A stretch of DNA of 64,000 nt from Peptococcaceae bacterium. Lineage in GTDB: Bacteria > Bacillota > Peptococcia > Peptococcales > BICA1-8. The position numbers and the translations under genes were made by a program. Position 1 is the first letter of the stretch. Each line of letters opens with the position of its first letter. The stretch covers positions 168,542-232,541 of the forward strand of contig JBMNCQ010000055.1 of assembly GCA_049366715.1 (NCBI GenBank), in the 5' to 3' direction. The notes under the pieces are model-generated. The model saw only the letters and a program-made list of their open reading frames with translations, was not told the origin of the DNA and made no database searches. Of this stretch, positions 1 through 64,000 are shown piece after piece.

Positions 1-1569
1 TGACTCGAGGAAAAAGCCGTCGCCGCTTCTGGAAATCCCCAGGGTCTGGGCAACTTTTTCCGCATCCGTCCTTGGTTCTAAAGCGGTATTTAAAATCACC
101 ATATCGACAGGAATTTCCCGGTATTGACCCAGCAGGGTGTCTTCGGCCTTGACGACCAGCTGCCCGTCTTTTGGGGCGACTTCCGCACCTTTACCCCGGA
201 TAAAATGTACGCCTTCCTCCTGCACCCGGTTGTAAAATTCTTCATAGCCTTTACCAAAAGTACGCATATCTATATAAAATTCATATACCTCGGCATCCGC
301 CGTATGATCCTTAACCATATGGGAGAACTTCACCGAACTCATACAGCACACCCTGGAACAGTATTTATTATAGTTTTCATCTCTGCTGCCGACACAGTGG
401 ATAATCGCGACACTCTTAGGATCCGTCCCGTCGGCTAAAACAATATGACCGGAAGTAGGTCCGGAAGCATTGGTCATCCGTTCAAACTGTAAACCGTTGA
501 TCACATTGGGTAAACGTCCGTAACCATATTGAGGGGCCCGCTTGGCATCGAATAAATCAAAACCGGTAGCCAGGATAATCGAGCCAACCTGTAATTCATG
601 AATTGTTTCCTGCTGGTTGAAATTAATGGCCTTGCGCCCGCAGGCTTTAACACAGGCTAAAGTACATTTCTTACGGGTTAAGAACAGACAGTTTTGGTCA
701 TCGATAACAGCTTTTAAAGGCACTGCCTGGGGAAAAGGAATATAGGCGGCACTCCGTTTACTCAACCCTTCATCAAATTCATGATCAATGCGGTTTTTCA
801 TGATACAGGCATTTTGACAGTCTCCGCAGCCGGTACATTTCTCATGGTTAATATAACGCGGTTTTTCTTTGACCGTTACGGTAAAGTTCCCTACGTAGCC
901 GTCAACCTTGATGACTTCCGAGCTGGTTAAGAGCTCTATATGGGGATTTTGACCGACGTCAACCATCTTAGGAGTCAGTATACAAGCAGCACAGTCTAAG
1001 GTAGGAAAGGTTTTGTCAAATTTAGCCATATTGCCGCCTATGTACTGTTTCTGTTCAACGAGATAGACTTTATGCCCGGCTTCCGCTACCTGCAATGCGG
1101 CCTGAATTCCGGCAATGCCTGCTCCGATGACCATTGTGGCATCATTTACCGGCACTTCCCTTTCCTCAATGGCTTCATGCAATTTCACCCTCTTTACGGC
1201 ACCTTTTATTAAGGACAGTGCTTTTTGAGTAGCTTCTTCCTTGTCCTTTGTCACCCAGGAAACATGTTCCCGGATATTGGCCATTTCCAGGAGATAACCA
1301 TTCAGACCGGCTCCTTCCAGAGCTTTACGGAACGTCGGCTCATGCATTCTGGGCGAACATGCCGCGACAACAACCCTGTCGAGCCCTTTTTCCTTAATAT
1401 CTGTCTTGATCATTTCCTGACCGGGGTCTGAACACATATACTTATAATCCTTGGCGACGACTACTTCATCCAGCTTTCCTATTTCCTCGGCAACCTTCGC
1501 ACAGTTTACCACTCCATTAATATTAGAGCCGCAGTGACAAACATATACCCCAATTTTTTGCCTGTCCAT
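1..1569 (-). CDS. hdrA: heterodisulfide reductase subunit A-like FAD/Fe-S oxidoreductase; C-terminus lies outside the window
   Basis: Absent from ORF track (no stop in window). Hand translation of minus strand from ATG at 1569 (GGGAGGGAG 7 nt upstream) stays open to nt 1: MDRQKIGVYVCHCGSNINGVV..., VIGAGIAGIQAAL (FAD fold), CTGCGDCQNAC (4Fe-4S). Directly downstream of hdrC-hdrB. Confidence 0.85.
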   Translation of the reverse strand, partial: MDRQKIGVYVCHCGSNINGVVNCAKVAEEIGKLDEVVVAKDYKYMCSDPGQEMIKTDIKEKGLDRVVVAACSPRMHEPTFRKALEGAGLNGYLLEMANIREHVSWVTKDKEEATQKALSLIKGAVKRVKLHEAIEEREVPVNDATMVIGAGIAGIQAALQVAEAGHKVYLVEQKQYIGGNMAKFDKTFPTLDCAACILTPKMVDVGQNPHIELLTSSEVIKVDGYVGNFTVTVKEKPRYINHEKCTGCGDCQNACIMKNRIDHEFDEGLSKRSAAYIPFPQAVPLKAVIDDQNCLFLTRKKCTLACVKACGRKAINFNQQETIHELQVGSIILATGFDLFDAKRAPQYGYGRLPNVINGLQFERMTNASGPTSGHIVLADGTDPKSVAIIHCVGSRDENYNKYCSRVCCMSSVKFSHMVKDHTADAEVYEFYIDMRTFGKGYEEFYNRVQEEGVHFIRGKGAEVAPKDGQLVVKAEDTLLGQYREIPVDMVILNTALEPRTDAEKVAQTLGISRSGDGFFLES

Positions 1570-1585
1570 TTTTTAGCTCCCTCCC

Positions 1586-2455
1586 TTAAACAATTTTTTC
1601 CAACACTTTTGAATTAGAGATGATGCCCTTTTTCAGGCCTAAGTGATTCTTATTAAGTCCCAGGGCTAAACCCATTAATTGGGTAAAATATGTTACCGGC
1701 AGAGCTTTACTGCGTTTATAGCGTTTATTAACCTGATCCTGGTAGGCATCAAGGTTTAACTGACACATGGGACAGGTAACAACTACCATATCTGCACCGG
1801 CCCCGCGGGCTTCTTCCAGAATTGAATCCACCATTTTAAAAGCCAGCTCCGGCTGGGTAGTTATTAAGCTTCCTCCACAACAGTGCGTCTTCTGACTAAA
1901 AGGTAATACCTTGGCTCCCAGTGCCTCCATTAAAAGATCGAGTCCCCGGGGATCTTCAGGGTCATCAAAGCCCAAAGGTCTGACAAGCTGGCAGCCGGAA
2001 TAACTAACGACCTTCAATTCTTGCAAGGGTTTCGTGACCATACTTTGTACCTGCTCTAACCCGATGTCCTCAAGAATAACTTCTAAAAGATGCCGTACTT
2101 TAGGCATTCCTGTCAGGCGCAGGCCGACTTCACCAAAGATTTCCGTTACTTTTTCCCGGATCTCCTTGTACTTAATCATATTACTCTGAACCTTTTTCAA
2201 ACTCATATAACAGGCATTACAAGGTACGATCAAATCTCCCCTGCCTTCGGCTGCTGCAATAGCTAAATTTCTGGCCGGCAATACTTGAGCCTGAAGCTGA
2301 TTTAAAGAAGGGGTGATTGTCGCCCCGCAGCAATTCCAATCGGGGACATCCTTAAGTTCCATCCCCAGATTGCCGGCAACCCCTTTTACGGATTCATCAT
2401 AATCCCTGGCTGAAGCATGCAGTGAGCAGCCGGGATAATATTGATACATCATCAA
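1586..2455 (-). CDS. hdrB: heterodisulfide reductase subunit B (two CCG-type Cys-rich domains)
   Basis: 289 aa; motifs PDWNCCGA, CNACY, KTHCCGG, CPMCQ; 4-nt overlap with hdrC stop. Confidence 0.85.
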   Translation of the reverse strand: MMMYQYYPGCSLHASARDYDESVKGVAGNLGMELKDVPDWNCCGATITPSLNQLQAQVLPARNLAIAAAEGRGDLIVPCNACYMSLKKVQSNMIKYKEIREKVTEIFGEVGLRLTGMPKVRHLLEVILEDIGLEQVQSMVTKPLQELKVVSYSGCQLVRPLGFDDPEDPRGLDLLMEALGAKVLPFSQKTHCCGGSLITTQPELAFKMVDSILEEARGAGADMVVVTCPMCQLNLDAYQDQVNKRYKRSKALPVTYFTQLMGLALGLNKNHLGLKKGIISNSKVLEKIV

Positions 2456-2991
2456 TTTCCACCCCTCTCCTTAGCCAGAGCCAGGATCTTCCTGACCTGG
2501 CCTGTATTCGATATTGACGGCGGTAAAATACCTACTCGGCCTTTCAGAAACATTTTTATACCCAGGGGGGCAAATTCAAGAAGCTTGACCGGGCTGGTCT
2601 TAAAACTAAATTTAAGAATGAGTTCAGACTCGTTCATTCTGCCTCTTTTGGTAATTAAATCCTGAAACGAAGCATAAAAACCTGTGATGTCCCGGGCCTC
2701 TTTCACTCGTTCCTGGGCAGCCAGGGTCTTCAAAATGTACATAATATCCGTAAATTTAATCCCCCGGGGACAGCGGGCCGTACATGAATAACATGAGGCA
2801 CATTTCCAAATATCCAGGCTTCCTAAAACCGTATCCCGCTGGTTGGCCCGGATAAGGGCAATCAACTTGCGGGGGGTATACTGCATGGCATGACTGGTAG
2901 GACACGACCCGGTACATGTGCCGCACTGCATACAGGCCATGATCTTTTCGCCGCCGGGATAACTCATTATTTCTCTTGTAAAATCTTGCAT
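2452..2991 (-). CDS. hdrC: heterodisulfide reductase subunit C (2x[4Fe-4S] ferredoxin-like)
   Basis: 179 aa; CMQCGTCTGSCP and CASCYSCTARCP cluster motifs; AAAGGAGG RBS upstream. Confidence 0.8.
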   Translation of the reverse strand: MQDFTREIMSYPGGEKIMACMQCGTCTGSCPTSHAMQYTPRKLIALIRANQRDTVLGSLDIWKCASCYSCTARCPRGIKFTDIMYILKTLAAQERVKEARDITGFYASFQDLITKRGRMNESELILKFSFKTSPVKLLEFAPLGIKMFLKGRVGILPPSISNTGQVRKILALAKERGGN

Positions 2992-3275
2992 ATCTCCGCC
3001 TCCTTTATTAAAATTTTCTTTATAATTCAGAAAATTCTTCCTGTTATTTAATCATACCAAAAATCACAGCAATGGTTTAATAAATATTTTTTATGATTTA
3101 CTGAGGGTTTTTCTTCTAGAAAGAAATAGTTCATATGCAGTAACAATTACAGGTTTTGCGAAAAAAAGCACAAGAATTTACTCAATTATAACAAAAATTT
3201 ATTTTCGTTATAATTAATATTTACCATTTTAAATTTATTACTGCACCAGCATCCGTTTTCTCTGTCCGGCATGAC

Positions 3276-3317
3276 AAAACTACCGGATCAGGGAGCCGTC
3301 CCTGATCCGGTAGTTTT
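3276..3317. terminator. bidirectional rho-independent terminator
   Basis: AAAACTACCGGATCAGGGA-GCCG-TCCCTGATCCGGTAGTTTT: 19-bp perfect stem with A/T runs on both sides; just downstream of minus-strand ORF ending at 3361. Confidence 0.8.
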
Positions 3318-3360
3318 AATTTGATCGTTAACCTCTGCCGATAACCGGCAAGGTTTTATA

Positions 3361-3777
3361 TTAAGCTTCTAATGATATTTCCGACTGATAATTCCAAAGC
3401 AATTCTGCCAGTTTCTCCCGGGAATTATATTTTTTGAATTTCACAAACTCTTCTCTCAGCCTATCCGTCATCTTTTCTCCTGCCTCTTTTTCACTTGTAC
3501 CTATCGAGATAATAAGAGCATTTTCTTTATTATTCAAGTAACTAACCAAACACTGAACAGAATGTTTATGATCTTGAATATTCATATCGGCATAGCTTTT
3601 TGGGTCAACCTCGATATTATATACCTCATCATGATAAAGCCGCAGTTCGAAAAATACCTGGTTATCCCTGGTAACTAATCTTCCTTCCACCGGTGATATT
3701 AAAAAATCCCGGGAATTCAGCATATAATATGCCAGCGCCTCATCTACCTGTTTTTTGTCTAAGCCAAAATAATTCAA
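3361..3777 (-). CDS. hypothetical protein (138 aa)
   Basis: Clean ORF followed by strong terminator; no motif recognised. Confidence 0.5.
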   Translation of the reverse strand: MNYFGLDKKQVDEALAYYMLNSRDFLISPVEGRLVTRDNQVFFELRLYHDEVYNIEVDPKSYADMNIQDHKHSVQCLVSYLNNKENALIISIGTSEKEAGEKMTDRLREEFVKFKKYNSREKLAELLWNYQSEISLEA

Positions 3778-3870
3778 AATAATTCTCCCCTTATTAATTT
3801 ACATATTATTCCAAATTATTCTTGGCCGCACCGGCGATATCCTGCCCTTTAAGGAAAATATTTCCGATAT

Positions 3871-4929
3871 TTATCCCTTCTGCCTGGCCAGCGCCAGGAG
3901 GAGATCTACCATTCTCCCGTAGCTGTATATTCCTTCTCTCTGTAAATTTGCTTTGAGGTAAGTATCATTTATTTTTGAGGAAATTTTTTCTACAGGTCCT
4001 TCATACCGGTCCCAGAAATCACTGATATATTTTAAATCATCCCGGACACCCCGGTTATATTCTTGGGATAAATCCCGGTAACCCACCGGATTATATCTGT
4101 ATAAAGCATTCATACTATGAATTAAGGCCAGTAAATTCCCTGAGTATTGAAAGTAAATGTCCGGATGCATCGTACAAGTTAAATAGGCAATAAAATTAGC
4201 CTCGTCCTCCCGGGCAAACCCCCTTTGATGAGCCATTTCATGACATGTGGTAGCAGGGAGCATCGGGTCAGGGGTCAAGGTATTGACGTTGGCCTCGGCG
4301 GTAAAAGGAAAATATACTCCTGAAATCCCCGTATAACACATCAGGTGGGAAAGAAACACCCCCTTGGGCCGGCCAAAATCCCCCCCGAGTTCCGGATAAA
4401 TTGCTGCCGCTGTGCGGTACCCCTCTCCGGCCCGCGCAAAAACATCCCGGTCACCTGCAGGGTTGGAGGTTATCCCCTGATCATTTTCAGTAACAAATGG
4501 CCGTAACCGATTAACTTCACCAATGAGCTTCGTACATAATTCCTCCAATTCTTCCACCGACGAAGGCCTTACTTCCAGCCCGGCAATCTCTGCAAAAGGC
4601 TGGCGGTGATAATTCAACCCCCATAACAGGATAAACAGAAAATAGACCAAACTAATTCCCATAGCTGCCCCGCCGAGCAAGCTTTTAACCGGAATTTTTT
4701 TAAAGAAAATGGTCCTGATTATCACGATTATGCTGAAAAAAACCAGGAAAATAATGATTAATTCAGCAAGGGAAAAGGGCAGCAAGCCGGTCAGACGGCT
4801 TAGACCCCTGGCCAGATATTGATAAACGACCCTGGCATAATAGTCTTCGATTAATTCGGGCCGATAAGACAGCGAAAAAGAAATCAAAAATCCCAGGGGC
4901 AGCAAGGCAATAATAAAATATCTTTTCAT
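3871..4929 (-). CDS. membrane-anchored putative Zn-metallopeptidase (DUF3810-like)
   Basis: 352 aa; three N-terminal hydrophobic helices; HEMAHQRGF (HExxH) followed by EDEANF. Confidence 0.6.
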   Translation of the reverse strand: MKRYFIIALLPLGFLISFSLSYRPELIEDYYARVVYQYLARGLSRLTGLLPFSLAELIIIFLVFFSIIVIIRTIFFKKIPVKSLLGGAAMGISLVYFLFILLWGLNYHRQPFAEIAGLEVRPSSVEELEELCTKLIGEVNRLRPFVTENDQGITSNPAGDRDVFARAGEGYRTAAAIYPELGGDFGRPKGVFLSHLMCYTGISGVYFPFTAEANVNTLTPDPMLPATTCHEMAHQRGFAREDEANFIAYLTCTMHPDIYFQYSGNLLALIHSMNALYRYNPVGYRDLSQEYNRGVRDDLKYISDFWDRYEGPVEKISSKINDTYLKANLQREGIYSYGRMVDLLLALARQKG

Positions 4930-5130
4930 TCTGTTTTAACCAACTCTCGTGATCGTTTTTACTGCTATTATAACAAAGTATAAAAGGCTACAATTGAACA
5001 TTTTAACGATAAAACAAACATTTTTGAAAGTCATTTCCGAAAAGCGGAACACTAAGGAAATCGATCCTTTCCTAATTTATTATAATAAAAGAACACCATG
5101 GGTAATATTATTTCCCATAGTGTCCCTGAA

Positions 5131-7236
5131 TTAAATTCCTTTTTCATCCAAAAGCTGCAGATCGTAGCGTTTAATAATATCAATGAGCTTAAGGGGGTAT
5201 TTAGAATCGGTGGCATAACCGGCTCTCTTTAAAGCCCAGGCCCCCATTGTACTGTTATGCATAACCTCGCGGTAAGGCTCATAGCGGGCAGCGGTGAGCA
5301 GGAGCTGTTTATGATCATTCCAGCTTTCTTCCGGGTTATGATAGGCACGGAACTGGGCATCAACCCGGAAGGAATTGCCGTTGTATTCTTCCCAGGTATT
5401 GGATGTAATAGAGCCCGCCGATCCGGTGCCTTTAATGCCGAAAAGGTTATAAGACAACTGTCCTGTATACTTGTCTACAGGAGTTTGCTGACCCCAGCCT
5501 GTCTCCAAAATGGCCTGTGCGGTTTGCAAGGCGGCAGACATTCCTGTATTATTCTGGGATTTCACCGCTAATTGGGAAGCAAATCCCAGAAAATCATTTT
5601 TCGCTGTAACCGGCACGGGAGAATAAATTTTAGCCAGATATATTTTTACCGGTACCGCTTCACTGGTAATCTTTTCTCCTGCCGCAGTAGTACCTACAGC
5701 TTGAATTTTCCATTGACCGCTCTCCCCTGCGCCGGGTGTCCAGGTATATTCAGCCGCAGCATCATCTCCCCGGGCAATCACCTTAATCGTTTTATTATCG
5801 GTCGAAAGCAGCCTGTATTCAATAGCAGTAAGGGGTACATTTGCCACAGATTTTAATTTCACTGCTGCCGTGAGGATCTGATTAGGCCCTACACTCTCCA
5901 GAAGCAATTTCGCAGTCCCTTTTAACTGAACAGGAACAGCTTCCGTAACATGAGAATTACCTGCGGTATCCTTTACTCTGGCCAGGACTTCCCAACTGCC
6001 TGCTAATTCAGGGCCGGGGAACCAGGTATATCCTTCATAACCACGCTGGGCGAGGATTGTTTCCTGACCTGTGCCGCGATTTCTTAATATGTATTCCACC
6101 TGGGTAATGGGGAAGTTTCGGGATACCCACAAAGTAACAGGTTTCTCAATAACTGTCCCCTGTGCTACCCCACGCATGACAAGGCTTCGCTCAACAGCAG
6201 TATTTACTGTGATAACCGGACTTGCATAAACCTGCCCTAAAGAGTCATAGGCAGATACCTTGAAAGCAGTAGGTCCGTTATCCGTTACCTGGGGAGTCCA
6301 GGTAAAAGTACCCTGGGGATCCGCTTCTTCCGTCACCGTTATTTTTCCGGTATTGACATTGGTGACTTCATATTTTACATATTCGGCTAAAAAATTAAGA
6401 TTGGCACCCAGGTCAACATGATCCTGGACAGTCTGCCCCGGTGTTACCCCTGTCAGGCTTACCTGAGGCGCAACAGCCAGCTCGATAGGAACAGCATTCC
6501 CGGCCAGGAACCCCCCGGACTGATCATATACCGCTGCCGTTAAAACCCGCCGCCCGTTATAGGCAGGATCGGGCAGCCAGCCGTACATACCTTGCAGATT
6601 ATTGCCCCGGGCCACTACCGGACCCTTGCCCGTCTGCGGGTCCAGAAGCTGATAGCGGACCTCTGCAGCTCCCGCAGGCAGAATACTGTTCGTAGTCAAC
6701 TGCAAATAGGTTAATCCGTTAACATTCTGCCCTGCTTTAACCATCGGTAAGCTAATATCAAAAAAAGGCGTAAACGAAACAGACGTGGCCGAATCAATAT
6801 TAACCGTCCTGCTGCTATCGTCCCACTCTACCCGGACACCTAAAGCGTTACTGACCAGTCTTAAAGGTACAAAAGTCCGTCCGTCACTGAGTTTAGGAGG
6901 AACATCAATTAAACTGTAATTTGCCGTGCCTTCATTAAACTCTACCAGGCGGTTGTCAATTCTCAATAGAACCGACCGCTCTCCTTTAATGATCTGTACT
7001 GTGTTGGTTTCGGCGTTCCAATTGACAACTGCCCCCAGCCTTTCGGAAACAAAGCGGACCGGAACCAGAGTCCGTCCGTTTTCAATAAGAGGAAGAGGGG
7101 AGACATCAACCGGGTTCCGGTCAATCACCAGTTTAATATTTTCTGCCGCCCCAATAGGGCTAGAAGCCCCCAGCCCAATCATTACTGCCGTCAAAAATAC
7201 GAGACTTTGCACACACCTCTTTAATTTTCCCATCAA
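5131..7236 (-). CDS. secreted cell-wall hydrolase: signal peptide, 2x copper-amine-oxidase-N-like stalk domains, Ig-like repeats, C-terminal N-acetylglucosaminidase domain
   Basis: 701 aa; repeated ...ENGRTLVPVRFVSERLGAVVNWN... / ...DGRTFVPLRLVSNALGVRVEWD...; C-terminal AILETGWGQ...YNLFGIKG glucosaminidase signature. Confidence 0.75.
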   Translation of the reverse strand: MMGKLKRCVQSLVFLTAVMIGLGASSPIGAAENIKLVIDRNPVDVSPLPLIENGRTLVPVRFVSERLGAVVNWNAETNTVQIIKGERSVLLRIDNRLVEFNEGTANYSLIDVPPKLSDGRTFVPLRLVSNALGVRVEWDDSSRTVNIDSATSVSFTPFFDISLPMVKAGQNVNGLTYLQLTTNSILPAGAAEVRYQLLDPQTGKGPVVARGNNLQGMYGWLPDPAYNGRRVLTAAVYDQSGGFLAGNAVPIELAVAPQVSLTGVTPGQTVQDHVDLGANLNFLAEYVKYEVTNVNTGKITVTEEADPQGTFTWTPQVTDNGPTAFKVSAYDSLGQVYASPVITVNTAVERSLVMRGVAQGTVIEKPVTLWVSRNFPITQVEYILRNRGTGQETILAQRGYEGYTWFPGPELAGSWEVLARVKDTAGNSHVTEAVPVQLKGTAKLLLESVGPNQILTAAVKLKSVANVPLTAIEYRLLSTDNKTIKVIARGDDAAAEYTWTPGAGESGQWKIQAVGTTAAGEKITSEAVPVKIYLAKIYSPVPVTAKNDFLGFASQLAVKSQNNTGMSAALQTAQAILETGWGQQTPVDKYTGQLSYNLFGIKGTGSAGSITSNTWEEYNGNSFRVDAQFRAYHNPEESWNDHKQLLLTAARYEPYREVMHNSTMGAWALKRAGYATDSKYPLKLIDIIKRYDLQLLDEKGI

Positions 7237-7320
7237 AATATCTCCTCTTTTTTTCCTTTATTATATAATATTCGACGTTCTTTAGAATATAGTGACGTTT
7301 AATAAAGAAAAAAGTTCCCA

Positions 7321-7366
7321 TAAAAATTAAAGCTAAAGGCATAATATCATCATTACCGCCTTTAGC
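7321..7366 (-). terminator. rho-independent terminator after cyclophilin gene
   Basis: Minus strand: GCTAAAGGC...GCCTTTAGC hairpin followed by TTTAATTTTTA. Confidence 0.6.
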
Positions 7367-7406
7367 CTTAATCTCTAAATAGCGTGCTTATCCCTGTTCC
7401 GTCTCC

Positions 7407-7928
7407 CTAGAGTCTTTCCGGCTCAGGAAATTCGGCACCAAAAGTATCCACACTAACCTTTTTCATTCTTTGATCCTCCAGCGGCTTGTCATTGGCTCCT
7501 GTTTTTACGCCGGCAATGGCATCAACTGTTTCCATACCCTCGATGACCCTGCCGAAAGCTGCATACTCCCCATCCAAATGAGATGAATTCTTGTGCATGA
7601 TAAAAAACTGGGAACCGGCAGAATTAGGCATCATTGACCTGGCCATGGAAATAACGCCCCGTTCGTGTTTTAGATTATTCGGGACTCCGTTCATTTTAAA
7701 CTCACCTTTAATGGCATATCCCGGTCCGCCTGTCCCCATGCCCAGAGGACACCCCCCCTGAATCATAAAGCCGGGAATTACTCTATGGAAAATAAGTCCG
7801 TCATAAAAACCCTGACCGGCCAGAGAAACAAAATTCTGTACGGTATTCGGAGCGATTTCCGGGAAAAGCTCCGCTTTGATTGTACTGCCATCCTCCATTT
7901 CAATTGTTACAACGGGATTTTGACTCAT
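7407..7928 (-). CDS. ppiB: peptidyl-prolyl cis-trans isomerase, cyclophilin type
   Basis: 173 aa; FHRVIPGFMIQGG, SMARS..PNSAGSQFFI cyclophilin signatures. Confidence 0.9.
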   Translation of the reverse strand: MSQNPVVTIEMEDGSTIKAELFPEIAPNTVQNFVSLAGQGFYDGLIFHRVIPGFMIQGGCPLGMGTGGPGYAIKGEFKMNGVPNNLKHERGVISMARSMMPNSAGSQFFIMHKNSSHLDGEYAAFGRVIEGMETVDAIAGVKTGANDKPLEDQRMKKVSVDTFGAEFPEPERL

Positions 7929-7947
7929 TTTATAACATTCCTTTCTT

Positions 7948-8059
7948 TAGTTTAGTTCATAGGTTATAGTTTATTAGTTTATAGTTTATGGGTTATGGGT
8001 TATGGGTTTGAGAACTGAGAACTGAGAACCGAGAACCGATAACTGAGAACCGAAAACTG
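7948..8059. repeat. heptanucleotide repeat block A: 16 phased 7-mers, (RGTTTAT-like)x9 then (AGAACYG)x7
   Basis: Read directly: TAGTTTA GTTCATA GGTTATA GTTTATT AGTTTAT AGTTTAT GGGTTAT GGGTTAT GGGTTTG AGAACTG AGAACTG AGAACCG AGAACCG ATAACTG AGAACCG AAAACTG. Confidence 0.9.
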
Positions 8060-8060
8060 C

Positions 8061-8681
8061 CTATTCGATTACCGTCATTATTTCACTCAGCTCTTTCCTG
8101 GGAGTGGGTTTAGGACTGACTGCCGGCTTACCCAGAGGGATCAAAGCTTTAAGCTGCCACTTTTCTTCTACACCCAGTATTTTTTCTATCTCCGGAGCAG
8201 CTATATTTGGTGCACACATCCAGCATGTACCGTATCCTTTGGCATGGGCAGTCAATAATATGTTTTGAATGGCTGCCCCGATACTCTGAATTCCTACATT
8301 GCCCCGCAGTCTTTGCACTTGTTCTTCCCGGTATCCTAAGGCTTTGAAAGCATCCTCCGAGAGATTCGTCCCGTAAGGCTCCATAAAAACTGCAATTGTA
8401 ACAGGGGCCTGATTAAAAAAAGTAGAATAATGCTTGGCCCCTTTTAGCCGGGCGTGACCGGACTCTTTGATAATCTGATCAATCTTGGCAGACACGGCTT
8501 GAGCCATTTCATCCAGAACTTCTTTATTTTTCACAACAACAAACTTCCACATCTGCCTGTTGGATGCACTGGGAGCCCAGCGGGCAGACTCTATGATCTC
8601 AATGATATCTGCCGGGGGGATTGGTTCGTCCAAAAATTTTCTGATGCTTCTTCTATCCTTAACCGCCTCGCTAATATTCAT
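8061..8681 (-). CDS. nitroreductase family protein
   Basis: 206 aa; RRSIRKF...ARWAPSASNRQ N-terminal nitroreductase signature. Confidence 0.8.
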   Translation of the reverse strand: MNISEAVKDRRSIRKFLDEPIPPADIIEIIESARWAPSASNRQMWKFVVVKNKEVLDEMAQAVSAKIDQIIKESGHARLKGAKHYSTFFNQAPVTIAVFMEPYGTNLSEDAFKALGYREEQVQRLRGNVGIQSIGAAIQNILLTAHAKGYGTCWMCAPNIAAPEIEKILGVEEKWQLKALIPLGKPAVSPKPTPRKELSEIMTVIE

Positions 8682-8756
8682 GTTCTTCCCTCCTTCATGG
8701 TAATATATCCATAATCCTACTAATGAAATCTCACCTGATTATGCTATAATAAAACT

Positions 8757-9129
8757 TGTCTCCGCGGAAGGCAAGAAGCCTGCAGTATCTAGTTTAACCA
8801 ATCAGTTTTTAACCAACACCGGACATAAGGGAGTTTGGGTCTTAGGACCTATGTCAGGCCATATTTAAATAGTGGAAGGCAAAATTTCTAAGCAGAGCAC
8901 CCACCTGCGAGAGCAGGTTAAAAACAAATGGTTGACTTATACCGCGGGCCAAATAGAACTTCAACTTCTAACCTCCAATATGCGGGTTCACAGTTGACCG
9001 GCAGTGCACCTCATTGCCGGGGCACGGTGCAACTCCTGCAACCCGCTCCATACATATGTTTCTGCCCGGGCTATGCTGCTCTATTGCTACATTACGAACC
9101 TGCTTTCTAATCGGAAAAGCAGGTTTTTT
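8757..9129 (+). ncRNA. candidate orphan structured RNA (class unknown)
   Basis: 454-nt non-coding gap. Extended -10 TGCTATAAT at 8742-8750. GNRA hairpin CACCTGC-GAGA-GCAGGT (8900-8916). Helix GCGGGTT (8981-8987)/AACCCGC (9041-9047). Plus-strand terminator at 9098-9129. The only ORF (8928..9110) has no RBS. Confidence 0.3.
9098..9129 (+). terminator. rho-independent terminator (plus-strand oriented)
   Basis: AACCTGCTTTC-TAATCG-GAAAAGCAGGTT followed by TTTTTT. Confidence 0.75.
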
Positions 9130-9135
9130 CTAATT

Positions 9136-9843
9136 TTACTTATTAAGTAATTCCTTCTCAACATTAGTCAGATGATTCAACATTTTTTCCTGAACCAGGG
9201 CTTGGTCCCGCTTAATAAGGGCATCCACTATTTCCTTATGTTCACTCAGCGACTTTTGCGGCCGGGCAGGAATACTCAACGCTTGACAGCGGCTGTCGTT
9301 CAATAAATCTAATAAATCATGCATAACGCGCACAATTACTCTATTTCCCGAGGCCTCGGCAAGTTTCGTATGAAAATCACTATCCTGCTTAGCCAGGATG
9401 ACCAGATCATCTTTGTTCTGCTGTAATGCATCCAGGGTTTCGATCACCAGCTTATTTAGGGAATAGATGTCCTCTTCGCTGCCCCTTTGACAAGTCCAAA
9501 TTGCATTCTGGGTTTCCAGCAGTTTTCTCAGCTCAAATAAGTCCCTTAACGTATTATTTTCGATAAGATTTTTGCCGGCAAAATCTTTCAAAAGATTAGC
9601 CGACGATTCCTTTTCCGTTATAAAAACACCTTGCCCATGCTTAATTACGACCATTCCGGACGCTTCCAGCATCTTTAAAGCCTCTCTTAATGAGGTCCTG
9701 CTAACTCCCATCATCTCGGCTAAAGTGCGTTCCGCCGGCAGCTTATCTCCTGGTTTCAATTCTCCATGCATAATCGCAGTTGTGAGTTGCTTAATTATTC
9801 TTTCATACACATTGGACGGATCTTTTTTAATTGGTCCAAACAA
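9136..9843 (-). CDS. GntR-family transcriptional regulator (FadR/FCD subfamily)
   Basis: 235 aa; N-terminal winged HTH ...LPAERTLAEMMGVSRTSLREALKMLE...; helical C-terminal domain. Confidence 0.85.
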   Translation of the reverse strand: MFGPIKKDPSNVYERIIKQLTTAIMHGELKPGDKLPAERTLAEMMGVSRTSLREALKMLEASGMVVIKHGQGVFITEKESSANLLKDFAGKNLIENNTLRDLFELRKLLETQNAIWTCQRGSEEDIYSLNKLVIETLDALQQNKDDLVILAKQDSDFHTKLAEASGNRVIVRVMHDLLDLLNDSRCQALSIPARPQKSLSEHKEIVDALIKRDQALVQEKMLNHLTNVEKELLNK

Positions 9844-9987
9844 AGCTGCCCCTCCTTTATTATTTTCCTCAAACTCTCCTTGTAAGTATAACCAAGATTT
9901 TCCCCTTATAAAATTCTTTCCAGCCTGCCTGTTCTCCTGCTAATCAGGTGCTAACTTTTTATTTAATATTTCCTATATTTATCTTAA

Positions 9988-10015
9988 ACACTATTAACCC
10001 TTTCTTCATACCATA
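9988..10015 (+). promoter_or_regulatory. mother-cell sigma (sigmaK/E-type) promoter candidate for cotS-like gene
   Basis: AC-N17-CATACCATA, 37 nt upstream of ATG at 10052. Confidence 0.45.
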
Positions 10016-10051
10016 GAGTAAGGAGTCTTAGTAAGGGGGGAAACAATTTTT

Positions 10052-11086
10052 ATGGACCAAAGTATCATCAAAGACTATGTAGCTGATGCCTCCACCGTTT
10101 TGAAACAATATCCGATTCAAGCGCTTTTTATTAAAAAATATCAATATAAAAGCAAAAAAGCAGTTTGGTTTGTCAAAACAAACCAAGCTAATTATGCGTT
10201 AAAAAGATATTGGCTTGATGATAAGCAGTGGAATACGATAATTTCCGCTTATAATTATTTAAGTAAAGAAGTAAATAACGTGGCTCCTTTGTTATCTACT
10301 AAAGACGCTAACCTTTGGACTAAGTATAAAGATAATTATTATATTTTAACAAATTGGGTGAAAGGAAGTACTCCCGATTACACCAATAATGAGGATCTTA
10401 CTAAACTTACCCGGGGAATCGCCGAGCTCCATACGGCAGCTAGAAACTATCCGGCTGCAGATATGGAAAATGCCGATAAATACTTAGGGCGCTGGCCTTT
10501 AGATACCAGAAGAAAACAAGGATTACTGCTGGAATATAAATATGAAGCTGAAAATATCGGTACCCACAGCTTTGCTAAGTTATATCTGAAGCATTATCAA
10601 AGTTTCTTTGAAATTTATGAAGAGGTAGCGGAAGTTTTTGAACATCAGATCTATCAACAATGGGTAAAAAAAACAAAAGAGTACCCCTGTCTTTGTGTAA
10701 ACGGTTTCTCTCCCCATAATTTTTCGTTAGGAGAGAAAAATATCTTATGGCTTTTGCATTTAGATAATATTTGCTTAGACTTACCGGCCAGAGACATTAG
10801 AAAATTAATACTTAAGACCATGTATATCAAGGAAAAATGGTGCCCGGAAACTTTTGCCCTGATCATGAAAAACTATTTAAATATTTTTCCTCTGGCCAAG
10901 GATGAACTCAAAGTACTCCTGGCAGAATTGAAATCACCCCATCTCTTTTTTAATGTCACCACGAATTTTTTCCTGAATCAGAAAGCAAACAGGGAAGCGG
11001 ATTATTATAAAACACATCTCATTAAGACTTTAAAATTTGAACAGGGCAAATTAGACATATTATCTCGTTTCTGGCAACTCCTTTGA
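10052..11086 (+). CDS. cotS: CotS-family spore coat protein (kinase-like fold)
   Basis: 344 aa; phosphotransferase-like layout with LLHLDNICLDLPARDIRKL region; GGGGGG RBS; neighbours are coat-type glycosyltransferases, as in Bacillus cotSA-cotS. Confidence 0.7.
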   Translation: MDQSIIKDYVADASTVLKQYPIQALFIKKYQYKSKKAVWFVKTNQANYALKRYWLDDKQWNTIISAYNYLSKEVNNVAPLLSTKDANLWTKYKDNYYILTNWVKGSTPDYTNNEDLTKLTRGIAELHTAARNYPAADMENADKYLGRWPLDTRRKQGLLLEYKYEAENIGTHSFAKLYLKHYQSFFEIYEEVAEVFEHQIYQQWVKKTKEYPCLCVNGFSPHNFSLGEKNILWLLHLDNICLDLPARDIRKLILKTMYIKEKWCPETFALIMKNYLNIFPLAKDELKVLLAELKSPHLFFNVTTNFFLNQKANREADYYKTHLIKTLKFEQGKLDILSRFWQLL

Positions 11087-11133
11087 GCTTTTCCGCCTCG
11101 TATTCCGGATTTAAGGATTTTAAGAATCTAAGA

Positions 11134-11168
11134 AAAGGCATCTAACTTTTTAAGAGTTAGATGCCTTT
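11134..11168. terminator. bidirectional terminator between convergent cotS-like and P/Y-rich genes
   Basis: AAAGGCATCTAACT-TTTTAAG-AGTTAGATGCCTTT. Confidence 0.75.
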
Positions 11169-11178
11169 GGTTTAGCTG

Positions 11179-11436
11179 TCAACCCGGACACTGTGCTGCA
11201 TAAATTTCTTGCATCATTCTATACATATCCCTGACCATTCTTTGCACTTCCTGAGGCGGATAACCTGTTACAGGGCCCGGCGTGGGAGGCATAGGACCCG
11301 GGCAAGGATAATACGGATATTGCATGGGATACTGCATTTCCATCCCCGGATAATATGGGTATTCCATCCCCATATATGGATATTGCATTTCCGGGCCTTG
11401 GTATGGCATAGGATACTGAGGACACCCTCTATACAT
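11179..11436 (-). CDS. Pro/Tyr/Met-rich small protein, probable spore coat component
   Basis: 85 aa; YPMPYQGPEMQYPYMGMEYPYYPGMEMQYP...; C-terminal helix EVQRMVRDMYRMMQEIY shared with next gene; GGAGGG RBS. Confidence 0.6.
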   Translation of the reverse strand: MYRGCPQYPMPYQGPEMQYPYMGMEYPYYPGMEMQYPMQYPYYPCPGPMPPTPGPVTGYPPQEVQRMVRDMYRMMQEIYAAQCPG

Positions 11437-11492
11437 TCATCATCCCTCCTAAACTAATAATATTTATGATATTAGAATTCTTTTTCATCTCG

Positions 11493-11678
11493 CTATGCTT
11501 GCTCCTGCTCATAGATACACCTGATCATTTCATACATTTCCCCCAGAATTCTGTACATTTCTTCAAAAGTCATTTGCTGCGTAGGCATAGGCGTTGGCAT
11601 GGGCCCCTGATATGGCGGATTCCACGTATCACCCGGCAGGGGTTGAAACCCGGGCTGCATGAACTGTCTATAAAACAT
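11493..11678 (-). CDS. Pro-rich small protein, paralogous C-terminal helix
   Basis: 61 aa; ...PPYQGPMPTPMPTQQMTFEEMYRILGEMYEMIRCIYEQ; AAAGGAGGG RBS. Confidence 0.6.
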   Translation of the reverse strand: MFYRQFMQPGFQPLPGDTWNPPYQGPMPTPMPTQQMTFEEMYRILGEMYEMIRCIYEQEQA

Positions 11679-11709
11679 TAAGAAATCCCTCCTTTCTATT
11701 ACCTATTAA

Positions 11710-11737
11710 CATCATATGCATTTAAGGAATAATAAGT
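11710..11737 (-). promoter_or_regulatory. sigmaK/E-type promoter candidate
   Basis: Minus strand AC-N17-CATATGATG, 32 nt upstream of ATG at 11678. Confidence 0.35.
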
Positions 11738-11752
11738 TTTCAAAAACATTGA

Positions 11753-11917
11753 TTAATATGGAAAACCGCCGTATGGATAATATGGATACGGTGGATATGG
11801 ATAATAAAAGTACGGTGGTCCAGGTGTCAGCAATGAGAAAAAAAGCAGTGGAAACAATACGGTCCCCGGTCCTAGCTGTCTACTCATAGGATAACTTTCC
11901 AAATTATTCCTATACAC
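11753..11917 (-). CDS. Pro/Tyr-rich mini-protein (54 aa, GTG start), below ORF-track cutoff
   Basis: Hand translation: VYRNNLESYPMSRQLGPGTVLFPLLFFSLLTPGPPYFYYPYPPYPYYPYGGFPY*; AAAGGAGGG RBS about 8 nt upstream of GTG. Confidence 0.45.
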   Translation of the reverse strand: MYRNNLESYPMSRQLGPGTVLFPLLFFSLLTPGPPYFYYPYPPYPYYPYGGFPY

Positions 11918-12112
11918 AAGGAATCCCTCCTTTCTCCTGCTGCTAACATAATATGTTTCAGCAAATCAGAAAGAAGAAGACCATATCTTTTAAGATTATT
12001 TACTGATTATCTACGAAGGCTTCTTCTGAAAAATTCAGCCCTGCCCATTAATTAGCCGGACTTTCCTTATTTCTCCGACAAACCCGGTCTATCTAAGATT
12101 AGCGCCGGTTAC

Positions 12113-14059
12113 TCAATGCCCTTCCTTTTTTTGTACAAGGAGATAAGCTAATTGGTTCTTCTTCTTAAAAACGGCATAATAATACTTTTCTGCTAAAATC
12201 GTGAAATGCTCCTTATCCTTCCAGGAATTATCAGGGCCAAAATATTCCTCCCCCCCTTGCTTATATTTAGCAAAATTCAAACCATAATGAACCAAATCAT
12301 CATCGGGGAAATACTCCAGGGCAGATTCAAATAGCTCCAGTGCTTCGGTATATTTCCCCATTTTCAGCATCAGATCTCCTTTAACAAGATTTAAAGTAGG
12401 CGTTGAAGTACTAATCTGGGCTAAATATTGATGTACCAGAGGATTGTCGGTTTTCCAAAAAAAGATCACAGCAGCGCCTAAAGTTTCTAATTTGTTAATA
12501 CATAAACTAAAATCAATGATTTTTTCCGCCCAATCCAGTAAACCTATTTCAATAAATTCCTTTAGCAACGTCCAGCATTGATTTAAATACAGGGAAATAT
12601 CCTCGGCGCCCTTGAAATATCCATTAAGCAAATCCTGATAAACTTGGGCTGCAGATGACTCCAAAAATAATTTCAGGCTTTCTACGGACCTTACTAAAAG
12701 TAAGCTGTCATCTAATCCACAGGCGCAGAGAAAGATATTATTTAAAATCAGGCGGGGATTATTGATTAGATTGATATTCAATAACTCTTCCAGAGCCAGT
12801 GAAAAATAGCTATGATGTATGAAACAATAAGATTTAAAAAATTTCACAAAATCATGAGGTTCAAAATAGTTTAAGATCTCCAGACAGGCTGAATAATTAC
12901 TCCAGAAAGCATAAGTATCCGCAAGTCTGAAATAGTCCTGGACCGTAAAATCATATGTTAAGATGCCGGTAAATACGCTGCTTTTTTTAAAGGTAGCCAG
13001 GGGAACAATTGCCTCTATGGCCTGGTCTCTTATTTCCCGATAACCCAGGGCTTTGCCGTATATCGTTAACGACTCCTCAAATCTGCCCATTTTCTCAAAA
13101 GACTTTCCCATGCTTAATAAGGAATAATAGCTTCCTATCCCCAGTACAGAGGGAAATTTACCGGTTTCCCCCAGCTCCAGGCTTTTTTCATAATAGTTGC
13201 AGGCTTTCTCATATTTGCCCGTTGCGTCCGCTAAGTTACCATATAAATAATAAAGATCCGTATATTCCTTAAACCTTTCCAAACCGCGTTTAATAATCAG
13301 TTCACTTTTTTCATAATCATGTTCCTGCAAATAACTCAAAGCTAGATTGCGATAAACAACGGGCACGTAAGATTCGTCACCTGTAAGGTTAATTAAAGCT
13401 TCCTGGTAATAATTTATGGCTCTTTGATAGTCTCGGAGCAAATAAGATACATTTCCTGAATTGGCAAGTAAATAAGGATTTACAGGATCCTGCGCCAATT
13501 CTTTCCTTAAAATTCTTATCTTTCTGGAAAGTTTTTCAGTAATGTATTCCTCATGATAGCCAAAATGATTGATTACCTGATCGGAATTATAGATGCTGTC
13601 TGCCCTGGTTCTCCTGATACTTGGCAGGACTTGTTCGCAGACTTTACCGCTAAACCGATAATTTTTCCGATTTCTAAATAACCGCACAGCGCTTTCTTTT
13701 AACACATACCCATTCTCTAAAATATTGTTAATCTGCACATAATAACCTTCAGCCTGAGCATTATTCATAAGTTCCCGTATTTCATCCGCACTATTTTTCG
13801 TGAGTTCCTCATCGGCATCGATAACTAGAATCCAGTCACCTTGGGCTGCGTCCAGTGCAATGTTTCTCGCAAAACTAAAATCGTCACACCATAAAAGCTC
13901 AATAATTTTACACTTAAAGTTTTGGGCGATTTCCAGAGTGTTATCAAGGGAACCGCTATCAACCAGTACGATTTCATCAGCTATCTTTTTAATGCTTTTT
14001 AAACAGCGGAAAATATTATTTTCCTCATCTTTAGTGATCATACAGACACTTAGTTTCAC
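12113..14059 (-). CDS. family-2 glycosyltransferase fused to TPR repeats
   Basis: 648 aa; N-terminal MKLSVCMITKDEENNI...DSGSLDNT...DADE (GT2 DxD); long TPR-like C-terminal region. Confidence 0.8.
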   Translation of the reverse strand: MKLSVCMITKDEENNIFRCLKSIKKIADEIVLVDSGSLDNTLEIAQNFKCKIIELLWCDDFSFARNIALDAAQGDWILVIDADEELTKNSADEIRELMNNAQAEGYYVQINNILENGYVLKESAVRLFRNRKNYRFSGKVCEQVLPSIRRTRADSIYNSDQVINHFGYHEEYITEKLSRKIRILRKELAQDPVNPYLLANSGNVSYLLRDYQRAINYYQEALINLTGDESYVPVVYRNLALSYLQEHDYEKSELIIKRGLERFKEYTDLYYLYGNLADATGKYEKACNYYEKSLELGETGKFPSVLGIGSYYSLLSMGKSFEKMGRFEESLTIYGKALGYREIRDQAIEAIVPLATFKKSSVFTGILTYDFTVQDYFRLADTYAFWSNYSACLEILNYFEPHDFVKFFKSYCFIHHSYFSLALEELLNINLINNPRLILNNIFLCACGLDDSLLLVRSVESLKLFLESSAAQVYQDLLNGYFKGAEDISLYLNQCWTLLKEFIEIGLLDWAEKIIDFSLCINKLETLGAAVIFFWKTDNPLVHQYLAQISTSTPTLNLVKGDLMLKMGKYTEALELFESALEYFPDDDLVHYGLNFAKYKQGGEEYFGPDNSWKDKEHFTILAEKYYYAVFKKKNQLAYLLVQKKEGH

Positions 14060-14202
14060 TTAGTCCACATCCTAATATTCCTTTACATACTTTTTATGTT
14101 ATTTCTGCTGACTCTGTGCAAAGAAACCCCCGAATCCTGCAAAATTTTGCCAGGGAAGCGAGGTTTGAAATAATTCGTATGAACTACTGCTTTACCTTTA
14201 CT

Positions 14203-14430
14203 TTAGATCTGCTCATGCTGCTTGCCGAGCAATTCTTCCAATCTTCCTACTCTCTCATTTAATTTTTTAACTTCGGCTAATATCTGCACTAAGACATCAT
14301 TTTTGATATTTTCCTTATATCGAGAGAAGGGCCAGCTTTCCTGCTGTTTATGTACCTTGGCTTTAACGTTGGCAGAGTTCTGCCGATCATATTTTTTTGT
14401 ATTCCAGACATTAGAAGTCATCTTCATCAC
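14203..14430 (-). CDS. hypothetical small protein (start probably 14421)
   Basis: 75-aa ORF upstream of the GT2-TPR gene; GAGGTG RBS favours third ATG (MTSNVW...). Confidence 0.4.
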   Translation of the reverse strand: MMKMTSNVWNTKKYDRQNSANVKAKVHKQQESWPFSRYKENIKNDVLVQILAEVKKLNERVGRLEELLGKQHEQI

Positions 14431-14603
14431 CTCATAATTATTATATGAACATTTCAGAAATTGGTTTAAATCTTCTTCCTCTCCGGCCCCGCAACTTCTC
14501 CGGATATAGGGCTGTCATAATAGCAGCGGGGCCTTATTGTCAAAACTGCGTTTTTGCAAAGCAGCAAAATTTCATTTTTTTAAGAAAATTTCTTACAGTA
14601 TTC

Positions 14604-14631
14604 ACGCTTAAGGCCTGTTTTTCATATCATG
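14604..14631 (+). promoter_or_regulatory. sigmaK/E-type promoter candidate
   Basis: AC-N17-CATATCATG, 54 nt upstream of ATG at 14685. Confidence 0.35.
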
Positions 14632-14684
14632 TAGTAAGTTTGGATCATATTTTTTACCAATAACCGAGAAGGAGGTAGCTACAT

Positions 14685-15380
14685 ATGGAAGACCAATACC
14701 GGCAAGAAGATCAAATCCAGCCCGGTCCCTGCCCTGTTGACTCTCAAACAGGCATACCAATATGTCCCCCGCCGACAGAAATAGATATAATCAAGGTCAA
14801 AAAAATATTTAATGAATGTATGCATACCCAGGTCGAGGAAATTACCATCGACTTCCCTGCCTCTACCCTGGAGCCTGTGACAGAAATGGCCCAGGAAGCC
14901 GAATGTATCTCAGTAGAAGTATTAAATTCTAATTGTATTATTCTGAACGGGGACGATATTGTAAGATTAACCTTTACCTTAGAGGTGACCAGCAGGGTTC
15001 CTCTGGATAGCGGAGGCTTTCAGCAAGAATCTGCGACCCTCACTGTCCAAAAAACTTTCTCCCTGGACAGAGCCAGTGATGACGGGATTGACGTCCAGTG
15101 CCATGTTTTTCCGTCCTGCCTGTTCTGCTTTATTTCCAGCAGAAATGAATTAGGAAACGTCTCTGAAGTGACCTGCTGTGTGGGCGTGCTGATTCTTCTC
15201 AAAGCAGAGGCTGAAGTGCAATTGTTAATTCCAACTTACGGATATCCGGCTCAACCGCCGGAGTGCGGAGAATTTCTCGGTGAATGCCCCACAGATTTTT
15301 CACCGGACTGGCCCCCTTATCCGCCGCAGTTACTTTTCAGTCAATCTACGGCCACAAGAGCCAGAAGAACAAAAAAATAA
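14685..15380 (+). CDS. Cys-rich conserved hypothetical protein, paralog of 21810..22526
   Basis: 231 aa; about 60% identical by eye to the 21810 product (QPGPCP...GIPxCPPPTEIDIIKV.K.FNECMHTQV ... CCVGVLILLK..AEVQLLIPTYGYP..PPEC.EFLGECPTDF.PDWPPYPPQLLF); GAAGGAGG RBS. Confidence 0.75.
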   Translation: MEDQYRQEDQIQPGPCPVDSQTGIPICPPPTEIDIIKVKKIFNECMHTQVEEITIDFPASTLEPVTEMAQEAECISVEVLNSNCIILNGDDIVRLTFTLEVTSRVPLDSGGFQQESATLTVQKTFSLDRASDDGIDVQCHVFPSCLFCFISSRNELGNVSEVTCCVGVLILLKAEAEVQLLIPTYGYPAQPPECGEFLGECPTDFSPDWPPYPPQLLFSQSTATRARRTKK

Positions 15381-15387
15381 GAAATTA

Positions 15388-15416
15388 AAAAGATCAGGTT
15401 TGATCCTGATCTTTTT
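15388..15416 (+). terminator. rho-independent terminator
   Basis: AAAAAGATCAGG-TTTG-ATCCTGATCTTTTT. Confidence 0.75.
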
Positions 15417-15660
15417 AATGCTTCATTGCAAGAAATCCGGGAATTGGACTTAAATCAAAAAAGCCTGCCTATTTTCATCTGCAGTAACTTCATGACCGGA
15501 TCATTCCTTCCTAAAGAAATCCTGTCCGGATCCTGCTCCTAATAATAACCTTTTAGATTGTTAATTCTTAAAACTGCCGAACACTAATTAAGCTCAAATC
15601 ATATGATAGTACTGCATATACCAAAATTAACGCGGGACTTATCATAAGGGGGAATAAAGC

Positions 15661-16269
15661 ATGGACGCAAAAGATATCAGGGATATTTGGCAAAAAGAAG
15701 TAAAAAAACAGACTAATTTTTTTATCAACTATATTAAAGAAGAAATCTTAAAAAGAACCTTTCAAGAAGGGATCTGGATTTTCTCCTTTGATTATAAATT
15801 TAATAATCTTGAAGATTGTTCCCAAGAGCTAATCTCTGAAGTCTTAGCAAACACGAAAAGATATTTTGAGAGCCTTGGATTTATTACCAAGGAAAAAGAA
15901 AATGGTATTTTATTAACTTATGATCCGGATAGTTTACAGGAAAATGCCTTTACCAGAAATTTAATGTTCATCCAAAAAACCAGGATCATGTATAGCAGGT
16001 CCGGGAAAAAGAGTGTTCTTAACGATTTGCTGGCCTTAATTAAAGATAATGCCTTAAGAGAAAAAGAAGTCAGATATCAGCTTACTTTAAATACGCCCAA
16101 TGAAAATTGTCTTAGCATTCATGATGTAAAGGACATTCTTAAAGTTTTAACGGAAAGAGGATTTGAGGTCCGGTTAGAAAAGAAATATGACGTGGAGGAT
16201 TTGGTTATCAATCTCAATAAACCTTTATTTCCTGAACCGGCACAGGTAACTTTGCATATCAACTGGTAA
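15661..16269 (+). CDS. hypothetical protein (202 aa)
   Basis: Clean ORF with GGGGGA RBS; no motif recognised. Confidence 0.5.
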   Translation: MDAKDIRDIWQKEVKKQTNFFINYIKEEILKRTFQEGIWIFSFDYKFNNLEDCSQELISEVLANTKRYFESLGFITKEKENGILLTYDPDSLQENAFTRNLMFIQKTRIMYSRSGKKSVLNDLLALIKDNALREKEVRYQLTLNTPNENCLSIHDVKDILKVLTERGFEVRLEKKYDVEDLVINLNKPLFPEPAQVTLHINW

Positions 16270-16278
16270 AAACTAATC

Positions 16279-17412
16279 TCACGTATTATTTGCTTCAATA
16301 ATATCTTGAAAATAGCGTTTTAACTCCAGAGCTACTCTTTTCCAGGTAAAATGCTGAGTTGACAGCCGGCGGGAATTAGCGGCTAAGCTTTTTAGGAGGC
16401 TTTCATTGCGCAAAAGATTGATGATGGTATTTGCAAATTCTTGCGGGTCCTGATAGTCATTTACGATAACACCATTATAACCGTCTTTGATGACCTCCGC
16501 ATTGCCCCCTTTAGGTGTTGTAATGATCGGCAGGCCGGCCGCCATTGCTTCATAGTGGACCCGTCCTAAAGGTTCTTCCCATTGGCAGGGATTAGCAAAA
16601 ATATCGGCGATAGCATAAAAACGATGAATTTCGTTAGGGGAAATGTTTTTAAAAAGCAGTAATTTCTCCCGGGGAAAGTTCACTGCTTTATCCAGCACCT
16701 TTAGATAACCGGCTTCATCGATGAACCTGCTGTTTCCGACCAAAACCAGACTGCTTTTCGGAAAAAACTTAAGCACTTCCGGTAAAGCCTGCACCAAAAG
16801 ATGCAGTCCCTTCTCCTTTGTCAATCTTCCGACCCCAAGTATGATCTTCTCATCCTTCAAATTCAGACTTGCTCTTATTTCCGCAGCTTTTTCATTCCGG
16901 GGATAAAATTGCTCGGTGTCAACTCCTTCATAAATATGCCTGACCTTATTGATACCTGCCGGAAATATGTTAATTATTTTATCGGTGAGATATTTACTGA
17001 CCGTTACGATCCCGTCATATAATGGAAATAACTCTTTTAACTCTTCTTTTGTCCAGCCCTCTTCAAGAAAATCACTATGCACACTTAAGGTCACTGCCGT
17101 ATTCTTGCAATGCTTGCGCAGCTCTGTTGCCGCACCGGGTCTGTTAAAAATATGAATTAAGTCATAATCTTTTTCCTGCAGCCGATTTAAGACATTTTCA
17201 TAATAAGTGCCCCAAGACTCTCCGGGTATTCTATAAATCTCCCAGTTTTCACCGGCGGTTTTAAAAGGCAGCGTCCTCTCAGCGGAAGAAAAAATACTCA
17301 GACGGACCAGTTTCGGCAAATGTCCCAATATACCTGTTAAATAGGTCTGAATTGCTCCTCCTTTGATGTTGGGCACCGGGAGCTTTTCAGTACTGATCAT
17401 TGCGATCCGCAT
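16279..17412 (-). CDS. GT4-family glycosyltransferase (CotSA-like)
   Basis: Start moved to MRIAMISTEKL (AAGGAG 9 nt upstream); C-terminal EPLGRVHYEAMAAGLPIITT (E-x7-E GT4 motif). Confidence 0.8.
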   Translation of the reverse strand: MRIAMISTEKLPVPNIKGGAIQTYLTGILGHLPKLVRLSIFSSAERTLPFKTAGENWEIYRIPGESWGTYYENVLNRLQEKDYDLIHIFNRPGAATELRKHCKNTAVTLSVHSDFLEEGWTKEELKELFPLYDGIVTVSKYLTDKIINIFPAGINKVRHIYEGVDTEQFYPRNEKAAEIRASLNLKDEKIILGVGRLTKEKGLHLLVQALPEVLKFFPKSSLVLVGNSRFIDEAGYLKVLDKAVNFPREKLLLFKNISPNEIHRFYAIADIFANPCQWEEPLGRVHYEAMAAGLPIITTPKGGNAEVIKDGYNGVIVNDYQDPQEFANTIINLLRNESLLKSLAANSRRLSTQHFTWKRVALELKRYFQDIIEANNT

Positions 17413-17490
17413 TGCTCTCGTCTCCTTATTGCATAACATTCCCGCTTAATGCTTATTTGACATTAACTGTTTCATTATTCTCAAGCGGCG

Positions 17491-17733
17491 CTAAGCACCG
17501 CTGATTTTTATTAAATCCCTTAACACCTTGGCCTCTTCCTCAATATCTAATAGAATCAGTTCTTCCCTGTCATAACTCCTAATATCCACTAATAATGAAT
17601 TATAAATTTCAATATAAATTGTATAGCAATCTTCATTAATTACGGCCGGGAAAACAAAAATTTCCGGAATATCAAGAATTTCTTCTACCAGATAAGCAAG
17701 TTCTCTAATCTTAGTTATTAGTGTTTCATACAT
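17491..17733 (-). CDS. hypothetical acidic small protein (80 aa)
   Basis: ORF with GGGGAG RBS, upstream of the GT4 gene in the same direction. Confidence 0.45.
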   Translation of the reverse strand: MYETLITKIRELAYLVEEILDIPEIFVFPAVINEDCYTIYIEIYNSLLVDIRSYDREELILLDIEEEAKVLRDLIKISGA

Positions 17734-17801
17734 TTAAGCATCTCCCCTTTTCTTAGTGTCTGCCCAAGACTAACCCAGAAAAGTTTTTGTATTATCACTA
17801 A

Positions 17802-17829
17802 TAACATATGACCCGTCAGTATTTAATGT
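17802..17829 (-). promoter_or_regulatory. sigmaK/E-type promoter candidate
   Basis: Minus strand AC-N17-CATATGTTA, 69 nt upstream of ATG at 17733. Confidence 0.4.
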
Positions 17830-17863
17830 GTGTAAATATCCTTTTACGACAAAATTTAGCATC

Positions 17864-18658
17864 TTACTTCCAGGGACATAACTTTTTTTCCAGCTTGTCC
17901 AGTAAATAATATAAGATAAAGCCCAGCAAACCCATAGCCATGATACCGGCAAACATTTCTTCATAAGCCATTCGTGAAAATGCATCCATAATAAAGTAAC
18001 CGATTCCCTTTTGGGTAGCATAGGTCTCGGTCAAAAATAAAACCGCCAGTGCGGTTCCTAGTCCAATTCGCAGAGAAGTCAAAATTTCAGGCAGACAGGC
18101 CGGGAAAAAAACATGCTTATAAAGTTCCCAAAATCCTGAGCCTAGTGATTTCACCGATAATAAATAGCTTAAATCAATATTCTTAGCAGCATCCCGGGTA
18201 GTAACAAGTATTTGAAAGAATACAATCAGAGTAATCAAAAGGATTTTAGAAATGTCCCCGATACCTAAAACAACGAATAAAACAGGCATAAAGACTACTT
18301 TGGGAATAGGATAGGTTATATAAACATAGGGCGCGATTTTCCGGTCCCATTCTTTGTTTTTCCCTAAAAAAAGTCCTAATGGTACACCGGTAAGGGTTGC
18401 GATAAGCATACTAACAACGACTCTGAATAAACTGATGCCGATATGCCGGAGAAGTCCGCCTTGCAATGCAGCCAGAAATGCGGCAAAAGCCTGGGCCGGG
18501 ACAGGAAGGATAGGTTTATTAATAACTCCCGCCAGGATCCACCAGAAAATGATCAGGACCAGTACGGCCGTTAAATGAGTTTTTTTCAAAAAATCAGCGA
18601 TCTTCAGCAGTTTGGTCACCTCCCCGTAAAAGAGACCGCAGGCGGCTGCATAGTTCAT
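17864..18658 (-). CDS. ABC transporter permease (NitT/TauT family); true start uncertain
   Basis: 264 aa, 6 hydrophobic helices. The longest ORF overlaps the ATPase gene by 65 nt and has no RBS, so the real start is probably internal. Confidence 0.8.
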   Translation of the reverse strand: MNYAAACGLFYGEVTKLLKIADFLKKTHLTAVLVLIIFWWILAGVINKPILPVPAQAFAAFLAALQGGLLRHIGISLFRVVVSMLIATLTGVPLGLFLGKNKEWDRKIAPYVYITYPIPKVVFMPVLFVVLGIGDISKILLITLIVFFQILVTTRDAAKNIDLSYLLSVKSLGSGFWELYKHVFFPACLPEILTSLRIGLGTALAVLFLTETYATQKGIGYFIMDAFSRMAYEEMFAGIMAMGLLGFILYYLLDKLEKKLCPWK

Positions 18659-19376
18659 AATATTCTTGCTTGCCTCTGGAGTTAATATCTCCTGCCAGCT
18701 TATTATCCACCGTTTTAATGATTCTCCCCGGTGCGGAAGACATCACAAATATTTTCTGTCCCAGAAAAACAGCTTCTTCAATGCCATGGGTGACCAAAAG
18801 AATGGTCATGCGGGTCTCCTGCCAGATTTGCAGCAGAAGATCCTGCAGTTCTTCCCTGGTTAAAGCATCTAAAGAAGAAAAAGGTTCATCCATGAGTAAA
18901 AGCTCCGGCTCAAGAGCCAGAGCACGGGCAATAGCCACCCGCTGGCGCTGCCCTCCGCTTAACTGAACCGGATATCTCCCGGCCAGGGCCAGAATTCCCA
19001 ACTTATTTAAGATCTTCTCAACATGATTACGAATATCCCCGCTGTTAAACTTACGTATTTCCAAACCCAATGCCGTATTATGCCATACGGTTTTCCACGG
19101 TAATAGACCATAGTCCTGCAGAATAAGGGCAGTTCCTTTATTCGTAACAGAAGCAGGTCCTCCTTTGACTAAAACCTGCCCCCCGAATTCATTTTTCAAC
19201 CCTGCTAAAACATGCAGCAAAGTACTTTTACCACTGCCGGAAGGACCAATCAATACCCCGATTTTACCCTTTTCCAAAGTCAAATCAGCCGACTGCAAAG
19301 CGATAAAAGAATTATCCTGTTGTAAATATTCAACTTGCAGTGATTTAACCTCAAGATAATTTTCAAAATGACCCAC
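18594..19376 (-). CDS. ABC transporter ATP-binding protein
   Basis: Walker A GPSGSGKST, signature LSGGQRQR, Walker B LLLMDEP. Confidence 0.9.
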   Translation of the reverse strand: MGHFENYLEVKSLQVEYLQQDNSFIALQSADLTLEKGKIGVLIGPSGSGKSTLLHVLAGLKNEFGGQVLVKGGPASVTNKGTALILQDYGLLPWKTVWHNTALGLEIRKFNSGDIRNHVEKILNKLGILALAGRYPVQLSGGQRQRVAIARALALEPELLLMDEPFSSLDALTREELQDLLLQIWQETRMTILLVTHGIEEAVFLGQKIFVMSSAPGRIIKTVDNKLAGDINSRGKQEYYELCSRLRSLLRGGDQTAEDR

Positions 19377-19390
19377 TTTGGTACGCTCCT

Positions 19391-19652
19391 ATAGTTTATA
19401 GTTTATTGTTTATAGTTTATGGTTTTTCGTTCTCAGTTCTCAGTTCCCGGCGGGGGTGTGTCAGGGGACGGTTCTTTGACACATTTCTGTCTTGGCCTTA
19501 CATTCCGTTAGTGACCGGCGAAATTCAGATCATAGATTACCGTTCAAAGAGCATGGAGTTCTCGGTTCCCAGATACCGGTTCTCAGTTTTTTTGAGAACT
19601 AAGCACAGCTCTCCTCTGCTTGTTATAAATTCTCCATTCTCCATTCTCCATT
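19391..19652. repeat. heptanucleotide repeat block B inside the ABC transporter operon
   Basis: ATAGTTT ATAGTTT ATTGTTT ATAGTTT ATGGTTT TTCGTTC TCAGTTC TCAGTTC (19391-19446). GAGTTCT CGGTTCC CAGATAC CGGTTCT CAGTTTT (19556-19590). (ATTCTCC)x3 at 19629-19649. Hairpin GTGTCA...TGACAC at 19458-19478. Confidence 0.9.
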
Positions 19653-19655
19653 ATC

Positions 19656-20624
19656 TCAATACAGTCCTTCTGCAATCAGGTCGGGATACGTTATGTTATT
19701 CTTAAGCAGGTCTTTTTCCTGCAGCCAGGTTAAAACATCATTAACTTCCTTTTCTTGCGGAAGCCGGGGTAAGGGAAATAGGGGCAATTTATATTCAGCC
19801 TGAATAGGCTCAGGAACCTTGGCCTGTTCGACCAAGAGACTGCGGTAGGCCTCCGGATCTCTATTATATTCCTCCACTGCCTTACTATAAGCACTGAAGA
19901 AATTTTTAAGAGCAGTTGATTTTTCCCGGATGCTTTCATTAAGCATTACTAAAACCACCTGGGATAAATTGGCCCGGGCAGTATTATCGCCAAAAACTTT
20001 CGCTCCCTGAAATTCTGCGAAAGCAGCCAGCGGATCGGGCAGGGTAGCGGCATCAACCTGTCCGTTCAGAAGCATTTCCAGCCGGACGGGTAATTTAGGC
20101 ACAACCACTTTTTCTACTTGCCGGGGGCTTATCCCCGCTTCCTGTAAAAGTCCGTCTGTCACGTACTCAATAATGGTATTATTGGTTATCCCTATTTTCT
20201 TGCCCTGTAGCTCTTGTAAACTGTCAACTTCCTTCCCGGGGGCCGTTAAAATGGCAAACCGCCCTTCTGCCGGTGTTACACCTGATGTTAAGGTGGTGAT
20301 TTTAATGTCTAAGCCGGAAGCTTTTAAAAGTGCTGCGACAATCAAATCGGTAATTACGCCGTCCAGCTGGCCGGATTGCAAAGCACTCTCTTTTTCCACG
20401 GCACTTTGGAAAGGAACGAGCTCCACCTTAATTTTTTGTTCTGCAAAGAACCCCTTTTGGTCGCCTACAAGAAACGGCATGGTATCTTCAACAGGTAGAA
20501 TCCCTATTTTTAAAATTGTAACCGGCTCTGCCTGCTCCTCTTGTTTTTTAGAACACCCCGGCGTCAGAGCCAGAATGAAGATAAGCACAATGATGAGGGC
20601 AATAATCTTGCTGTTTTTTTGCAT
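19656..20624 (-). CDS. ABC transporter substrate-binding lipoprotein (NMT1/sulfonate-nitrate type)
   Basis: 322 aa; signal peptide plus lipobox LTPGC; periplasmic-binding fold typical of NitT/TauT systems. Confidence 0.8.
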   Translation of the reverse strand: MQKNSKIIALIIVLIFILALTPGCSKKQEEQAEPVTILKIGILPVEDTMPFLVGDQKGFFAEQKIKVELVPFQSAVEKESALQSGQLDGVITDLIVAALLKASGLDIKITTLTSGVTPAEGRFAILTAPGKEVDSLQELQGKKIGITNNTIIEYVTDGLLQEAGISPRQVEKVVVPKLPVRLEMLLNGQVDAATLPDPLAAFAEFQGAKVFGDNTARANLSQVVLVMLNESIREKSTALKNFFSAYSKAVEEYNRDPEAYRSLLVEQAKVPEPIQAEYKLPLFPLPRLPQEKEVNDVLTWLQEKDLLKNNITYPDLIAEGLY

Positions 20625-20641
20625 TGTTATCCTCCATTTAA

Positions 20642-21565
20642 CTAAAATAAGCTGATGATCAACCCTATTGCTACCATAAATCCAAAAAGTGTATTTAATT
20701 TGGCCGTTTTGGCCATAGCCAACATCATTTCAGCAGGTAAACTTTTGCTTCTGAAACCCCGGACAGCGCCGCCGGCATGGGGCAGAGTCAAAAAAACTAA
20801 TAAAAGCCAGGGGCTAAAAACCCCGCTTATCACAAGGCCGGCTATCCAGAGATAAGAGATCGTAAACATTCCTGCCAGAAATCCCACCGCCCGGGATTTG
20901 CCCAGGAGAATAGCCAAAGTTTTGCGTCCGCTTTCTTTATCCCCATCCAGGTCACGAATATTATTGGACATTAATATTGCCCCGATCAGGATCCCCGGAG
21001 GAACCGACAATAAAAATAAGTGCCAATTAAGCAAGCCTGTTTGAATATAAAAAGATATTAAAATGATTACCGGACCCATAAAAAATCCGGCAAATAACTC
21101 CCCGAAGGGTGTATAGGCAATTGGATAAGGCCCTCCGGTATACAGATACCCGACAGCCATACATAATACACCCACCAGAGCAATAACAAAGCTTGTCCGT
21201 AAACAAATGTACAGTCCCAAAAGCAGGGCCGACGCATAAAATGCTAAAGCAATGCCTAACACGGTCCGGGGGCTTATTCCGTAGCGGACAATCGTTCCTC
21301 CGATTCCCACCGACTCAGCCGTATCCAGCCCCCGCTTAAAGTCATAATACTCATTAAACATATTGGTAGCGGTCTGGATAAGAAGACTGGCCGTCAGCAT
21401 GGCTCCGAAGAGCAGAAAATCGATACCCCTTTCCTTTAAAGCAAAAACCGTCCCGATTAATACCGGTACAAAAGCCGCAGTAAGTGTATGGGGGCGTAAA
21501 AGCAGCCACCAGACTTGCCAGCTTGCTTGTTTAACAGTTTGTTCTTTTGGCGCATTAACAGGCAT
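20642..21565 (-). CDS. menA: 1,4-dihydroxy-2-naphthoate polyprenyltransferase (UbiA superfamily)
   Basis: 307 aa, about 8 TM helices; Asp-rich motifs NEYYDFKRGLD and NNIRDLDGD. Confidence 0.8.
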   Translation of the reverse strand: MPVNAPKEQTVKQASWQVWWLLLRPHTLTAAFVPVLIGTVFALKERGIDFLLFGAMLTASLLIQTATNMFNEYYDFKRGLDTAESVGIGGTIVRYGISPRTVLGIALAFYASALLLGLYICLRTSFVIALVGVLCMAVGYLYTGGPYPIAYTPFGELFAGFFMGPVIILISFYIQTGLLNWHLFLLSVPPGILIGAILMSNNIRDLDGDKESGRKTLAILLGKSRAVGFLAGMFTISYLWIAGLVISGVFSPWLLLVFLTLPHAGGAVRGFRSKSLPAEMMLAMAKTAKLNTLFGFMVAIGLIISLF

Positions 21566-21723
21566 TTTTTTCCTCCAAATAATTAAAAATATTCTTCACC
21601 TTTACTTAGTTTGGCAATATATTATTATTAATCCTGACAATTTAATTAAAATCTTTCTCCATCATTTTCAAATTTAACATAATTTTTTTTGAAAGGCTAG
21701 TTAAAAAAAATTTTTACCCTTTA

Positions 21724-21751
21724 ACCATTTTACACTTCTTTTCATAGGATA
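21724..21751 (+). promoter_or_regulatory. sigmaK/E-type promoter candidate
   Basis: AC-N17-CATAGGATA, 59 nt upstream of ATG at 21810. Confidence 0.45.
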
Positions 21752-21809
21752 TATTGAACAAATATATAGGATAAAAATCCTTTTATCAAACTATTAAGGA
21801 GGTTAAAAT

Positions 21810-22526
21810 ATGACTGATAACTTAAGGCAAGAACAGCAGGTTCAACCCGGGCCTTGTCCCCTTGACCCGGAAACCGGTATCCCGGTCTGCCCCCCACCTA
21901 CGGAAATAGACATTATTAAAGTCAATAAAGTTTTTAATGAATGTATGCACACGCAAGTAGTTGAAGGTGTCATTACCGGCTGGACTACTGCCAATACTAC
22001 AGATGCTACTGAAGCGTCCTGTGATTCTGTCTCAGTAAGTAATGTTACCTGTACTGTTTTAAACGGTAACGATATTGTAAGGGTAACCTTTGAGCTTCAG
22101 GTATGTGCAACTGTACCTTTAGACACCGGCGGCGTTCAGAGATTATGTGCAACTGAAACGGTGACCCGGACCTTAGCTATTGAGAGAGCAAGTGAAGAAG
22201 GCTTAAACGTCCAGTGCCATATCTTCCCGGAATGTTTGTTCTGCTATATCTCGGAAAGGGACAGCGCAACCGGCGGGGTAGAAGCCGTAACTTGTTGTGT
22301 AGGTGTGCTGATTTTATTAAAAGTTGATGCTGAAGTACAATTATTAATTCCTACTTATGGGTATCCCGGACCACCGCCCGAATGTGAAGAATTCTTAGGT
22401 GAGTGCCCGACAGACTTTAATCCGGATTGGCCCCCCTATCCCCCTCAGCTGCTGTTTGGTACTTCCGCAGCGAAAAAAGGCAACGGCACATATGTAAGAG
22501 CTCAGAAAAAAGGATGTAAAAAATAA
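21810..22526 (+). CDS. Cys-rich conserved hypothetical protein, paralog of 14685..15380
   Basis: 238 aa; same conserved blocks as the 14685 product; TAAGGAGG RBS. Confidence 0.75.
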   Translation: MTDNLRQEQQVQPGPCPLDPETGIPVCPPPTEIDIIKVNKVFNECMHTQVVEGVITGWTTANTTDATEASCDSVSVSNVTCTVLNGNDIVRVTFELQVCATVPLDTGGVQRLCATETVTRTLAIERASEEGLNVQCHIFPECLFCYISERDSATGGVEAVTCCVGVLILLKVDAEVQLLIPTYGYPGPPPECEEFLGECPTDFNPDWPPYPPQLLFGTSAAKKGNGTYVRAQKKGCKK

Positions 22527-22533
22527 TTATCTT

Positions 22534-22555
22534 CCCCGCGGCAGCGGGGTTTTTT
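22534..22555 (+). terminator. rho-independent terminator
   Basis: CCCCGC-GGCA-GCGGGG-TTTTTT. Confidence 0.85.
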
Positions 22556-22813
22556 GTTATTTATCAGATACCTCTCCGGAAAATAATTACTTTAAGACAC
22601 CCGCCGGGATATTCCTCAGACCGATAAGATACTTTTATGGAGGTGCAGCCCGTTTTTTATTTTTGTGCTTACCCGTCTATTATGTGCAGCTGCAGATAAT
22701 CCGGAGATATTATTCCTTGTTTTACCTCCTGAAAAAAATGGTCTCTCCGGAAATTCCTGCTCTTTATTCAACTATTAACAAATTAATCATAAATTATAAG
22801 TAGAGGTGATAAT

Positions 22814-23218
22814 ATGACAACAAAAAAACCACAGCATCATAAGCAATGTGGTTGGCCATACTACGCAATACAGCAAGCCTCTACAACAAATCAGCCTGCT
22901 CTTACAAATGATCTGGTTATTATCGCAGACTGCGTAGCTAATGCTTATGAGAAACTTAATGACGACTTTCTGAAAGAAAAAAACATCGATTTATTGTGCC
23001 CTAAGATTGATAATAACAACCACTGCATCCAAAAACTCAGTAACTTGATCAAACAATACAACATCACAAAAATCATTACCGTAGAAATGGAATTGAAATG
23101 CTGTGGCATCTTAACAAAGCTGGTCAAGCAAGCTGTCGAAAATACCAATCGGAACATTATCATAAAAGAAAAAATTGTGACCAAAAATGGCCAATTAAAA
23201 GAAAAAGGAACGAAATGA
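22814..23218 (+). CDS. hypothetical protein (134 aa, several Cys)
   Basis: ORF with AGAGGTGA RBS; no family recognised. Confidence 0.45.
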   Translation: MTTKKPQHHKQCGWPYYAIQQASTTNQPALTNDLVIIADCVANAYEKLNDDFLKEKNIDLLCPKIDNNNHCIQKLSNLIKQYNITKIITVEMELKCCGILTKLVKQAVENTNRNIIIKEKIVTKNGQLKEKGTK

Positions 23219-23349
23219 CGATTCAGGTAATTTCATTAATCACCTGCTTACCTGTCACTAGTCCCTGATTACTATAATCTATATTTTATATAACGCAAAG
23301 TATCAGATGGGAACCAAAAAACCGCTAACCACCAGTATGTATACCACCT

Positions 23350-23386
23350 AAAAGCTTGTTGACGGAATACCTGTCAACAAGCTTTT
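23350..23386. terminator. bidirectional terminator
   Basis: AAAAGCTTGTTGAC-GGAATACCT-GTCAACAAGCTTTT. Confidence 0.8.
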
Positions 23387-23401
23387 AAGGTTAGCTCTTG
23401 C

Positions 23402-24184
23402 CTATTTTGCTGTAAATATTTCCGTTACATACAAGGTTGAACCGTTTTTATAATCGACACCAATTCCTACATAAGTGTACCCTTCATTTAAAATAGCTGC
23501 CCGGTGTACGGAACTATTCATAAACCCTTGATGAGCTTTCGTAACACTTGAAGTTTTACCTAAATTTTCACCTGCATAGCGAAAATCTACTCCACCATTT
23601 TTCAGCATTGTAGATACTTTTCCGTAAGTTGGTGATTCATGAGCAAAATAGTTATTCTCGATCATATCGTTTGTTTTAACATCTGCCCATTCCGCAAGCT
23701 CTGCATCATAAATAAGCGGGTCTAAACCTTGAGCGGCTCTTTCTTGATTAATCAGTTCAAACAATTGCTGCTCTTCTGCCGATGTTGCACCGGAATCCTG
23801 TGAAGGCTCCGTTGGATCAGGTTCAGCAGGTGTAGGGTCCGGCTGAGGTTCCGGAGTAGGTGTAGAATGATTACCGTTATAATACTTATTATAATAGTAA
23901 TAGGGATTGGACCAATAATTCGGAGCTGCTGTTGTTGCCGCAGGTTCCTGGGTCTCGGGCTCCGCAGATTCTGTTTCCTCTTCTGTTGCCGGAGCTTGTG
24001 TATCCGTATCGGTATCGGTTCCTGTTCCATAATATTTTGCATACCATTCAGGACTTAACCACTGGTTGGTTGCAGCTTCCACCGGGCTTGTCCCCAAACC
24101 GATAAAAACAAATGCAGATAAAAATAAAACAACTAAGCCGGTTTTAACTAGGCTTCTCAATAAAATCCCCTCCATTTTGATCAT
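23402..24184 (-). CDS. secreted CAP/SCP-domain protein (YkwD-like) with TD-repeat and Pro/Glu-rich linker
   Basis: 260 aa; signal peptide; GTDTDTDTQ and PEPQPDPTPAEPDPTEP linker; C-terminal ...LINQERAAQGL..L......A......M......F.H.S..G... CAP-like domain. Confidence 0.7.
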   Translation of the reverse strand: MIKMEGILLRSLVKTGLVVLFLSAFVFIGLGTSPVEAATNQWLSPEWYAKYYGTGTDTDTDTQAPATEEETESAEPETQEPAATTAAPNYWSNPYYYYNKYYNGNHSTPTPEPQPDPTPAEPDPTEPSQDSGATSAEEQQLFELINQERAAQGLDPLIYDAELAEWADVKTNDMIENNYFAHESPTYGKVSTMLKNGGVDFRYAGENLGKTSSVTKAHQGFMNSSVHRAAILNEGYTYVGIGVDYKNGSTLYVTEIFTAK

Positions 24185-24396
24185 AAATATTACCGTCTTT
24201 CATAATTTTAGCCCCTGAAAATAAAGATAGTGCCGGGGACAACTTAACCTTTGCAGCACGTTGTTTCATTCTAAAGCATTAAAAGTTTCTTGACAACGTT
24301 TATATCGGCTCCCTATATGTATTATATCTCTAGTATCGGGGGCATACTTCTAAAATCCCCCCGCCTTTTAAAGTATCGCCTCCCATCCTATTATTG

Positions 24397-25926
24397 CTAG
24401 ATCCTTCTTCGAAAAGGAAATTGAGGATATGGTTTCCGGCTTTTCATTTCTAATTCTTTAAGGTTTTTCACAAGTGCTTTGTTTTCATCTTCTTTTTCCA
24501 TAAATTTATTTCTCAGCTGATTATTTGTGGCTTTTACTACCTCCAGGCTCTGCCTCAGCTTCAGAACTTCTTCCGTTAAATTTTGCAGTTTCTCAACTTC
24601 CTGTTGCAGCTGTTTTTTTTGGTCCTGCTCCTTTTGCAGAGCCTGCTGCAAATTGTCAATTTCCAGAGCCTGTAAAGCTTCCTTTTCTTGCAGAACATTA
24701 ACCTGGTGCGTTTTTTTACTATTTTCCTCTTCCAGCCTGCTTATTAAGCTATTTAGCCCGGCAATTTTTTCTTCCCGGGACCTGTCATTAACCCTATTCC
24801 TTGCAGAAGATTGCCCGAAATTTTTATAATATTTGATCACTTTCCGCCTTTCCCGGCTTAATGGCGGGTTGACTTCCTCCCCGGACTGCTGACCGGCAGC
24901 ATCCTTCAGCAATAAGAATACCGCCGTACTATCCGGCTCTAGCGCCGCTAAATCAATCCCCGGATATTGATCAATATCCAAAGCTAACCGTTTAGCAAAA
25001 TATTTTACCGGCATGAATTGTGTTGTTAACTGCCGGGCGGCCGCGTACTTGTGGATATACTCATTCTCCTGCCAGAAAATTTCTATTTCCGCACCGTTCA
25101 GATAAATAAGAGGTGATAAAGAGACACCTTCTTTAGATGATATGCACTGTTCTTTGAGCCAGCCGGAATTAAGCCAGACTCCTTTCGTTTTGAACTTCCG
25201 GGTATACATGACTCTGGCATTCATATGCTCCAGCCGCAGCCAGGTGATATGCAGATTACCCTCTTGGTCAAAGAGGGCCGCAGGATTAATATTGATACCT
25301 TGTGAAGATGTTATGACACTTTTTAAGCCCCACTGGCTCTCTTTACCCATCCGGTAAACTAACTGGTACTTTCCTTTCTGATAAATCTGGTAGATGAGAT
25401 AAAGGACATCTCCCTGCGTAACGGCAGCACACCCTCCCGGTCCGTTTCCCCAGCCTTTATCAATAACAAAAGAGTCCTGCCACAGCCCATCTCTTTTAAA
25501 ACAGCACCGGATCTTCCACTCTTTCGTCTGGAAATTTTCCGTAATAATGATTACATACATCTTGTCCCCACTAAAACCTATTTTTTGAAAAGTAATCTTA
25601 TCCCTTTTTTCCAGCCCGATATTAATTATTTCAGGAGAATCTTCGCCCAAAGAATGACATATGATCTGCTCCAGATGATTTTTATAACTAATATAGAAAT
25701 GATTAGCAGGACTTACCCCCATCGTAAATAAACCTGAAAAATCTTTTCTTAGCTCCCGGAAACGGCTTTCTCCAGGATAATAAATATAAAAAGAACCGTC
25801 CTCCACCTTTAGTGTCCATTCTTGCCCGAGTCCTATAATCTCCAGTTGATTAGAGCCAAAAAGACCGTAATTTTCCTCCATTTCAGCACCACCTAAATAA
25901 TTAAACTCCCATTGTATCTTATTCAA
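24397..25926 (-). CDS. hypothetical 509-aa protein: beta-rich N-terminal region plus about 130-aa C-terminal coiled coil
   Basis: C-terminus LQEKEALQALEIDNLQQALQKEQDQKKQLQQEVEKLQNLTEEVLKLRQSLE...; no enzymatic motif. Confidence 0.6.
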   Translation of the reverse strand: MNKIQWEFNYLGGAEMEENYGLFGSNQLEIIGLGQEWTLKVEDGSFYIYYPGESRFRELRKDFSGLFTMGVSPANHFYISYKNHLEQIICHSLGEDSPEIINIGLEKRDKITFQKIGFSGDKMYVIIITENFQTKEWKIRCCFKRDGLWQDSFVIDKGWGNGPGGCAAVTQGDVLYLIYQIYQKGKYQLVYRMGKESQWGLKSVITSSQGININPAALFDQEGNLHITWLRLEHMNARVMYTRKFKTKGVWLNSGWLKEQCISSKEGVSLSPLIYLNGAEIEIFWQENEYIHKYAAARQLTTQFMPVKYFAKRLALDIDQYPGIDLAALEPDSTAVFLLLKDAAGQQSGEEVNPPLSRERRKVIKYYKNFGQSSARNRVNDRSREEKIAGLNSLISRLEEENSKKTHQVNVLQEKEALQALEIDNLQQALQKEQDQKKQLQQEVEKLQNLTEEVLKLRQSLEVVKATNNQLRNKFMEKEDENKALVKNLKELEMKSRKPYPQFPFRRRI

Positions 25927-25976
25927 GCCAAACGGCCGCTATGAAAAAAATTCACTTTAATTTTCAATATAGGATA

Positions 25977-26003
25977 ACAAAAAAAAGCGATTCCCATAAG
26001 ATA
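25977..26003 (+). promoter_or_regulatory. sigmaK/E-type promoter candidate
   Basis: AC-N16-CATAAGATA, 42 nt upstream of ATG at 26045. Confidence 0.45.
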
Positions 26004-26044
26004 TAATGAGTAACCTTAATTACAGTGGAAAGGAGGAACCTCGC

Positions 26045-26194
26045 ATGGCAGAAGCTGTAGGTCAATATGGATATGGATATGGATGTAATGCATTTTGTAA
26101 TGAATTTTTCTTTGAAACATTATTAATGATTATCATTATTATGTGGTTGTTAAAATGGCTCTTTGGATTTGGTTTTGACGGAGCTTACTGTTAG
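26045..26194 (+). CDS. tiny membrane protein, family A (49 aa)
   Basis: MAEAVGQYGYGYGCNAFCNEFFFETLLMIIIIMWLLKWLFGFGFDGAYC; AAAGGAGG RBS; the track ORF 26006..26194 is an N-terminal over-extension. Confidence 0.75.
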   Translation: MAEAVGQYGYGYGCNAFCNEFFFETLLMIIIIMWLLKWLFGFGFDGAYC

Positions 26195-26373
26195 ATTTTA
26201 AAAAATCCCTCTCCTGACCATGGGGACATATCCCAACCTGTAAAATCAGGGATACTCCCTGGCCCGATGTTATCCCTGTAAGAATAGATATTCCCTGTTC
26301 TCTTGAGGAGATATGTCCCTTTTCCATGCTAAGCATTTATGCCAATTTTTTTTCGAAAGGAGGGCCAGTATTT

Positions 26374-26847
26374 ATGCCGCAAGATAGAAATAAAGATCCT
26401 AAAAACATGAGAGGCTTTGACCCCAATACAATTTACTCCCTGTTTGATTCCTTCAACAACTTGAGTAATGCCTTTAAACAACTAAACTTACCCAATATGA
26501 CTAAATTCCTTTATTTTAACCCCCCTAATCCTGCTCATAAGCCTAAAGGAGGTAAAAAATATTTTAAGCCTGCTAAGCCCACTAAACCTGCAAAACCCGG
26601 CAAACCACAAAAACCTCTGAACTTTAACGGTTTTTTGAAAGCCTTTTCCGATGGTTTAAATGCCTTAAATTTTTCGAATCCTTTTAGGCTAAAGAGACAA
26701 CCAGGTTCTTTTCCCCGTTCATCCAGAAGAATCATTGTCAAAAGGACCTTTCTGTCTAATCAATTAATTGTTGTAAAACCGCCGGGGTATACAGAAAAAG
26801 ACACTCCGGAGGAAATCATAACGGAGGAAACCATAACCGAGGAATAA
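26374..26847 (+). CDS. Lys/Pro-rich low-complexity protein (157 aa)
   Basis: Start set at MPQDRNK (AAAGGAGGG 9 nt upstream); HKPKGGKKYFKPAKPTKPAKPGKPQKP tract. Confidence 0.55.
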   Translation: MPQDRNKDPKNMRGFDPNTIYSLFDSFNNLSNAFKQLNLPNMTKFLYFNPPNPAHKPKGGKKYFKPAKPTKPAKPGKPQKPLNFNGFLKAFSDGLNALNFSNPFRLKRQPGSFPRSSRRIIVKRTFLSNQLIVVKPPGYTEKDTPEEIITEETITEE

Positions 26848-26984
26848 ACTCTGTTGAGTGTCTCCTCCAGGCCCTTTATGAACCGAATCTTGCTATTATC
26901 TTCCCTGGTCACTGTACAACACTACCGATCAGGATTAGATCCGTTTCAAAAAATAGAAGAAAGGCACCCAAATGGATGCCTTTT

Positions 26985-27335
26985 TTATTCTTCCTCCACT
27001 TTTGCCATTTCTGCTTCCGCTATTTCTTCAACTACCTCGGCTATCTCTTCTGCTGCCTCATCCATAGGTTCTACCTGTGCTTCCGGCTGATACCCCTTTT
27101 TACTTTTTTCTGCCGGTCTTACCGGTTTTCTAGGTGCAAAAATACCTGCTATTTTACTGCTTCCTTTGGCGACTATTTCTATCTGAGGTGCGAAATTTTC
27201 TATAGAGCTTAAAAGTTGATCAAAGTTATCAGCGAACATCCTTAAATTATTTGTTACTCCCTTTAGATTAGAGACAGTCCTAAGCAAGGGCTTTGTTCTA
27301 CTGAGATTTTCATAACCTTTGCCATACTGTGACAT
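26985..27335 (-). CDS. hypothetical protein with FAD-x2-D-x-LL-x-S-x-E motif and acidic tail (116 aa)
   Basis: AAAGGAGG RBS; motif region SNLKGVTNNLRMFADNFDQLLSSIENFAPQIEIV aligns with the 28125 product; 28 nt downstream of 27364..27777. Confidence 0.6.
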   Translation of the reverse strand: MSQYGKGYENLSRTKPLLRTVSNLKGVTNNLRMFADNFDQLLSSIENFAPQIEIVAKGSSKIAGIFAPRKPVRPAEKSKKGYQPEAQVEPMDEAAEEIAEVVEEIAEAEMAKVEEE

Positions 27336-27363
27336 CTTCTTCCTCCTTTCAATTCAGCAAACA

Positions 27364-27777
27364 TCAATCATAACTGAATAACCATTTTAAAAGCCAAAAA
27401 ATAATAATTTGCATGAAAAGCGCTTCAAAAAAGCAATTATTGTTACATACCCTTTCCGGAAATGCTTCATAACCTACAGCTTCATCTTCTTCCTCCAGGG
27501 TTACCGGATGATTAACTTCAACATTTTCAGCCGGTGGTAAATGAGCTCCTAAACCATAGGCTTTCACCGGTTTTTGAGGCGGAAATACATTTTTCAGAAT
27601 TCCCTTTGTTACTCCTGTAAGAAGACTTTGCCCGGACCTGGGAGTTTTGGGGAATTCTTTGCTGCTATTAACAGGATTCTTCTGCATTTCTTGCTTTGCT
27701 ATGTTTATTTTTTCCCGGGGCTTTTTATCTTGTAAACTGTTGTGCTTTTGATTCCCATAAGTATCTAACTCAGCCAT
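27364..27777 (-). CDS. 137-aa protein whose C-terminus is a family-A tiny-TM module (fusion form)
   Basis: C-terminal CNNNCFFEALFMQIIIFWLLKWLFSYD* matches stand-alone family A peptides; TAGGAGGGG RBS. Confidence 0.7.
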   Translation of the reverse strand: MAELDTYGNQKHNSLQDKKPREKINIAKQEMQKNPVNSSKEFPKTPRSGQSLLTGVTKGILKNVFPPQKPVKAYGLGAHLPPAENVEVNHPVTLEEEDEAVGYEAFPERVCNNNCFFEALFMQIIIFWLLKWLFSYD

Positions 27778-27813
27778 CCTCTGCTACCCCTCCTAAAAAA
27801 ACATTTACACTAA

Positions 27814-27841
27814 TATAATATGTAGAACATTAAGTACTTGT
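27814..27841 (-). promoter_or_regulatory. sigmaK/E-type promoter candidate
   Basis: Minus strand AC-N17-CATATTATA, 37 nt upstream of ATG at 27777. Confidence 0.45.
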
Positions 27842-28066
27842 TTGCAGAATATAGCAATTAACTCAGGGCCACTTACTTTTTTCCCGGTACTTATGAATGA
27901 TAAAAAATCTGAATTGTTACTATTTTTTTACCACTGCATGAGAAAGTAATTTTTTTAACCGGCATCTGTCTCACTTAAATATTGAGAAAACAGTACTGAT
28001 CTAAAATTTGCACTTCTTTAAAATTGCTTCCAATAAAAAATCCACTTTTATATTTTTATATTTGTC

Positions 28067-28094
28067 ACATTTTATGAATTAATTCCATAAAATA
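28067..28094 (+). promoter_or_regulatory. sigmaK/E-type promoter candidate
   Basis: AC-N17-CATAAAATA, 31 nt upstream of ATG at 28125. Confidence 0.45.
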
Positions 28095-28124
28095 AGGTAA
28101 ATCTTAAGCGAAGGAGTGTGACAG

Positions 28125-28712
28125 ATGCCCCGCTACAGAAAAATAACACCTGTAAATATTAATGAGCAAGAACGAATTCTAAGTGAAAAGTTCAATCAGA
28201 ATAGACCTAAGTACAAAAAAACAGTAAGGAGAACCCAGAGACCTAATGAAAATCCTTTATTACCTTTATACCAATTAAAAACCAAACTACAACGTTCTTT
28301 TGAAAATAGAAGCACCCAGGAAGTCGTCTTTGATACTTGTAAAAGTTTAAGAGGGATCTGCGGTCAAGTCCGGTCTTTTGCCGATGAAGTTGATAACCTC
28401 CTAGGTTCGGTAGAATCCATTGTTCCGGTTATGGAAACAGTAGTATCCAGCTATGCCCGTTCTTTAAAAAATAAAGAGCAGCCCATTTTAGAGAAAGATA
28501 AAATCCCTGCGGAGGAAACAAACAAGGCCAAAGAAGACCAAAGTACTGATAACGAAAATCCAATCCGGGAAAATACAGCTGATAAAACTTCCAAAATGCC
28601 TGCCAAAATGCCGTCGGAAATGGAAATCAAAGAGTTCCTGAACAATCCCCTGGTGGCAAGTTTACTACAAAATTTAACGCAAAAGATGATGACAAATAAA
28701 CAGCAGCAGTGA
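28125..28712 (+). CDS. hypothetical 195-aa protein sharing the FAD-x2-D-x-LL-x-S-x-E motif
   Basis: KSLRGICGQVRSFADEVDNLLGSVESIVPVMETV (14/34 identical to the 26985 product by eye); GAAGGAG RBS. Confidence 0.6.
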   Translation: MPRYRKITPVNINEQERILSEKFNQNRPKYKKTVRRTQRPNENPLLPLYQLKTKLQRSFENRSTQEVVFDTCKSLRGICGQVRSFADEVDNLLGSVESIVPVMETVVSSYARSLKNKEQPILEKDKIPAEETNKAKEDQSTDNENPIRENTADKTSKMPAKMPSEMEIKEFLNNPLVASLLQNLTQKMMTNKQQQ

Positions 28713-28833
28713 ACCGGTTCCGTCCGGTTAATCGTCTATAGCTAAGAGCAGGTAGCTCATACAACAGTCAGCCGGTGACACCAGATATTCCTTCACTGAG
28801 CGGCTGTTTTTTTTACCCTTTTTATTTTTCCAC

Positions 28834-28864
28834 AAAAAATACCCCTCGGTAAGGGGTATTTTTA
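28834..28864. terminator. bidirectional terminator
   Basis: AAAAAATACCCCT-CGGT-AAGGGGTATTTTT between convergent genes. Confidence 0.75.
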
Positions 28865-28866
28865 AG

Positions 28867-29067
28867 TTAAAAGGGTAATCCTAATTTGCTTATTAATTTT
28901 TGTGTTAATTCTTCCATTTGCTCCTTGCTTTTTATTCCACCGGCAGCTTCGATTTCTGCGATCACCTCATTTATCACCTTTCTTTTGTCTTCAGGTAAAA
29001 ACATTTCGAATTGAGCAACAATTGCTTTTAACTCCTCAATGCTTTGCGGCATTTGAAATTGATTCAT
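28867..29067 (-). CDS. hypothetical helical small protein (66 aa)
   Basis: ORF 16 nt downstream of 29084..29503; GGGAGG RBS. Confidence 0.5.
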   Translation of the reverse strand: MNQFQMPQSIEELKAIVAQFEMFLPEDKRKVINEVIAEIEAAGGIKSKEQMEELTQKLISKLGLPF

Positions 29068-29083
29068 AATTAACCTCCCGCTT

Positions 29084-29503
29084 TTATTTTATTGTCCTGC
29101 TGTATATAGGAGTATAGGTCTTTTCCTCCCGTAAAGAATTATCTACTCTTCTGGAATACAATACCGTATGCTTTGTTTCAGGTTGAGGGGCTTTTGCCTT
29201 TTTGGTTCTTTTCGGTTCCATAACCCGGGAATATAATACACTATGATTCTCTTTAGGGTCTTCGGCAATTGCTTCAATAACTTTCCTTTCCGGCAGATCT
29301 TCTTCCTTCCCAATCGTTCTGTTAAATAATACTTTTATTTCGTCAGATGTGATCGTATCTTTAACCTCTTCCTCCTCTTTGGATCTTACCGTTCCCCACG
29401 GCCTTAAAAATCCGCTGCCCTGGCTAAAGAATGCCAAAAATACAACAGCTATTAACAGAAAAATACTAAAAGATTTGTTTTCATTATCATAAAGACCAAA
29501 CAT
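29084..29503 (-). CDS. N-terminally anchored protein with three (V/I)(L/P)YSR repeats (139 aa)
   Basis: TM helix FSIFLLIAVVFLAFF; HSVLYSRVMEP..., HTVLYSRRVDN..., YTPIYSRTIK*; AAAGGAGGGAG RBS. Confidence 0.55.
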   Translation of the reverse strand: MFGLYDNENKSFSIFLLIAVVFLAFFSQGSGFLRPWGTVRSKEEEEVKDTITSDEIKVLFNRTIGKEEDLPERKVIEAIAEDPKENHSVLYSRVMEPKRTKKAKAPQPETKHTVLYSRRVDNSLREEKTYTPIYSRTIK

Positions 29504-29564
29504 TTTACTACTCCCTCCTTTTGTCCCAAAGTTTAAAAATTAATGAAAAGCTTTAATTCTGATT

Positions 29565-29591
29565 CATTTTATGCGCAAAAAAATTAAGTGT
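29565..29591 (-). promoter_or_regulatory. sigmaK/E-type promoter candidate
   Basis: Minus strand AC-N16-CATAAAATG, 62 nt upstream of ATG at 29503. Confidence 0.35.
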
Positions 29592-29706
29592 TCCTAGATC
29601 ACATGATTTTTGAATTCCAATTAATTACAATTTGCCCCTTCCTGCTTAGCACGGGAAAATAAAGTTTTACTATATTTTTTAATGCTGAGCGGTAAATTTA
29701 TTTATC

Positions 29707-29734
29707 ACCTTTATGATTTGCCCCTCATAAAATA
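29707..29734 (+). promoter_or_regulatory. sigmaK/E-type promoter candidate
   Basis: AC-N17-CATAAAATA, 32 nt upstream of ATG at 29766. Confidence 0.45.
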
Positions 29735-29765
29735 TAAGCAACGAACAGGCAAGGAGGTCTGGGAA

Positions 29766-29876
29766 ATGAATACCAACTGGCATAATCTCAACATGTATTT
29801 TTTTGAAACGATCCTGATGGTCATAATTATCTTTTGGCTTTTACGCTGGTTATTCAGCAGCAATTACACAGCCTGA
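29766..29876 (+). CDS. tiny membrane protein, family A (36 aa)
   Basis: MNTNWHNLNMYFFETILMVIIIFWLLRWLFSSNYTA; CAAGGAGG RBS; the track ORF 29682..29876 is over-extended. Confidence 0.7.
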   Translation: MNTNWHNLNMYFFETILMVIIIFWLLRWLFSSNYTA

Positions 29877-29889
29877 TCCATTCCAGTGC

Positions 29890-29919
29890 AGAGTAAGTTT
29901 TTAACTTACTCTTTTTTTT
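29890..29919 (+). terminator. rho-independent terminator
   Basis: AGAGTAAGTT-TTT-AACTTACTCT-TTTTTTT. Confidence 0.85.
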
Positions 29920-30009
29920 GGTCAATCCACCGCCAGACATTGATTCTCTTAAAGTATTATATGTATTCGGCTGTAAAAAGTTTATGACTTTTCTTGTAAA
30001 CTTAAATGC

Positions 30010-30036
30010 ACAGTTTAGAGAGTACTTCATAAGATA
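30010..30036 (+). promoter_or_regulatory. sigmaK/E-type promoter candidate
   Basis: AC-N16-CATAAGATA, 47 nt upstream of ATG at 30083. Confidence 0.45.
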
Positions 30037-30082
30037 TTACTGTAAACGATAACTATTACGCTCATGAAAGGAGGATTTTTAC

Positions 30083-30229
30083 ATGGCTGATAAAACTGCT
30101 AGCCAATTTGGTTTCTTTGGTGGGGAGTGTTTCTTTAACGAATGCTTCTTCGAAACTCTTTTAATGATAATCATAATTTACTGGCTTTTAAGGTGGTTAT
30201 TTGGTTTTAACTACTATGGTGCTGTTTAA
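30083..30229 (+). CDS. tiny membrane protein, family A (48 aa); not in ORF track
   Basis: MADKTASQFGFFGGECFFNECFFETLLMIIIIYWLLRWLFGFNYYGAV; AAAGGAGG RBS. Confidence 0.8.
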   Translation: MADKTASQFGFFGGECFFNECFFETLLMIIIIYWLLRWLFGFNYYGAV

Positions 30230-30286
30230 AAATTAAGCCGAGCACAAATGTCCCGGGAAAATATGTTCTTGAAAGGGGGCCTTTAC

Positions 30287-30406
30287 ATGGCAGACGGGTA
30301 CGGAAGTTGCTTTTTTAACGAATGTTTCTTTGAAACATTATTAATGATTATTATTATCTACTGGCTCTTAAGGTGGTTATTCGGCTTTAACGGCTTTGGT
30401 GTTTAA
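30287..30406 (+). CDS. tiny membrane protein, family A (39 aa); not in ORF track
   Basis: MADGYGSCFFNECFFETLLMIIIIYWLLRWLFGFNGFGV; AAAGGGGG RBS. Over the 26 shared codons it differs from the 30083 copy at 11 codons, all synonymous. Confidence 0.8.
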   Translation: MADGYGSCFFNECFFETLLMIIIIYWLLRWLFGFNGFGV

Positions 30407-30419
30407 GGCTTCTCAGATA

Positions 30420-30455
30420 AAGGGTAAAGATGGATTCCACCTTTACCCTTTTATT
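30420..30455 (+). terminator. rho-independent terminator
   Basis: AAGGGTAAAG-ATGGATTCCAC-CTTTACCCTT-TTATT. Confidence 0.7.
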
Positions 30456-30516
30456 AACTGGCAAATTCAAATTTTTAGGAAGTGAAATTTTACATAAGAG
30501 GGGGTTTTGATTAATA

Positions 30517-30645
30517 ATGACTGAAGAAAGCAGACAATACGGATATGGCGGCTTTCCTTTCGGGGGCTACTGGTGGATTTGGATAATAATAGGTGTATTA
30601 TTTTTCTTATTCTTCTTTGGCGGATGCGGCTTTGGTCCCTGCTAA
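30517..30645 (+). CDS. tiny membrane protein, family B-like / YjcZ-like (42 aa); not in ORF track
   Basis: MTEESRQYGYGGFPFGGYWWIWIIIGVLFFLFFFGGCGFGPC; AGAGGGGG RBS. Confidence 0.65.
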   Translation: MTEESRQYGYGGFPFGGYWWIWIIIGVLFFLFFFGGCGFGPC

Positions 30646-30685
30646 AATTTTTTTATCTAATATTAAAAATGAGAGGAGAATCATC

Positions 30686-30802
30686 ATGGCTGATAATGTT
30701 GCCGGTCAATTTGGTTTTGGCTACGGTTACCAATGGCTGGTTTGGGTGGCTATAATCGCCTTGGTCATTTACTTATTCGCATTTCCTTGCTGTGGAATAT
30801 AA
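30686..30802 (+). CDS. tiny membrane protein, family B / YjcZ-like (38 aa)
   Basis: MADNVAGQFGFGYGYQWLVWVAIIALVIYLFAFPCCGI; GAGAGGAG RBS; the track ORF 30593..30802 is over-extended. Confidence 0.75.
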   Translation: MADNVAGQFGFGYGYQWLVWVAIIALVIYLFAFPCCGI

Positions 30803-30834
30803 AAAAAAGGGCAGATAATACTGCCCTTTTTTTA
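30803..30834 (+). terminator. rho-independent terminator
   Basis: AAAAGGGCAG-ATAATA-CTGCCCTTTT-TTT. Confidence 0.85.
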
Positions 30835-30841
30835 TACATTA

Positions 30842-30869
30842 ACCGTTTATTAAAAAATATCATAGTATA
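30842..30869 (+). promoter_or_regulatory. sigmaK/E-type promoter candidate
   Basis: AC-N17-CATAGTATA, 44 nt upstream of ATG at 30913. Confidence 0.45.
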
Positions 30870-30912
30870 TATTGTAAACAAAATATAGCCACTCTGGAGA
30901 GGGGGTTAGCAT

Positions 30913-31035
30913 ATGGCTGATAATGTTGCCGGTCAATTCGGTTACGGTTTTGGCAACCAATGGCTGGTTTGGGTAGCTTTAATCGCTTTGATCATCTATG
31001 TGATCTGCTTCCCATACGGCGGGGGATACTGTTAG
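30913..31035 (+). CDS. tiny membrane protein, family B / YjcZ-like (40 aa); not in ORF track
   Basis: MADNVAGQFGYGFGNQWLVWVALIALIIYVICFPYGGGYC; GAGAGGGGG RBS. Confidence 0.8.
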   Translation: MADNVAGQFGYGFGNQWLVWVALIALIIYVICFPYGGGYC

Positions 31036-31121
31036 CCTTAATGAGAAGGGGTAGCGGTTCCAAACATGAACAACTAATACTAAGTCTTTATGAATTATCT
31101 ATCCTGAAAGGAGGTCACTAT

Positions 31122-31250
31122 ATGGCTGATAATGTTGCCGGTCAATTCGGTTACGGTTACGATTACGGTTCCCAATGGCTGGTCTGGGTAGCTTTAATCG
31201 CTTTGATCATCTATATTTTCTGCACCCCATACGGGGGCGGCTGGTGTTAA
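31122..31250 (+). CDS. tiny membrane protein, family B / YjcZ-like (42 aa)
   Basis: MADNVAGQFGYGYDYGSQWLVWVALIALIIYIFCTPYGGGWC; AAAGGAGG RBS; the track ORF 30960..31250 is over-extended. Confidence 0.8.
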   Translation: MADNVAGQFGYGYDYGSQWLVWVALIALIIYIFCTPYGGGWC

Positions 31251-31354
31251 TCTCGAGCCCAAGGGAGCATTAAATCCCTTCGGCTTAACCTTAAAAAGTT
31301 ACTACGTAATATCGGATACTGATTTATGATCTTTGGAAAGGAGGTTAATCACAT

Positions 31355-31477
31355 ATGACGGATAATGTTGCCGGTCAATTCGGTTTTGGTTATGGCAGTC
31401 AGTGGCTGATCTGGGTAGCTTTAATCGCTTTGATCATCTATATTTTCTGCACCCCATACGGCGGAGGATGCTGCTAA
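31355..31477 (+). CDS. tiny membrane protein, family B / YjcZ-like (40 aa); not in ORF track
   Basis: MTDNVAGQFGFGYGSQWLIWVALIALIIYIFCTPYGGGCC; AAAGGAGG RBS; shares a 52-nt identical run with the 31122 copy. Confidence 0.8.
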   Translation: MTDNVAGQFGFGYGSQWLIWVALIALIIYIFCTPYGGGCC

Positions 31478-31517
31478 TCTAATAAAAAGGGATTCTTAAC
31501 GCCCTTTCCGGAATGTC

Positions 31518-31557
31518 AAAAAAAACCATGTTTCAAAATTTTGAAACATGGTTTTTT
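31518..31557. terminator. bidirectional terminator
   Basis: AAAAAAAACCATGTTTCAAA-AT-TTTGAAACATGGTTTTTT between convergent genes. Confidence 0.85.
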
Positions 31558-31579
31558 GATATTCCCTATCCTTTAATAG

Positions 31580-31921
31580 TCAGACAATCTGAACCAGTGC
31601 TTTATCCACATCATCGGCAATCGTAAAAATTTTATCAAGTTTTGCAAATCCGATTATCTTTTTCACATACTCCGTCATACCTGCATACACAATTTGGCCC
31701 TGCCCCTGATTCATATATTTAAATAAAGAAATGAGCATTCCCAACCCCGAAGAATCAAGCATAGGCACCTGAGACAAATCCAATACCAACTTATTAGCCT
31801 GAGAATTCTTTAATTCCTCTTTAATCTTCTCCTTTAAATCATTTGAGTACAATAAGGTTACTTCACCTTTAATGCTGGCCACTAAAATATCTTTCTCCTG
31901 GTTTAATACTAATTCAGCCAT
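31580..31921 (-). CDS. STAS-domain anti-sigma-factor antagonist (SpoIIAA/RsbV-like), orphan
   Basis: 113 aa; ...LVLDLSQVPMLDSSGLGMLISLFK... (conserved phosphorylatable Ser context DSSGLG). Confidence 0.8.
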   Translation of the reverse strand: MAELVLNQEKDILVASIKGEVTLLYSNDLKEKIKEELKNSQANKLVLDLSQVPMLDSSGLGMLISLFKYMNQGQGQIVYAGMTEYVKKIIGFAKLDKIFTIADDVDKALVQIV

Positions 31922-32125
31922 TCTTTACACCTTCCTTTATTCTCCTTCTTACTGACTTTCTTTTTTATACGCAGGGAACGAATAAGAATATATAGTTTTT
32001 ATTTTTCGCCAAAAAACAGAAAAACCCTTTAATTCTACATATTCTTACCTTTTTTAGTAATAATAATTTGTGATAGTCATAATAAGTCGGAATCTTGATC
32101 AACATATACCAAAGCGGGGATTTGC

Positions 32126-33751
32126 ATGAAGATAAAAAAGTTAAAGTTTTTGCAGTTTTTAATCAGTCAAAAACCCCTTAAACCCTTCTGGGACAATGAA
32201 AACACCAGAAGCCGCAGCAACGGAGATCAGAATAATGAGAAACTGACCGCCAGCTTGGAAAAAAATATAAAAATGCTGAAAAGTACCTTGGGAGAAAGCA
32301 GCGATATCGTATATCACAGATTTACCATGGGTACGGAAGGAAGACCGGAAGCTGTCCTGATTATGGTTGACGGTATAGTAGATAAAAATACGGTTAATAA
32401 TTTTGTGATCAAAACACTGATGATTGATAGTCAAGTTACGAACAATAAAAGCGGGCTCTACCCCAACTATACCATCGACACGATTAAAAATACCCTGGTG
32501 TCCGTCGGAGGCATACAAGAGGCTGTCTTCCTCAGGGATATTATAGACAATATTCTGGCCGGGGATACTGTCTTAGTAATAAACGGTTTTAATATCGGAC
32601 TCATCATCAGTACCAGGGGCTGGAAAAGCCGGGGCATTGAGCAGCCTGAAACAGAGTCAGGGGTTCGCGGCCCTCATGACGGCTTCACCGAAACACTGCG
32701 CATAAATACGGCCTTAATCCGCCGCCGGATCAGAAATCCCGCTCTTACTTTTGAATCTTTTATCATTGGGAAACGGACCAAAACCGATATCGCTGTCGTT
32801 TACTTAAAAGGCATCGTTAAGCCCGGCTTAGTGGAAGAAATAAAAAAGCGCTTACAAAGGATAGATAATGATGCCATCCTGGAATCTGGATATATCGAAC
32901 AGTTCATTGAGGATGCTCCCCTTTCTCCTTTCAGTACCATAGGTAATACCGAAAGGCCGGACATCGTAGCAGCAAAACTTTTGGAAGGACGGGCAGCAAT
33001 TATCACCGATGGAACACCGGTAATTCTTACCATGCCGATGATTTTTTTGGAAAGCTTTCAAGCCGCGGAAGACTATTACTCCCGCCCCTATTATGTAAGT
33101 ATCGTAAGAGCCCTGAGGTTCCTTTCTTTTTTTATAAGTGTCTTTGGCCCGGCTTCTTTTGTAGCCTTAACAAGCTTTCACCAGGAATTGATACCCACAC
33201 CGTTATTGCTAACCATGGCTGCGGCCCGGGAAGGTACTCCTTTCCCCTCCGTCATTGAAGCAACTCTCATGGGGATAGCTTTTGAAATCCTGAGGGAAGC
33301 CGGTATCCGCCTGCCCCGGCCTGTTGGTACGGCCATCAGCATCGTAGGGGCATTGGTAATTGGGGATGCGGTAGTATCGGCAGGATTAATCGGCGCTCCC
33401 ATGGTTATTGTCGTAGCCATCACAGCCATTGCTTCCTTCGTCGTCCCCCCTCAGGCCGACGTCGGGGGAATAGCCAGAATCATCCTGGTGTTTATGGCCG
33501 GTTTTTTAGGGGCCTTCGGTATCATGATCGGCCTTTTAGGAGGACTGATCCATATTTGTGCCTTAAGATCTTTTGGTACACCTTACTTTTCTCCTTTTGC
33601 CCCGCTTAAAATTTCCGATCTCAAAGATACTATTGTCCGGTTTCCTTTGTGGGCCATGCTCACCAGACCTTCCAGCATGGGCTGGAATAACCCTGTTAGA
33701 GAAGACTTGGGGAATATGCCGGCCCCACCCCAGAAAAAGAAACAGCCTTAG
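32126..33751 (+). CDS. spore germination protein, GerA-family A subunit
   Basis: 541 aa; soluble N-terminal domain plus C-terminal TM bundle; typical blocks RRRIRNP, ESGYIEQFIED, FPSVIEA. Confidence 0.85.
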   Translation: MKIKKLKFLQFLISQKPLKPFWDNENTRSRSNGDQNNEKLTASLEKNIKMLKSTLGESSDIVYHRFTMGTEGRPEAVLIMVDGIVDKNTVNNFVIKTLMIDSQVTNNKSGLYPNYTIDTIKNTLVSVGGIQEAVFLRDIIDNILAGDTVLVINGFNIGLIISTRGWKSRGIEQPETESGVRGPHDGFTETLRINTALIRRRIRNPALTFESFIIGKRTKTDIAVVYLKGIVKPGLVEEIKKRLQRIDNDAILESGYIEQFIEDAPLSPFSTIGNTERPDIVAAKLLEGRAAIITDGTPVILTMPMIFLESFQAAEDYYSRPYYVSIVRALRFLSFFISVFGPASFVALTSFHQELIPTPLLLTMAAAREGTPFPSVIEATLMGIAFEILREAGIRLPRPVGTAISIVGALVIGDAVVSAGLIGAPMVIVVAITAIASFVVPPQADVGGIARIILVFMAGFLGAFGIMIGLLGGLIHICALRSFGTPYFSPFAPLKISDLKDTIVRFPLWAMLTRPSSMGWNNPVREDLGNMPAPPQKKKQP

Positions 33752-33777
33752 AACAGGAGAAAGGTAAGGTATGCAGT

Positions 33778-34947
33778 ATGAACAGCCTGATCAAAATATT
33801 ATCCGTCCTGATGCTCTCCCTTGCCCTGCCTGTTTCAGGCTGCTGGGACCGTAAAGAACTGGACCAACTGGCTATCGTATCCAGTATAGCCTACGATACC
33901 GCTGCGGAACCCGAAGGGATTACCGTAACTGCCCAATTAATCCTTTCCGGCAAAGTTTCTGCCCCGGGAACGGGCGGCGGCGGCGGGGAAAAAACTCCGG
34001 TCCGGGTAATCCAAGCCACAGCGACAACACCCTTTGCCGCTGTCAGAAACATGTCTTTACAGTCTGAAGAAAAACCCTATTTTTCCCATAATCCCATCCT
34101 CGTCATGGGCCGGGGAATTGCTGAAAAAGGGGTTTCACCAATATTGGATTTCCACTTCCGGGATCCCGAACATAGAAGAACCGGCTATTTCCTGGTAGCA
34201 GAAGGAAAAGGACAGGATATTATTGCCATTGGAACTGAGCAAGAGGAGATTCCGGGAATGTTCATCAAAAACATGCTGGAAACGGCTAATTTCAATACTT
34301 CAAAGATAGCACTGATCACCGAACAAGAATTTATGGAAAGACTGATGAGTAAAACCACCTCGCCCTATGCCACTTTGATTAAAACTTCCGAAGATGGGAA
34401 AGAAAAGACTTTGCGTCTGACAGGTACGGCGGTCTTTAAAAGGGATAAGCTGGCAGGTAAATTCGATTACCGGGAAAGCCGCGGTCTTTTATGGATATTG
34501 GGAAAAGTCAAAAGCGGTATTATCGTAGTCCCCTGCTCAGAACACAACGGTGAAATCGGCCTGGAGATCATCCGCGCCAAAAGCAAAATTATTCCGGAAA
34601 TTACGGAAAACTCCATCAAGATAACCATCAAGGTCAGTGAAGAAGGAAATCTGGGAGATCAAAGCTGTTCGGAGGATTTAACAACACCTGCCGCCTGGCA
34701 GGAATTAGAAAAAAAACAGGCTGCGGCTATTAAGGAAGAAATGATGGCCGCCGTTGCCAAGTCCCGGGAACTTAACAGCGATGTATTTGGCTTTGGGGAT
34801 GCCGTTCACCGCAAATATCCCCAGCTGTGGCGCGATGAACTGGAAGAAAACTGGGACGATTATTATCCTGAACTGGAAATTGAAATCATAGTGGAGGCCA
34901 GGCTGCGCCGGCCCGGGATGATTACCAAGCCCGCCGTACCGCAGTAA
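33778..34947 (+). CDS. Ger(x)C-family germination lipoprotein
   Basis: 389 aa; signal peptide with lipobox VSGCWDRKELD, the hallmark start of GerAC-type proteins. Confidence 0.85.
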   Translation: MNSLIKILSVLMLSLALPVSGCWDRKELDQLAIVSSIAYDTAAEPEGITVTAQLILSGKVSAPGTGGGGGEKTPVRVIQATATTPFAAVRNMSLQSEEKPYFSHNPILVMGRGIAEKGVSPILDFHFRDPEHRRTGYFLVAEGKGQDIIAIGTEQEEIPGMFIKNMLETANFNTSKIALITEQEFMERLMSKTTSPYATLIKTSEDGKEKTLRLTGTAVFKRDKLAGKFDYRESRGLLWILGKVKSGIIVVPCSEHNGEIGLEIIRAKSKIIPEITENSIKITIKVSEEGNLGDQSCSEDLTTPAAWQELEKKQAAAIKEEMMAAVAKSRELNSDVFGFGDAVHRKYPQLWRDELEENWDDYYPELEIEIIVEARLRRPGMITKPAVPQ

Positions 34948-35110
34948 ATGACTTGGCAGCCATGGAGAATAGAGAGTTGAGATCGGAGTATTACAGCCAA
35001 GCAGCGGCACCGCACCAGGAGCCGCTAAGAGAAAACTATGGAAACAACAATAAGCCGGAAATTTTTTAACTGGTTTCTGTAACTAGTCACGGACCGGGGG
35101 GGATAAGTCT

Positions 35111-36214
35111 ATGCAGTTGGAAGGAGGTAAAATTGATAATTTCAGCTTATTTTTCCTCATCATCGGCTTTACTATTGGTTCTACGACCATAATCAGTCCT
35201 ACACCCGGAGCAGGACATGACTCATGGCTGGCGGTACTGGCCGGGATGCTGGAAGGAGTTTGCTATGCCGCGGTTTTTTTATCTTTAGCCCGGAAATTCC
35301 CCGGTAAGAATCTCATTGAGATCATTAACCTGGTTTTCGGCAGATTTTGGGGCAAAATTATTTCCCTCGGCTACTTATGGTATTTTCTCCACCTGGGTTC
35401 TTTGGTCTTAAGAAACTTTGGGGACTTTTTTAATTTGATGGTCTTTCCCAAAACCCCTATGGTGATTATCATCGGTCTGACGATACTGGTTACTGCCTCT
35501 GCGGTCAGGAACGGTGTCGAAGTTATCACAAGATGCAGTGTGGTTTTAGTTCCCTTGATCTTAGCGGCTTATATTTTTGATACACTGTTTATTATTCCTA
35601 AAATGGACCTGAGCAAGCTTTTACCAGTCTTCGACCTGCCTGTAAAAGACTTTATCAAGGCCAGCCATGCTGCAGCCACTTTCCCTTTTGGCGAAACGAT
35701 ACTCCTCTTAATGACGACGGCCTATGTTACCGATTACAAAAAAACCAGAAGTTATTTTATCAGCGCCCTGATTTTCATCAGCTGCTTTTTTTCTCTGGCA
35801 GCCGCCCGAAACACTGCAGTGCTCGGCACGTCGGCAGACATTCACCTCTATCCTTCTTATGAAGCAATACGTCTCATAGAAGTAGGCAGTATTTTAACCC
35901 GGTTGGAAGTGATTATAGACTTTACTATTTTTTTTATGGGCTTTGTTAAAATAGCCGTATGCTATTACGGAACGGCACTAGGTACTGCTCAGCTCTTAAA
36001 TTTACGTTCTTACCTGCCCCTTGTTATACCAATCGGCATAATTATGACTATTTTAAGCCTTACGCAATTTGAATCAGCCAGCGCAAATATTGAATGGGCA
36101 GCCAATTTTTATCCCTACTACAGCCTGCCCTTTCAAATCGGCCTTCCTCTCCTGGCCCTGATTATCACCTTTTTTAACAAAAAAACCCCTCAGAAGGCAG
36201 GTGAAAGCAGATGA
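35111..36214 (+). CDS. GerA-family B subunit (APC-type spore germination permease), copy 1
   Basis: 367 aa, 10 TM; N-terminal ...ISPTPGAGHDSWLAVL... Confidence 0.8.
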   Translation: MQLEGGKIDNFSLFFLIIGFTIGSTTIISPTPGAGHDSWLAVLAGMLEGVCYAAVFLSLARKFPGKNLIEIINLVFGRFWGKIISLGYLWYFLHLGSLVLRNFGDFFNLMVFPKTPMVIIIGLTILVTASAVRNGVEVITRCSVVLVPLILAAYIFDTLFIIPKMDLSKLLPVFDLPVKDFIKASHAAATFPFGETILLLMTTAYVTDYKKTRSYFISALIFISCFFSLAAARNTAVLGTSADIHLYPSYEAIRLIEVGSILTRLEVIIDFTIFFMGFVKIAVCYYGTALGTAQLLNLRSYLPLVIPIGIIMTILSLTQFESASANIEWAANFYPYYSLPFQIGLPLLALIITFFNKKTPQKAGESR

Positions 36215-37317
36215 AGCTGGAAGGAGGCAGAATATCATCCGGTCAGCTGGTTTTCCTCGTCATTTCTTTTAATCTTGGTACGGCCTTGTTAGCCAGTCCT
36301 TCCTCCCAGGCAGGGCACGATGCCTGGTTAACAATACTTGGCGGAATGGCGGAGGGAATTTTCTGCGCCTATGTTTTCACCAGCCTGGCTAGAAAATTTC
36401 CCGGGAAGACCTTAGTCCGGTACAATGATTTAATTTTCGGCCCTGTGATCGGTAAACTGATTTCCCTGGCTTATCTCAGCTACTTTTTTATCATAGCAAC
36501 ATTAACTTTGCGATTATTCGGTGATTTTTTCAGCGGACTGATTTTTCCCCAAACACCGATTATTGTGACAATCGGCCTCCTTGTCTTGATCTGCGCCTCG
36601 GGAGTACGAAACGGCATCGAGGTCCTGGCCCGCTGCAGCCAGGTTTTACTGCCCTTCGTCTTTCTAAATATCTTTATCACTACAATAGCAAGCATTAAAG
36701 ACATCGATATAAACAATTTCCTACCCCTTATGGATATACCTTTAAGGGATTTCCTCAGCGTCTGCTGTTTCTCCAGAGCTTTACCCTTTGGAGCAACCGC
36801 TACTTTTCTAATGATATTCGCTGCTGTAAATAATCAAAAAAAAATGCCGCCTTTTTTTCTCCTGGGCCTATTTATTTCCGGGCTGATATTAATTATCACA
36901 GCCATACGGAATACCGGCTTATTAGGCCCGACCACTACAATATCTACCTACTCTTCTTACCAGGCTACCCGGTTAGTCACTATCGGTGAGGTATTCACCC
37001 GGCTGGAAATATTAGTGGCCATAAATTTTTTAGCTATGGGATTTATTGCAATTTCTTTAGGCTATTATGCAGTTACCCTCGGCGTGGCCCAAATATTCGG
37101 GCTGAAAACTTATCTGCCCTTAGTGATCCCCCTGGGAGTTCTCCTGGTGGTGTTCAGTATTACCCAGTTTGCCAACTATTTTGAATACTTCCGCTTCAGC
37201 AGCAGAATATTACCTTATGCAGGCCTGCCTTTGGAATTAGGCATACCTTTACTTTCTTTACTTATTGTTAAACTTAGAAATATTGCCCCGCAAGAAACTA
37301 AGAAAAAAAAGGAATAA
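36211..37317 (+). CDS. GerA-family B subunit, copy 2 (tandem paralog)
   Basis: 368 aa; ATGA start/stop overlap with copy 1; roughly 45% identical by eye (SLARKFPGK, FGDFF, ASGVRNGIEV). Confidence 0.8.
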   Translation: MKLEGGRISSGQLVFLVISFNLGTALLASPSSQAGHDAWLTILGGMAEGIFCAYVFTSLARKFPGKTLVRYNDLIFGPVIGKLISLAYLSYFFIIATLTLRLFGDFFSGLIFPQTPIIVTIGLLVLICASGVRNGIEVLARCSQVLLPFVFLNIFITTIASIKDIDINNFLPLMDIPLRDFLSVCCFSRALPFGATATFLMIFAAVNNQKKMPPFFLLGLFISGLILIITAIRNTGLLGPTTTISTYSSYQATRLVTIGEVFTRLEILVAINFLAMGFIAISLGYYAVTLGVAQIFGLKTYLPLVIPLGVLLVVFSITQFANYFEYFRFSSRILPYAGLPLELGIPLLSLLIVKLRNIAPQETKKKKE

Positions 37318-37334
37318 AAGGATGGAGACCGAAA

Positions 37335-37568
37335 ATGGATATAATACTTTTAGTGCTCCTATTTGGAGGAATATGTATCTTTGAAATCCCGGGACTGGTT
37401 TATCGTAAATACTGGAAAGAATTGCTGAGTTTTCTGCTTTTATTAGGACTGGCCTTTATAATGAGTACCTTATCCGTACTGGACATCACCATTCCCAGCC
37501 CCGCCAAAGGGATTGAAATCGCCGTAACCTTCTTTTTCGATATGTTTAAACATCTGACCGGCTCTTAA
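37335..37568 (+). CDS. small two-TM membrane protein (77 aa) trailing the ger operon
   Basis: AAGGATGGAG RBS; hydrophobic ORF 17 nt after the second B subunit. Confidence 0.5.
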   Translation: MDIILLVLLFGGICIFEIPGLVYRKYWKELLSFLLLLGLAFIMSTLSVLDITIPSPAKGIEIAVTFFFDMFKHLTGS

Positions 37569-37595
37569 AGGAACCGGGATGAAAAATATAGCTCC

Positions 37596-38009
37596 CTAAT
37601 CTACTTGTTTGACTAACTTTATGGCTTCTTTAATCAGCTCATTTAACGGCCGGCTCACAAAACCTACCAATTCTACATGGGGCTGATTTACCGGCAAAAG
37701 AATTTTGCGGCATTTAAGTACTGCTACTATTTCTGCAATCTGAGGTGTTATTTCACCCATCAGAGCATTGGGCACAATAATTCCCAAAGGCCCCATAACG
37801 ATGTCTGCTTCCGGAGCACTTACCCGGATCGCGTTTACCCCGGTAGCACCCCGGTTCGCTCCTGCTTTTACCATGGCAGCAGTAGCTATGGCGTTGGTGC
37901 CTAAAGCCCAGATTTCCAAATTAGCATTCATTTCTTTAACTAAGCCTTGTATTAACTGGGCTCCCATACCCCCGCCCATTCCATCTATGACAGCAATCCG
38001 CATAATCAT
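37596..38009 (-). CDS. DUF3842-like protein
   Basis: 137 aa; MRIAVIDGMGGGMGAQLI N-terminus typical of this family as I recall it. Confidence 0.55.
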   Translation of the reverse strand: MIMRIAVIDGMGGGMGAQLIQGLVKEMNANLEIWALGTNAIATAAMVKAGANRGATGVNAIRVSAPEADIVMGPLGIIVPNALMGEITPQIAEIVAVLKCRKILLPVNQPHVELVGFVSRPLNELIKEAIKLVKQVD

Positions 38010-38021
38010 TCGCTCCTTTTC

Positions 38022-38283
38022 GTGACAGGTGACTGGTAAGGTTCAGTTTATAGAGCATTGTTTATGAGTTTATAGTTTATAGACTATAGTTCTCAGTTCT
38101 CAGATATCGGTTCTCAGTTAATCTTAAAAACCGAGTATAGCTTATTGGCTATCTGTTCCAGGTACTGTCACAAAGTAGAACTATAGCTTACTGCCGCTGC
38201 CCGATCTCTACTTTGTACCGGTGATTAGTTACTATGAACTACATTCTATGTTCTATAAACTATTATGTTCTATATTCTTACTA
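38022..38283. repeat. heptanucleotide repeat block C: forward array, about 100-bp core with hairpin, inverted array
   Basis: 38022-38119: GTGACAG GTGACTG GTAAGGT TCAGTTT ATAGAGC ATTGTTT ATGAGTT TATAGTT TATAGAC TATAGTT CTCAGTT CTCAGAT ATCGGTT CTCAGTT. 38221-38283: GTGATTA GTTACTA TGAACTA CATTCTA TGTTCTA TAAACTA... (nnnnCTA, the inverse of TAGnnnn). Core hairpin ACAAAGTAGA/TCTACTTTGT. Confidence 0.85.
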
Positions 38284-38748
38284 CTAGTTATTATGTGGTA
38301 AATATCTTAAAATGGCTGCGGCAATAAGACCCCCGATGATTGCTGTTACTAACTGGGGAAAACTCAGAGCCTGGGCAACTTTGGGAGGAACCTGGATAAT
38401 AAATTTTACCGCCCCTGCCAATAGGCAGAATTTTAAAATAGCACCTACTGCAATCCCGACTAAATCGTTTGTCTTACGGGCCCAGTAAAACCCATAACAA
38501 TAAACGATATTGCCCAGCATAATAAAGGGAACAGCGATAGCCAGCGGCATAATTCCCTGAGTAAAGGCCAAAACCGGTGTCAATAGACCGATAATAACCC
38601 CGCTGCTTACACCTGCATAACCTACGGCTAAAATTAAAATCGCGTTAATGGCAGGTCCTGTTAACCACTGTAATTTTATTTGCTGAACAGCCAGTGCTAC
38701 CGCCAATAAAATAGCAGTCCTTGTTAAAATTTTTGTACTAATATTCAT
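38284..38748 (-). CDS. small polytopic membrane protein (ECF S-component-like vitamin/precursor transporter?)
   Basis: Start set at MNISTKIL (GAGGTGG RBS); 5 TM helices, about 154 aa; the family call is a weak guess. Confidence 0.6.
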   Translation of the reverse strand: MNISTKILTRTAILLAVALAVQQIKLQWLTGPAINAILILAVGYAGVSSGVIIGLLTPVLAFTQGIMPLAIAVPFIMLGNIVYCYGFYWARKTNDLVGIAVGAILKFCLLAGAVKFIIQVPPKVAQALSFPQLVTAIIGGLIAAAILRYLPHNN

Positions 38749-38922
38749 AATATCCACCTCATAAACCATTTTAAGGTAAATAGGAGGCGGTGTCTAGAGG
38801 GTAGATGCAGAGTCCGTCTTTGTTCGCCGGAAAATTAAACGACAAGTGAACACTTACCGGCTAATAAAATTGGGTTCCGGAAGAAGGATTCGGTCAGACA
38901 GAGCAATATCTTATGCTGCCGC

Positions 38923-40392
38923 TCACTTAGCAGCTTTATCTGTTCCGCTGTCTTCCCCGCTTTGTCCTGCGAATTCCCCTGCTGAAGTTTCTTCTGTACT
39001 GCCTGCGTATTCAGCCTTGACCTGTTCCTGCTTAGTTCCGGGTTCTTCAGGCTTCTTCATTTTAAAAGCAGGCTTAACAAAAATCCTGCCCATAGTATTA
39101 CGTAAGGTTAGAGTATTAAAGACAAATTCTTGCCACGCCGGATGACCCGCCTGAGAATCATTTCCCTTCCCTTCGCCTTGGGCCTGGGATTTGACAAATT
39201 CCTGCTTAATGGCAAACAGAGCAAAAGCGGCCGCCACTAAAGCCAATCCTGCCGTAGTTCCAAAAGTGAGTAAATTGCTTTTTTCCATTAAAATGCCAAA
39301 AACGGGCGGGCCGACGGCTACGCCAAAAAACCTTACTGCTCCGTAGAGAGCGGTAATCATCCCCCGTTCCTCCATCACTACGGTACTGGTTATGATGGTA
39401 TTCAAACAGGTTAGAACCAAGCCTCCCCCTATGCCGCCGATAGCCAGGGCACCTATAAAAAAATACAAATTTTCAATAAAAAAAGGAACTGCCATATTTG
39501 ATGCTCCTAAAAATACTAAACCCATTACCACAAATAATTTATAGTTATGGTTATTGCGCTGGGTAATAATTCCCGTTAGCAGCGATGTTGTAGAAATAGC
39601 CAGAACAGGTATCGCCAGAACTAAACCTTTTGTTACACCTTCCAACCCATACCTTTTCTCTAAATAATCGGATAGATAAAAAAGTGTTCCAAAAAGAACA
39701 TACAAAGCAACTGCTCCGGCAAAAAAAGCACCGATCAAATGAATGCCTTTCCCTTGAAAGATTCCTTTTAAAGCAGCTAAGTATTGTTTGACGGTTTGTC
39801 CCTTTTTGTCGGTGGTCGGGTCTTTCACTAAAAACCATACTGCCAGGGCAGTAGGAATACATAAAACAGGAAATACAAAAAATGTTGCATACCAGGCAAT
39901 CAGACCGACAAGAGATCCTAATATGGGGCTGACTACTTTTCCCAGACCGTTGGAAGCTTCCAGAATCCCTAAAGCTTTACTTCTCTCCCCTGTTACAAAG
40001 ATATCGCTGGACAAAGCCATGGCAATAGGGGCTGTCCCGGCCGCACCTATACCTTGCAGAATCCGGCCTGCCATGATGATTAAGTAGGACTTATTGAAGA
40101 TCAGTACGCCCAGCAGAGCAACTACTCCTCCTAAGCCATATAAAATCAAAGAAGGAACGATAATCATCTTTCTACTTATTCTATCTGATAAAAAACCTGC
40201 AATGGGTATCACTAAACCTGCAGGTACGGAAAACAATGTTATAACCAGGCTGACCTTAAACTGGGATATATTTAAGGCCTCCTTCATCTGCGGCAAAACC
40301 GGTATGAGCATCGAATTACCAAGTACCATGATCAAAGGTACTCCAGCCAGGGCTGCCAAGGTAATACGGCTTTTCGCTTTCAAAAAAATCAC
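38923..40392 (-). CDS. MFS transporter with about 90-aa hydrophilic C-terminal tail
   Basis: 489 aa; 12 TM; GFLSDRISRK (MFS loop 2-3 motif). Confidence 0.85.
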   Translation of the reverse strand: MIFLKAKSRITLAALAGVPLIMVLGNSMLIPVLPQMKEALNISQFKVSLVITLFSVPAGLVIPIAGFLSDRISRKMIIVPSLILYGLGGVVALLGVLIFNKSYLIIMAGRILQGIGAAGTAPIAMALSSDIFVTGERSKALGILEASNGLGKVVSPILGSLVGLIAWYATFFVFPVLCIPTALAVWFLVKDPTTDKKGQTVKQYLAALKGIFQGKGIHLIGAFFAGAVALYVLFGTLFYLSDYLEKRYGLEGVTKGLVLAIPVLAISTTSLLTGIITQRNNHNYKLFVVMGLVFLGASNMAVPFFIENLYFFIGALAIGGIGGGLVLTCLNTIITSTVVMEERGMITALYGAVRFFGVAVGPPVFGILMEKSNLLTFGTTAGLALVAAAFALFAIKQEFVKSQAQGEGKGNDSQAGHPAWQEFVFNTLTLRNTMGRIFVKPAFKMKKPEEPGTKQEQVKAEYAGSTEETSAGEFAGQSGEDSGTDKAAK

Positions 40393-40515
40393 TCCTTATC
40401 GGCAAGAAATTTAGTCTAAACAAAAATATTTTGCCCGAAAAAAACAAAAAAAATCATCTCATTGATGATGATTTTTACTTCACTTTCTGAGCGCAGAGTT
40501 TTTCTGAAGAAATTT

Positions 40516-40971
40516 TCACTTTATAAATAACTCAATGATTTTTATGAAGATCGCTGCCAGACCTGCTGCCATCAATGGTCCTACCGGAATTCCTTTGAAA
40601 ATTATTATTCCGATAATCGCGCCAACTACTAAGCCTGACATAAGCTCCGGCTGCAGTTTTAACATATCTAAGCCTTCACCGTTCATATAAGTGGCTAAAG
40701 CGCCGCCTACTGCACAAAGAATACCCTGCCAGCTAAAAATCCCTTTCATTAAATCCTTGAAAGTCATTTGTTCACTGGCAAAAGGCACCAAAACTGATAA
40801 AAGTAAAAAAAGCAGCCCTATTTCCAGGCCTCTGCGCTCAATTAAAGGAAAGTAGTGCTGCAGGCGGGTAAGTTTTAATACCAATAATATACACGCTGAA
40901 GTAGCCAGTAAACTGGACTGGCCTAAAATCCCGATTAAAATCAAAACGAGCAGTAAACCTTCACCCCACAT
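40516..40971 (-). CDS. DUF441 / UPF0756 family membrane protein
   Basis: Start set at MWGEGLLLV (GGAGG 5 nt upstream); pattern GILGQSSL...LKL..L..YFP.IE..GL.IG...L resembles Bacillus YtwI-type proteins. Confidence 0.7.
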   Translation of the reverse strand: MWGEGLLLVLILIGILGQSSLLATSACILLVLKLTRLQHYFPLIERRGLEIGLLFLLLSVLVPFASEQMTFKDLMKGIFSWQGILCAVGGALATYMNGEGLDMLKLQPELMSGLVVGAIIGIIIFKGIPVGPLMAAGLAAIFIKIIELFIK

Positions 40972-40990
40972 AAAAACCTCCGAAACAAGC

Positions 40991-41199
40991 ACTAGTGATC
41001 AGCGAAGTGACTAACGAGAAAAACTAATCACTATTACACTAATCACTAGGAATCTAATCTAATATTATTCAGAAAAAATTCATCTATGACAATGGAATAA
41101 TTTAGAACATAGATTACCGGCCCTAGCGCATAGTTCATCGAACATAAATTAGAGCGGATATGATATCGGCCGGAGCTCAGAGAACCGGGAACTGAGTAC
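40991..41199. repeat. heptanucleotide repeat block D in a divergent promoter region
   Basis: ACTAGTG ATCAGCG AAGTGAC TAACGAG AAAAACT AATCACT ATTACAC TAATCAC TAGGAAT CTAATCT. CATAGATTACCG (41108-41119) is identical to 19531-19542. GCTCAGAGAACCGGGAACTGAG lies at 41175-41196. Confidence 0.7.
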
Positions 41200-41290
41200 A
41201 ATTATTTTAAAATTAGAAAAATCATCCATTTCTAAAAATTTTTTTGGTGAATAATAATAACTATAACTTTGGAATTAAGGTGGAAACAAG

Positions 41291-41554
41291 ATGCTGAAAA
41301 TAGTTTTAGGAATGGGAATTTTAAGAATAATATCTGCTTTAATAGAATTATCTGCCGCTTTATTAATGCTGTATTTTAACCGGGTTGAAACTGCATTTAA
41401 AATAAATGCCTGCTTAGCATTAATCGGTCCTTTAATTATGATCAGCGTAACATCTTTAGGATTAATCGGTCTGGCCGGCAAAATATCCGTAAGGCAAATA
41501 TTTTTTATTTTTTCAGGTGTAGGTCTAATATTTTACGGTTTAAACAAGATCTGA
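41291..41554 (+). CDS. YqhV-like (DUF2619) small membrane protein
   Basis: 87 aa; GMGILRIISALIELSAALLMLYFNRVE..A..IN..LALIGP pattern as in B. subtilis YqhV. Confidence 0.7.
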   Translation: MLKIVLGMGILRIISALIELSAALLMLYFNRVETAFKINACLALIGPLIMISVTSLGLIGLAGKISVRQIFFIFSGVGLIFYGLNKI

Positions 41555-41649
41555 TCAATTTATCTAAAATTACAAATCATAAAAATCCTTCAAAAGAACA
41601 AACTATGATTGTAAGAAAATTTAAGTTTTTGAAGGAGGCCCTTTATATT

Positions 41650-41886
41650 ATGACTATTGGGACTAAAATGCATACGACTTTAGCCAGCTTGGAGAGTGCT
41701 AAAGCAAGTATGAAAACTTTTGCTTTAGAAACAGAAGATAAAACCGCAAAGCAGATGTTTGCTCAGTATGCTCAACAATTGGAGAGTATCTGTCAAGGCA
41801 TGTCGTCCCGTTGTAACTATATTGAGCAGCAAGAACCTCAATATAAGGTTTATCAAAATATGATGCAGCCTCAGCAACAAAAATAA
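41650..41886 (+). CDS. DUF1657-family protein (spore associated)
   Basis: Start set at MTIGTKMHTTLASLESAKASMKTFALETEDK.AKQMF (GAAGGAGG RBS); ends ...EQQEPQYKVY, typical of the family. Confidence 0.7.
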   Translation: MTIGTKMHTTLASLESAKASMKTFALETEDKTAKQMFAQYAQQLESICQGMSSRCNYIEQQEPQYKVYQNMMQPQQQK

Positions 41887-41956
41887 CACAAAATAGCTGT
41901 CTTCTTTCCCTCCCCAAAAAGGGAACGTCTCCCGAAAGACGTTCCCTTTTTTATGA

Positions 41957-42211
41957 TTACTTTTTTAATTTATCCATTAAAATCTTTTCATCATAATCGG
42001 TAATATCATATTCATCTATGGCATCTTTCAGATATTGCGGCGACCATATCAGCTTTAAATCTTCCAGGTATTCAAAACTGAGGCTTTTTGAGCATTCACA
42101 TAATTCTTCTAAAATAGCTATTTTATTGCCTTCTTTATTATTAATAATTCCTTTAATCATATACAATTTATCTTTTTCTTTTCCTGTCATCACTATTGCT
42201 CCACTCTTCAT
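41957..42211 (-). CDS. hypothetical small protein (84 aa)
   Basis: ORF downstream of and co-directional with 42316..43290; no motif recognised. Confidence 0.4.
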   Translation of the reverse strand: MKSGAIVMTGKEKDKLYMIKGIINNKEGNKIAILEELCECSKSLSFEYLEDLKLIWSPQYLKDAIDEYDITDYDEKILMDKLKK

Positions 42212-42315
42212 CTACTATTACCCCCTGCATAATTTTTTTTACTATAATTTATGATAAGTTTTAAATTTGTGTTCAAAAAACTATCTGTGAATAAATTATA
42301 CTAACCGGTGCCGGC

Positions 42316-43290
42316 TTATTTATTCAGGTCGAAAATGCCTCTAGACCTAAGAGAGGTTATTAGGCCCAGCGTTCCTAAAGCAAATAAGACAGCGGCGCCT
42401 CCATAATAAATATATTTGAGGCCGGTATGAATAAAATTGCTGGCCCCAACAAGAACTGCAGCATAAATGAAATAGGGCGTAATCCGTGTTTTGCCAAGAA
42501 TTCTTCGTTGTGCATCCTGCCAGTTCCTTTCCTGATGCTCCATACGTTTGAGGATTAAATCTTTGATATCGGCATCTTGAGGATATTTCCCGGCTTCCCT
42601 GGAAATTCTAATTAATTCTTTGCAGTCCCAAAGGATAATGTTTCTCTTGTCTTTTATCAGGTCGCAAAATATCCTGGCATCATCCCGAAAGTCTGTCGTA
42701 GATATAATAAGACCCCGAATATATTTCCGCTTACTCATGGCCCGGGAAAGCTCGCGGACATACCTGGACCCAACCGTATCCTCTCCGTCTAATAAATGAC
42801 ATTGTACTAAAGTCAGTTCACCTTGATACTTACAAATAAAATTTATCCCTTCACTTTCCAGGTAATCAGTTTTTGTTAATTCCGTAAAATCTCCCAGCTT
42901 AGCTAACACTGCAAATATAAAACTCACAAAGCTTTCTTTATCCATAGCTTTTAAACTCTTCACAAACTCCTCATTGGCCAGTTTGGCATTTTCCTTTTGT
43001 ATTACCTGAGCCAGTCGTATTTTCTCCACTCTTTTCGCCAGGAAATGATAGCATCCCAAAACCGAAATACCGGCGAATAAAGAAATTAAAACTTTATTTC
43101 CTCCGGTAAACACAAGAAAAGTAAAGAAAGATCCCCCTAACACAAGAATCCTGTAAATAAAGAAATTAAACCAACGGGTATACGCTGCCTGGCCTTTGTA
43201 CAATTGTTTTAAATAATAATCCTCTACCCTGCTTTTTTTGATACTTCTGTAAATATTAAAAACAGACTTTTTCACTTTTAATACCTCCAA
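42316..43290 (-). CDS. membrane protein with central restriction-endonuclease-like (Mrr_cat-type) domain
   Basis: 324 aa; 2 N-terminal and 2 C-terminal TM helices; ...GINFICKYQGELTLVQCHLLDGEDTVGSRYVRELSRAM......GLIISTTDFRDDA resembles the D-(E/Q)xK core of Mrr-like nucleases. Confidence 0.55.
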   Translation of the reverse strand: MEVLKVKKSVFNIYRSIKKSRVEDYYLKQLYKGQAAYTRWFNFFIYRILVLGGSFFTFLVFTGGNKVLISLFAGISVLGCYHFLAKRVEKIRLAQVIQKENAKLANEEFVKSLKAMDKESFVSFIFAVLAKLGDFTELTKTDYLESEGINFICKYQGELTLVQCHLLDGEDTVGSRYVRELSRAMSKRKYIRGLIISTTDFRDDARIFCDLIKDKRNIILWDCKELIRISREAGKYPQDADIKDLILKRMEHQERNWQDAQRRILGKTRITPYFIYAAVLVGASNFIHTGLKYIYYGGAAVLFALGTLGLITSLRSRGIFDLNK

Positions 43291-43565
43291 TTATTCATCT
43301 AGTAAAAAGGATGACCAAAAAAAGAGCGGCTTAAACACCGGTATGTATCCATTCCGTACCCTTTGGCAGTACTAAGAATAACATCATCTGTCCCGCATAC
43401 AGATGTCAATTTCTGCTGAGACAACGGTTCAGTTCCGGGGTACAGAATCCGGCCCGCAGTTTTACCACCGGTCAGCCGGTCTTCCCCAAAATATGTATCC
43501 CGTTATGTATAAAAACTTTTTCTCAATTATAAACTAAAAAAAAAACTAAAAACGGGAGGATAGAT

Positions 43566-43754
43566 ATGAATCAGCATAAAGAAGATCTGCAAAAAACTTT
43601 ATGGAACCACCAGGATAAAATGATCGCCTATCAAATGTATACGCAAGGCTATGATGACCCTGTTACTGCTTATCAAATACTGACCGGCCAAGAAGGCCCG
43701 ACTGCTCTGCAAGAAGCAGAACAAAAGGACTTCGCAGATTTTGCGGAAGAATAG
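43566..43754 (+). CDS. hypothetical acidic small protein (62 aa)
   Basis: GGGAGGA RBS; no motif recognised. Confidence 0.45.
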   Translation: MNQHKEDLQKTLWNHQDKMIAYQMYTQGYDDPVTAYQILTGQEGPTALQEAEQKDFADFAEE

Positions 43755-43869
43755 CTACCGTCAATTAAGAGCAGATATTATTGCCAAAACCATGCTGACA
43801 AAGTACTCACGTATATTTCCCGGCAAATTGGTGCAAAATGATGATAACGAAAAATAGGAGGTGCTGATC

Positions 43870-44034
43870 ATGAGCAACAGCCGTATTAAATGTAAGGTAG
43901 AGGAATGTGTTTATAATTCTCAAGGACTTTGTGACGCCGATAATATCGAAGTTATGTCATCCGCGGGAAGCATGAAAGTAGGAACAAACGCCGAAACAAT
44001 GTGTTCAACTTTTCGCTACCAAAATCTCACGTAA
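43870..44034 (+). CDS. DUF1540-family small Cys protein (54 aa); not in ORF track
   Basis: MSNSRIKCKVEECVYNSQGLCDADNIEVMSSAGSMKVGTNAETMCSTFRYQNLT; TAGGAGGTG RBS. Confidence 0.7.
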   Translation: MSNSRIKCKVEECVYNSQGLCDADNIEVMSSAGSMKVGTNAETMCSTFRYQNLT

Positions 44035-44267
44035 AGGACGGTTCTCACCCGCCCCATTTGGATAATAACTCACGATAAGAAACCTAGGCCTTAAGTACTG
44101 CAGATACTCCCCGGCCTGGGTTTTAAATTTTTTGTCGAAAAAAGAGGGGATTTTTGGGAAGGAAAATACCTGTTTAAAAAGAAAATATATTATTAACTTA
44201 TTTTTGTAAACGATTTAAACAGGAAAATCTCAACGGACTCTCAGGGATAAGTAAAAAGGTAACTAAA

Positions 44268-45473
44268 ATGGAAGAAGTGATATTGAAAATGGGGAAAAAC
44301 TTATTGGACAATTTTTTTGCGACTCTGACTCAAGGCGGTTTTAGCGTTAGATATTGGGACGGAGAAGAAATAGCGTACGGCAGTTCCCCGCCCCGGGTAA
44401 AAATTATTTTTAATGAACCTCTACCGCTAAGTTTTAACCTAACTGACCCGATGGTTACTTTGGGTGAAGCCTATATGGATGAAATTATTGATTTTGAAGG
44501 CAGCATGGATGAAATTATGAAACTCATTGATCTAAATAAGGATAATTTCTCCGTAAAGACAAAAGGCATCCTCGGTAATGCTGTTAAAACCGCTAATACT
44601 CTCGCCCTAAAATTAACGCAAAAGAGCAACATCCATCATCACTATGATTTAGGAAATGATTTTTTTGCTTTGTGGCTGGATGAATCTATGAGTTACTCCT
44701 GTGGTTATTTTAAAAATCCTGCCGACACTCTGTATCAGGCTCAGATGCAAAAAATAGATCATACTTTGAAAAAATTACAGTTAAAACCGGGTGAAAAATT
44801 ACTGGATATCGGCAGCGGCTGGGGACAATTAATTATTAGAGCTGCGCAGGCCTATGATGTTCAAGCTGTAGGAATAACCTTAAGCGAGGAACAATACCAG
44901 GCAACATTGGAGCAAATAAAAAGTAAACACCTGGAGGATAAAGTAGCAGTGAAGCTTCAGGATTATTTAGATTTGCAGGAAGAAATATATCAATTTGATA
45001 AAATTGTAAGCGTGGGCATGTTTGAACATGTAGGCCGGGAAAATTTGCCTAAATACATGGAAAAAGTAAGCAATCTTTTGAAACCGGGAGGCTTGTCTCT
45101 TCTGCATTCTATCATGGGAACCAATGAAAAAGGTGTGAATTCCTGGATAACCAAGTATATTTTCCCCGGTGGTTATATACCTTCCTTACGGGAAACCATC
45201 TGGCTTTTACCCCAGTACGATTTTCATCTTCTGCATGCCGAAAGCTTACGGATGCATTACGCTATGACTCTGGACCGCTGGCATAAGAACTATCTTAAAA
45301 ATTGGGATACTGTGCAAGAAAAATTCGGTCGTAAATTTGCCCGGATGTGGAGTTTATACTTACAAGGATGTGCGGCAAATTTTCGGGTTTCCGGACTGAA
45401 CATTTATCAACTGCTATTTTCCAAAGGATTAAATAACAACTTAAATTTAAATATGGAGTATATCTATAGCTGA
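44268..45473 (+). CDS. cfa: cyclopropane-fatty-acyl-phospholipid synthase
   Basis: 401 aa; HYDLGNDFF, SCGYF, SAM motif LLDIGSGWG, FEHVG. Confidence 0.9.
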   Translation: MEEVILKMGKNLLDNFFATLTQGGFSVRYWDGEEIAYGSSPPRVKIIFNEPLPLSFNLTDPMVTLGEAYMDEIIDFEGSMDEIMKLIDLNKDNFSVKTKGILGNAVKTANTLALKLTQKSNIHHHYDLGNDFFALWLDESMSYSCGYFKNPADTLYQAQMQKIDHTLKKLQLKPGEKLLDIGSGWGQLIIRAAQAYDVQAVGITLSEEQYQATLEQIKSKHLEDKVAVKLQDYLDLQEEIYQFDKIVSVGMFEHVGRENLPKYMEKVSNLLKPGGLSLLHSIMGTNEKGVNSWITKYIFPGGYIPSLRETIWLLPQYDFHLLHAESLRMHYAMTLDRWHKNYLKNWDTVQEKFGRKFARMWSLYLQGCAANFRVSGLNIYQLLFSKGLNNNLNLNMEYIYS

Positions 45474-45557
45474 AAATACGAATAACCGGAGAGGACCAGG
45501 AGGCCGCCTGATCCTCCCTATTTCCTGCTCCGTTTCTTTTTTCGCTTGCCTCTTCAT

Positions 45558-46298
45558 TCATTCTTCCCCCGGCTTAGTACCCACATGAACCGTGACAGCA
45601 CCCCCGCCCAAACCAAAATAGGCAACCTGTTCTAAGCCTGCCGCCCAGAAAATCGCTTTCAGTTTTTCCTGATCGGGGAATTTTTTTAATGATTCCGGCA
45701 GCCAGGTATAGGCGGGATATTTATCATCAATCGCTCTGCCTTTATCTACAATTCTGCCGATAAGGGGAACGAGATTAAAAAAATACAGATTGAAACCCAT
45801 TCTTAAAAAGGGGTTTAAGGGCCTGGATACTTCCAGACAAACTACTTTACCGCCGGGTTTTACAACCCGCGCCATTTCTTCAATGGCCCGGGAGATATTG
45901 ATCACATTCCGTAAAGCAAAACCATTTGTCGCAGCGTTAAAAGTATCATCGGCAAAAGGCAGTTCCAGAGCATCACCTTGGACAAAAGTAACATTTTGCA
46001 AACCACCGGCACCGGCTTTTTTATTTGCGATCTCCAGCATTTTCTCGGAAAAGTCCAGACCGTACACTTTTCCGTACGGACCTACGGTATCCCTTAACTT
46101 AAGCGTTAATTCACCTGTTCCGCAGCAAATGTCCAACGCAGAACCCCCGGTTTTTAAGCCTGTTTTCTTCAGCATAAATTTTTGCCACCGTGGCAGCATG
46201 CCCCAAGTCATAATTAAATTCATCACATCATAATTTTTGGCGATGGAATTAAAAAGGTTTTTTACATATTTATCCTTATCAGAAAATTGATTCACCAT
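45558..46298 (-). CDS. ubiE: demethylmenaquinone / ubiquinone-menaquinone methyltransferase
   Basis: Start set at MVNQFSDKDKYV (GAGGAGAG RBS); YDVMN, LDICCGTG SAM motif, NGFALRNV. Confidence 0.85.
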   Translation of the reverse strand: MVNQFSDKDKYVKNLFNSIAKNYDVMNLIMTWGMLPRWQKFMLKKTGLKTGGSALDICCGTGELTLKLRDTVGPYGKVYGLDFSEKMLEIANKKAGAGGLQNVTFVQGDALELPFADDTFNAATNGFALRNVINISRAIEEMARVVKPGGKVVCLEVSRPLNPFLRMGFNLYFFNLVPLIGRIVDKGRAIDDKYPAYTWLPESLKKFPDQEKLKAIFWAAGLEQVAYFGLGGGAVTVHVGTKPGEE

Positions 46299-46424
46299 AT
46301 CTTCTCTCCTCAAACATATCTTAAATGTCCTCTCCGAAAATATACTCATTAAAATAGTTTAACATTATTAAAATAAGCAGTCTACGGGAATTATATAATT
46401 ACTACTTTCAGGTGGTGAATAAAA

Positions 46425-46589
46425 TTGCTTACCTTACTACTAGGCGGCATTACCTTAATAATCGCAGGTATAGCTTACATCTTACCCCACAAATTCACCT
46501 TAATAGCAAATAAATCCCTATCAAAATCAACAGGGATTATCATGATCATCATCGGATTCTGTCTGATTTTTCGCGCCCTTACACTCTAA
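46425..46589 (+). CDS. possible 54-aa two-TM mini-protein (TTG start)
   Basis: Hand translation LLTLLLGGITLIIAGIAYILPHKFTLIANKSLSKSTGIIMIIIGFCLIFRALTL*; AGGTGGTG RBS 7 nt upstream; weak evidence only. Confidence 0.3.
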   Translation: MLTLLLGGITLIIAGIAYILPHKFTLIANKSLSKSTGIIMIIIGFCLIFRALTL

Positions 46590-46600
46590 AAACAGGTATC

Positions 46601-48196
46601 CTAATCTCCCAATTCCTTGGGGAACACAACCGTTACCGTAGTACCGCCGGATTTATTACCGGTAATATTCAACTTGGCTCCATGACCTTCAACTATCCTG
46701 TAACATACCGATAAGCCCAGTCCCGTACCATTCTGCTTCGTCGTGATAAAGGGCGTACCGATCTTATCCATGATTTCTTTCGGAATACCTTTCCCATTAT
46801 CTTTGATCTCCAACAAGACATCATCCTGTTGATTTTCTAAAGTGATATAAAGGTTTCCCCCCGAGGGCATGGCTTCAATAGCATTATGGGTTAAGTTCAG
46901 GAACAATTGCTTTATTTCATTTTCATCAACTAAAAGTCTGACATCATCCATTTTAACACGTAGATTGACCTTAGCTAAAGTCGCATCCCTCTCGATCAAT
47001 ATTAACTGTCTTTCCAGAACTTGTTTTAAATCACATTTCGTTTTCGCCCGGCTTGATTTTTTGGATATGGAAAGGAAATCGGCAATGATTGAATTACAGC
47101 GGTCAATTTCCGAGATTAATAAATCCAGCTGACCGCTTGTCAGCTTTTCATCAGATTTTTGAGCAAGCTGCAGAAAGCCACGGATTGTGGTCAGGGGATT
47201 TTTTATCTCATGGGCAATACTTGCCCCCATCTGCCCCACAAGATTCAGTCTTTCCAAATTTCTAATTTTTTCATTGATGAATTCTTCGGAAGTAACATCA
47301 TAAAAAATTGCCATGGCATAAATGATGTGACTGCCTTCCAGATCATAAATAGGATGGGCAATAACCTCCAATAGTTTGCTATCCCTGATTATCTTTTCTT
47401 TAAAATAAGCTTTGCCCGTATGTAAAGAATCCAGGATCAACAGCTCCTGATAATTATAATTATTGAATACTTTATCCATAAACTCCTCATACGGCCGTCC
47501 TACGTAGTCTTCGGGGAAATCATTTTTAAGCCTGGCATAATCAAGGGCAGCCTGATTAATATGAACAATCCGCTCTTCTTTATTGATAACCGCTATGCAA
47601 AGAGGCATTTCGTTAATCAGCTTTCCTAAAAGGGAACTCTGCTCTATGAGTTTTTCCTGGGTCCGATATAAGTTAATCCTGATATTACTTTCGATTTTAA
47701 CGAAATTACCGATTAACCAGCCAATTAAAATATAAATAACTAAAAACATTAAATCCGTTTCTATGCTATAACCCAGGGGCAGCTTATTGATATAGATTAA
47801 GTCAATAAGCAGATTGGCTAAACCTGCTATTGCCGAAACCGTTAAACTTGTTCGTAAATTAAATTTTATAGCGGAGATAATGATCGGGATCAGATATAAA
47901 AATCTTAATTCAAAGTAACCCGTATTGAGAAATAAAAAGGTAATCATTAAAAAATCTAAAATAATAATGGCAAAGTCCAGCCGGTAATTCTGCCTGCCTA
48001 AATGAACACTAAAGTAGCCGATGCTTAATAAGAAAACAATTATTAAAAAAGTTACTACAAAAGCCTGCACCATGTTATAGCTTTCAAAACCAAAGTATTT
48101 GAAAATTATAATTAATGTCATTAAGCTAAAGATCACCTGAACCGTAAATATATAATTGTTAATTGTTTCTTCCCTCATGCGGTCCATTAAAAGCAC
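46601..48196 (-). CDS. membrane sensor histidine kinase (multi-TM, PAS, HisKA, HATPase), orphan
   Basis: 531 aa; H-box SIAHEIKNPLTTI; N box NLTHNAIEA; G boxes DNGKGIP, GTGLGLS; no adjacent response regulator. Confidence 0.9.
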   Translation of the reverse strand: MLLMDRMREETINNYIFTVQVIFSLMTLIIIFKYFGFESYNMVQAFVVTFLIIVFLLSIGYFSVHLGRQNYRLDFAIIILDFLMITFLFLNTGYFELRFLYLIPIIISAIKFNLRTSLTVSAIAGLANLLIDLIYINKLPLGYSIETDLMFLVIYILIGWLIGNFVKIESNIRINLYRTQEKLIEQSSLLGKLINEMPLCIAVINKEERIVHINQAALDYARLKNDFPEDYVGRPYEEFMDKVFNNYNYQELLILDSLHTGKAYFKEKIIRDSKLLEVIAHPIYDLEGSHIIYAMAIFYDVTSEEFINEKIRNLERLNLVGQMGASIAHEIKNPLTTIRGFLQLAQKSDEKLTSGQLDLLISEIDRCNSIIADFLSISKKSSRAKTKCDLKQVLERQLILIERDATLAKVNLRVKMDDVRLLVDENEIKQLFLNLTHNAIEAMPSGGNLYITLENQQDDVLLEIKDNGKGIPKEIMDKIGTPFITTKQNGTGLGLSVCYRIVEGHGAKLNITGNKSGGTTVTVVFPKELGD

Positions 48197-48464
48197 TTCC
48201 TTTAATTAAATACCACGATCAAAAAAGTACTTGCCGGCTATAACAAACAATTATTATTTCGACATATATAAATTATTTCCTTTTTTATGATTTAAAGGAG
48301 GCAATTTCCCCTTGATCCTAGAATAATTATTCCTACCCCAAAAATATTGATTTTATGCATAAAAATGCTGATTTTTGGCTAAAGTAAACAAAAATATTTT
48401 ATGGAAGAGGCTTGGCCTTTCCATAAAAAAAGCAGGTCTCCCGGACCTGCTCTTTCCTGCATGA

Positions 48465-48623
48465 TTACTTACTTCCGTCGAAAGTATGACATTGGGTCAG
48501 TTCAGAGTTTTGCGCTGCTCTTCCGCCGCCATCAACATTAACTTCAATCGCTGTTGCATGACAGTTTTCATTCTTCCAATATTTACAGTTCGAAACAGTA
48601 CATCTAACATTCTGCAGTGCCAT
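48465..48623 (-). CDS. DUF1540-family small Cys protein (52 aa)
   Basis: Start set at MALQNVRCTVSNCKYWKNENCHATAIEVNVDG... (GGAAGGAGGTGG RBS); the track ORF is 8 codons longer. Confidence 0.7.
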   Translation of the reverse strand: MALQNVRCTVSNCKYWKNENCHATAIEVNVDGGGRAAQNSELTQCHTFDGSK

Positions 48624-48793
48624 AGTATCCACCTCCTTCCCACACATATAGTATGGTTAGAGGCTGCCGTTACTATTCTGTAAATTAAAACCTCTTAACT
48701 CTTCGCTCTTTCAAAAAACACCGGAATCCCGACGCTTAGTACGTATTCACATCTTTATCTGCAGCATGCAGGACCTGCCGGCCGGCAAGTCTC

Positions 48794-49750
48794 TTATGAT
48801 TTGATCTCAATATTATTATTTAAGGTATATGGCTGAAATACTGCCTTCTCTACCTGATGATCATCAGGATTTAGAATTACAGTAGCATGATGAAGAAACC
48901 TGTCCCTTACAAAATAGCGCAAATCAGTAAATCTCCCGATTAATCTATTATTTTCTACTTTATAACCGATATGGCAGAAAGGTGTAAATTCTTTAAATAT
49001 TTTTCCCATCTTGGTTTTTTCTAATTCTTCCTTTATTTCTTCGGCAACCAGCTTAAGCTTTTTATGAATCTTTATTTTACAAGTTAACAGGTTGATCTGC
49101 CCGACAATATTTTTATGATTTAAACTGACAATAAAATCCCATTTAACTAAACCGATAAAAGCAGGCATAACGACTAATCTCTCCAGATAACCGGAATAAT
49201 ATCCTTTTATTAAGGCTTCTGCCCTGCGGCGCATTAAAAATCTCAAAAATAAATAGCTGATATTTATGCCCAGCGCCGGATAAATCAGGAACGTTGCCCC
49301 CCGATAGCCGCCATAAATAGTTAAGACACTGGCAGCTATTAAGACAGGGTCAGAAATCATTAAAAGATTCAGGGTATACTTCTTTTTACTGAAAGGATAA
49401 AAGAGCATGACTCCATAAGAGTTGAGCAAATCCAAAAAAGTATGGCTCAGAGCACCTAATAAAGCCCATAAACCTAGGAGAATTATACCATATTGCGGAA
49501 AAACAAAATGCAGAGTTCCCCCGATTAATGCTGCAAAACAAAGTAAGCCCGGCAGTGAATGGGAAATACCACGGTGATGTTTTAAATATATATAATCTCC
49601 CCAGTATTGAAAGATAATATCTAAGTCAGGAGAAACCGCTCCCAGTATTGCGGCCACCAAAAACGGGCTGCTCACAGAAACATCGGCTCCTGCTGCTACC
49701 GCTACTGCTGCACCTGCAATGCCATGAGTAACCGGATCCATTCCTCCCAC
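48794..49750 (-). CDS. membrane-bound metal-dependent hydrolase (YdjM/DUF457-like)
   Basis: 318 aa; MDPVTHG...SPDLD....HRGISHS signature at the N-terminus. Confidence 0.7.
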   Translation of the reverse strand: MGGMDPVTHGIAGAAVAVAAGADVSVSSPFLVAAILGAVSPDLDIIFQYWGDYIYLKHHRGISHSLPGLLCFAALIGGTLHFVFPQYGIILLGLWALLGALSHTFLDLLNSYGVMLFYPFSKKKYTLNLLMISDPVLIAASVLTIYGGYRGATFLIYPALGINISYLFLRFLMRRRAEALIKGYYSGYLERLVVMPAFIGLVKWDFIVSLNHKNIVGQINLLTCKIKIHKKLKLVAEEIKEELEKTKMGKIFKEFTPFCHIGYKVENNRLIGRFTDLRYFVRDRFLHHATVILNPDDHQVEKAVFQPYTLNNNIEIKS

Positions 49751-50050
49751 CTCCTGTTAGACGATCGTTCATAATACCTGGTTGACAGGTTGATTTCGTC
49801 CTCTATTTTTACAAATTTCGACAAATACCAGTATAACATAAAAAACAACCGGCAGGCCTATGTAATATTTGTTAAAAAGAGCTGTAACCACAACTCCGGC
49901 TCATTTCTACAGTTGGTCAATTCATAAAATCATCATGATTATAATTTAAAAATACGAACAGACGATGAAGATTAAGTAAAAAAATGCACAGGCTAAAGAA
50001 GCCTTGTGCTTAAATAATTGACCCAAGGTGTTTTTAAATTCATTTCTGCG

Positions 50051-50076
50051 AAAAAAAAACACGGCCGCAGCCGTTT
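50051..50076 (-). terminator. rho-independent terminator after pyrD
   Basis: Minus strand AACGGC-TGCG-GCCGTG followed by TTTTTTTTT; a second hairpin plus T-run lies at about 49978-50009. Confidence 0.7.
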
Positions 50077-50087
50077 GCGTTTTCTTC

Positions 50088-50996
50088 TTAATTAAGTGCC
50101 CCGATTAAGCTGGTCATATCTGCTATTTTTTCTTTCTCCAGCCATTCTTCCAGGTCCCTGATAATCTCCAGGGGTGTAAAGGGATTAATAAAATTACCGG
50201 CTCCCACCGCCACTGCCGAAGCACCGGCCAGGATAAACTCCAGGGCATCCCGGAAATTTGTGATTCCTCCCATGCCGATCAGGGGAATTTTTACCGCTTG
50301 ATAAACCTGGTAAACCATTCTAACTGCTATCGGTTTAACCGCCGGGCCCGATAATCCTCCCATTATATTGGCTAAGACCGGCTTGCGTTTTTCAATATCT
50401 ATCGCCATTCCTAAGACGGTATTGATCAAAGAAATCACGTCGGCGCCTGCGTTTTCCACAGCTCTGGCGATTTCCGTAATATCGGTAACATTAGGTGACA
50501 ATTTTACGATTAAAGGTAAGCTGGTTTGCTTTCTTACCCTTTTGACAACCTCGGCGGCCAAATGAGGATCGGTGCCAAAGGCCATTCCTCCTCCTTTGAT
50601 ATTGGGGCAGGATATGTTTATTTCCAGACCGTGGACTCCCTCTACTCCGTCCAGGCGGGCTGCAAGATCGGCGAACTCCTGCAAGGAATAACCCGATATA
50701 TTGACAAATACCTTAGTAGCAAATTTATTCAGCCAGGGAATCTCTTCAGAAATGACTTTGGCTACTCCCGGGTTTTGCAGACCAATGCTGTTTAACATCC
50801 CGGCCGGTGTTTCTGCCAGACGGGGAGCCGGATTGCCGGGTTTGGGCTCCAGAGTGGTGCCTTTCGTCATAATACCGCCTAATAAACCGAGATCATAAAA
50901 TTCATTGTATTCCCTGCCGAATCCGAAACAACCTGAAGCAGTTAATACCGGGTTTTTCAACTCCAGACCTGCAAGGTTTACTTTAAGACTGCTCAT
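50088..50996 (-). CDS. pyrD: dihydroorotate dehydrogenase B, catalytic subunit
   Basis: 302 aa; class-1B DHODH blocks [32 protein letters not shown]. Confidence 0.95.
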
Positions 50997-51792
50997 TAAA
51001 AATCACCTCACTACCTGCAAAAACCGGACCGTCCTGACAAACCCTTTGATAGCTGCTGCTTCCATTTTTAGCCTTTGTCGTACAAACACATCCTAAACAG
51101 GCCCCGATACCGCAGGCCATCCGCTCCTCCAGGGAAACCTGGCAGGGAACGGAATGCTCCTGAGAAACAGCAACTACCTTTTTCAGCAGAGGCTCCGGAC
51201 CGCAGCCAAAAACATGTTCAAGCTCAGATTGCTGAAGAAGCTCCTCCAGCAAAGAAGATACAAAGCCCCGGTGTCCGGCAGAACCGTCGTCGGTAGCAAC
51301 CTTCAGTAAAACTCCTGATTTTTGATATTCTCTGCTATTTAAAAGCAGTTCTTTCGTCCGGGCACCTAAAAGAACATGTACCTGCCGGGATTTCGGCAGC
51401 AGTTCTTCCACCAGAGCCAGCAAAGGGGCTATTCCGCACCCGCCGCCGACAACTGCAACCTCATCATATTGCGCTTTGAGGACAAAGCCCCGGCCCAGCG
51501 GCCCCATGACCTCAATGCCTCCTCCGGAAATCATGCTGAGAAGCTTAGTCCCTTTACCGATCACTTGATAGATTAAGGTAACGGTACCTTCGCCGGTGTT
51601 TATCCTGTTGATGCTGACAGGTCTTTTTAAAAGCGGGTCTACCGTCGGAGATACTTTAAGCATGATAAACTGCCCCGGTTTAGCAGCCTGAGCCACCTCA
51701 GGACAGGCCAGGGTTATCTGGTAGAAATCCGGTACTATTTTTTTGTTTTCGAGAATCTCAGCCTCTATGCAGTGAATCATCCTATTGCCCAC
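50983..51792 (-). CDS. pyrK: dihydroorotate dehydrogenase B, electron-transfer (FAD/2Fe-2S) subunit
   Basis: 269 aa; C-terminal C-x5-CGIGACLGC...C cluster motif; overlaps the pyrD start. Confidence 0.9.
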
Positions 51793-51830
51793 CCTCCTTC
51801 GTTATACTACACACTCTCACCGGCCCACAG

Positions 51831-52406
51831 CTATTGTCTGCTGCCGGGTTTTGTTATCTCTATCCCCTGCCGGCATAGAGGACAATCTTCAGGTTGAAAT
51901 GTATCGATTTCTAATTTAATCAGGGATTGATAAGGAACTGTAAGCTTAACAGCTGTACTGCTTCTATCAATAATCGAACCTACTCCGATTACTTCCGCCC
52001 CTAAATTCTGCAAGAGCTCCACAACCTCCTGGGAGGAACCGCCGGTGGTAATCACATCCTCTATAACCAGAGCCTTTTGTCCCTTATGAACACGAAATCC
52101 TCTTCTTAAAGTCATTTTTCCATTTTCCCGTTCTGCAAATATTCCCGGTACTCCCAGGCTCCCGGCAACTTCATAAGCTGCAATTACCCCGCCGAGAGCA
52201 GGTCCTACAACGATTTGCGGCTCAGCTTTTCTAAACTTTTCCGCCAGGTCTTTACAAACCGTTGCTGCCACAAGAGGCTCCTGTAAAAGCAGAGCACACT
52301 GGACATACCCGTTACTATGAAGCCCTGAAGATAATTTAAAATGTCCTGTTTTTAAGGCCTGGGTCTTATGCAAAAGATCCAGTATTTCATCCCTCTTTAA
52401 CGTCAC
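51831..52406 (-). CDS. pyrE: orotate phosphoribosyltransferase
   Basis: 191 aa; PRPP-binding VIEDVITTGGS. Confidence 0.9.
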   Translation of the reverse strand: MTLKRDEILDLLHKTQALKTGHFKLSSGLHSNGYVQCALLLQEPLVAATVCKDLAEKFRKAEPQIVVGPALGGVIAAYEVAGSLGVPGIFAERENGKMTLRRGFRVHKGQKALVIEDVITTGGSSQEVVELLQNLGAEVIGVGSIIDRSSTAVKLTVPYQSLIKLEIDTFQPEDCPLCRQGIEITKPGSRQ

Positions 52407-53116
52407 TTGATCTCCTCCATTTCCATCATTACTTTTTGCGCTGCCAAATCCGGGTCGGCATGTTGCGTGATCGGCCGTCCCACCACGATATAATCAGCCC
52501 CCCCGGCTATTGCTTCCTGAGGGGTTGTGATCCGCTTTTGGTCCTGAGCAGGAGCCCATAAAGGTCTGATACCGGGACACACCGTTAAAAAATCGTCCCC
52601 GCAGGCTTTTTTAAGAAACGCAGCTTCCCGGGCAGAACAGACAACACCGTCTAACCCGGATTTCCGGCAAAGTCTGCCCCAGTTTACTACAGTATCATTT
52701 ACGGAATACTTAAACCCCATTTGCGCAAATTTTTCCTCACTGAAGCTGGTCAAAACCGTTACCCCGATAACCTTCGGCCGGGGTAAGCCTTTTTGAGCCG
52801 TAATATCCTTTACCGCTTCCACTGTCTTACAGAGCATATCCGCCCCCCCTGCAGCATGGACATTAAAAATATCCACCCCCAAGCCCGCCGCCCATTTAGC
52901 AGCCTGGGCAACAGTATTGGGTATATCATGAAACTTTAAATCCAAAAAAATTTTCCTGTTCTGCTGTTTTAAATAATCAATGACGGCTCCTCTGCTGTTT
53001 AAAAATAATTCCAGCCCGACTTTATAAAAAACCACCGTATCACCCAACCGGTCGATTAGCTTCTGCGCCGCGGCAAAATCGGGTTTATCCAGGGCTACAA
53101 TTAATTTTTCCTTCAT
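52403..53116 (-). CDS. pyrF: orotidine-5'-phosphate decarboxylase
   Basis: 237 aa; LDLKFHDIPNT, VVGRPI. Confidence 0.95.
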   Translation of the reverse strand: MKEKLIVALDKPDFAAAQKLIDRLGDTVVFYKVGLELFLNSRGAVIDYLKQQNRKIFLDLKFHDIPNTVAQAAKWAAGLGVDIFNVHAAGGADMLCKTVEAVKDITAQKGLPRPKVIGVTVLTSFSEEKFAQMGFKYSVNDTVVNWGRLCRKSGLDGVVCSAREAAFLKKACGDDFLTVCPGIRPLWAPAQDQKRITTPQEAIAGGADYIVVGRPITQHADPDLAAQKVMMEMEEIK

Positions 53117-53140
53117 AGCTTAACCCTCCAGTTCCTTGCG

Positions 53141-53252
53141 TAGTTAGTTTATAGAACATAGTTTATAGGGCATGGTTTATGGTTTATAAGTTGCGGTTCA
53201 CCGAATATAGCGTGTAGTTTATAAATCATTAATTTGCAATTCTCCATTATAA
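53141..53252. repeat. heptanucleotide repeat block E between carB and pyrF
   Basis: 16 phased 7-mers: TAGTTAG TTTATAG AACATAG TTTATAG GGCATGG TTTATGG TTTATAA GTTGCGG TTCACCG AATATAG CGTGTAG TTTATAA ATCATTA ATTTGCA ATTCTCC ATTATAA. Confidence 0.85.
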
Positions 53253-53269
53253 ACGCACCGCCCGTTTTT

Positions 53270-56200
53270 TTACTCTTTCCCTATTGCGCTGTTATATTTC
53301 TGTAAAGGCTTAACCCTGATCATCGACTCCAACACTTGTACAACTGCCAGAACCAGGTCCAGGGAAGTTAAGCACGGCACATTAAATTCTACCGCTGCCC
53401 TGCGGATTCTAAACCCGTCCCGGGCCGGCACCTTGCCTTTTGTTAAGGTATTGATTACCAGGTCAATTTCCCCGCTCTTGATCACATCTACTACATGGGG
53501 GCTGCCTTCTTTAATTTTATTTACCCCTTGAACCTTTAAGCCTTCTCGCTGCAGAAAATCCGCCGTACCTTGGGTGGCAACTATGGAAAAACCCAAATCC
53601 TGCAGTCTTTTCAACAAGGGCAAGGCTTCCGGCTTATCCTTATCGGCAATAGTCGCTAAAACCCTTCCTCTTCTGGGAATGATATACCCGGCAGCCAGTA
53701 AAGCTTTATACAATGCTTTGGTATAATCCTTATCCAGACCTAAAACTTCCCCGGTAGATTTCATTTCCGGCCCTAAAGAAGTTTCCACATCAATCAGTTT
53801 ATTAAAGGAGAATACCGGCATTTTTACCGCAACTAAGTCTTTAGGCGGTACCAGACCCGGCTGATAGCCCAGTTCCCGCAAAGACTTACCTAAAATGACC
53901 TGCGTAGCAAGATGGACCATAGGGATCCCGGTTACTTTGCTCAGATAAGGGATCGTTCTGCTGGAACGGGGATTAACCTCGATCACATAAACTTCATCCT
54001 CGTGAATAACATACTGGATATTAACAAGACCCACTATTCTCAATTCCTTGGCAAGCTTCTGCGTATGCCCGACAAGCTTATTTATTTCCTGCTCCTTTAA
54101 CGACAGGGCAGGATACATAGCCGTACTGTCGCCCGAATGAACACCGGCCCTTTCAACATGTTCCATGATTCCCGGAATAAGAACTTCAGAGCCGTCACTA
54201 ATTGCATCTACCTCTACCTCTTTGCCGGTCAGGTACCTGTCCACAAGAACCGGATGGTCCGGTGATATTTTTACCGCATTTTCCAGGTATTCTTCCAACT
54301 CCGCCAAATTGTAAACAATCTCCATTGCTCTGCCTCCCAAAACATAGGAAGGCCGCACCAGAACAGGGAATCCTAAATCTGCCGCTATTTTTTTGGCCTC
54401 ACCGGCATTACGGGCTGTCTTTCCTAAAGGACGGGCAATCTTTAATTTTTCCAATACCCTGTCAAATTTTTCCCTGTCTTCGGCAATATCGATATCTTCA
54501 ACCTGAGTTCCTAAAATCTTTATTCCCGCATCGCAAAGAGGCCTGGCTAAATTAACCGCAGTCTGTCCGCCGAATTGCACGATGACCCCGGCAGGCTCTT
54601 CCCTGGCAATAACATTAAGGACATCTTCCCTGGTCAAAGGCTCAAAATACAGCCTGTCCGAGGTATCAAAGTCGGTACTGACCGTTTCGGGATTATTGTT
54701 TATGACAATAGATTCATAACCGATATCTTTAAGGGCCCTGGCACAGTGAACCGAACAGTAATCAAATTCAATCCCCTGCCCGATTCTGATGGGGCCGCTT
54801 CCCAGTACCAGTATCTTCTCCCGGCCGGAACCGCCCCCGGCTTCGTCCCGCTCATTATAAGATGAATAATAGTAAGGTGTCAGCGCCTCAAATTCCCCCG
54901 CACATGTATCGACCATTTTAAAAGCAGCCTTAAGATCAAATTGATCTCTTAAGTCCCTGATTTCATCTTCCGTCAGCTGCCAGCAGCGGGCAATCTGCTT
55001 ATCACTAAATCCCAATTCCTTGGCTTCCCCGAGGATATCGGCAGACAGCTTATTTTGCGGAAGTATTTCCTTCTCCCACTTGACCATTCTAACCAGTTTG
55101 GCTAAAAAAAAGTGATCGATCTCTGTTAGTTCCCGGAGCTTTTCCGGGGAATAATTTCTCCGTAAGGCTTCACCCAGCAAAAACAATCTTTCGTCATCGG
55201 GATTCTTCAGCCTATTTTCCAGCTCTCCCGGTTCTATCTCATGATATTTGTCATTTAAAAGCCCGGTTACATCTAATTCCAAAGACCGGATACCTTTTAA
55301 TAAAGCCGCCTCAAAACTGCGCCCGATTGCCATAACCTCACCGGTGGCTTTCATCTGGGAGCCTAAGCTTCTGTTGCCGGCCTGAAACTTATCAAAAGGC
55401 CAGCGGGGTATTTTCACGACGATATAATCCAGAGCCGGTTCAAAGGCCGCCAAAGTTTTACCTGTTACCGCATTGGCAATTTCATCAAGATGATATCCCA
55501 GGGCAATTTTAGCTGCGATCTTGGCGATGGGATATCCTGTAGCCTTGGAAGCCAAGGCACTGGACCTGCTTACTCTGGGGTTAACCTCAATGACGATATA
55601 TTCCAGACTGGCGGGGCTTAAAGCAAACTGAATATTACAACCCCCTTCAATGCCTAAAGCGCGGATGATCTTCAGAGATGCCGTCCGCAGCATTTGGTAC
55701 TCCGGATCTGTTAAGGTCTGACTTGGAGCAACGACAATGCTGTCACCGGTATGGACACCCACAGGATCAAAATTTTCCATATTACAGATCGTTATACAGG
55801 TATCATTAGCATCCCGCATTACTTCATATTCAATTTCCTTCCAGCCTTTAACACTTTTTTCAATTAATACTTGATTAATGGCACTATATTTGAGACCTTT
55901 GGCCACGATTTCTTTTAATTCATCATCATTATTGGCAAAACCGCCGCCGGAGCCGCCCAGGGTATAAGCCGGCCTTACTATGACCGGATACCCGATTTTG
56001 CCGGCAAGCTCCAGAGCCTCACTGAAATTTTCCGCTATGCCGCTATCCGGTACCGGTTCATTGATCTCCCCTAACAGCTCCTTAAATAGCTCTCTGTCTT
56101 CAGCCTTCTGAATGGCCTCTAAAGGTGTACCTAATAATTCTACCCCTGCTTTGGCCAGTATTCCGCTTTCGGCTAATTCTTTGGCCAGATTTAAGCCAAC

Positions 56201-56479
56201 CTGCCCTCCTAAAGTAGCCAGTAATCCCTGGGGCTGTTCCGTATAAATGATTTCTTCTAAAAACTCAATCGTTAAAGGCTCAAAATATACCCGGTCCGCC
56301 ATATGTTCATCCGTCATAATCGTGGCAGGATTACTATTGACCAGCACGACCTCCAGACCTTCCTCTTTTAAGGCCCGGCAGGCCTGCGTTCCGGCGTAAT
56401 CAAATTCTGCCGCCTGACCGATAATGATCGGTCCCGAACCGATTACTAAAACCTTTTTAATATCCTGACGTTTCGGCAT
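53270..56479 (-). CDS. carB: carbamoyl-phosphate synthase large subunit
   Basis: 1069 aa; duplicated ATP-grasp halves, MGS-like C-terminus. Confidence 0.97.
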
Positions 56480-56555
56480 GGATACACCTCCTGTTATTAT
56501 TATGAATCAGCTTGATAACTTATCTCCTAGGCTAACTATATTCACCCCAAAGTAA

Positions 56556-57632
56556 CTATTTACTCATAAGTTTTGCCAGAAATTCTTCAAAAAGATACGC
56601 AGAATCCTGGGGTCCCGGCGCAGCTTCCGGGTGATATTGGACACTTGCCAGGGGAAGGCTTTTATGCCGTAAACCTTCCACCGTATTATCATTTAAATTC
56701 ATATGGGTGATTTCTACGTCCTGATTCAGACTGGCAGGATTAACTGCAAAACCATGATTTTGCGAGGTAATATACACTTTACCGGTACGAAGGTCCTTTA
56801 CCGGGTGATTGCCGCCCCGGTGTCCGAACTTAAGCTTATAGGTTTCTCCTCCTAAAGCCAGGCCAAGGAGCTGATGCCCCATACAGATACCGAAAATGGG
56901 AAGCTTCCTGGTGATTAATTCTTTGATCGTTTCAACTGCCCAGGGTACATCCTGGGGGTCCCCGGGTCCGTTGGAAAGCAGGATTCCGTCAGGTTTATGC
57001 TTTAATATTTCCGGGGCCGTCATATCGGCAGGGACAACAATAACCGTACAGCCCCTCCGCTGAAGTTTGCGGAGAGAATTATTCTTGACCCCGAAATCCA
57101 TAACGACTACCCGCTGCGGCCCGCCGGGAAGAATATAGGGAAAAGGGGTACTCACCTCTTTGATCAGCTTTTGCCCGGAAAGAGCCGGAACCTGCTTAAC
57201 CAATTTTAATAATTCCTCTACATCTGTCCCGTCATTACAAATAATTCCGGCCATTGTTCCCCGGGTTCGCAGATGCTTGGTTACAGCTCTGGTGTCAATG
57301 CCCGCTAAGCCGATTAATTCGTTCTCCGTCAGAAATTTTTGCAGATCCTGGTCAGCCCGCCAGCTGCTCGGGTCGGCACATCCTTCCTTTACAATAATGC
57401 CCCGGGCAAAAACCTTTTTACTTTCCCAATCGGTATTATTTGTTCCGTAATTACCGAGCAAAGGATAGGTGAAATTGATGATTTCCCCTGCATAGGAAGG
57501 ATCGGTGAGTATTTCCTGATAACCCACCATGCTGGTATTAAACACAATTTCACCTTGAGCTTTTCCCAAAGAGCCTAAGGCCCTGCCGGAAAATACCGTA
57601 CCATCTTCTAATACCAGATTTGCTTTACTCAT
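56556..57632 (-). CDS. carA: carbamoyl-phosphate synthase small (glutaminase) subunit
   Basis: Start set at [11 protein letters not shown] (AAAGGTGA RBS); catalytic GICMGHQ, HGF. Confidence 0.95.
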   Translation of the reverse strand: MSKANLVLEDGTVFSGRALGSLGKAQGEIVFNTSMVGYQEILTDPSYAGEIINFTYPLLGNYGTNNTDWESKKVFARGIIVKEGCADPSSWRADQDLQKFLTENELIGLAGIDTRAVTKHLRTRGTMAGIICNDGTDVEELLKLVKQVPALSGQKLIKEVSTPFPYILPGGPQRVVVMDFGVKNNSLRKLQRRGCTVIVVPADMTAPEILKHKPDGILLSNGPGDPQDVPWAVETIKELITRKLPIFGICMGHQLLGLALGGETYKLKFGHRGGNHPVKDLRTGKVYITSQNHGFAVNPASLNQDVEITHMNLNDNTVEGLRHKSLPLASVQYHPEAAPGPQDSAYLFEEFLAKLMSK

Positions 57633-58914
57633 ATATTTCACCTTTTTCCATGATTATTTTTCCTGCTTTAATGGTCATTACCGGCCACCCTTTTAGTTCC
57701 CACCCGTCATAGGGATTATTTTTCCCCAGGGAGAAAAACTCTTTCGTATTCACTTTTTGCGTGAGACCGGGATCAATAATCGTGATATCTGCCGTTTTGC
57801 CTTTTTTTAAAGTGCCTCGGTCCAAGCCTAAGATCTGAGCCGGTAGTGTACTCATTGCTTTTACCAGCTGCAGGAGACTAAGGTGTCCCTGCAGATACAG
57901 CTTATCCCACACCAGCGGTACGGCAGTTTCCAAACCACTAATGCCGAAAGGTGCATATTCATATTCAACCTCTTTCTCTTCTGCCGCATGGGGTGCATGA
58001 TCCGTAACGATACAGTCTATTGTTCCGTCCCGGAGGGCTTCAATTAATGCCTGGACATCATCCTGAGTTCTTAAAGGGGGATTTACTTTCGTACTGGTGT
58101 TATACCCGATTACCGCTTCATGATTCAGGGTTAGATGATGGGGGGTAGCCTCTGCCGTAACCTTCACGCCTCTGGCTTTAGCCCGGCGGATGATTTCCAC
58201 ACCGCCGCGGGTCGTGACATGGGCAATATGAATTCTGCTTTTGGTCAATTCAGCTAAACGAACGTCCCGGTCAATAATGATCTCTTCTGCTTCTTTCGGG
58301 ATCCCTGCTAAACCCAGTCCGGTACTGACCAGTCCTTCATTCATCACACCTGCGCCTACCAGATCATCATCCTCACAGTGGCTTATCACTAATAAATTCA
58401 GCATTTTAGCATAATCTAACGCCCGGCGCAGGACACCGGAGTTTTTTACTGTTTTTCCGTCATCAGATAAAGCGGCCGCCCCATGTTCCTGCAAAATTGC
58501 AAATTCGGCAATTTCTTTACCTTCCTGGCCTTTCGTGATACTTGCGATGGGATATACATTAACCAGATCATAGCTTTTCGCCCTGGCCCGGATCAATTCC
58601 AGAACTCCTTCGGTATCTGCCACGGGCTGGGTATTAGGCATACAGGCAATTCCGGTAAATCCTCCCCGGGCAGCCGCCCTGCAGCCGGTAAGAATCGTTT
58701 CTTTATGCTCCTGCCCGGGCTCTCTTAGATGAACATGGATATCGATCAACCCGGGAACAACTACTTTATTAACCCCGTCAATCATTTTCGCCTCTGCAGA
58801 AAGAGGTAAATCTTTGGCAATCTCCTTAATCACTCCATCTTCTACCCTAATATCCAATTGCTCGCAAATATTCTGACTGGGATCAACAACCAGACCATTC
58901 TTAATCAGTAACAT
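57625..58914 (-). CDS. pyrC: dihydroorotase
   Basis: Start set at [12 protein letters not shown] (GGGGGGAGG 8 nt upstream); [10 protein letters not shown] metal-binding motif; overlaps the pyrB stop. Confidence 0.95.
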
Positions 58915-59836
58915 TAACTCTGCCTCCCCCCATGGCATAAAGTAGTGCCATTCTCACTGCCACACCATTTGTGACCTGTTCTTCAATTACCGATTGACAG
59001 CTTTCGGCCACTTCACCCGTTATTTCAATTCCTCTATTCATTGGTCCGGGATGCATGACTAAAGCATCCTCCCGGGCCAGCCTTAATTTAGATTTATTTA
59101 ATCCATACAGCTTGGCATACTCCCTTACCGAAGGAAAGAGACCTTTCTTTTGCCGTTCTAATTGTATCCTGAGCATTATAACAACGTCTGCATCCTGCAG
59201 AGCCTTCTCCATATCCCAGGTAACGGTAACACCAAGTTGTTCCACTTGTGAAGGCAGCAGCGTCGGCGGACCGCAAACCCAGACATCCCCCCCGAGGAGG
59301 TTCAAGCCGATAATATTGGAACGGGCTACTCTACTGTGCAGCACATCGCCGATAATGGCAATTTTTCTACCTTCAATACTGCCTTTACGTTCAAGAATCG
59401 TATACATATCCAGAAGCCCTTGGGTAGGATGTTCATGGGTTCCGTCCCCGGCATTAATTACCCGGGCTTTAACAGCTTTGGCCAAAATATGATGGGCCCC
59501 GCTGGACGGATGACGCATTACAACAACATCAGCGCCCATGCTGTCAATGGTTTTAGCCGTATCCCGCAAGCTCTCTCCTTTCGCCACACTACTTGAGCCG
59601 GCCGCGATATTAATCACATCCGCACCCATATATTTTCCTGCCAGTTCAAAAGAAGTCCGGGTCCGGGTACTGTTTTCATAAAACAGGTTAATTACGGCTC
59701 TCCCCCTCAAAGTAGGTACTTTTTTTATTTCCCTGCCGATAATTTCTTTCATAGACTTGGTATTGATAAATATTTCCTTAATTTCTTGCACGGTTAAATC
59801 GGACAGGCTAAGCAAATTCTTACTGGCAATACCCAC
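58901..59836 (-). CDS. pyrB: aspartate carbamoyltransferase catalytic subunit (GTG start)
   Basis: 311 aa; [23 protein letters not shown]. Confidence 0.95.
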
Positions 59837-59873
59837 GAAATATACCCCCTTTGGATAAGTTAATGTATAAAAA

Positions 59874-60048
59874 TAGTTTATAGTTTGGTGATTAGTAATT
59901 AGTGACTGGTGACTGGTAACTAATCATAGTATCAGTAAAGTTCATAGAGCATAGTTTATCGTTTAGTGACTAGTGATTAGTAACTGGCATAGTTAAGTTT
60001 ATAGTTTATAGTTCTCAGTTCTCAGTTCTCAATTAGTTAGTTAGTGAC
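59874..60048. repeat. heptanucleotide repeat block F in the pyrB leader: 25 phased 7-mers (175 nt)
   Basis: TAGTTTA TAGTTTG GTGATTA GTAATTA GTGACTG GTGACTG GTAACTA ATCATAG TATCAGT AAAGTTC ATAGAGC ATAGTTT ATCGTTT AGTGACT AGTGATT AGTAACT GGCATAG TTAAGTT TATAGTT TATAGTT CTCAGTT CTCAGTT CTCAATT AGTTAGT TAGTGAC. Confidence 0.9.
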
Positions 60049-60170
60049 CGGCAAGTTTTTTGAGCAGATGTATCACTCAAAGTATTCCCTAAGAAACAGA
60101 TCCTAATAGTTTCACATTGCGCTGCTTCCGGATAAGCAATTGGTTTATTGCCCTATTTAAGTCTGATCTA

Positions 60171-60297
60171 TAAAAAGCCGGGTCTGTTCGACCCGGCAAG
60201 TTTCCTAAAAATAAGCTGCAGGTGACAGCAGAACTTACTACTCTACGATCAGTCACCAACACTGTCCTTGCCGGCCTCTCCGGACCGATTTAAAGGC
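60171..60297 (-). promoter_or_regulatory. PyrR-type transcription attenuator 1 (binding loop, antiterminator, terminator)
   Basis: Minus-strand RNA: CCUUUAAAUCGGUCCGGAGAGGCCGGCAAGGACAG (60263-60297) resembles the PyrR binding-loop consensus (UCCAGAGAGGCU...CAAGG). CCGGCAAG can pair with CUUGCCGG of the terminator GCCGGGUC-GAACA-GACCCGGC-UUUUUA (60171-60197). Confidence 0.7.
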
Positions 60298-60380
60298 TCC
60301 TTTATTTATTTGTCTACATCTCTAAGCTCTCGTTTATTTATTGCTCTACAGCTCCAAGCTGTTATTCTGTAGTATTTATA

Positions 60381-60530
60381 TAAAAAACCGGGTCTTTTCG
60401 ACCCGGCAAGTATATTAAGCAATACGAATGATAGCAGAATGAACTTATCCTTATGCTGGCAGCCACTGATTAACAAGTCGTAACCGTCACTGCTGTCCTT
60501 GCCGGCCTCTCCGGACCGATTTAAAGGCTT
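60381..60530 (-). promoter_or_regulatory. PyrR-type transcription attenuator 2 (distal tandem copy)
   Basis: Same architecture: GCCUUUAAAUCGGUCCGGAGAGGCCGGCAAGGACAG (60494-60530) and terminator CUUGCCGGGUC-GAAAA-GACCCGG-UUUUUUA (60381-60410). The 35-nt binding-loop segment is identical to attenuator 1. Confidence 0.7.
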
Positions 60531-60739
60531 ATTATTTATTTATTTCATTATATCCTTAGCAAAAGATAAAGACAAGCTATTTTACTAAAAATCATATTAT
60601 TGCTATAATATTTCTCTGAGGTTACTTTTTTGGTCAGGAGTTCTCTTTCTGGCTACTTTGCCGGTCAGTTTGTCTGCCCGGTAAGCTTCGCCACTGGCTA
60701 ACCTGACCAACCCATGAGAAAAGAATAGAGGAGATTATT

Positions 60740-61372
60740 ATGATAATAAAAGGCATATTATTTGACTTAGACGGAACATTATTAAACACGAACGAATTAA
60801 TTATCGAAACTTTTCAATATACATATAAAAATGTCTTGGGCCTGGACGTACCTCGGGAAGAGATTGTCCGGTATTTCGGGGAGCCGTTAATTGATACTCT
60901 GGCTAAGTACGGTCCGGATAAAGTTGAGCTTTTAGTTAAAACCTACCGGGACTACAACTTTAAAAGACATGATGAAATTACTACTATTTTTCCCGGTGTC
61001 AAAGAAACAGTCATCCGGTTAAAAGAAAAAGGCTATCTCCTGGCGGTAGTAACCTCCAAAAAGAATACCGGGGCCAAAAAAGGTCTGGACCTTTTCGGTC
61101 TTACAGCCTATATGGATTTTCTGGTAGGGTATGACGACACCAAGAAGCATAAACCTGACCCCGACCCTATTCATAAAGCTTTACAAGGTCTTGATTTACA
61201 GCCGGCAGAAGCTCTTATGGTAGGGGACAGCCATTATGATATATTATGCGGTAAAAACGCGGGGACGCAAACGGCAGTAGTTAAATATACTGAACACGCC
61301 TTGGAAAAATTACTGGAATTAAAGCCCGATTATATTTTGCATGAACTCAAGGATCTCCTCAATATTCTTTAA
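60740..61372 (+). CDS. HAD-superfamily phosphatase (PpaX / phosphoglycolate phosphatase-like)
   Basis: 210 aa; motif I FDLDGTL, motif II VTSK, motif IV GDSHYD. Confidence 0.8.
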   Translation: MIIKGILFDLDGTLLNTNELIIETFQYTYKNVLGLDVPREEIVRYFGEPLIDTLAKYGPDKVELLVKTYRDYNFKRHDEITTIFPGVKETVIRLKEKGYLLAVVTSKKNTGAKKGLDLFGLTAYMDFLVGYDDTKKHKPDPDPIHKALQGLDLQPAEALMVGDSHYDILCGKNAGTQTAVVKYTEHALEKLLELKPDYILHELKDLLNIL

Positions 61373-61474
61373 AACCGGCTATTCCCCACAGAAAATCCTG
61401 ACCCACCGGCTATTCTCCACAGAAAACTTACTTACAAGCTTCAACTTGCAAATAATCTTCTCCCTGAGAATCAT

Positions 61475-62869
61475 TCAAATTCCGTATTTTTTTTTCTTGC
61501 GGACGAGTGTCGAAACATCTATCCCTAGCTGAGCAGCCGTATTCCTCAAGGGTCCGCAAACGGTCAAGGCCTTTTTTATCACTTCATATTCTACCTGTTC
61601 CAGGATTTTTTTCAGCTCAAAGGATTCATAATAATCAGGAGTAGAAATATACTGGGTATGATCAGCAGACTGTTTAATGAAATGGGGAACACATACTTCA
61701 TCAATCATATTACCTTCTGCCAGCACGACCATTCTTTCTAAGACATTTTTGAGCTCCCGCACATTTCCGGGCCAGTTATAATTCACTAAAAGCTCCACAA
61801 CCTGGGGACTTATTTTTTTATTAAATCCAAATTTGTCATTTTTCATTTTAATAAAATGAACGATCAGAGGAACGATATCCTCTTTTCGTTCCCTGAGAGG
61901 GGGAATAAAAATAGGAATGACATTTAAACGGTAATATAAATCCTGTCTGAATTTGTTATCTTTAATGAGTTTTTCCAAATCGTTGTTGGTAGCGGCAATA
62001 ATTCTGGTATTAATCGTAACTGTTTTTGTACCCCCGACCCTATACATCTTGTTATACTGCAAAACATCCAGGAGCTTAACCTGGGTTTCTTTAGTTATTT
62101 CACCAATTTCATCTAAAAACAGAGTTCCTCCGTTTGCCAATTCGAACATACCCCGCTTACCACTTTTGGAGGCCCCGGTAAATGCCCCCGGTTCATAGCC
62201 GAATAGTTCAGACTCCAGTAATGATTCCGGAATAGCGCTGCAGTTAATATGGATAAAGGGCCGCTGACGGGAAGAACCTCCGGCATCATGGATATACCTG
62301 GCGATCAGATCCTTACCGACACCCGATTCCCCCTGAATAAGCACAGGTGAACTCACATGAGATATCCGCACAGCAAGACGCAGAATATTTTGTACGACCG
62401 GACTATTGGCTACGATAATATTTTCCCGGTAATCCCGCTTCATCTTCCACAGCAGCTGCCTGTATTCATTATTGAGAGCATTTGTGCTTTTCAGCTTTTC
62501 TTGCAGATTAAGCAGTTCCGTAATATCCCGGACATTGGAAAAAATCCTGACTAAACATCCTTCATCATCAAATATCGGAATACTGGTGACAAGGGCCGAT
62601 ACCCCATTATAATAGTCAATTACCTTCGTAACAGGCTTCCGGGTCTTGGCCACTTCCGGAGAACAGGCATCAGGAATTTCCCTGTTTCTAATCAGACTTC
62701 GCATATCATAGCCGATAACTTTGTCTTTACATAACCCTGAGATGCGCAAATATGCCTCATTACAATAGATTGCCTTTCCCTGACAATCAGTAATAAAAAT
62801 CCCGTCATATGAGGCATCAATTATCTTTTGCAGCAACTCATTTTCGACTTTTAACTGCTTGCAATTCAT
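61475..62869 (-). CDS. sigma54-dependent transcriptional activator (PAS, AAA+, Fis-type HTH)
   Basis: 464 aa; Walker A GESGVGKD, sigma54-contact loop EPGAFTGA, Walker B LFLDEIGE, C-terminal HTH NTAAQLGIDVSTLVRK. Confidence 0.9.
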   Translation of the reverse strand: MNCKQLKVENELLQKIIDASYDGIFITDCQGKAIYCNEAYLRISGLCKDKVIGYDMRSLIRNREIPDACSPEVAKTRKPVTKVIDYYNGVSALVTSIPIFDDEGCLVRIFSNVRDITELLNLQEKLKSTNALNNEYRQLLWKMKRDYRENIIVANSPVVQNILRLAVRISHVSSPVLIQGESGVGKDLIARYIHDAGGSSRQRPFIHINCSAIPESLLESELFGYEPGAFTGASKSGKRGMFELANGGTLFLDEIGEITKETQVKLLDVLQYNKMYRVGGTKTVTINTRIIAATNNDLEKLIKDNKFRQDLYYRLNVIPIFIPPLRERKEDIVPLIVHFIKMKNDKFGFNKKISPQVVELLVNYNWPGNVRELKNVLERMVVLAEGNMIDEVCVPHFIKQSADHTQYISTPDYYESFELKKILEQVEYEVIKKALTVCGPLRNTAAQLGIDVSTLVRKKKKYGI

Positions 62870-62883
62870 ATATATACCCCCAC

Positions 62884-62927
62884 ATATGCACTAATGCATA
62901 CAATTATATGCATTAGTGCATACAATT
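62884..62927. promoter_or_regulatory. tandem 22-bp repeat with palindromic cores: candidate enhancer (UAS) / operator for the sigma54 activator
   Basis: ATATGCACTAATGCATACAATT | ATATGCATTAGTGCATACAATT. The cores ATGCACTAATGCAT and ATGCATTAGTGCAT are reverse complements. They sit 15 nt upstream of the activator ATG and about 110-150 nt upstream of the -24/-12 promoter. Confidence 0.5.
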
Positions 62928-63034
62928 CCTCCAGCAGCAACGGAAAATAAATAATTATTACAAAAATTTTTCCCTTTTTTTTCACTACTAACCCCGCTCC
63001 GGACTATACTAATATCCCTTGTGAAAGCTATAGC

Positions 63035-63050
63035 CGGCATGCATCTTGCA
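63035..63050 (+). promoter_or_regulatory. sigma54 (-24/-12) promoter candidate
   Basis: CGGCATGCATCTTGCA versus consensus TGGCACG-N4-TTGCW: GG and GC are exactly 12 nt apart and the TTGCA is complete. Confidence 0.6.
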
Positions 63051-63201
63051 TTAACTATATGTGTATTCACTAAATTCTGTGCAGTCCTGTCGGATAATCG
63101 GTAAACTAAATTCCTGTTCAATCCTAAAAGACCTTTTATGTCTCTTTAGCTGACAGGTTGAGTTTACCGAGCCTGCGCAGAAGAATAGGAGGTGAAGCTT
63201 G

Positions 63202-63321
63202 ATGCTAAACATCCAAGCAGCGCATGACCTGGTAAGGACAACGAAATTCAGATACCTGCAAAATCTTTACCGGATGTTATCGAAAAAAGCGACAAAAGCT
63301 GCGGATTATAAGCAAAGCTGA
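63202..63321 (+). CDS. 39-codon ORF downstream of the sigma54 promoter (micro-protein or part of an sRNA)
   Basis: MLNIQAAHDLVRTTKFRYLQNLYRMLSKKATKAADYKQS; TAGGAGGTGA RBS 7 nt upstream; followed by the 20-bp hairpin terminator. Confidence 0.4.
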   Translation: MLNIQAAHDLVRTTKFRYLQNLYRMLSKKATKAADYKQS

Positions 63322-63334
63322 CCATACCCATGAT

Positions 63335-63377
63335 CCAACCTAAGAAAGACCTGCTGCGCAGGTCTTTTTTAGGTTGG
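63335..63377. terminator. bidirectional terminator (20-bp stem)
   Basis: CCAACCTAAGAAAGACCTGC-TGC-GCAGGTCTTTTTTAGGTTGG between convergent transcription units. Confidence 0.85.
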
Positions 63378-63418
63378 ATGCTAAAAGTTCCTGAATACAC
63401 GAAATAACCCCGCACCGG

Positions 63419-63946
63419 TTAACGATATCCTCCGACATTAGGACCAAAAGGATAACCATAGCCCTCTTGTGATCCTGCAAGTATCCAGTATACAGCAATT
63501 GCTGCACCCTCACCGATCAAATCCTGACAGAATTTACCCTGTTCCCTGCTATGCCATTGAAAATCCTTTACCAGCTGACCACAATTTACTTCACCGAATT
63601 TTTCCTGAAAAGTTTTTGGTATTTGATTAAACAACCTGTATACACCCTGTTCGCCGTTAAGCTGTTCAATTCTATCTGCAATTTTTTCCCCGGCCAGTGG
63701 ATTGGTGCGCCCATGAACGCTGCTTACCGCTAAAATCGCCCCGCTTAAAGCACCGCAGTTGTTTCCGGACAGCCCGATCCCTCCGCCAAACCCGGTTGCT
63801 AAAGCAATTACTGAAGGCGGTAAATCTGACAAGCCTAAATCCAACACTGCTTTCAATACACATTCCGCACAATTCATCCCTGTTTTAAAATAATCCCGGG
63901 CCTTCTCCCTGGCCGCCTTAATCAGTTCTTCATTATTTCTCTTCAT
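63419..63946 (-). CDS. C_GCAxxG_C_C-family redox-active protein
   Basis: 175 aa; GMNCAECV..., GNNCGALSGA, CGQLV, FCQDL Cys pattern of this family. Confidence 0.75.
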   Translation of the reverse strand: MKRNNEELIKAAREKARDYFKTGMNCAECVLKAVLDLGLSDLPPSVIALATGFGGGIGLSGNNCGALSGAILAVSSVHGRTNPLAGEKIADRIEQLNGEQGVYRLFNQIPKTFQEKFGEVNCGQLVKDFQWHSREQGKFCQDLIGEGAAIAVYWILAGSQEGYGYPFGPNVGGYR

Positions 63947-64000
63947 TCTTAAACACCCCCTGTATCTTTTCTAGCTCTCTTTTAAAAGTCCTTTCTTCCT

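What the first reader, a model, noticed from the sequence alone, without database searches (positions are those of the whole stretch)
62884..63377. Sigma54 activator with an upstream tandem palindrome and a divergent -24/-12 promoter that drives only a 39-codon ORF or sRNA
The divergent region next to the PAS-AAA+ enhancer-binding protein gene (61475..62869) contains three elements:
- Two 22-bp direct repeats whose 14-bp cores are mutual reverse complements (62884-62927).
- About 110 bp further on, CGGCATGCATCTTGCA, a near-consensus sigma54 promoter with correct GG-N10-GC spacing.
- About 140 nt further, a 39-codon ORF with a strong RBS (63202..63321), followed by a 20-bp-stem terminator.

The next gene is convergent. 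The apparent target of this dedicated activator is therefore a transcript of about 300 nt encoding at most a micro-protein. That is atypical, because such activators usually control catabolic operons.
Basis: partly seen in the sequence, partly recalled or inferred. Interest (0 to 1): 0.65.

Follow-up and report, generated by a model that had tools for sequence, protein, structure and literature searches.

The report
Sigma-54 activator driving small structured RNA
A sensor-type sigma-54 activator gene sits next to its own binding sites and a divergent sigma-54 promoter whose only product is a roughly 310-base transcript; the conserved part of that transcript is a previously undescribed folded RNA domain, shared with related anaerobic spore-forming bacteria, and not the 39-codon reading frame.

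Summary
These are two 22-bp repeats, a 10/11 match to the sigma-54 promoter consensus, a 39/40-codon ORF with an AGGAGG ribosome-binding site, and a 22-bp-arm bidirectional terminator followed by a convergent gene.

Within this window the promoter match alone is no better than chance. Comparison with other loci makes it convincing. The activator (PAS, AAA+, HTH) belongs to a tight family of about 100 protein clusters from Peptococcaceae and Negativicutes. In 22 of 25 related loci a TGGCAY-N5-TTGCA promoter diverges from the activator gene. In all 9 related loci with gene tables that carry the promoter, the next gene is convergent.

The conserved product is a three-way-junction RNA of about 108 nt at the 5' end of the transcript (window 63075-63182). 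It shows compensatory base changes and matches no Rfam family. Most relatives also encode a 55-74-aa three-helix protein with no Pfam family.

The window's ORF does not belong to that protein family and has no homolog among 1.84 billion representative proteins.

The best reading is a sigma-54/activator-controlled small structured RNA, a known kind of circuit (LuxO-Qrr, GlrR-GlmY) with a new RNA, in Bacillota. How the RNA acts (in trans or as a leader) is unresolved.

The parts
61475..62869 (-). Sigma-54 enhancer-binding protein, 464 aa: PAS sensor, AAA+ domain with GAFTGA loop, C-terminal Fis-type HTH
   Evidence: Pfam PF00158 (2.8e-65), PF25601, PF13426, PF02954. GAFTGA at residue 228. The closest NCBIfam model is PrdR, at 424.9 bits against a cut-off of 795. 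The ortholog family is 55-68% identical.
62884..62905 (.). Upstream activator site, copy 1 (ATATGCACTAATGCATACAATT)
   Evidence: The TGCA-N4-TGCATA motif is conserved in the same position and orientation in orthologous loci and enriched about 70-fold. It lies 15-36 nt upstream of the activator's start codon.
62906..62927 (.). Upstream activator site, copy 2 (ATATGCATTAGTGCATACAATT), 22 bp (two helical turns) from copy 1
63035..63050 (+). Sigma-54 (-24/-12) promoter CGGCATGCATCTTGCA. The inferred transcription start is about 63060-63062.
   Evidence: Matches 10 of 11 consensus positions. An equivalent promoter is present in 22 of 25 orthologous loci. The start site is inferred from the usual spacing and was not measured.
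63075..63182 (+). Conserved three-way-junction RNA domain. P1 is 63075-63084 with 63173-63182. P2 is a hairpin at 63085-63094. P3 is 63098-63106 (TCGGTAAAC) with 63162-63170 (GTTTACCGA), with an inner stem at 63113-63117 with 63153-63157.
   Evidence: The minimum-free-energy fold contains these stems. The same architecture is recovered in 14 of 16 sequences: the window plus 13 of 15 related loci. P3 shows compensatory changes. The complementarity of the P1 flanks gives a Fisher combined p of 4e-8. A covariance model built without the window places its two best window hits here. No Rfam family matches.
63187..63192 (+). Shine-Dalgarno AGGAGG. In the predicted fold it is partly paired with the 5' end of the transcript (63067-63073), extending P1.
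63202..63321 (+). 39-codon ORF (40 codons from TTG 63199), an orphan. Whether it is translated is unknown.
   Evidence: No Pfam or NCBIfam match. It is not a member of the small-protein family of relatives. No credible homolog among 1.84 billion representative proteins.
63333..63379 (.). Bidirectional intrinsic terminator: 22-nt arms, with a GACCTGC/GCAGGTC core followed by T6 on the + strand
   Evidence: One search did not list it.
63419..63946 (-). Convergent C_GCAxxG_C_C family gene. It bounds the unit and is not part of it.

Best explanation
**Proposed mechanism.** The PAS-domain sigma-54 activator binds as oligomers to the two tandem 22-bp TGCA-N4-TGCATAC sites, which lie immediately upstream of its own start codon. 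From there, about 110-150 bp away, it activates the divergent -24/-12 promoter at 63035-63050. The product is a monocistronic transcript of about 310 nt that ends at the bidirectional terminator at 63333-63379.

**The conserved product.** The conserved output is the 108-nt three-way-junction RNA domain at the 5' end of the transcript (63075-63182). I think this RNA is the regulatory output of the sensor. It most likely acts as a small regulatory RNA by binding a protein or another RNA. The 39-codon ORF is a lineage-specific passenger. It sits where relatives encode a 55-74-aa three-helix protein.

**Shown:**
- All sequence elements are present.
- The activator family, its sites, the promoter and the short-transcript layout are conserved.
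- The RNA fold is conserved, with covariation.
- The ORF has no homologs.

**Inferred:**
- Binding of the activator to the repeats.
- Sigma-54 dependence of the promoter.
- The transcript ends.
- Negative autoregulation of the activator, because its sites lie in its own leader.
- That the RNA acts in trans.
For: **Conserved module**
- The activator family is sharply bounded at 537-705 bits, then drops to 493 bits.
- A divergent TGGCAY-N5-TTGCA is present in 22 of 25 orthologous loci.
- The TGC[AG]-N3-5-[TC]GC[AC]TA motif occurs at 4.8 per kb between gene and promoter against 0.066 per kb in 1.07 Mb of background. In the window it occurs only in the two repeats.
- The next gene is convergent in the window and in all 9 related loci that have gene tables and carry the promoter.

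**RNA domain**
- The P3 5' strand CGGYAAAY begins 48-66 nt after the promoter in 17 sequences (the window and 16 related loci). Its complement follows 54-72 nt later.
- Compensatory variants are seen: CGGCAAAC/GTTTGCCG, CGGTAAAC/GTTTACCG, CGGTAAGT/ACTTACCG and CGAC/GTCG.
- On a MAFFT alignment, 84% of cells are paired against 22-58% when the partner is slid, and 4 of 8 pairs show double changes.
- P1 and P2 are kept with unrelated sequences in different lineages. The flank-complementarity test gives p<=0.05 in 11 of 16 sequences, with a Fisher combined p of 4e-8.
- The promoter strand folds better than the opposite strand by a mean of 5.6 kcal/mol (Wilcoxon p = 0.012).
- A covariance model built from 7 other loci puts its two best hits in the 64-kb window at 63074-63192 (E = 0.0023 and 0.025).

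**RNA rather than ORF as the payload**
- The RNA stands alone, without an ORF, in L001 and L168.
- In six 'group B' loci the RNA has its own sigma-54 promoter. In L169 the small protein has a separate sigma-54 promoter on the other side of the activator gene.
- The window ORF has no homolog.
Against: - There are no transcript, binding or rpoN data. Only 64 kb of this genome is visible, and no rpoN was found among the large ORFs checked.
- The covariance-model hit in the window is modest, and it scores higher on the wrong strand because P3 is symmetric.
- The window's own domain has only one G-U pair and folds equally well on both strands. Its P2 is only 3 bp.
- The alignments were anchored by hand on P3. 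P1 and P2 were read from predicted folds rather than from an independent structural alignment.
- The ORF has a strong, well-spaced ribosome-binding site, so a micro-protein product cannot be dismissed.
- When an ORF is present, the RNA always lies 5' of it, which also fits a cis-acting leader.
- Three orthologous loci (Acetonema L002, L090, L163) lack the promoter, so the activator family probably has other targets.
Confidence: 0.62

Rival explanations
1. The RNA domain is a cis-acting leader (a riboswitch-like or protein-operated translational or termination control element). The real product in this genome is the 39-aa micro-protein. The activator supplies transcription and the leader gates translation.
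For: - When an ORF is present, the domain always lies directly 5' of it.
- The window ORF has AGGAGG 9 nt before the ATG.
- In the predicted fold that ribosome-binding site is partly paired with 63067-63073 as an extension of P1.
- In L004 the 3' strand of P1 can alternatively pair into a terminator-like hairpin (sequence; my reading).
Against: - The domain exists without any ORF in L001, L168 and the six group-B loci. In L169 the small protein has its own promoter and a short leader without the domain.
- P1 is 16-19 bp long in several lineages, which suggests a stable stem rather than a switching one.
- The window ORF has no homolog anywhere.
Confidence: 0.25
2. The module is decaying in this genome. 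The ancestral small-protein gene has been lost or replaced, and what remains (promoter, RNA domain, chance ORF) no longer has a function.
For: - No copy of the small-protein family exists in any frame of the 64-kb window.
- Some relatives have clearly lost parts: in Acetonema L002 the -24 GG has become GT and no RNA follows, and L163 has no promoter.
- A 14-nt direct repeat brackets the unit (D2), which hints at rearrangement.
Against: - In the window the promoter, both activator sites, all three helices and a strong terminator are intact.
- P3 is a perfect 9-bp helix and P1 a 10-bp helix.
- The RNA-only state recurs in independent lineages, with compensatory changes (L168 against L165). This indicates selection on the RNA alone.
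Confidence: 0.08
3. The inverted repeats in the 'RNA domain' are DNA-level protein-binding sites, for example further sites for the activator or another regulator, and not RNA helices.
For: - The P3 arms are a symmetric inverted repeat. Symmetric half-site changes would mimic covariation.
- The covariance model scores the window site on both strands.
Against: - There are 17 G-U/U-G cells in P3 across the sequences. The promoter strand folds better than the opposite strand.
- The arm spacing varies from 54 to 72 nt.
- P1 and P2 keep their pairing with unrelated sequences in different lineages. A shared DNA-binding protein would not tolerate this.
Confidence: 0.04
4. Chance: the promoter-like hexadecamer and the repeats have no function.
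For: One-mismatch promoter matches occur at the chance rate in this window.
Against: The promoter, the sites and the downstream RNA are conserved in position and orientation across 22 of 25 orthologous loci from different families of bacteria.
Confidence: 0.01

Closest known systems
LuxO-Qrr small RNAs of Vibrio (sigma-54 activator whose direct targets are small RNA genes; qrr1 lies next to luxO)
   Same: A sigma-54 enhancer-binding protein whose output is a short, terminated, non-operonic transcript encoded beside the activator gene. Sources: PMC4878744 and PMC11407668 for the circuit; the adjacency of qrr1 is from my own knowledge.
   Different: - LuxO is a phosphorylated response regulator, whereas this activator has a PAS sensor domain and no receiver.
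- Qrr RNAs are Hfq-dependent base-pairing RNAs of about 100 nt with four stem-loops, not a three-way junction.
- No Rfam Qrr match was found.
- The phylum is different (Bacillota).
GlrK/GlrR-GlmY (and GlmZ in some species) of Enterobacteriaceae
   Same: A sigma-54 promoter with upstream activator sites drives a small structured RNA. The RNA gene lies next to the activator operon, and GlmY acts by sequestering a protein (PMC3045617).
   Different: GlrR is a response regulator. There is no sequence or structure match by Rfam. No small ORF is involved.
CbrB-CrcZ/CrcY of Pseudomonas
   Same: A sigma-54 activator with an adjacent small RNA gene as a main direct target. The RNA sequesters a protein (PMC8871633, PMC6296734).
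   Different: CrcZ is about 400 nt long with repeated A-rich motifs. CbrB also controls many other genes.
Non-coding RNAs in the sigma-54 regulome of Desulfovibrio vulgaris Hildenborough
   Same: Comparative genomics assigned 4 ncRNAs to enhancer-binding-protein regulons in an anaerobe (PMC4641369).
   Different: The phylum is different and the RNAs are unrelated as far as Rfam shows. I did not compare them directly.
PrdR, the closest named activator model (NF041552; proline reductase regulator of Clostridia)
   Same: The PAS, AAA+ and HTH portion aligns over residues 8-463.
   Different: The score of 424.9 is far below the family cut-off of 795. The N-terminal 130 residues of PrdR are absent, and no prd genes are nearby. 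It is not a PrdR.

Membership tests
Bacterial enhancer-binding protein (sigma-54 activator) | AAA+ sigma-54 interaction domain with a GAFTGA loop | tested here: met
   PF00158 at 2.8e-65, residues 152-320. GAFTGA at residue 228.
Bacterial enhancer-binding protein (sigma-54 activator) | C-terminal DNA-binding HTH and an N-terminal regulatory domain | tested here: met
   HTH_8 at residues 423-462; PAS_9/PAS_4 at residues 18-119.
Sigma-54 promoter | GG and GC elements 10 nt apart within TGGCAC-N5-TTGCW | tested here: met
   CGGCATGCATCTTGCA matches 10 of 11 positions. The match count alone equals the chance expectation.
Sigma-54 promoter | Conserved in orthologous loci, with activator sites 80-200 bp upstream | tested here: met
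   Present in 22 of 25 loci. Sites are enriched about 70-fold.
Sigma-54 promoter | Transcription that depends on rpoN and the activator, with a start about 12 nt after the GC element | not testable with these tools
   This needs RNA mapping in mutants. rpoN is not visible in the 64-kb window.
PrdR (NF041552) | Score above the curated cut-off of 795 bits | tested here: not met
   424.9 bits.
Known RNA families (Rfam 15, including Qrr, GlmY/GlmZ, CrcZ and riboswitches) | A covariance-model match | tested here: not met
   No hit in 62930-63400 at E<=5. The only hits overlapping the finding's span, at 62856-62925, are far below gathering score (spurious microRNA models on the 22-bp palindromic repeats). 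No hit in the leaders of 11 related loci at E<=1.
Riboswitch | A conserved structured aptamer in a 5' leader | tested here: met
   A three-way junction with covariation. This feature is necessary but not sufficient.
Riboswitch | An expression platform with mutually exclusive pairing that controls the downstream gene | tested here: inconclusive
   The window's ribosome-binding site is partly paired. However, the domain also occurs with no downstream gene.
Riboswitch | Binding of a specific ligand | not testable with these tools
   This needs in-line probing or ITC.
Activator-associated small-protein family (alignments A4 and A7; 55-74 aa; no Pfam family) | Profile match to the N-terminal A..LG.PEEV..NFL.LV motif and the C-terminal L..EY..K motif | tested here: not met
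   For the window ORF, hhalign gives a probability of 0.07%. hmmsearch on all frames of the region and of the whole window finds nothing.
New three-way-junction RNA motif (this work) | A P3 base of CGGYAAAY/RTTTRCCG at a fixed distance from a sigma-54 promoter, enclosed by P1 together with a P2 hairpin | tested here: met
   Window: P3 is a perfect 9 bp starting 48 nt after the promoter, P1 is 10 bp and P2 is 3 bp. The independent covariance model places its top hits here.
Intrinsic terminator | A G+C-rich stem-loop followed by a U-tract | tested here: met
   GACCTGC-TGC-GCAGGTC followed by TTTTTT. The simple scan did not list it.

The most novel reading that the evidence does not exclude
The three-way-junction RNA is a new class of sigma-54-controlled regulatory RNA in anaerobic spore-forming Bacillota. 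It would be the direct, and perhaps sole local, output of a PAS-sensing activator. It would act in trans, by sequestering a protein or by pairing with mRNAs. In most lineages it would be partnered with a dedicated three-helix, HTH-like mini-protein. RNA and protein would then form a two-part output module that can be fused into one transcript or split into two sigma-54 units.
Probability: 0.35. Interest if true: 0.75.

Novelty: new variant of a known kind. Interest (0 to 1): 0.62.

Why it matters
- **Scope of sigma-54 regulons.** In Bacillota these regulons have been reconstructed almost entirely from protein-coding catabolic operons. PMC6615313 and PMC12316311 mention no small RNAs, and PMC7438776 tabulates only coding genes and operons as SigL targets. 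A conserved activator family whose local target is a small structured RNA, with or without a mini-protein, would add a post-transcriptional layer to sigma-54 signalling in Peptococcaceae and Negativicutes.
- **A new RNA motif.** It would give RNA biologists a new, compact (about 105-125 nt), covarying three-way-junction motif with a defined inducer pathway: a PAS sensor.
- **Small-protein turnover.** It is a natural test case for how small proteins are gained and lost. The same slot holds a conserved 55-74-aa protein, nothing, or an orphan 39-codon ORF.

Tried and rejected
- **Genome-collection scans.** Both scans for orthologous loci failed. The single-protein query confirmed nothing. The alignment query picked generic AAA+ motifs and returned only paralogs at 43% identity or less.
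- **Contig look-ups.** Exact-sequence look-ups of the window's own activator and of P0073 were not on record. The rest of this genome, including rpoN, could therefore not be inspected.
- **Rfam.** No match to the transcript region of the window or to the leaders of 11 related loci. The only hits overlapping the finding's span are spurious sub-threshold microRNA models on the 22-bp repeats.
- **Pfam and NCBIfam.** No match for the window ORF. Pfam gave no match for the relatives' small proteins.
- **Is the window ORF a diverged or frameshifted copy of the relatives' small protein?** Rejected.
- **Search of the ORF against 1.84 billion representative proteins.** Only two spurious hits, both in very long proteins (899 and 5908 aa) matched over several short stretches.
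- **Structure of the small-protein family.** It is predicted as three helices (pLDDT 79). No PDB fold matched with E<1; there were only weak helix-turn-helix-like local similarities.
- **Full three-way-junction covariance model.** This could not be built because MAFFT does not align P1 and P2 in register. I used a model restricted to P3 plus energy-based tests instead. That model did not recover L085/86, L097 or the group-B loci at E<=1.
- **Pseudoknot between 63088-63093 and 63152-63157.** I considered this early and dropped it in favour of the nested inner stem 63113-63117 with 63153-63157, which matches L001 and L168.
- **Antisense regulation of the convergent gene.** Rejected for the window because of the strong terminator.
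Full report
**1. The observation**

- The activator gene is at 61475-62869 on the minus strand.
- Fifteen bases upstream of its ATG begin two 22-bp direct repeats, at 62884-62905 and 62906-62927. Their 16-bp cores, TATGCACTAATGCATA and TATGCATTAGTGCATA, are exact reverse complements. The pair is therefore both a tandem repeat and a 19-bp palindrome.
- CGGCATGCATCTTGCA lies at 63035-63050 on the plus strand.
- AGGAGG lies at 63187-63192.
- An ATG at 63202 (or TTG at 63199) opens a frame that stops at 63319-63321.
- A hairpin with 22-nt arms lies at 63333-63379. Its core, GACCTGC-TGC-GCAGGTC, is followed by TTTTTT on the plus strand and TTTCTT on the minus strand. It can therefore terminate both this unit and the convergent C_GCAxxG_C_C gene at 63419-63946.
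- The simple terminator scan did not list this hairpin, presumably because the stem runs through the T-tract.

The protein has PAS, Sigma54_activat, AAA_lid_14 and HTH_8 domains and a GAFTGA loop. Its closest named model, PrdR, is far below its cut-off.

**2. Is it more than chance?**

Within the window the promoter match is not significant by itself: 4 one-mismatch matches against 4.2 expected. The repeat core is unique in the window. The argument therefore rests on comparison with other loci.

**3. The activator family and its loci**

A protein search found a sharply bounded family of about 100 clusters. They are 55-68% identical and 458-472 aa long. The score falls from 537 to 493 bits at the family's edge. 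Members come from Peptococcaceae and Negativicutes, including Acetonema and Selenomonadales MAGs.

I fetched loci by exact-protein look-up. I also ran a metagenome scan with the family-specific PAS region.

The findings in these loci were as follows.
- In 22 of 25 loci with upstream sequence, a TGGCAY-N5-TTGCA element matching 10-11 of 11 positions points away from the activator gene, 46-220 nt from its start. The exceptions are Acetonema L002 (the -24 GG has become GT), L090 and L163.
- Sites of the form TGC[AG]-N3-5-[TC]GC[AC]TA, always in the same orientation, occur at 4.8 per kb between gene and promoter. The background rate is 0.066 per kb over 1.07 Mb.
- In all 9 related loci that have gene tables and carry the promoter, and in the window itself, the next annotated gene beyond the short unit is convergent. 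No catabolic operon is ever driven.

**4. What the transcript carries: a small protein in relatives, but not here**

In many loci the promoter is followed, after a leader of about 170-185 nt, by a 55-74-aa ORF with a strong ribosome-binding site. Its conserved motifs are an N-terminal A..LG.PEEV..NFL.LV and a C-terminal L..EY..K.

A profile search found 34 protein clusters. All are annotated as hypothetical, none has a Pfam domain, and many sit on the same contigs as activator family members. AlphaFold predicts three helices with a mean pLDDT of 79. No PDB fold matched significantly; there were only weak helix-turn-helix-like local similarities.

The window's ORF is not a member of this family.
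- hhalign gives a probability of 0.07%.
- An HMM search of all six frames of the region, and of the whole window, finds nothing.
- A full HMMER pass over 1.84 billion representative proteins gives only two spurious hits, in very long proteins matched over several short stretches.

**5. What the transcript carries: a conserved RNA domain, present here**

When the leaders are anchored on the promoter, an octamer CGGYAAAY begins 48-66 nt after it in 17 sequences (the window and 16 related loci). Its complement RTTTRCCG follows 54-72 nt later.

The variants are compensatory:
- CGGCAAAC/GTTTGCCG in L001, L165 and L004;
- CGGTAAAC/GTTTACCG in the window, L168 and L170;
- CGGTAAGT/ACTTACCG in L098;
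- CGAC/GTCG against CGGC/GCCG in group B.

On an unsupervised MAFFT alignment of 15 sequences, this helix (P3) has 84% of cells paired, against 22-58% when the partner is slid. Four of its 8 pairs show double changes, and 12 of 500 shuffles reach the observed covariation score.

Single-sequence folds give the same architecture in 14 of 16 sequences (the window plus 13 of 15 related loci): an outer stem P1, a hairpin P2, and P3 with inner hairpins. P1 has unrelated sequences in different lineages:
- TTCTGTGCAG/CTGCGCAGAA in the window;
- CTTCTTCATC/GATGAAGAAG;
- TGCCT/AGGCA;
- TTTCACGG/CCGTGAAG;
- TTCGCGG/CCGCGAA.

Three further tests support the RNA.
- A non-circular test of complementarity between the 5' and 3' flanks, against shuffled flanks, gives p<=0.05 in 11 of 16 sequences. 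The Fisher combined p is 4e-8 over 13 lineages.
- The promoter strand folds better than its complement by a mean of 5.6 kcal/mol (11 of 16 sequences; p = 0.012). P3 contains 17 G-U cells. Both points argue for RNA in the promoter's orientation and against DNA palindromes.
- A covariance model built from seven loci without the window puts its two best hits in the 64-kb window at 63074-63192 (E = 0.025 on the plus strand and 0.0023 on the minus strand). The double hit reflects the symmetry of P3.

Rfam 15 has no matching family for the transcript region of the window or for the leaders of 11 related loci.

In the window the domain is 63075-63182:
- P1 is 63075-63084 with 63173-63182.
- P2 is 63085-63094.
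- P3 is 63098-63106 with 63162-63170.

The whole predicted transcript folds at -115 kcal/mol, with a z-score of -7.8. Much of this comes from the terminator.

**6. RNA or ORF as the output?**

The RNA occurs without any ORF in L001 and L168, where the convergent gene abuts it. L168 differs from its ORF-bearing relative L165 by a compensatory change in P3.

In six 'group B' loci the divergent sigma-54 promoter drives only the RNA. In L169 the small protein sits on the other side of the activator gene, with its own sigma-54 promoter (TGGCACATATAATGCA) and a short leader. The two products are therefore separable, and the RNA is the more constant of the two.

This favours an RNA with its own function over a pure leader. 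A leader role is not excluded, however. In the window the ribosome-binding site is partly paired with 63067-63073 as an extension of P1.

L092/93 and L131 show further variants. L092/93 have a short leader and an unrelated 62-aa ORF. L131 has a different ORF-less transcript of about 235 nt. This reinforces the finding that the family drives small units.

**7. Mechanism (inferred)**

The PAS domain senses an unknown signal. The activator assembles on the two sites, which are 22 bp apart and so on the same face of the helix. It contacts sigma-54 holoenzyme bound at the promoter, whose -24 GG lies about 110-150 bp from the sites. Transcription starts near 63061 and ends near 63375.

Because the sites lie 15-58 nt upstream of the activator's own ATG, occupancy probably also represses the activator gene. 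How the RNA acts is unknown.

**8. Comparison with known systems**

Activator-driven small RNAs are established in Proteobacteria:
- LuxO-Qrr (PMC4878744);
- GlrR-GlmY/GlmZ (PMC3045617);
- CbrB-CrcZ (PMC8871633, PMC6296734).

Four ncRNAs also belong to the Desulfovibrio vulgaris sigma-54 regulome (PMC4641369).

Two papers I read on sigma-54 regulons in Clostridiales and across bacteria mention no small RNAs (PMC6615313, PMC12316311). The C. difficile study's table of SigL-dependent promoters lists only coding genes and operons (PMC7438776). A Sporomusa transcriptome paper reports 24 SigL promoters without mentioning small RNAs (PMC12456013).

This locus therefore works like a known kind of circuit. 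It has a new RNA, a new associated protein family, a sensor-type activator rather than a response regulator, and a different phylum.

**9. Limits**

- There are no experimental data.
- Only 64 kb of the genome is visible. rpoN was not seen, and the source contig could not be retrieved.
- E-values from the covariance model are rough.
- P1 and P2 rest on predicted folds and energy statistics, not on a curated structural alignment.
- The window's own copy has a minimal P2 and shows no strand asymmetry.
- Three orthologous loci lack the promoter, so 'dedicated activator' remains unproven.

Noticed in passing
window 60170-60300 and 60380-60531 (-): Two tandem PyrR-binding attenuator-like elements lie upstream of pyrB (58901-59836). 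Their Rfam scores of 38.4 and 36.9 bits are below the gathering score of 54 (E = 0.007 and 0.013). This is ordinary pyr operon control.
   Followed up: no
window 62989-63002 and 63405-63418: A 14-nt direct repeat, TAACCCCGC[T/A]CCGG, matches at 13 of 14 positions. It brackets exactly the promoter, RNA, ORF and terminator unit, with a spacing of 416 bp (D2). I estimate about 0.03 such pairs expected by chance in this 650-bp region. This may be a trace of insertion or recombination of the unit.
   Followed up: partly
L088, L089, L094, L095, L099, L169: about 230 nt downstream of the divergent promoter: A 13-15-bp-arm, nearly perfect palindrome such as GGGCAGTTTTGCATA-N5-TATGCAAAACTGCCC ends the RNA-only transcripts. 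It contains the TGCATA/TATGCA half-sites that are missing between gene and promoter in these loci. It may serve both as a terminator and as a downstream enhancer.
   Followed up: partly
L169 3880-4392: Downstream of the activator gene lies a second sigma-54 promoter, TGGCACATATAATGCA. It has a short leader and a 61-aa member of the small-protein family. It is preceded by a palindrome that contains TGCGTA repeats. The activator is therefore flanked by two sigma-54 units.
   Followed up: partly
L001 6425-11380; L165 3928-6398; L168 3925-6401: In three Peptococcaceae-type loci the ortholog is followed immediately by a second, larger sigma-54 activator (PAS-PAS-AAA+, with N-terminal CBS domains in L001 and L165). 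A CoA-transferase (plus thiolase in L001) operon comes next. This tandem-activator arrangement is absent from the window.
   Followed up: no
L131, upstream of the activator: The divergent sigma-54 promoter TGGCATGTTTCTTGCG drives a different, ORF-less transcript of about 235 nt. It ends in a canonical terminator (GACCGCGCAAGCGGTC followed by T9). It lacks the CGGYAAAY/RTTTRCCG helix.
   Followed up: no
L092 and L093, upstream of the activator: A short leader of about 35 nt is followed by a 62-aa ORF (MVTNMVAASVSGMAADIERRW...). This ORF is unrelated, or only very distantly related, to the small-protein family. No three-way-junction RNA is present.
   Followed up: no
L085 and L086, just after the small ORF: An extra TGCAAAAATGCCTA activator-type site lies downstream of the small ORF. 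Sites therefore flank the unit on both sides.
   Followed up: no
L097 378-436 (+): A SECIS_3 match scores 42.9 bits, below the gathering score of 63 (E = 1.8e-6). In the related locus L172 the neighbouring gene is a molybdopterin oxidoreductase, so a selenoprotein formate-dehydrogenase-type gene is plausible.
   Followed up: no
window 24397-25926 (-): A 509-aa ORF with no Pfam family at E<=1e-5.
   Followed up: no
window 63061-63076 and 63385-63400: A 16-nt inverted repeat (81% complementary) links the first bases of the predicted transcript with the bases just past the terminator (I3). It would matter only on read-through, and it may be chance.
   Followed up: no
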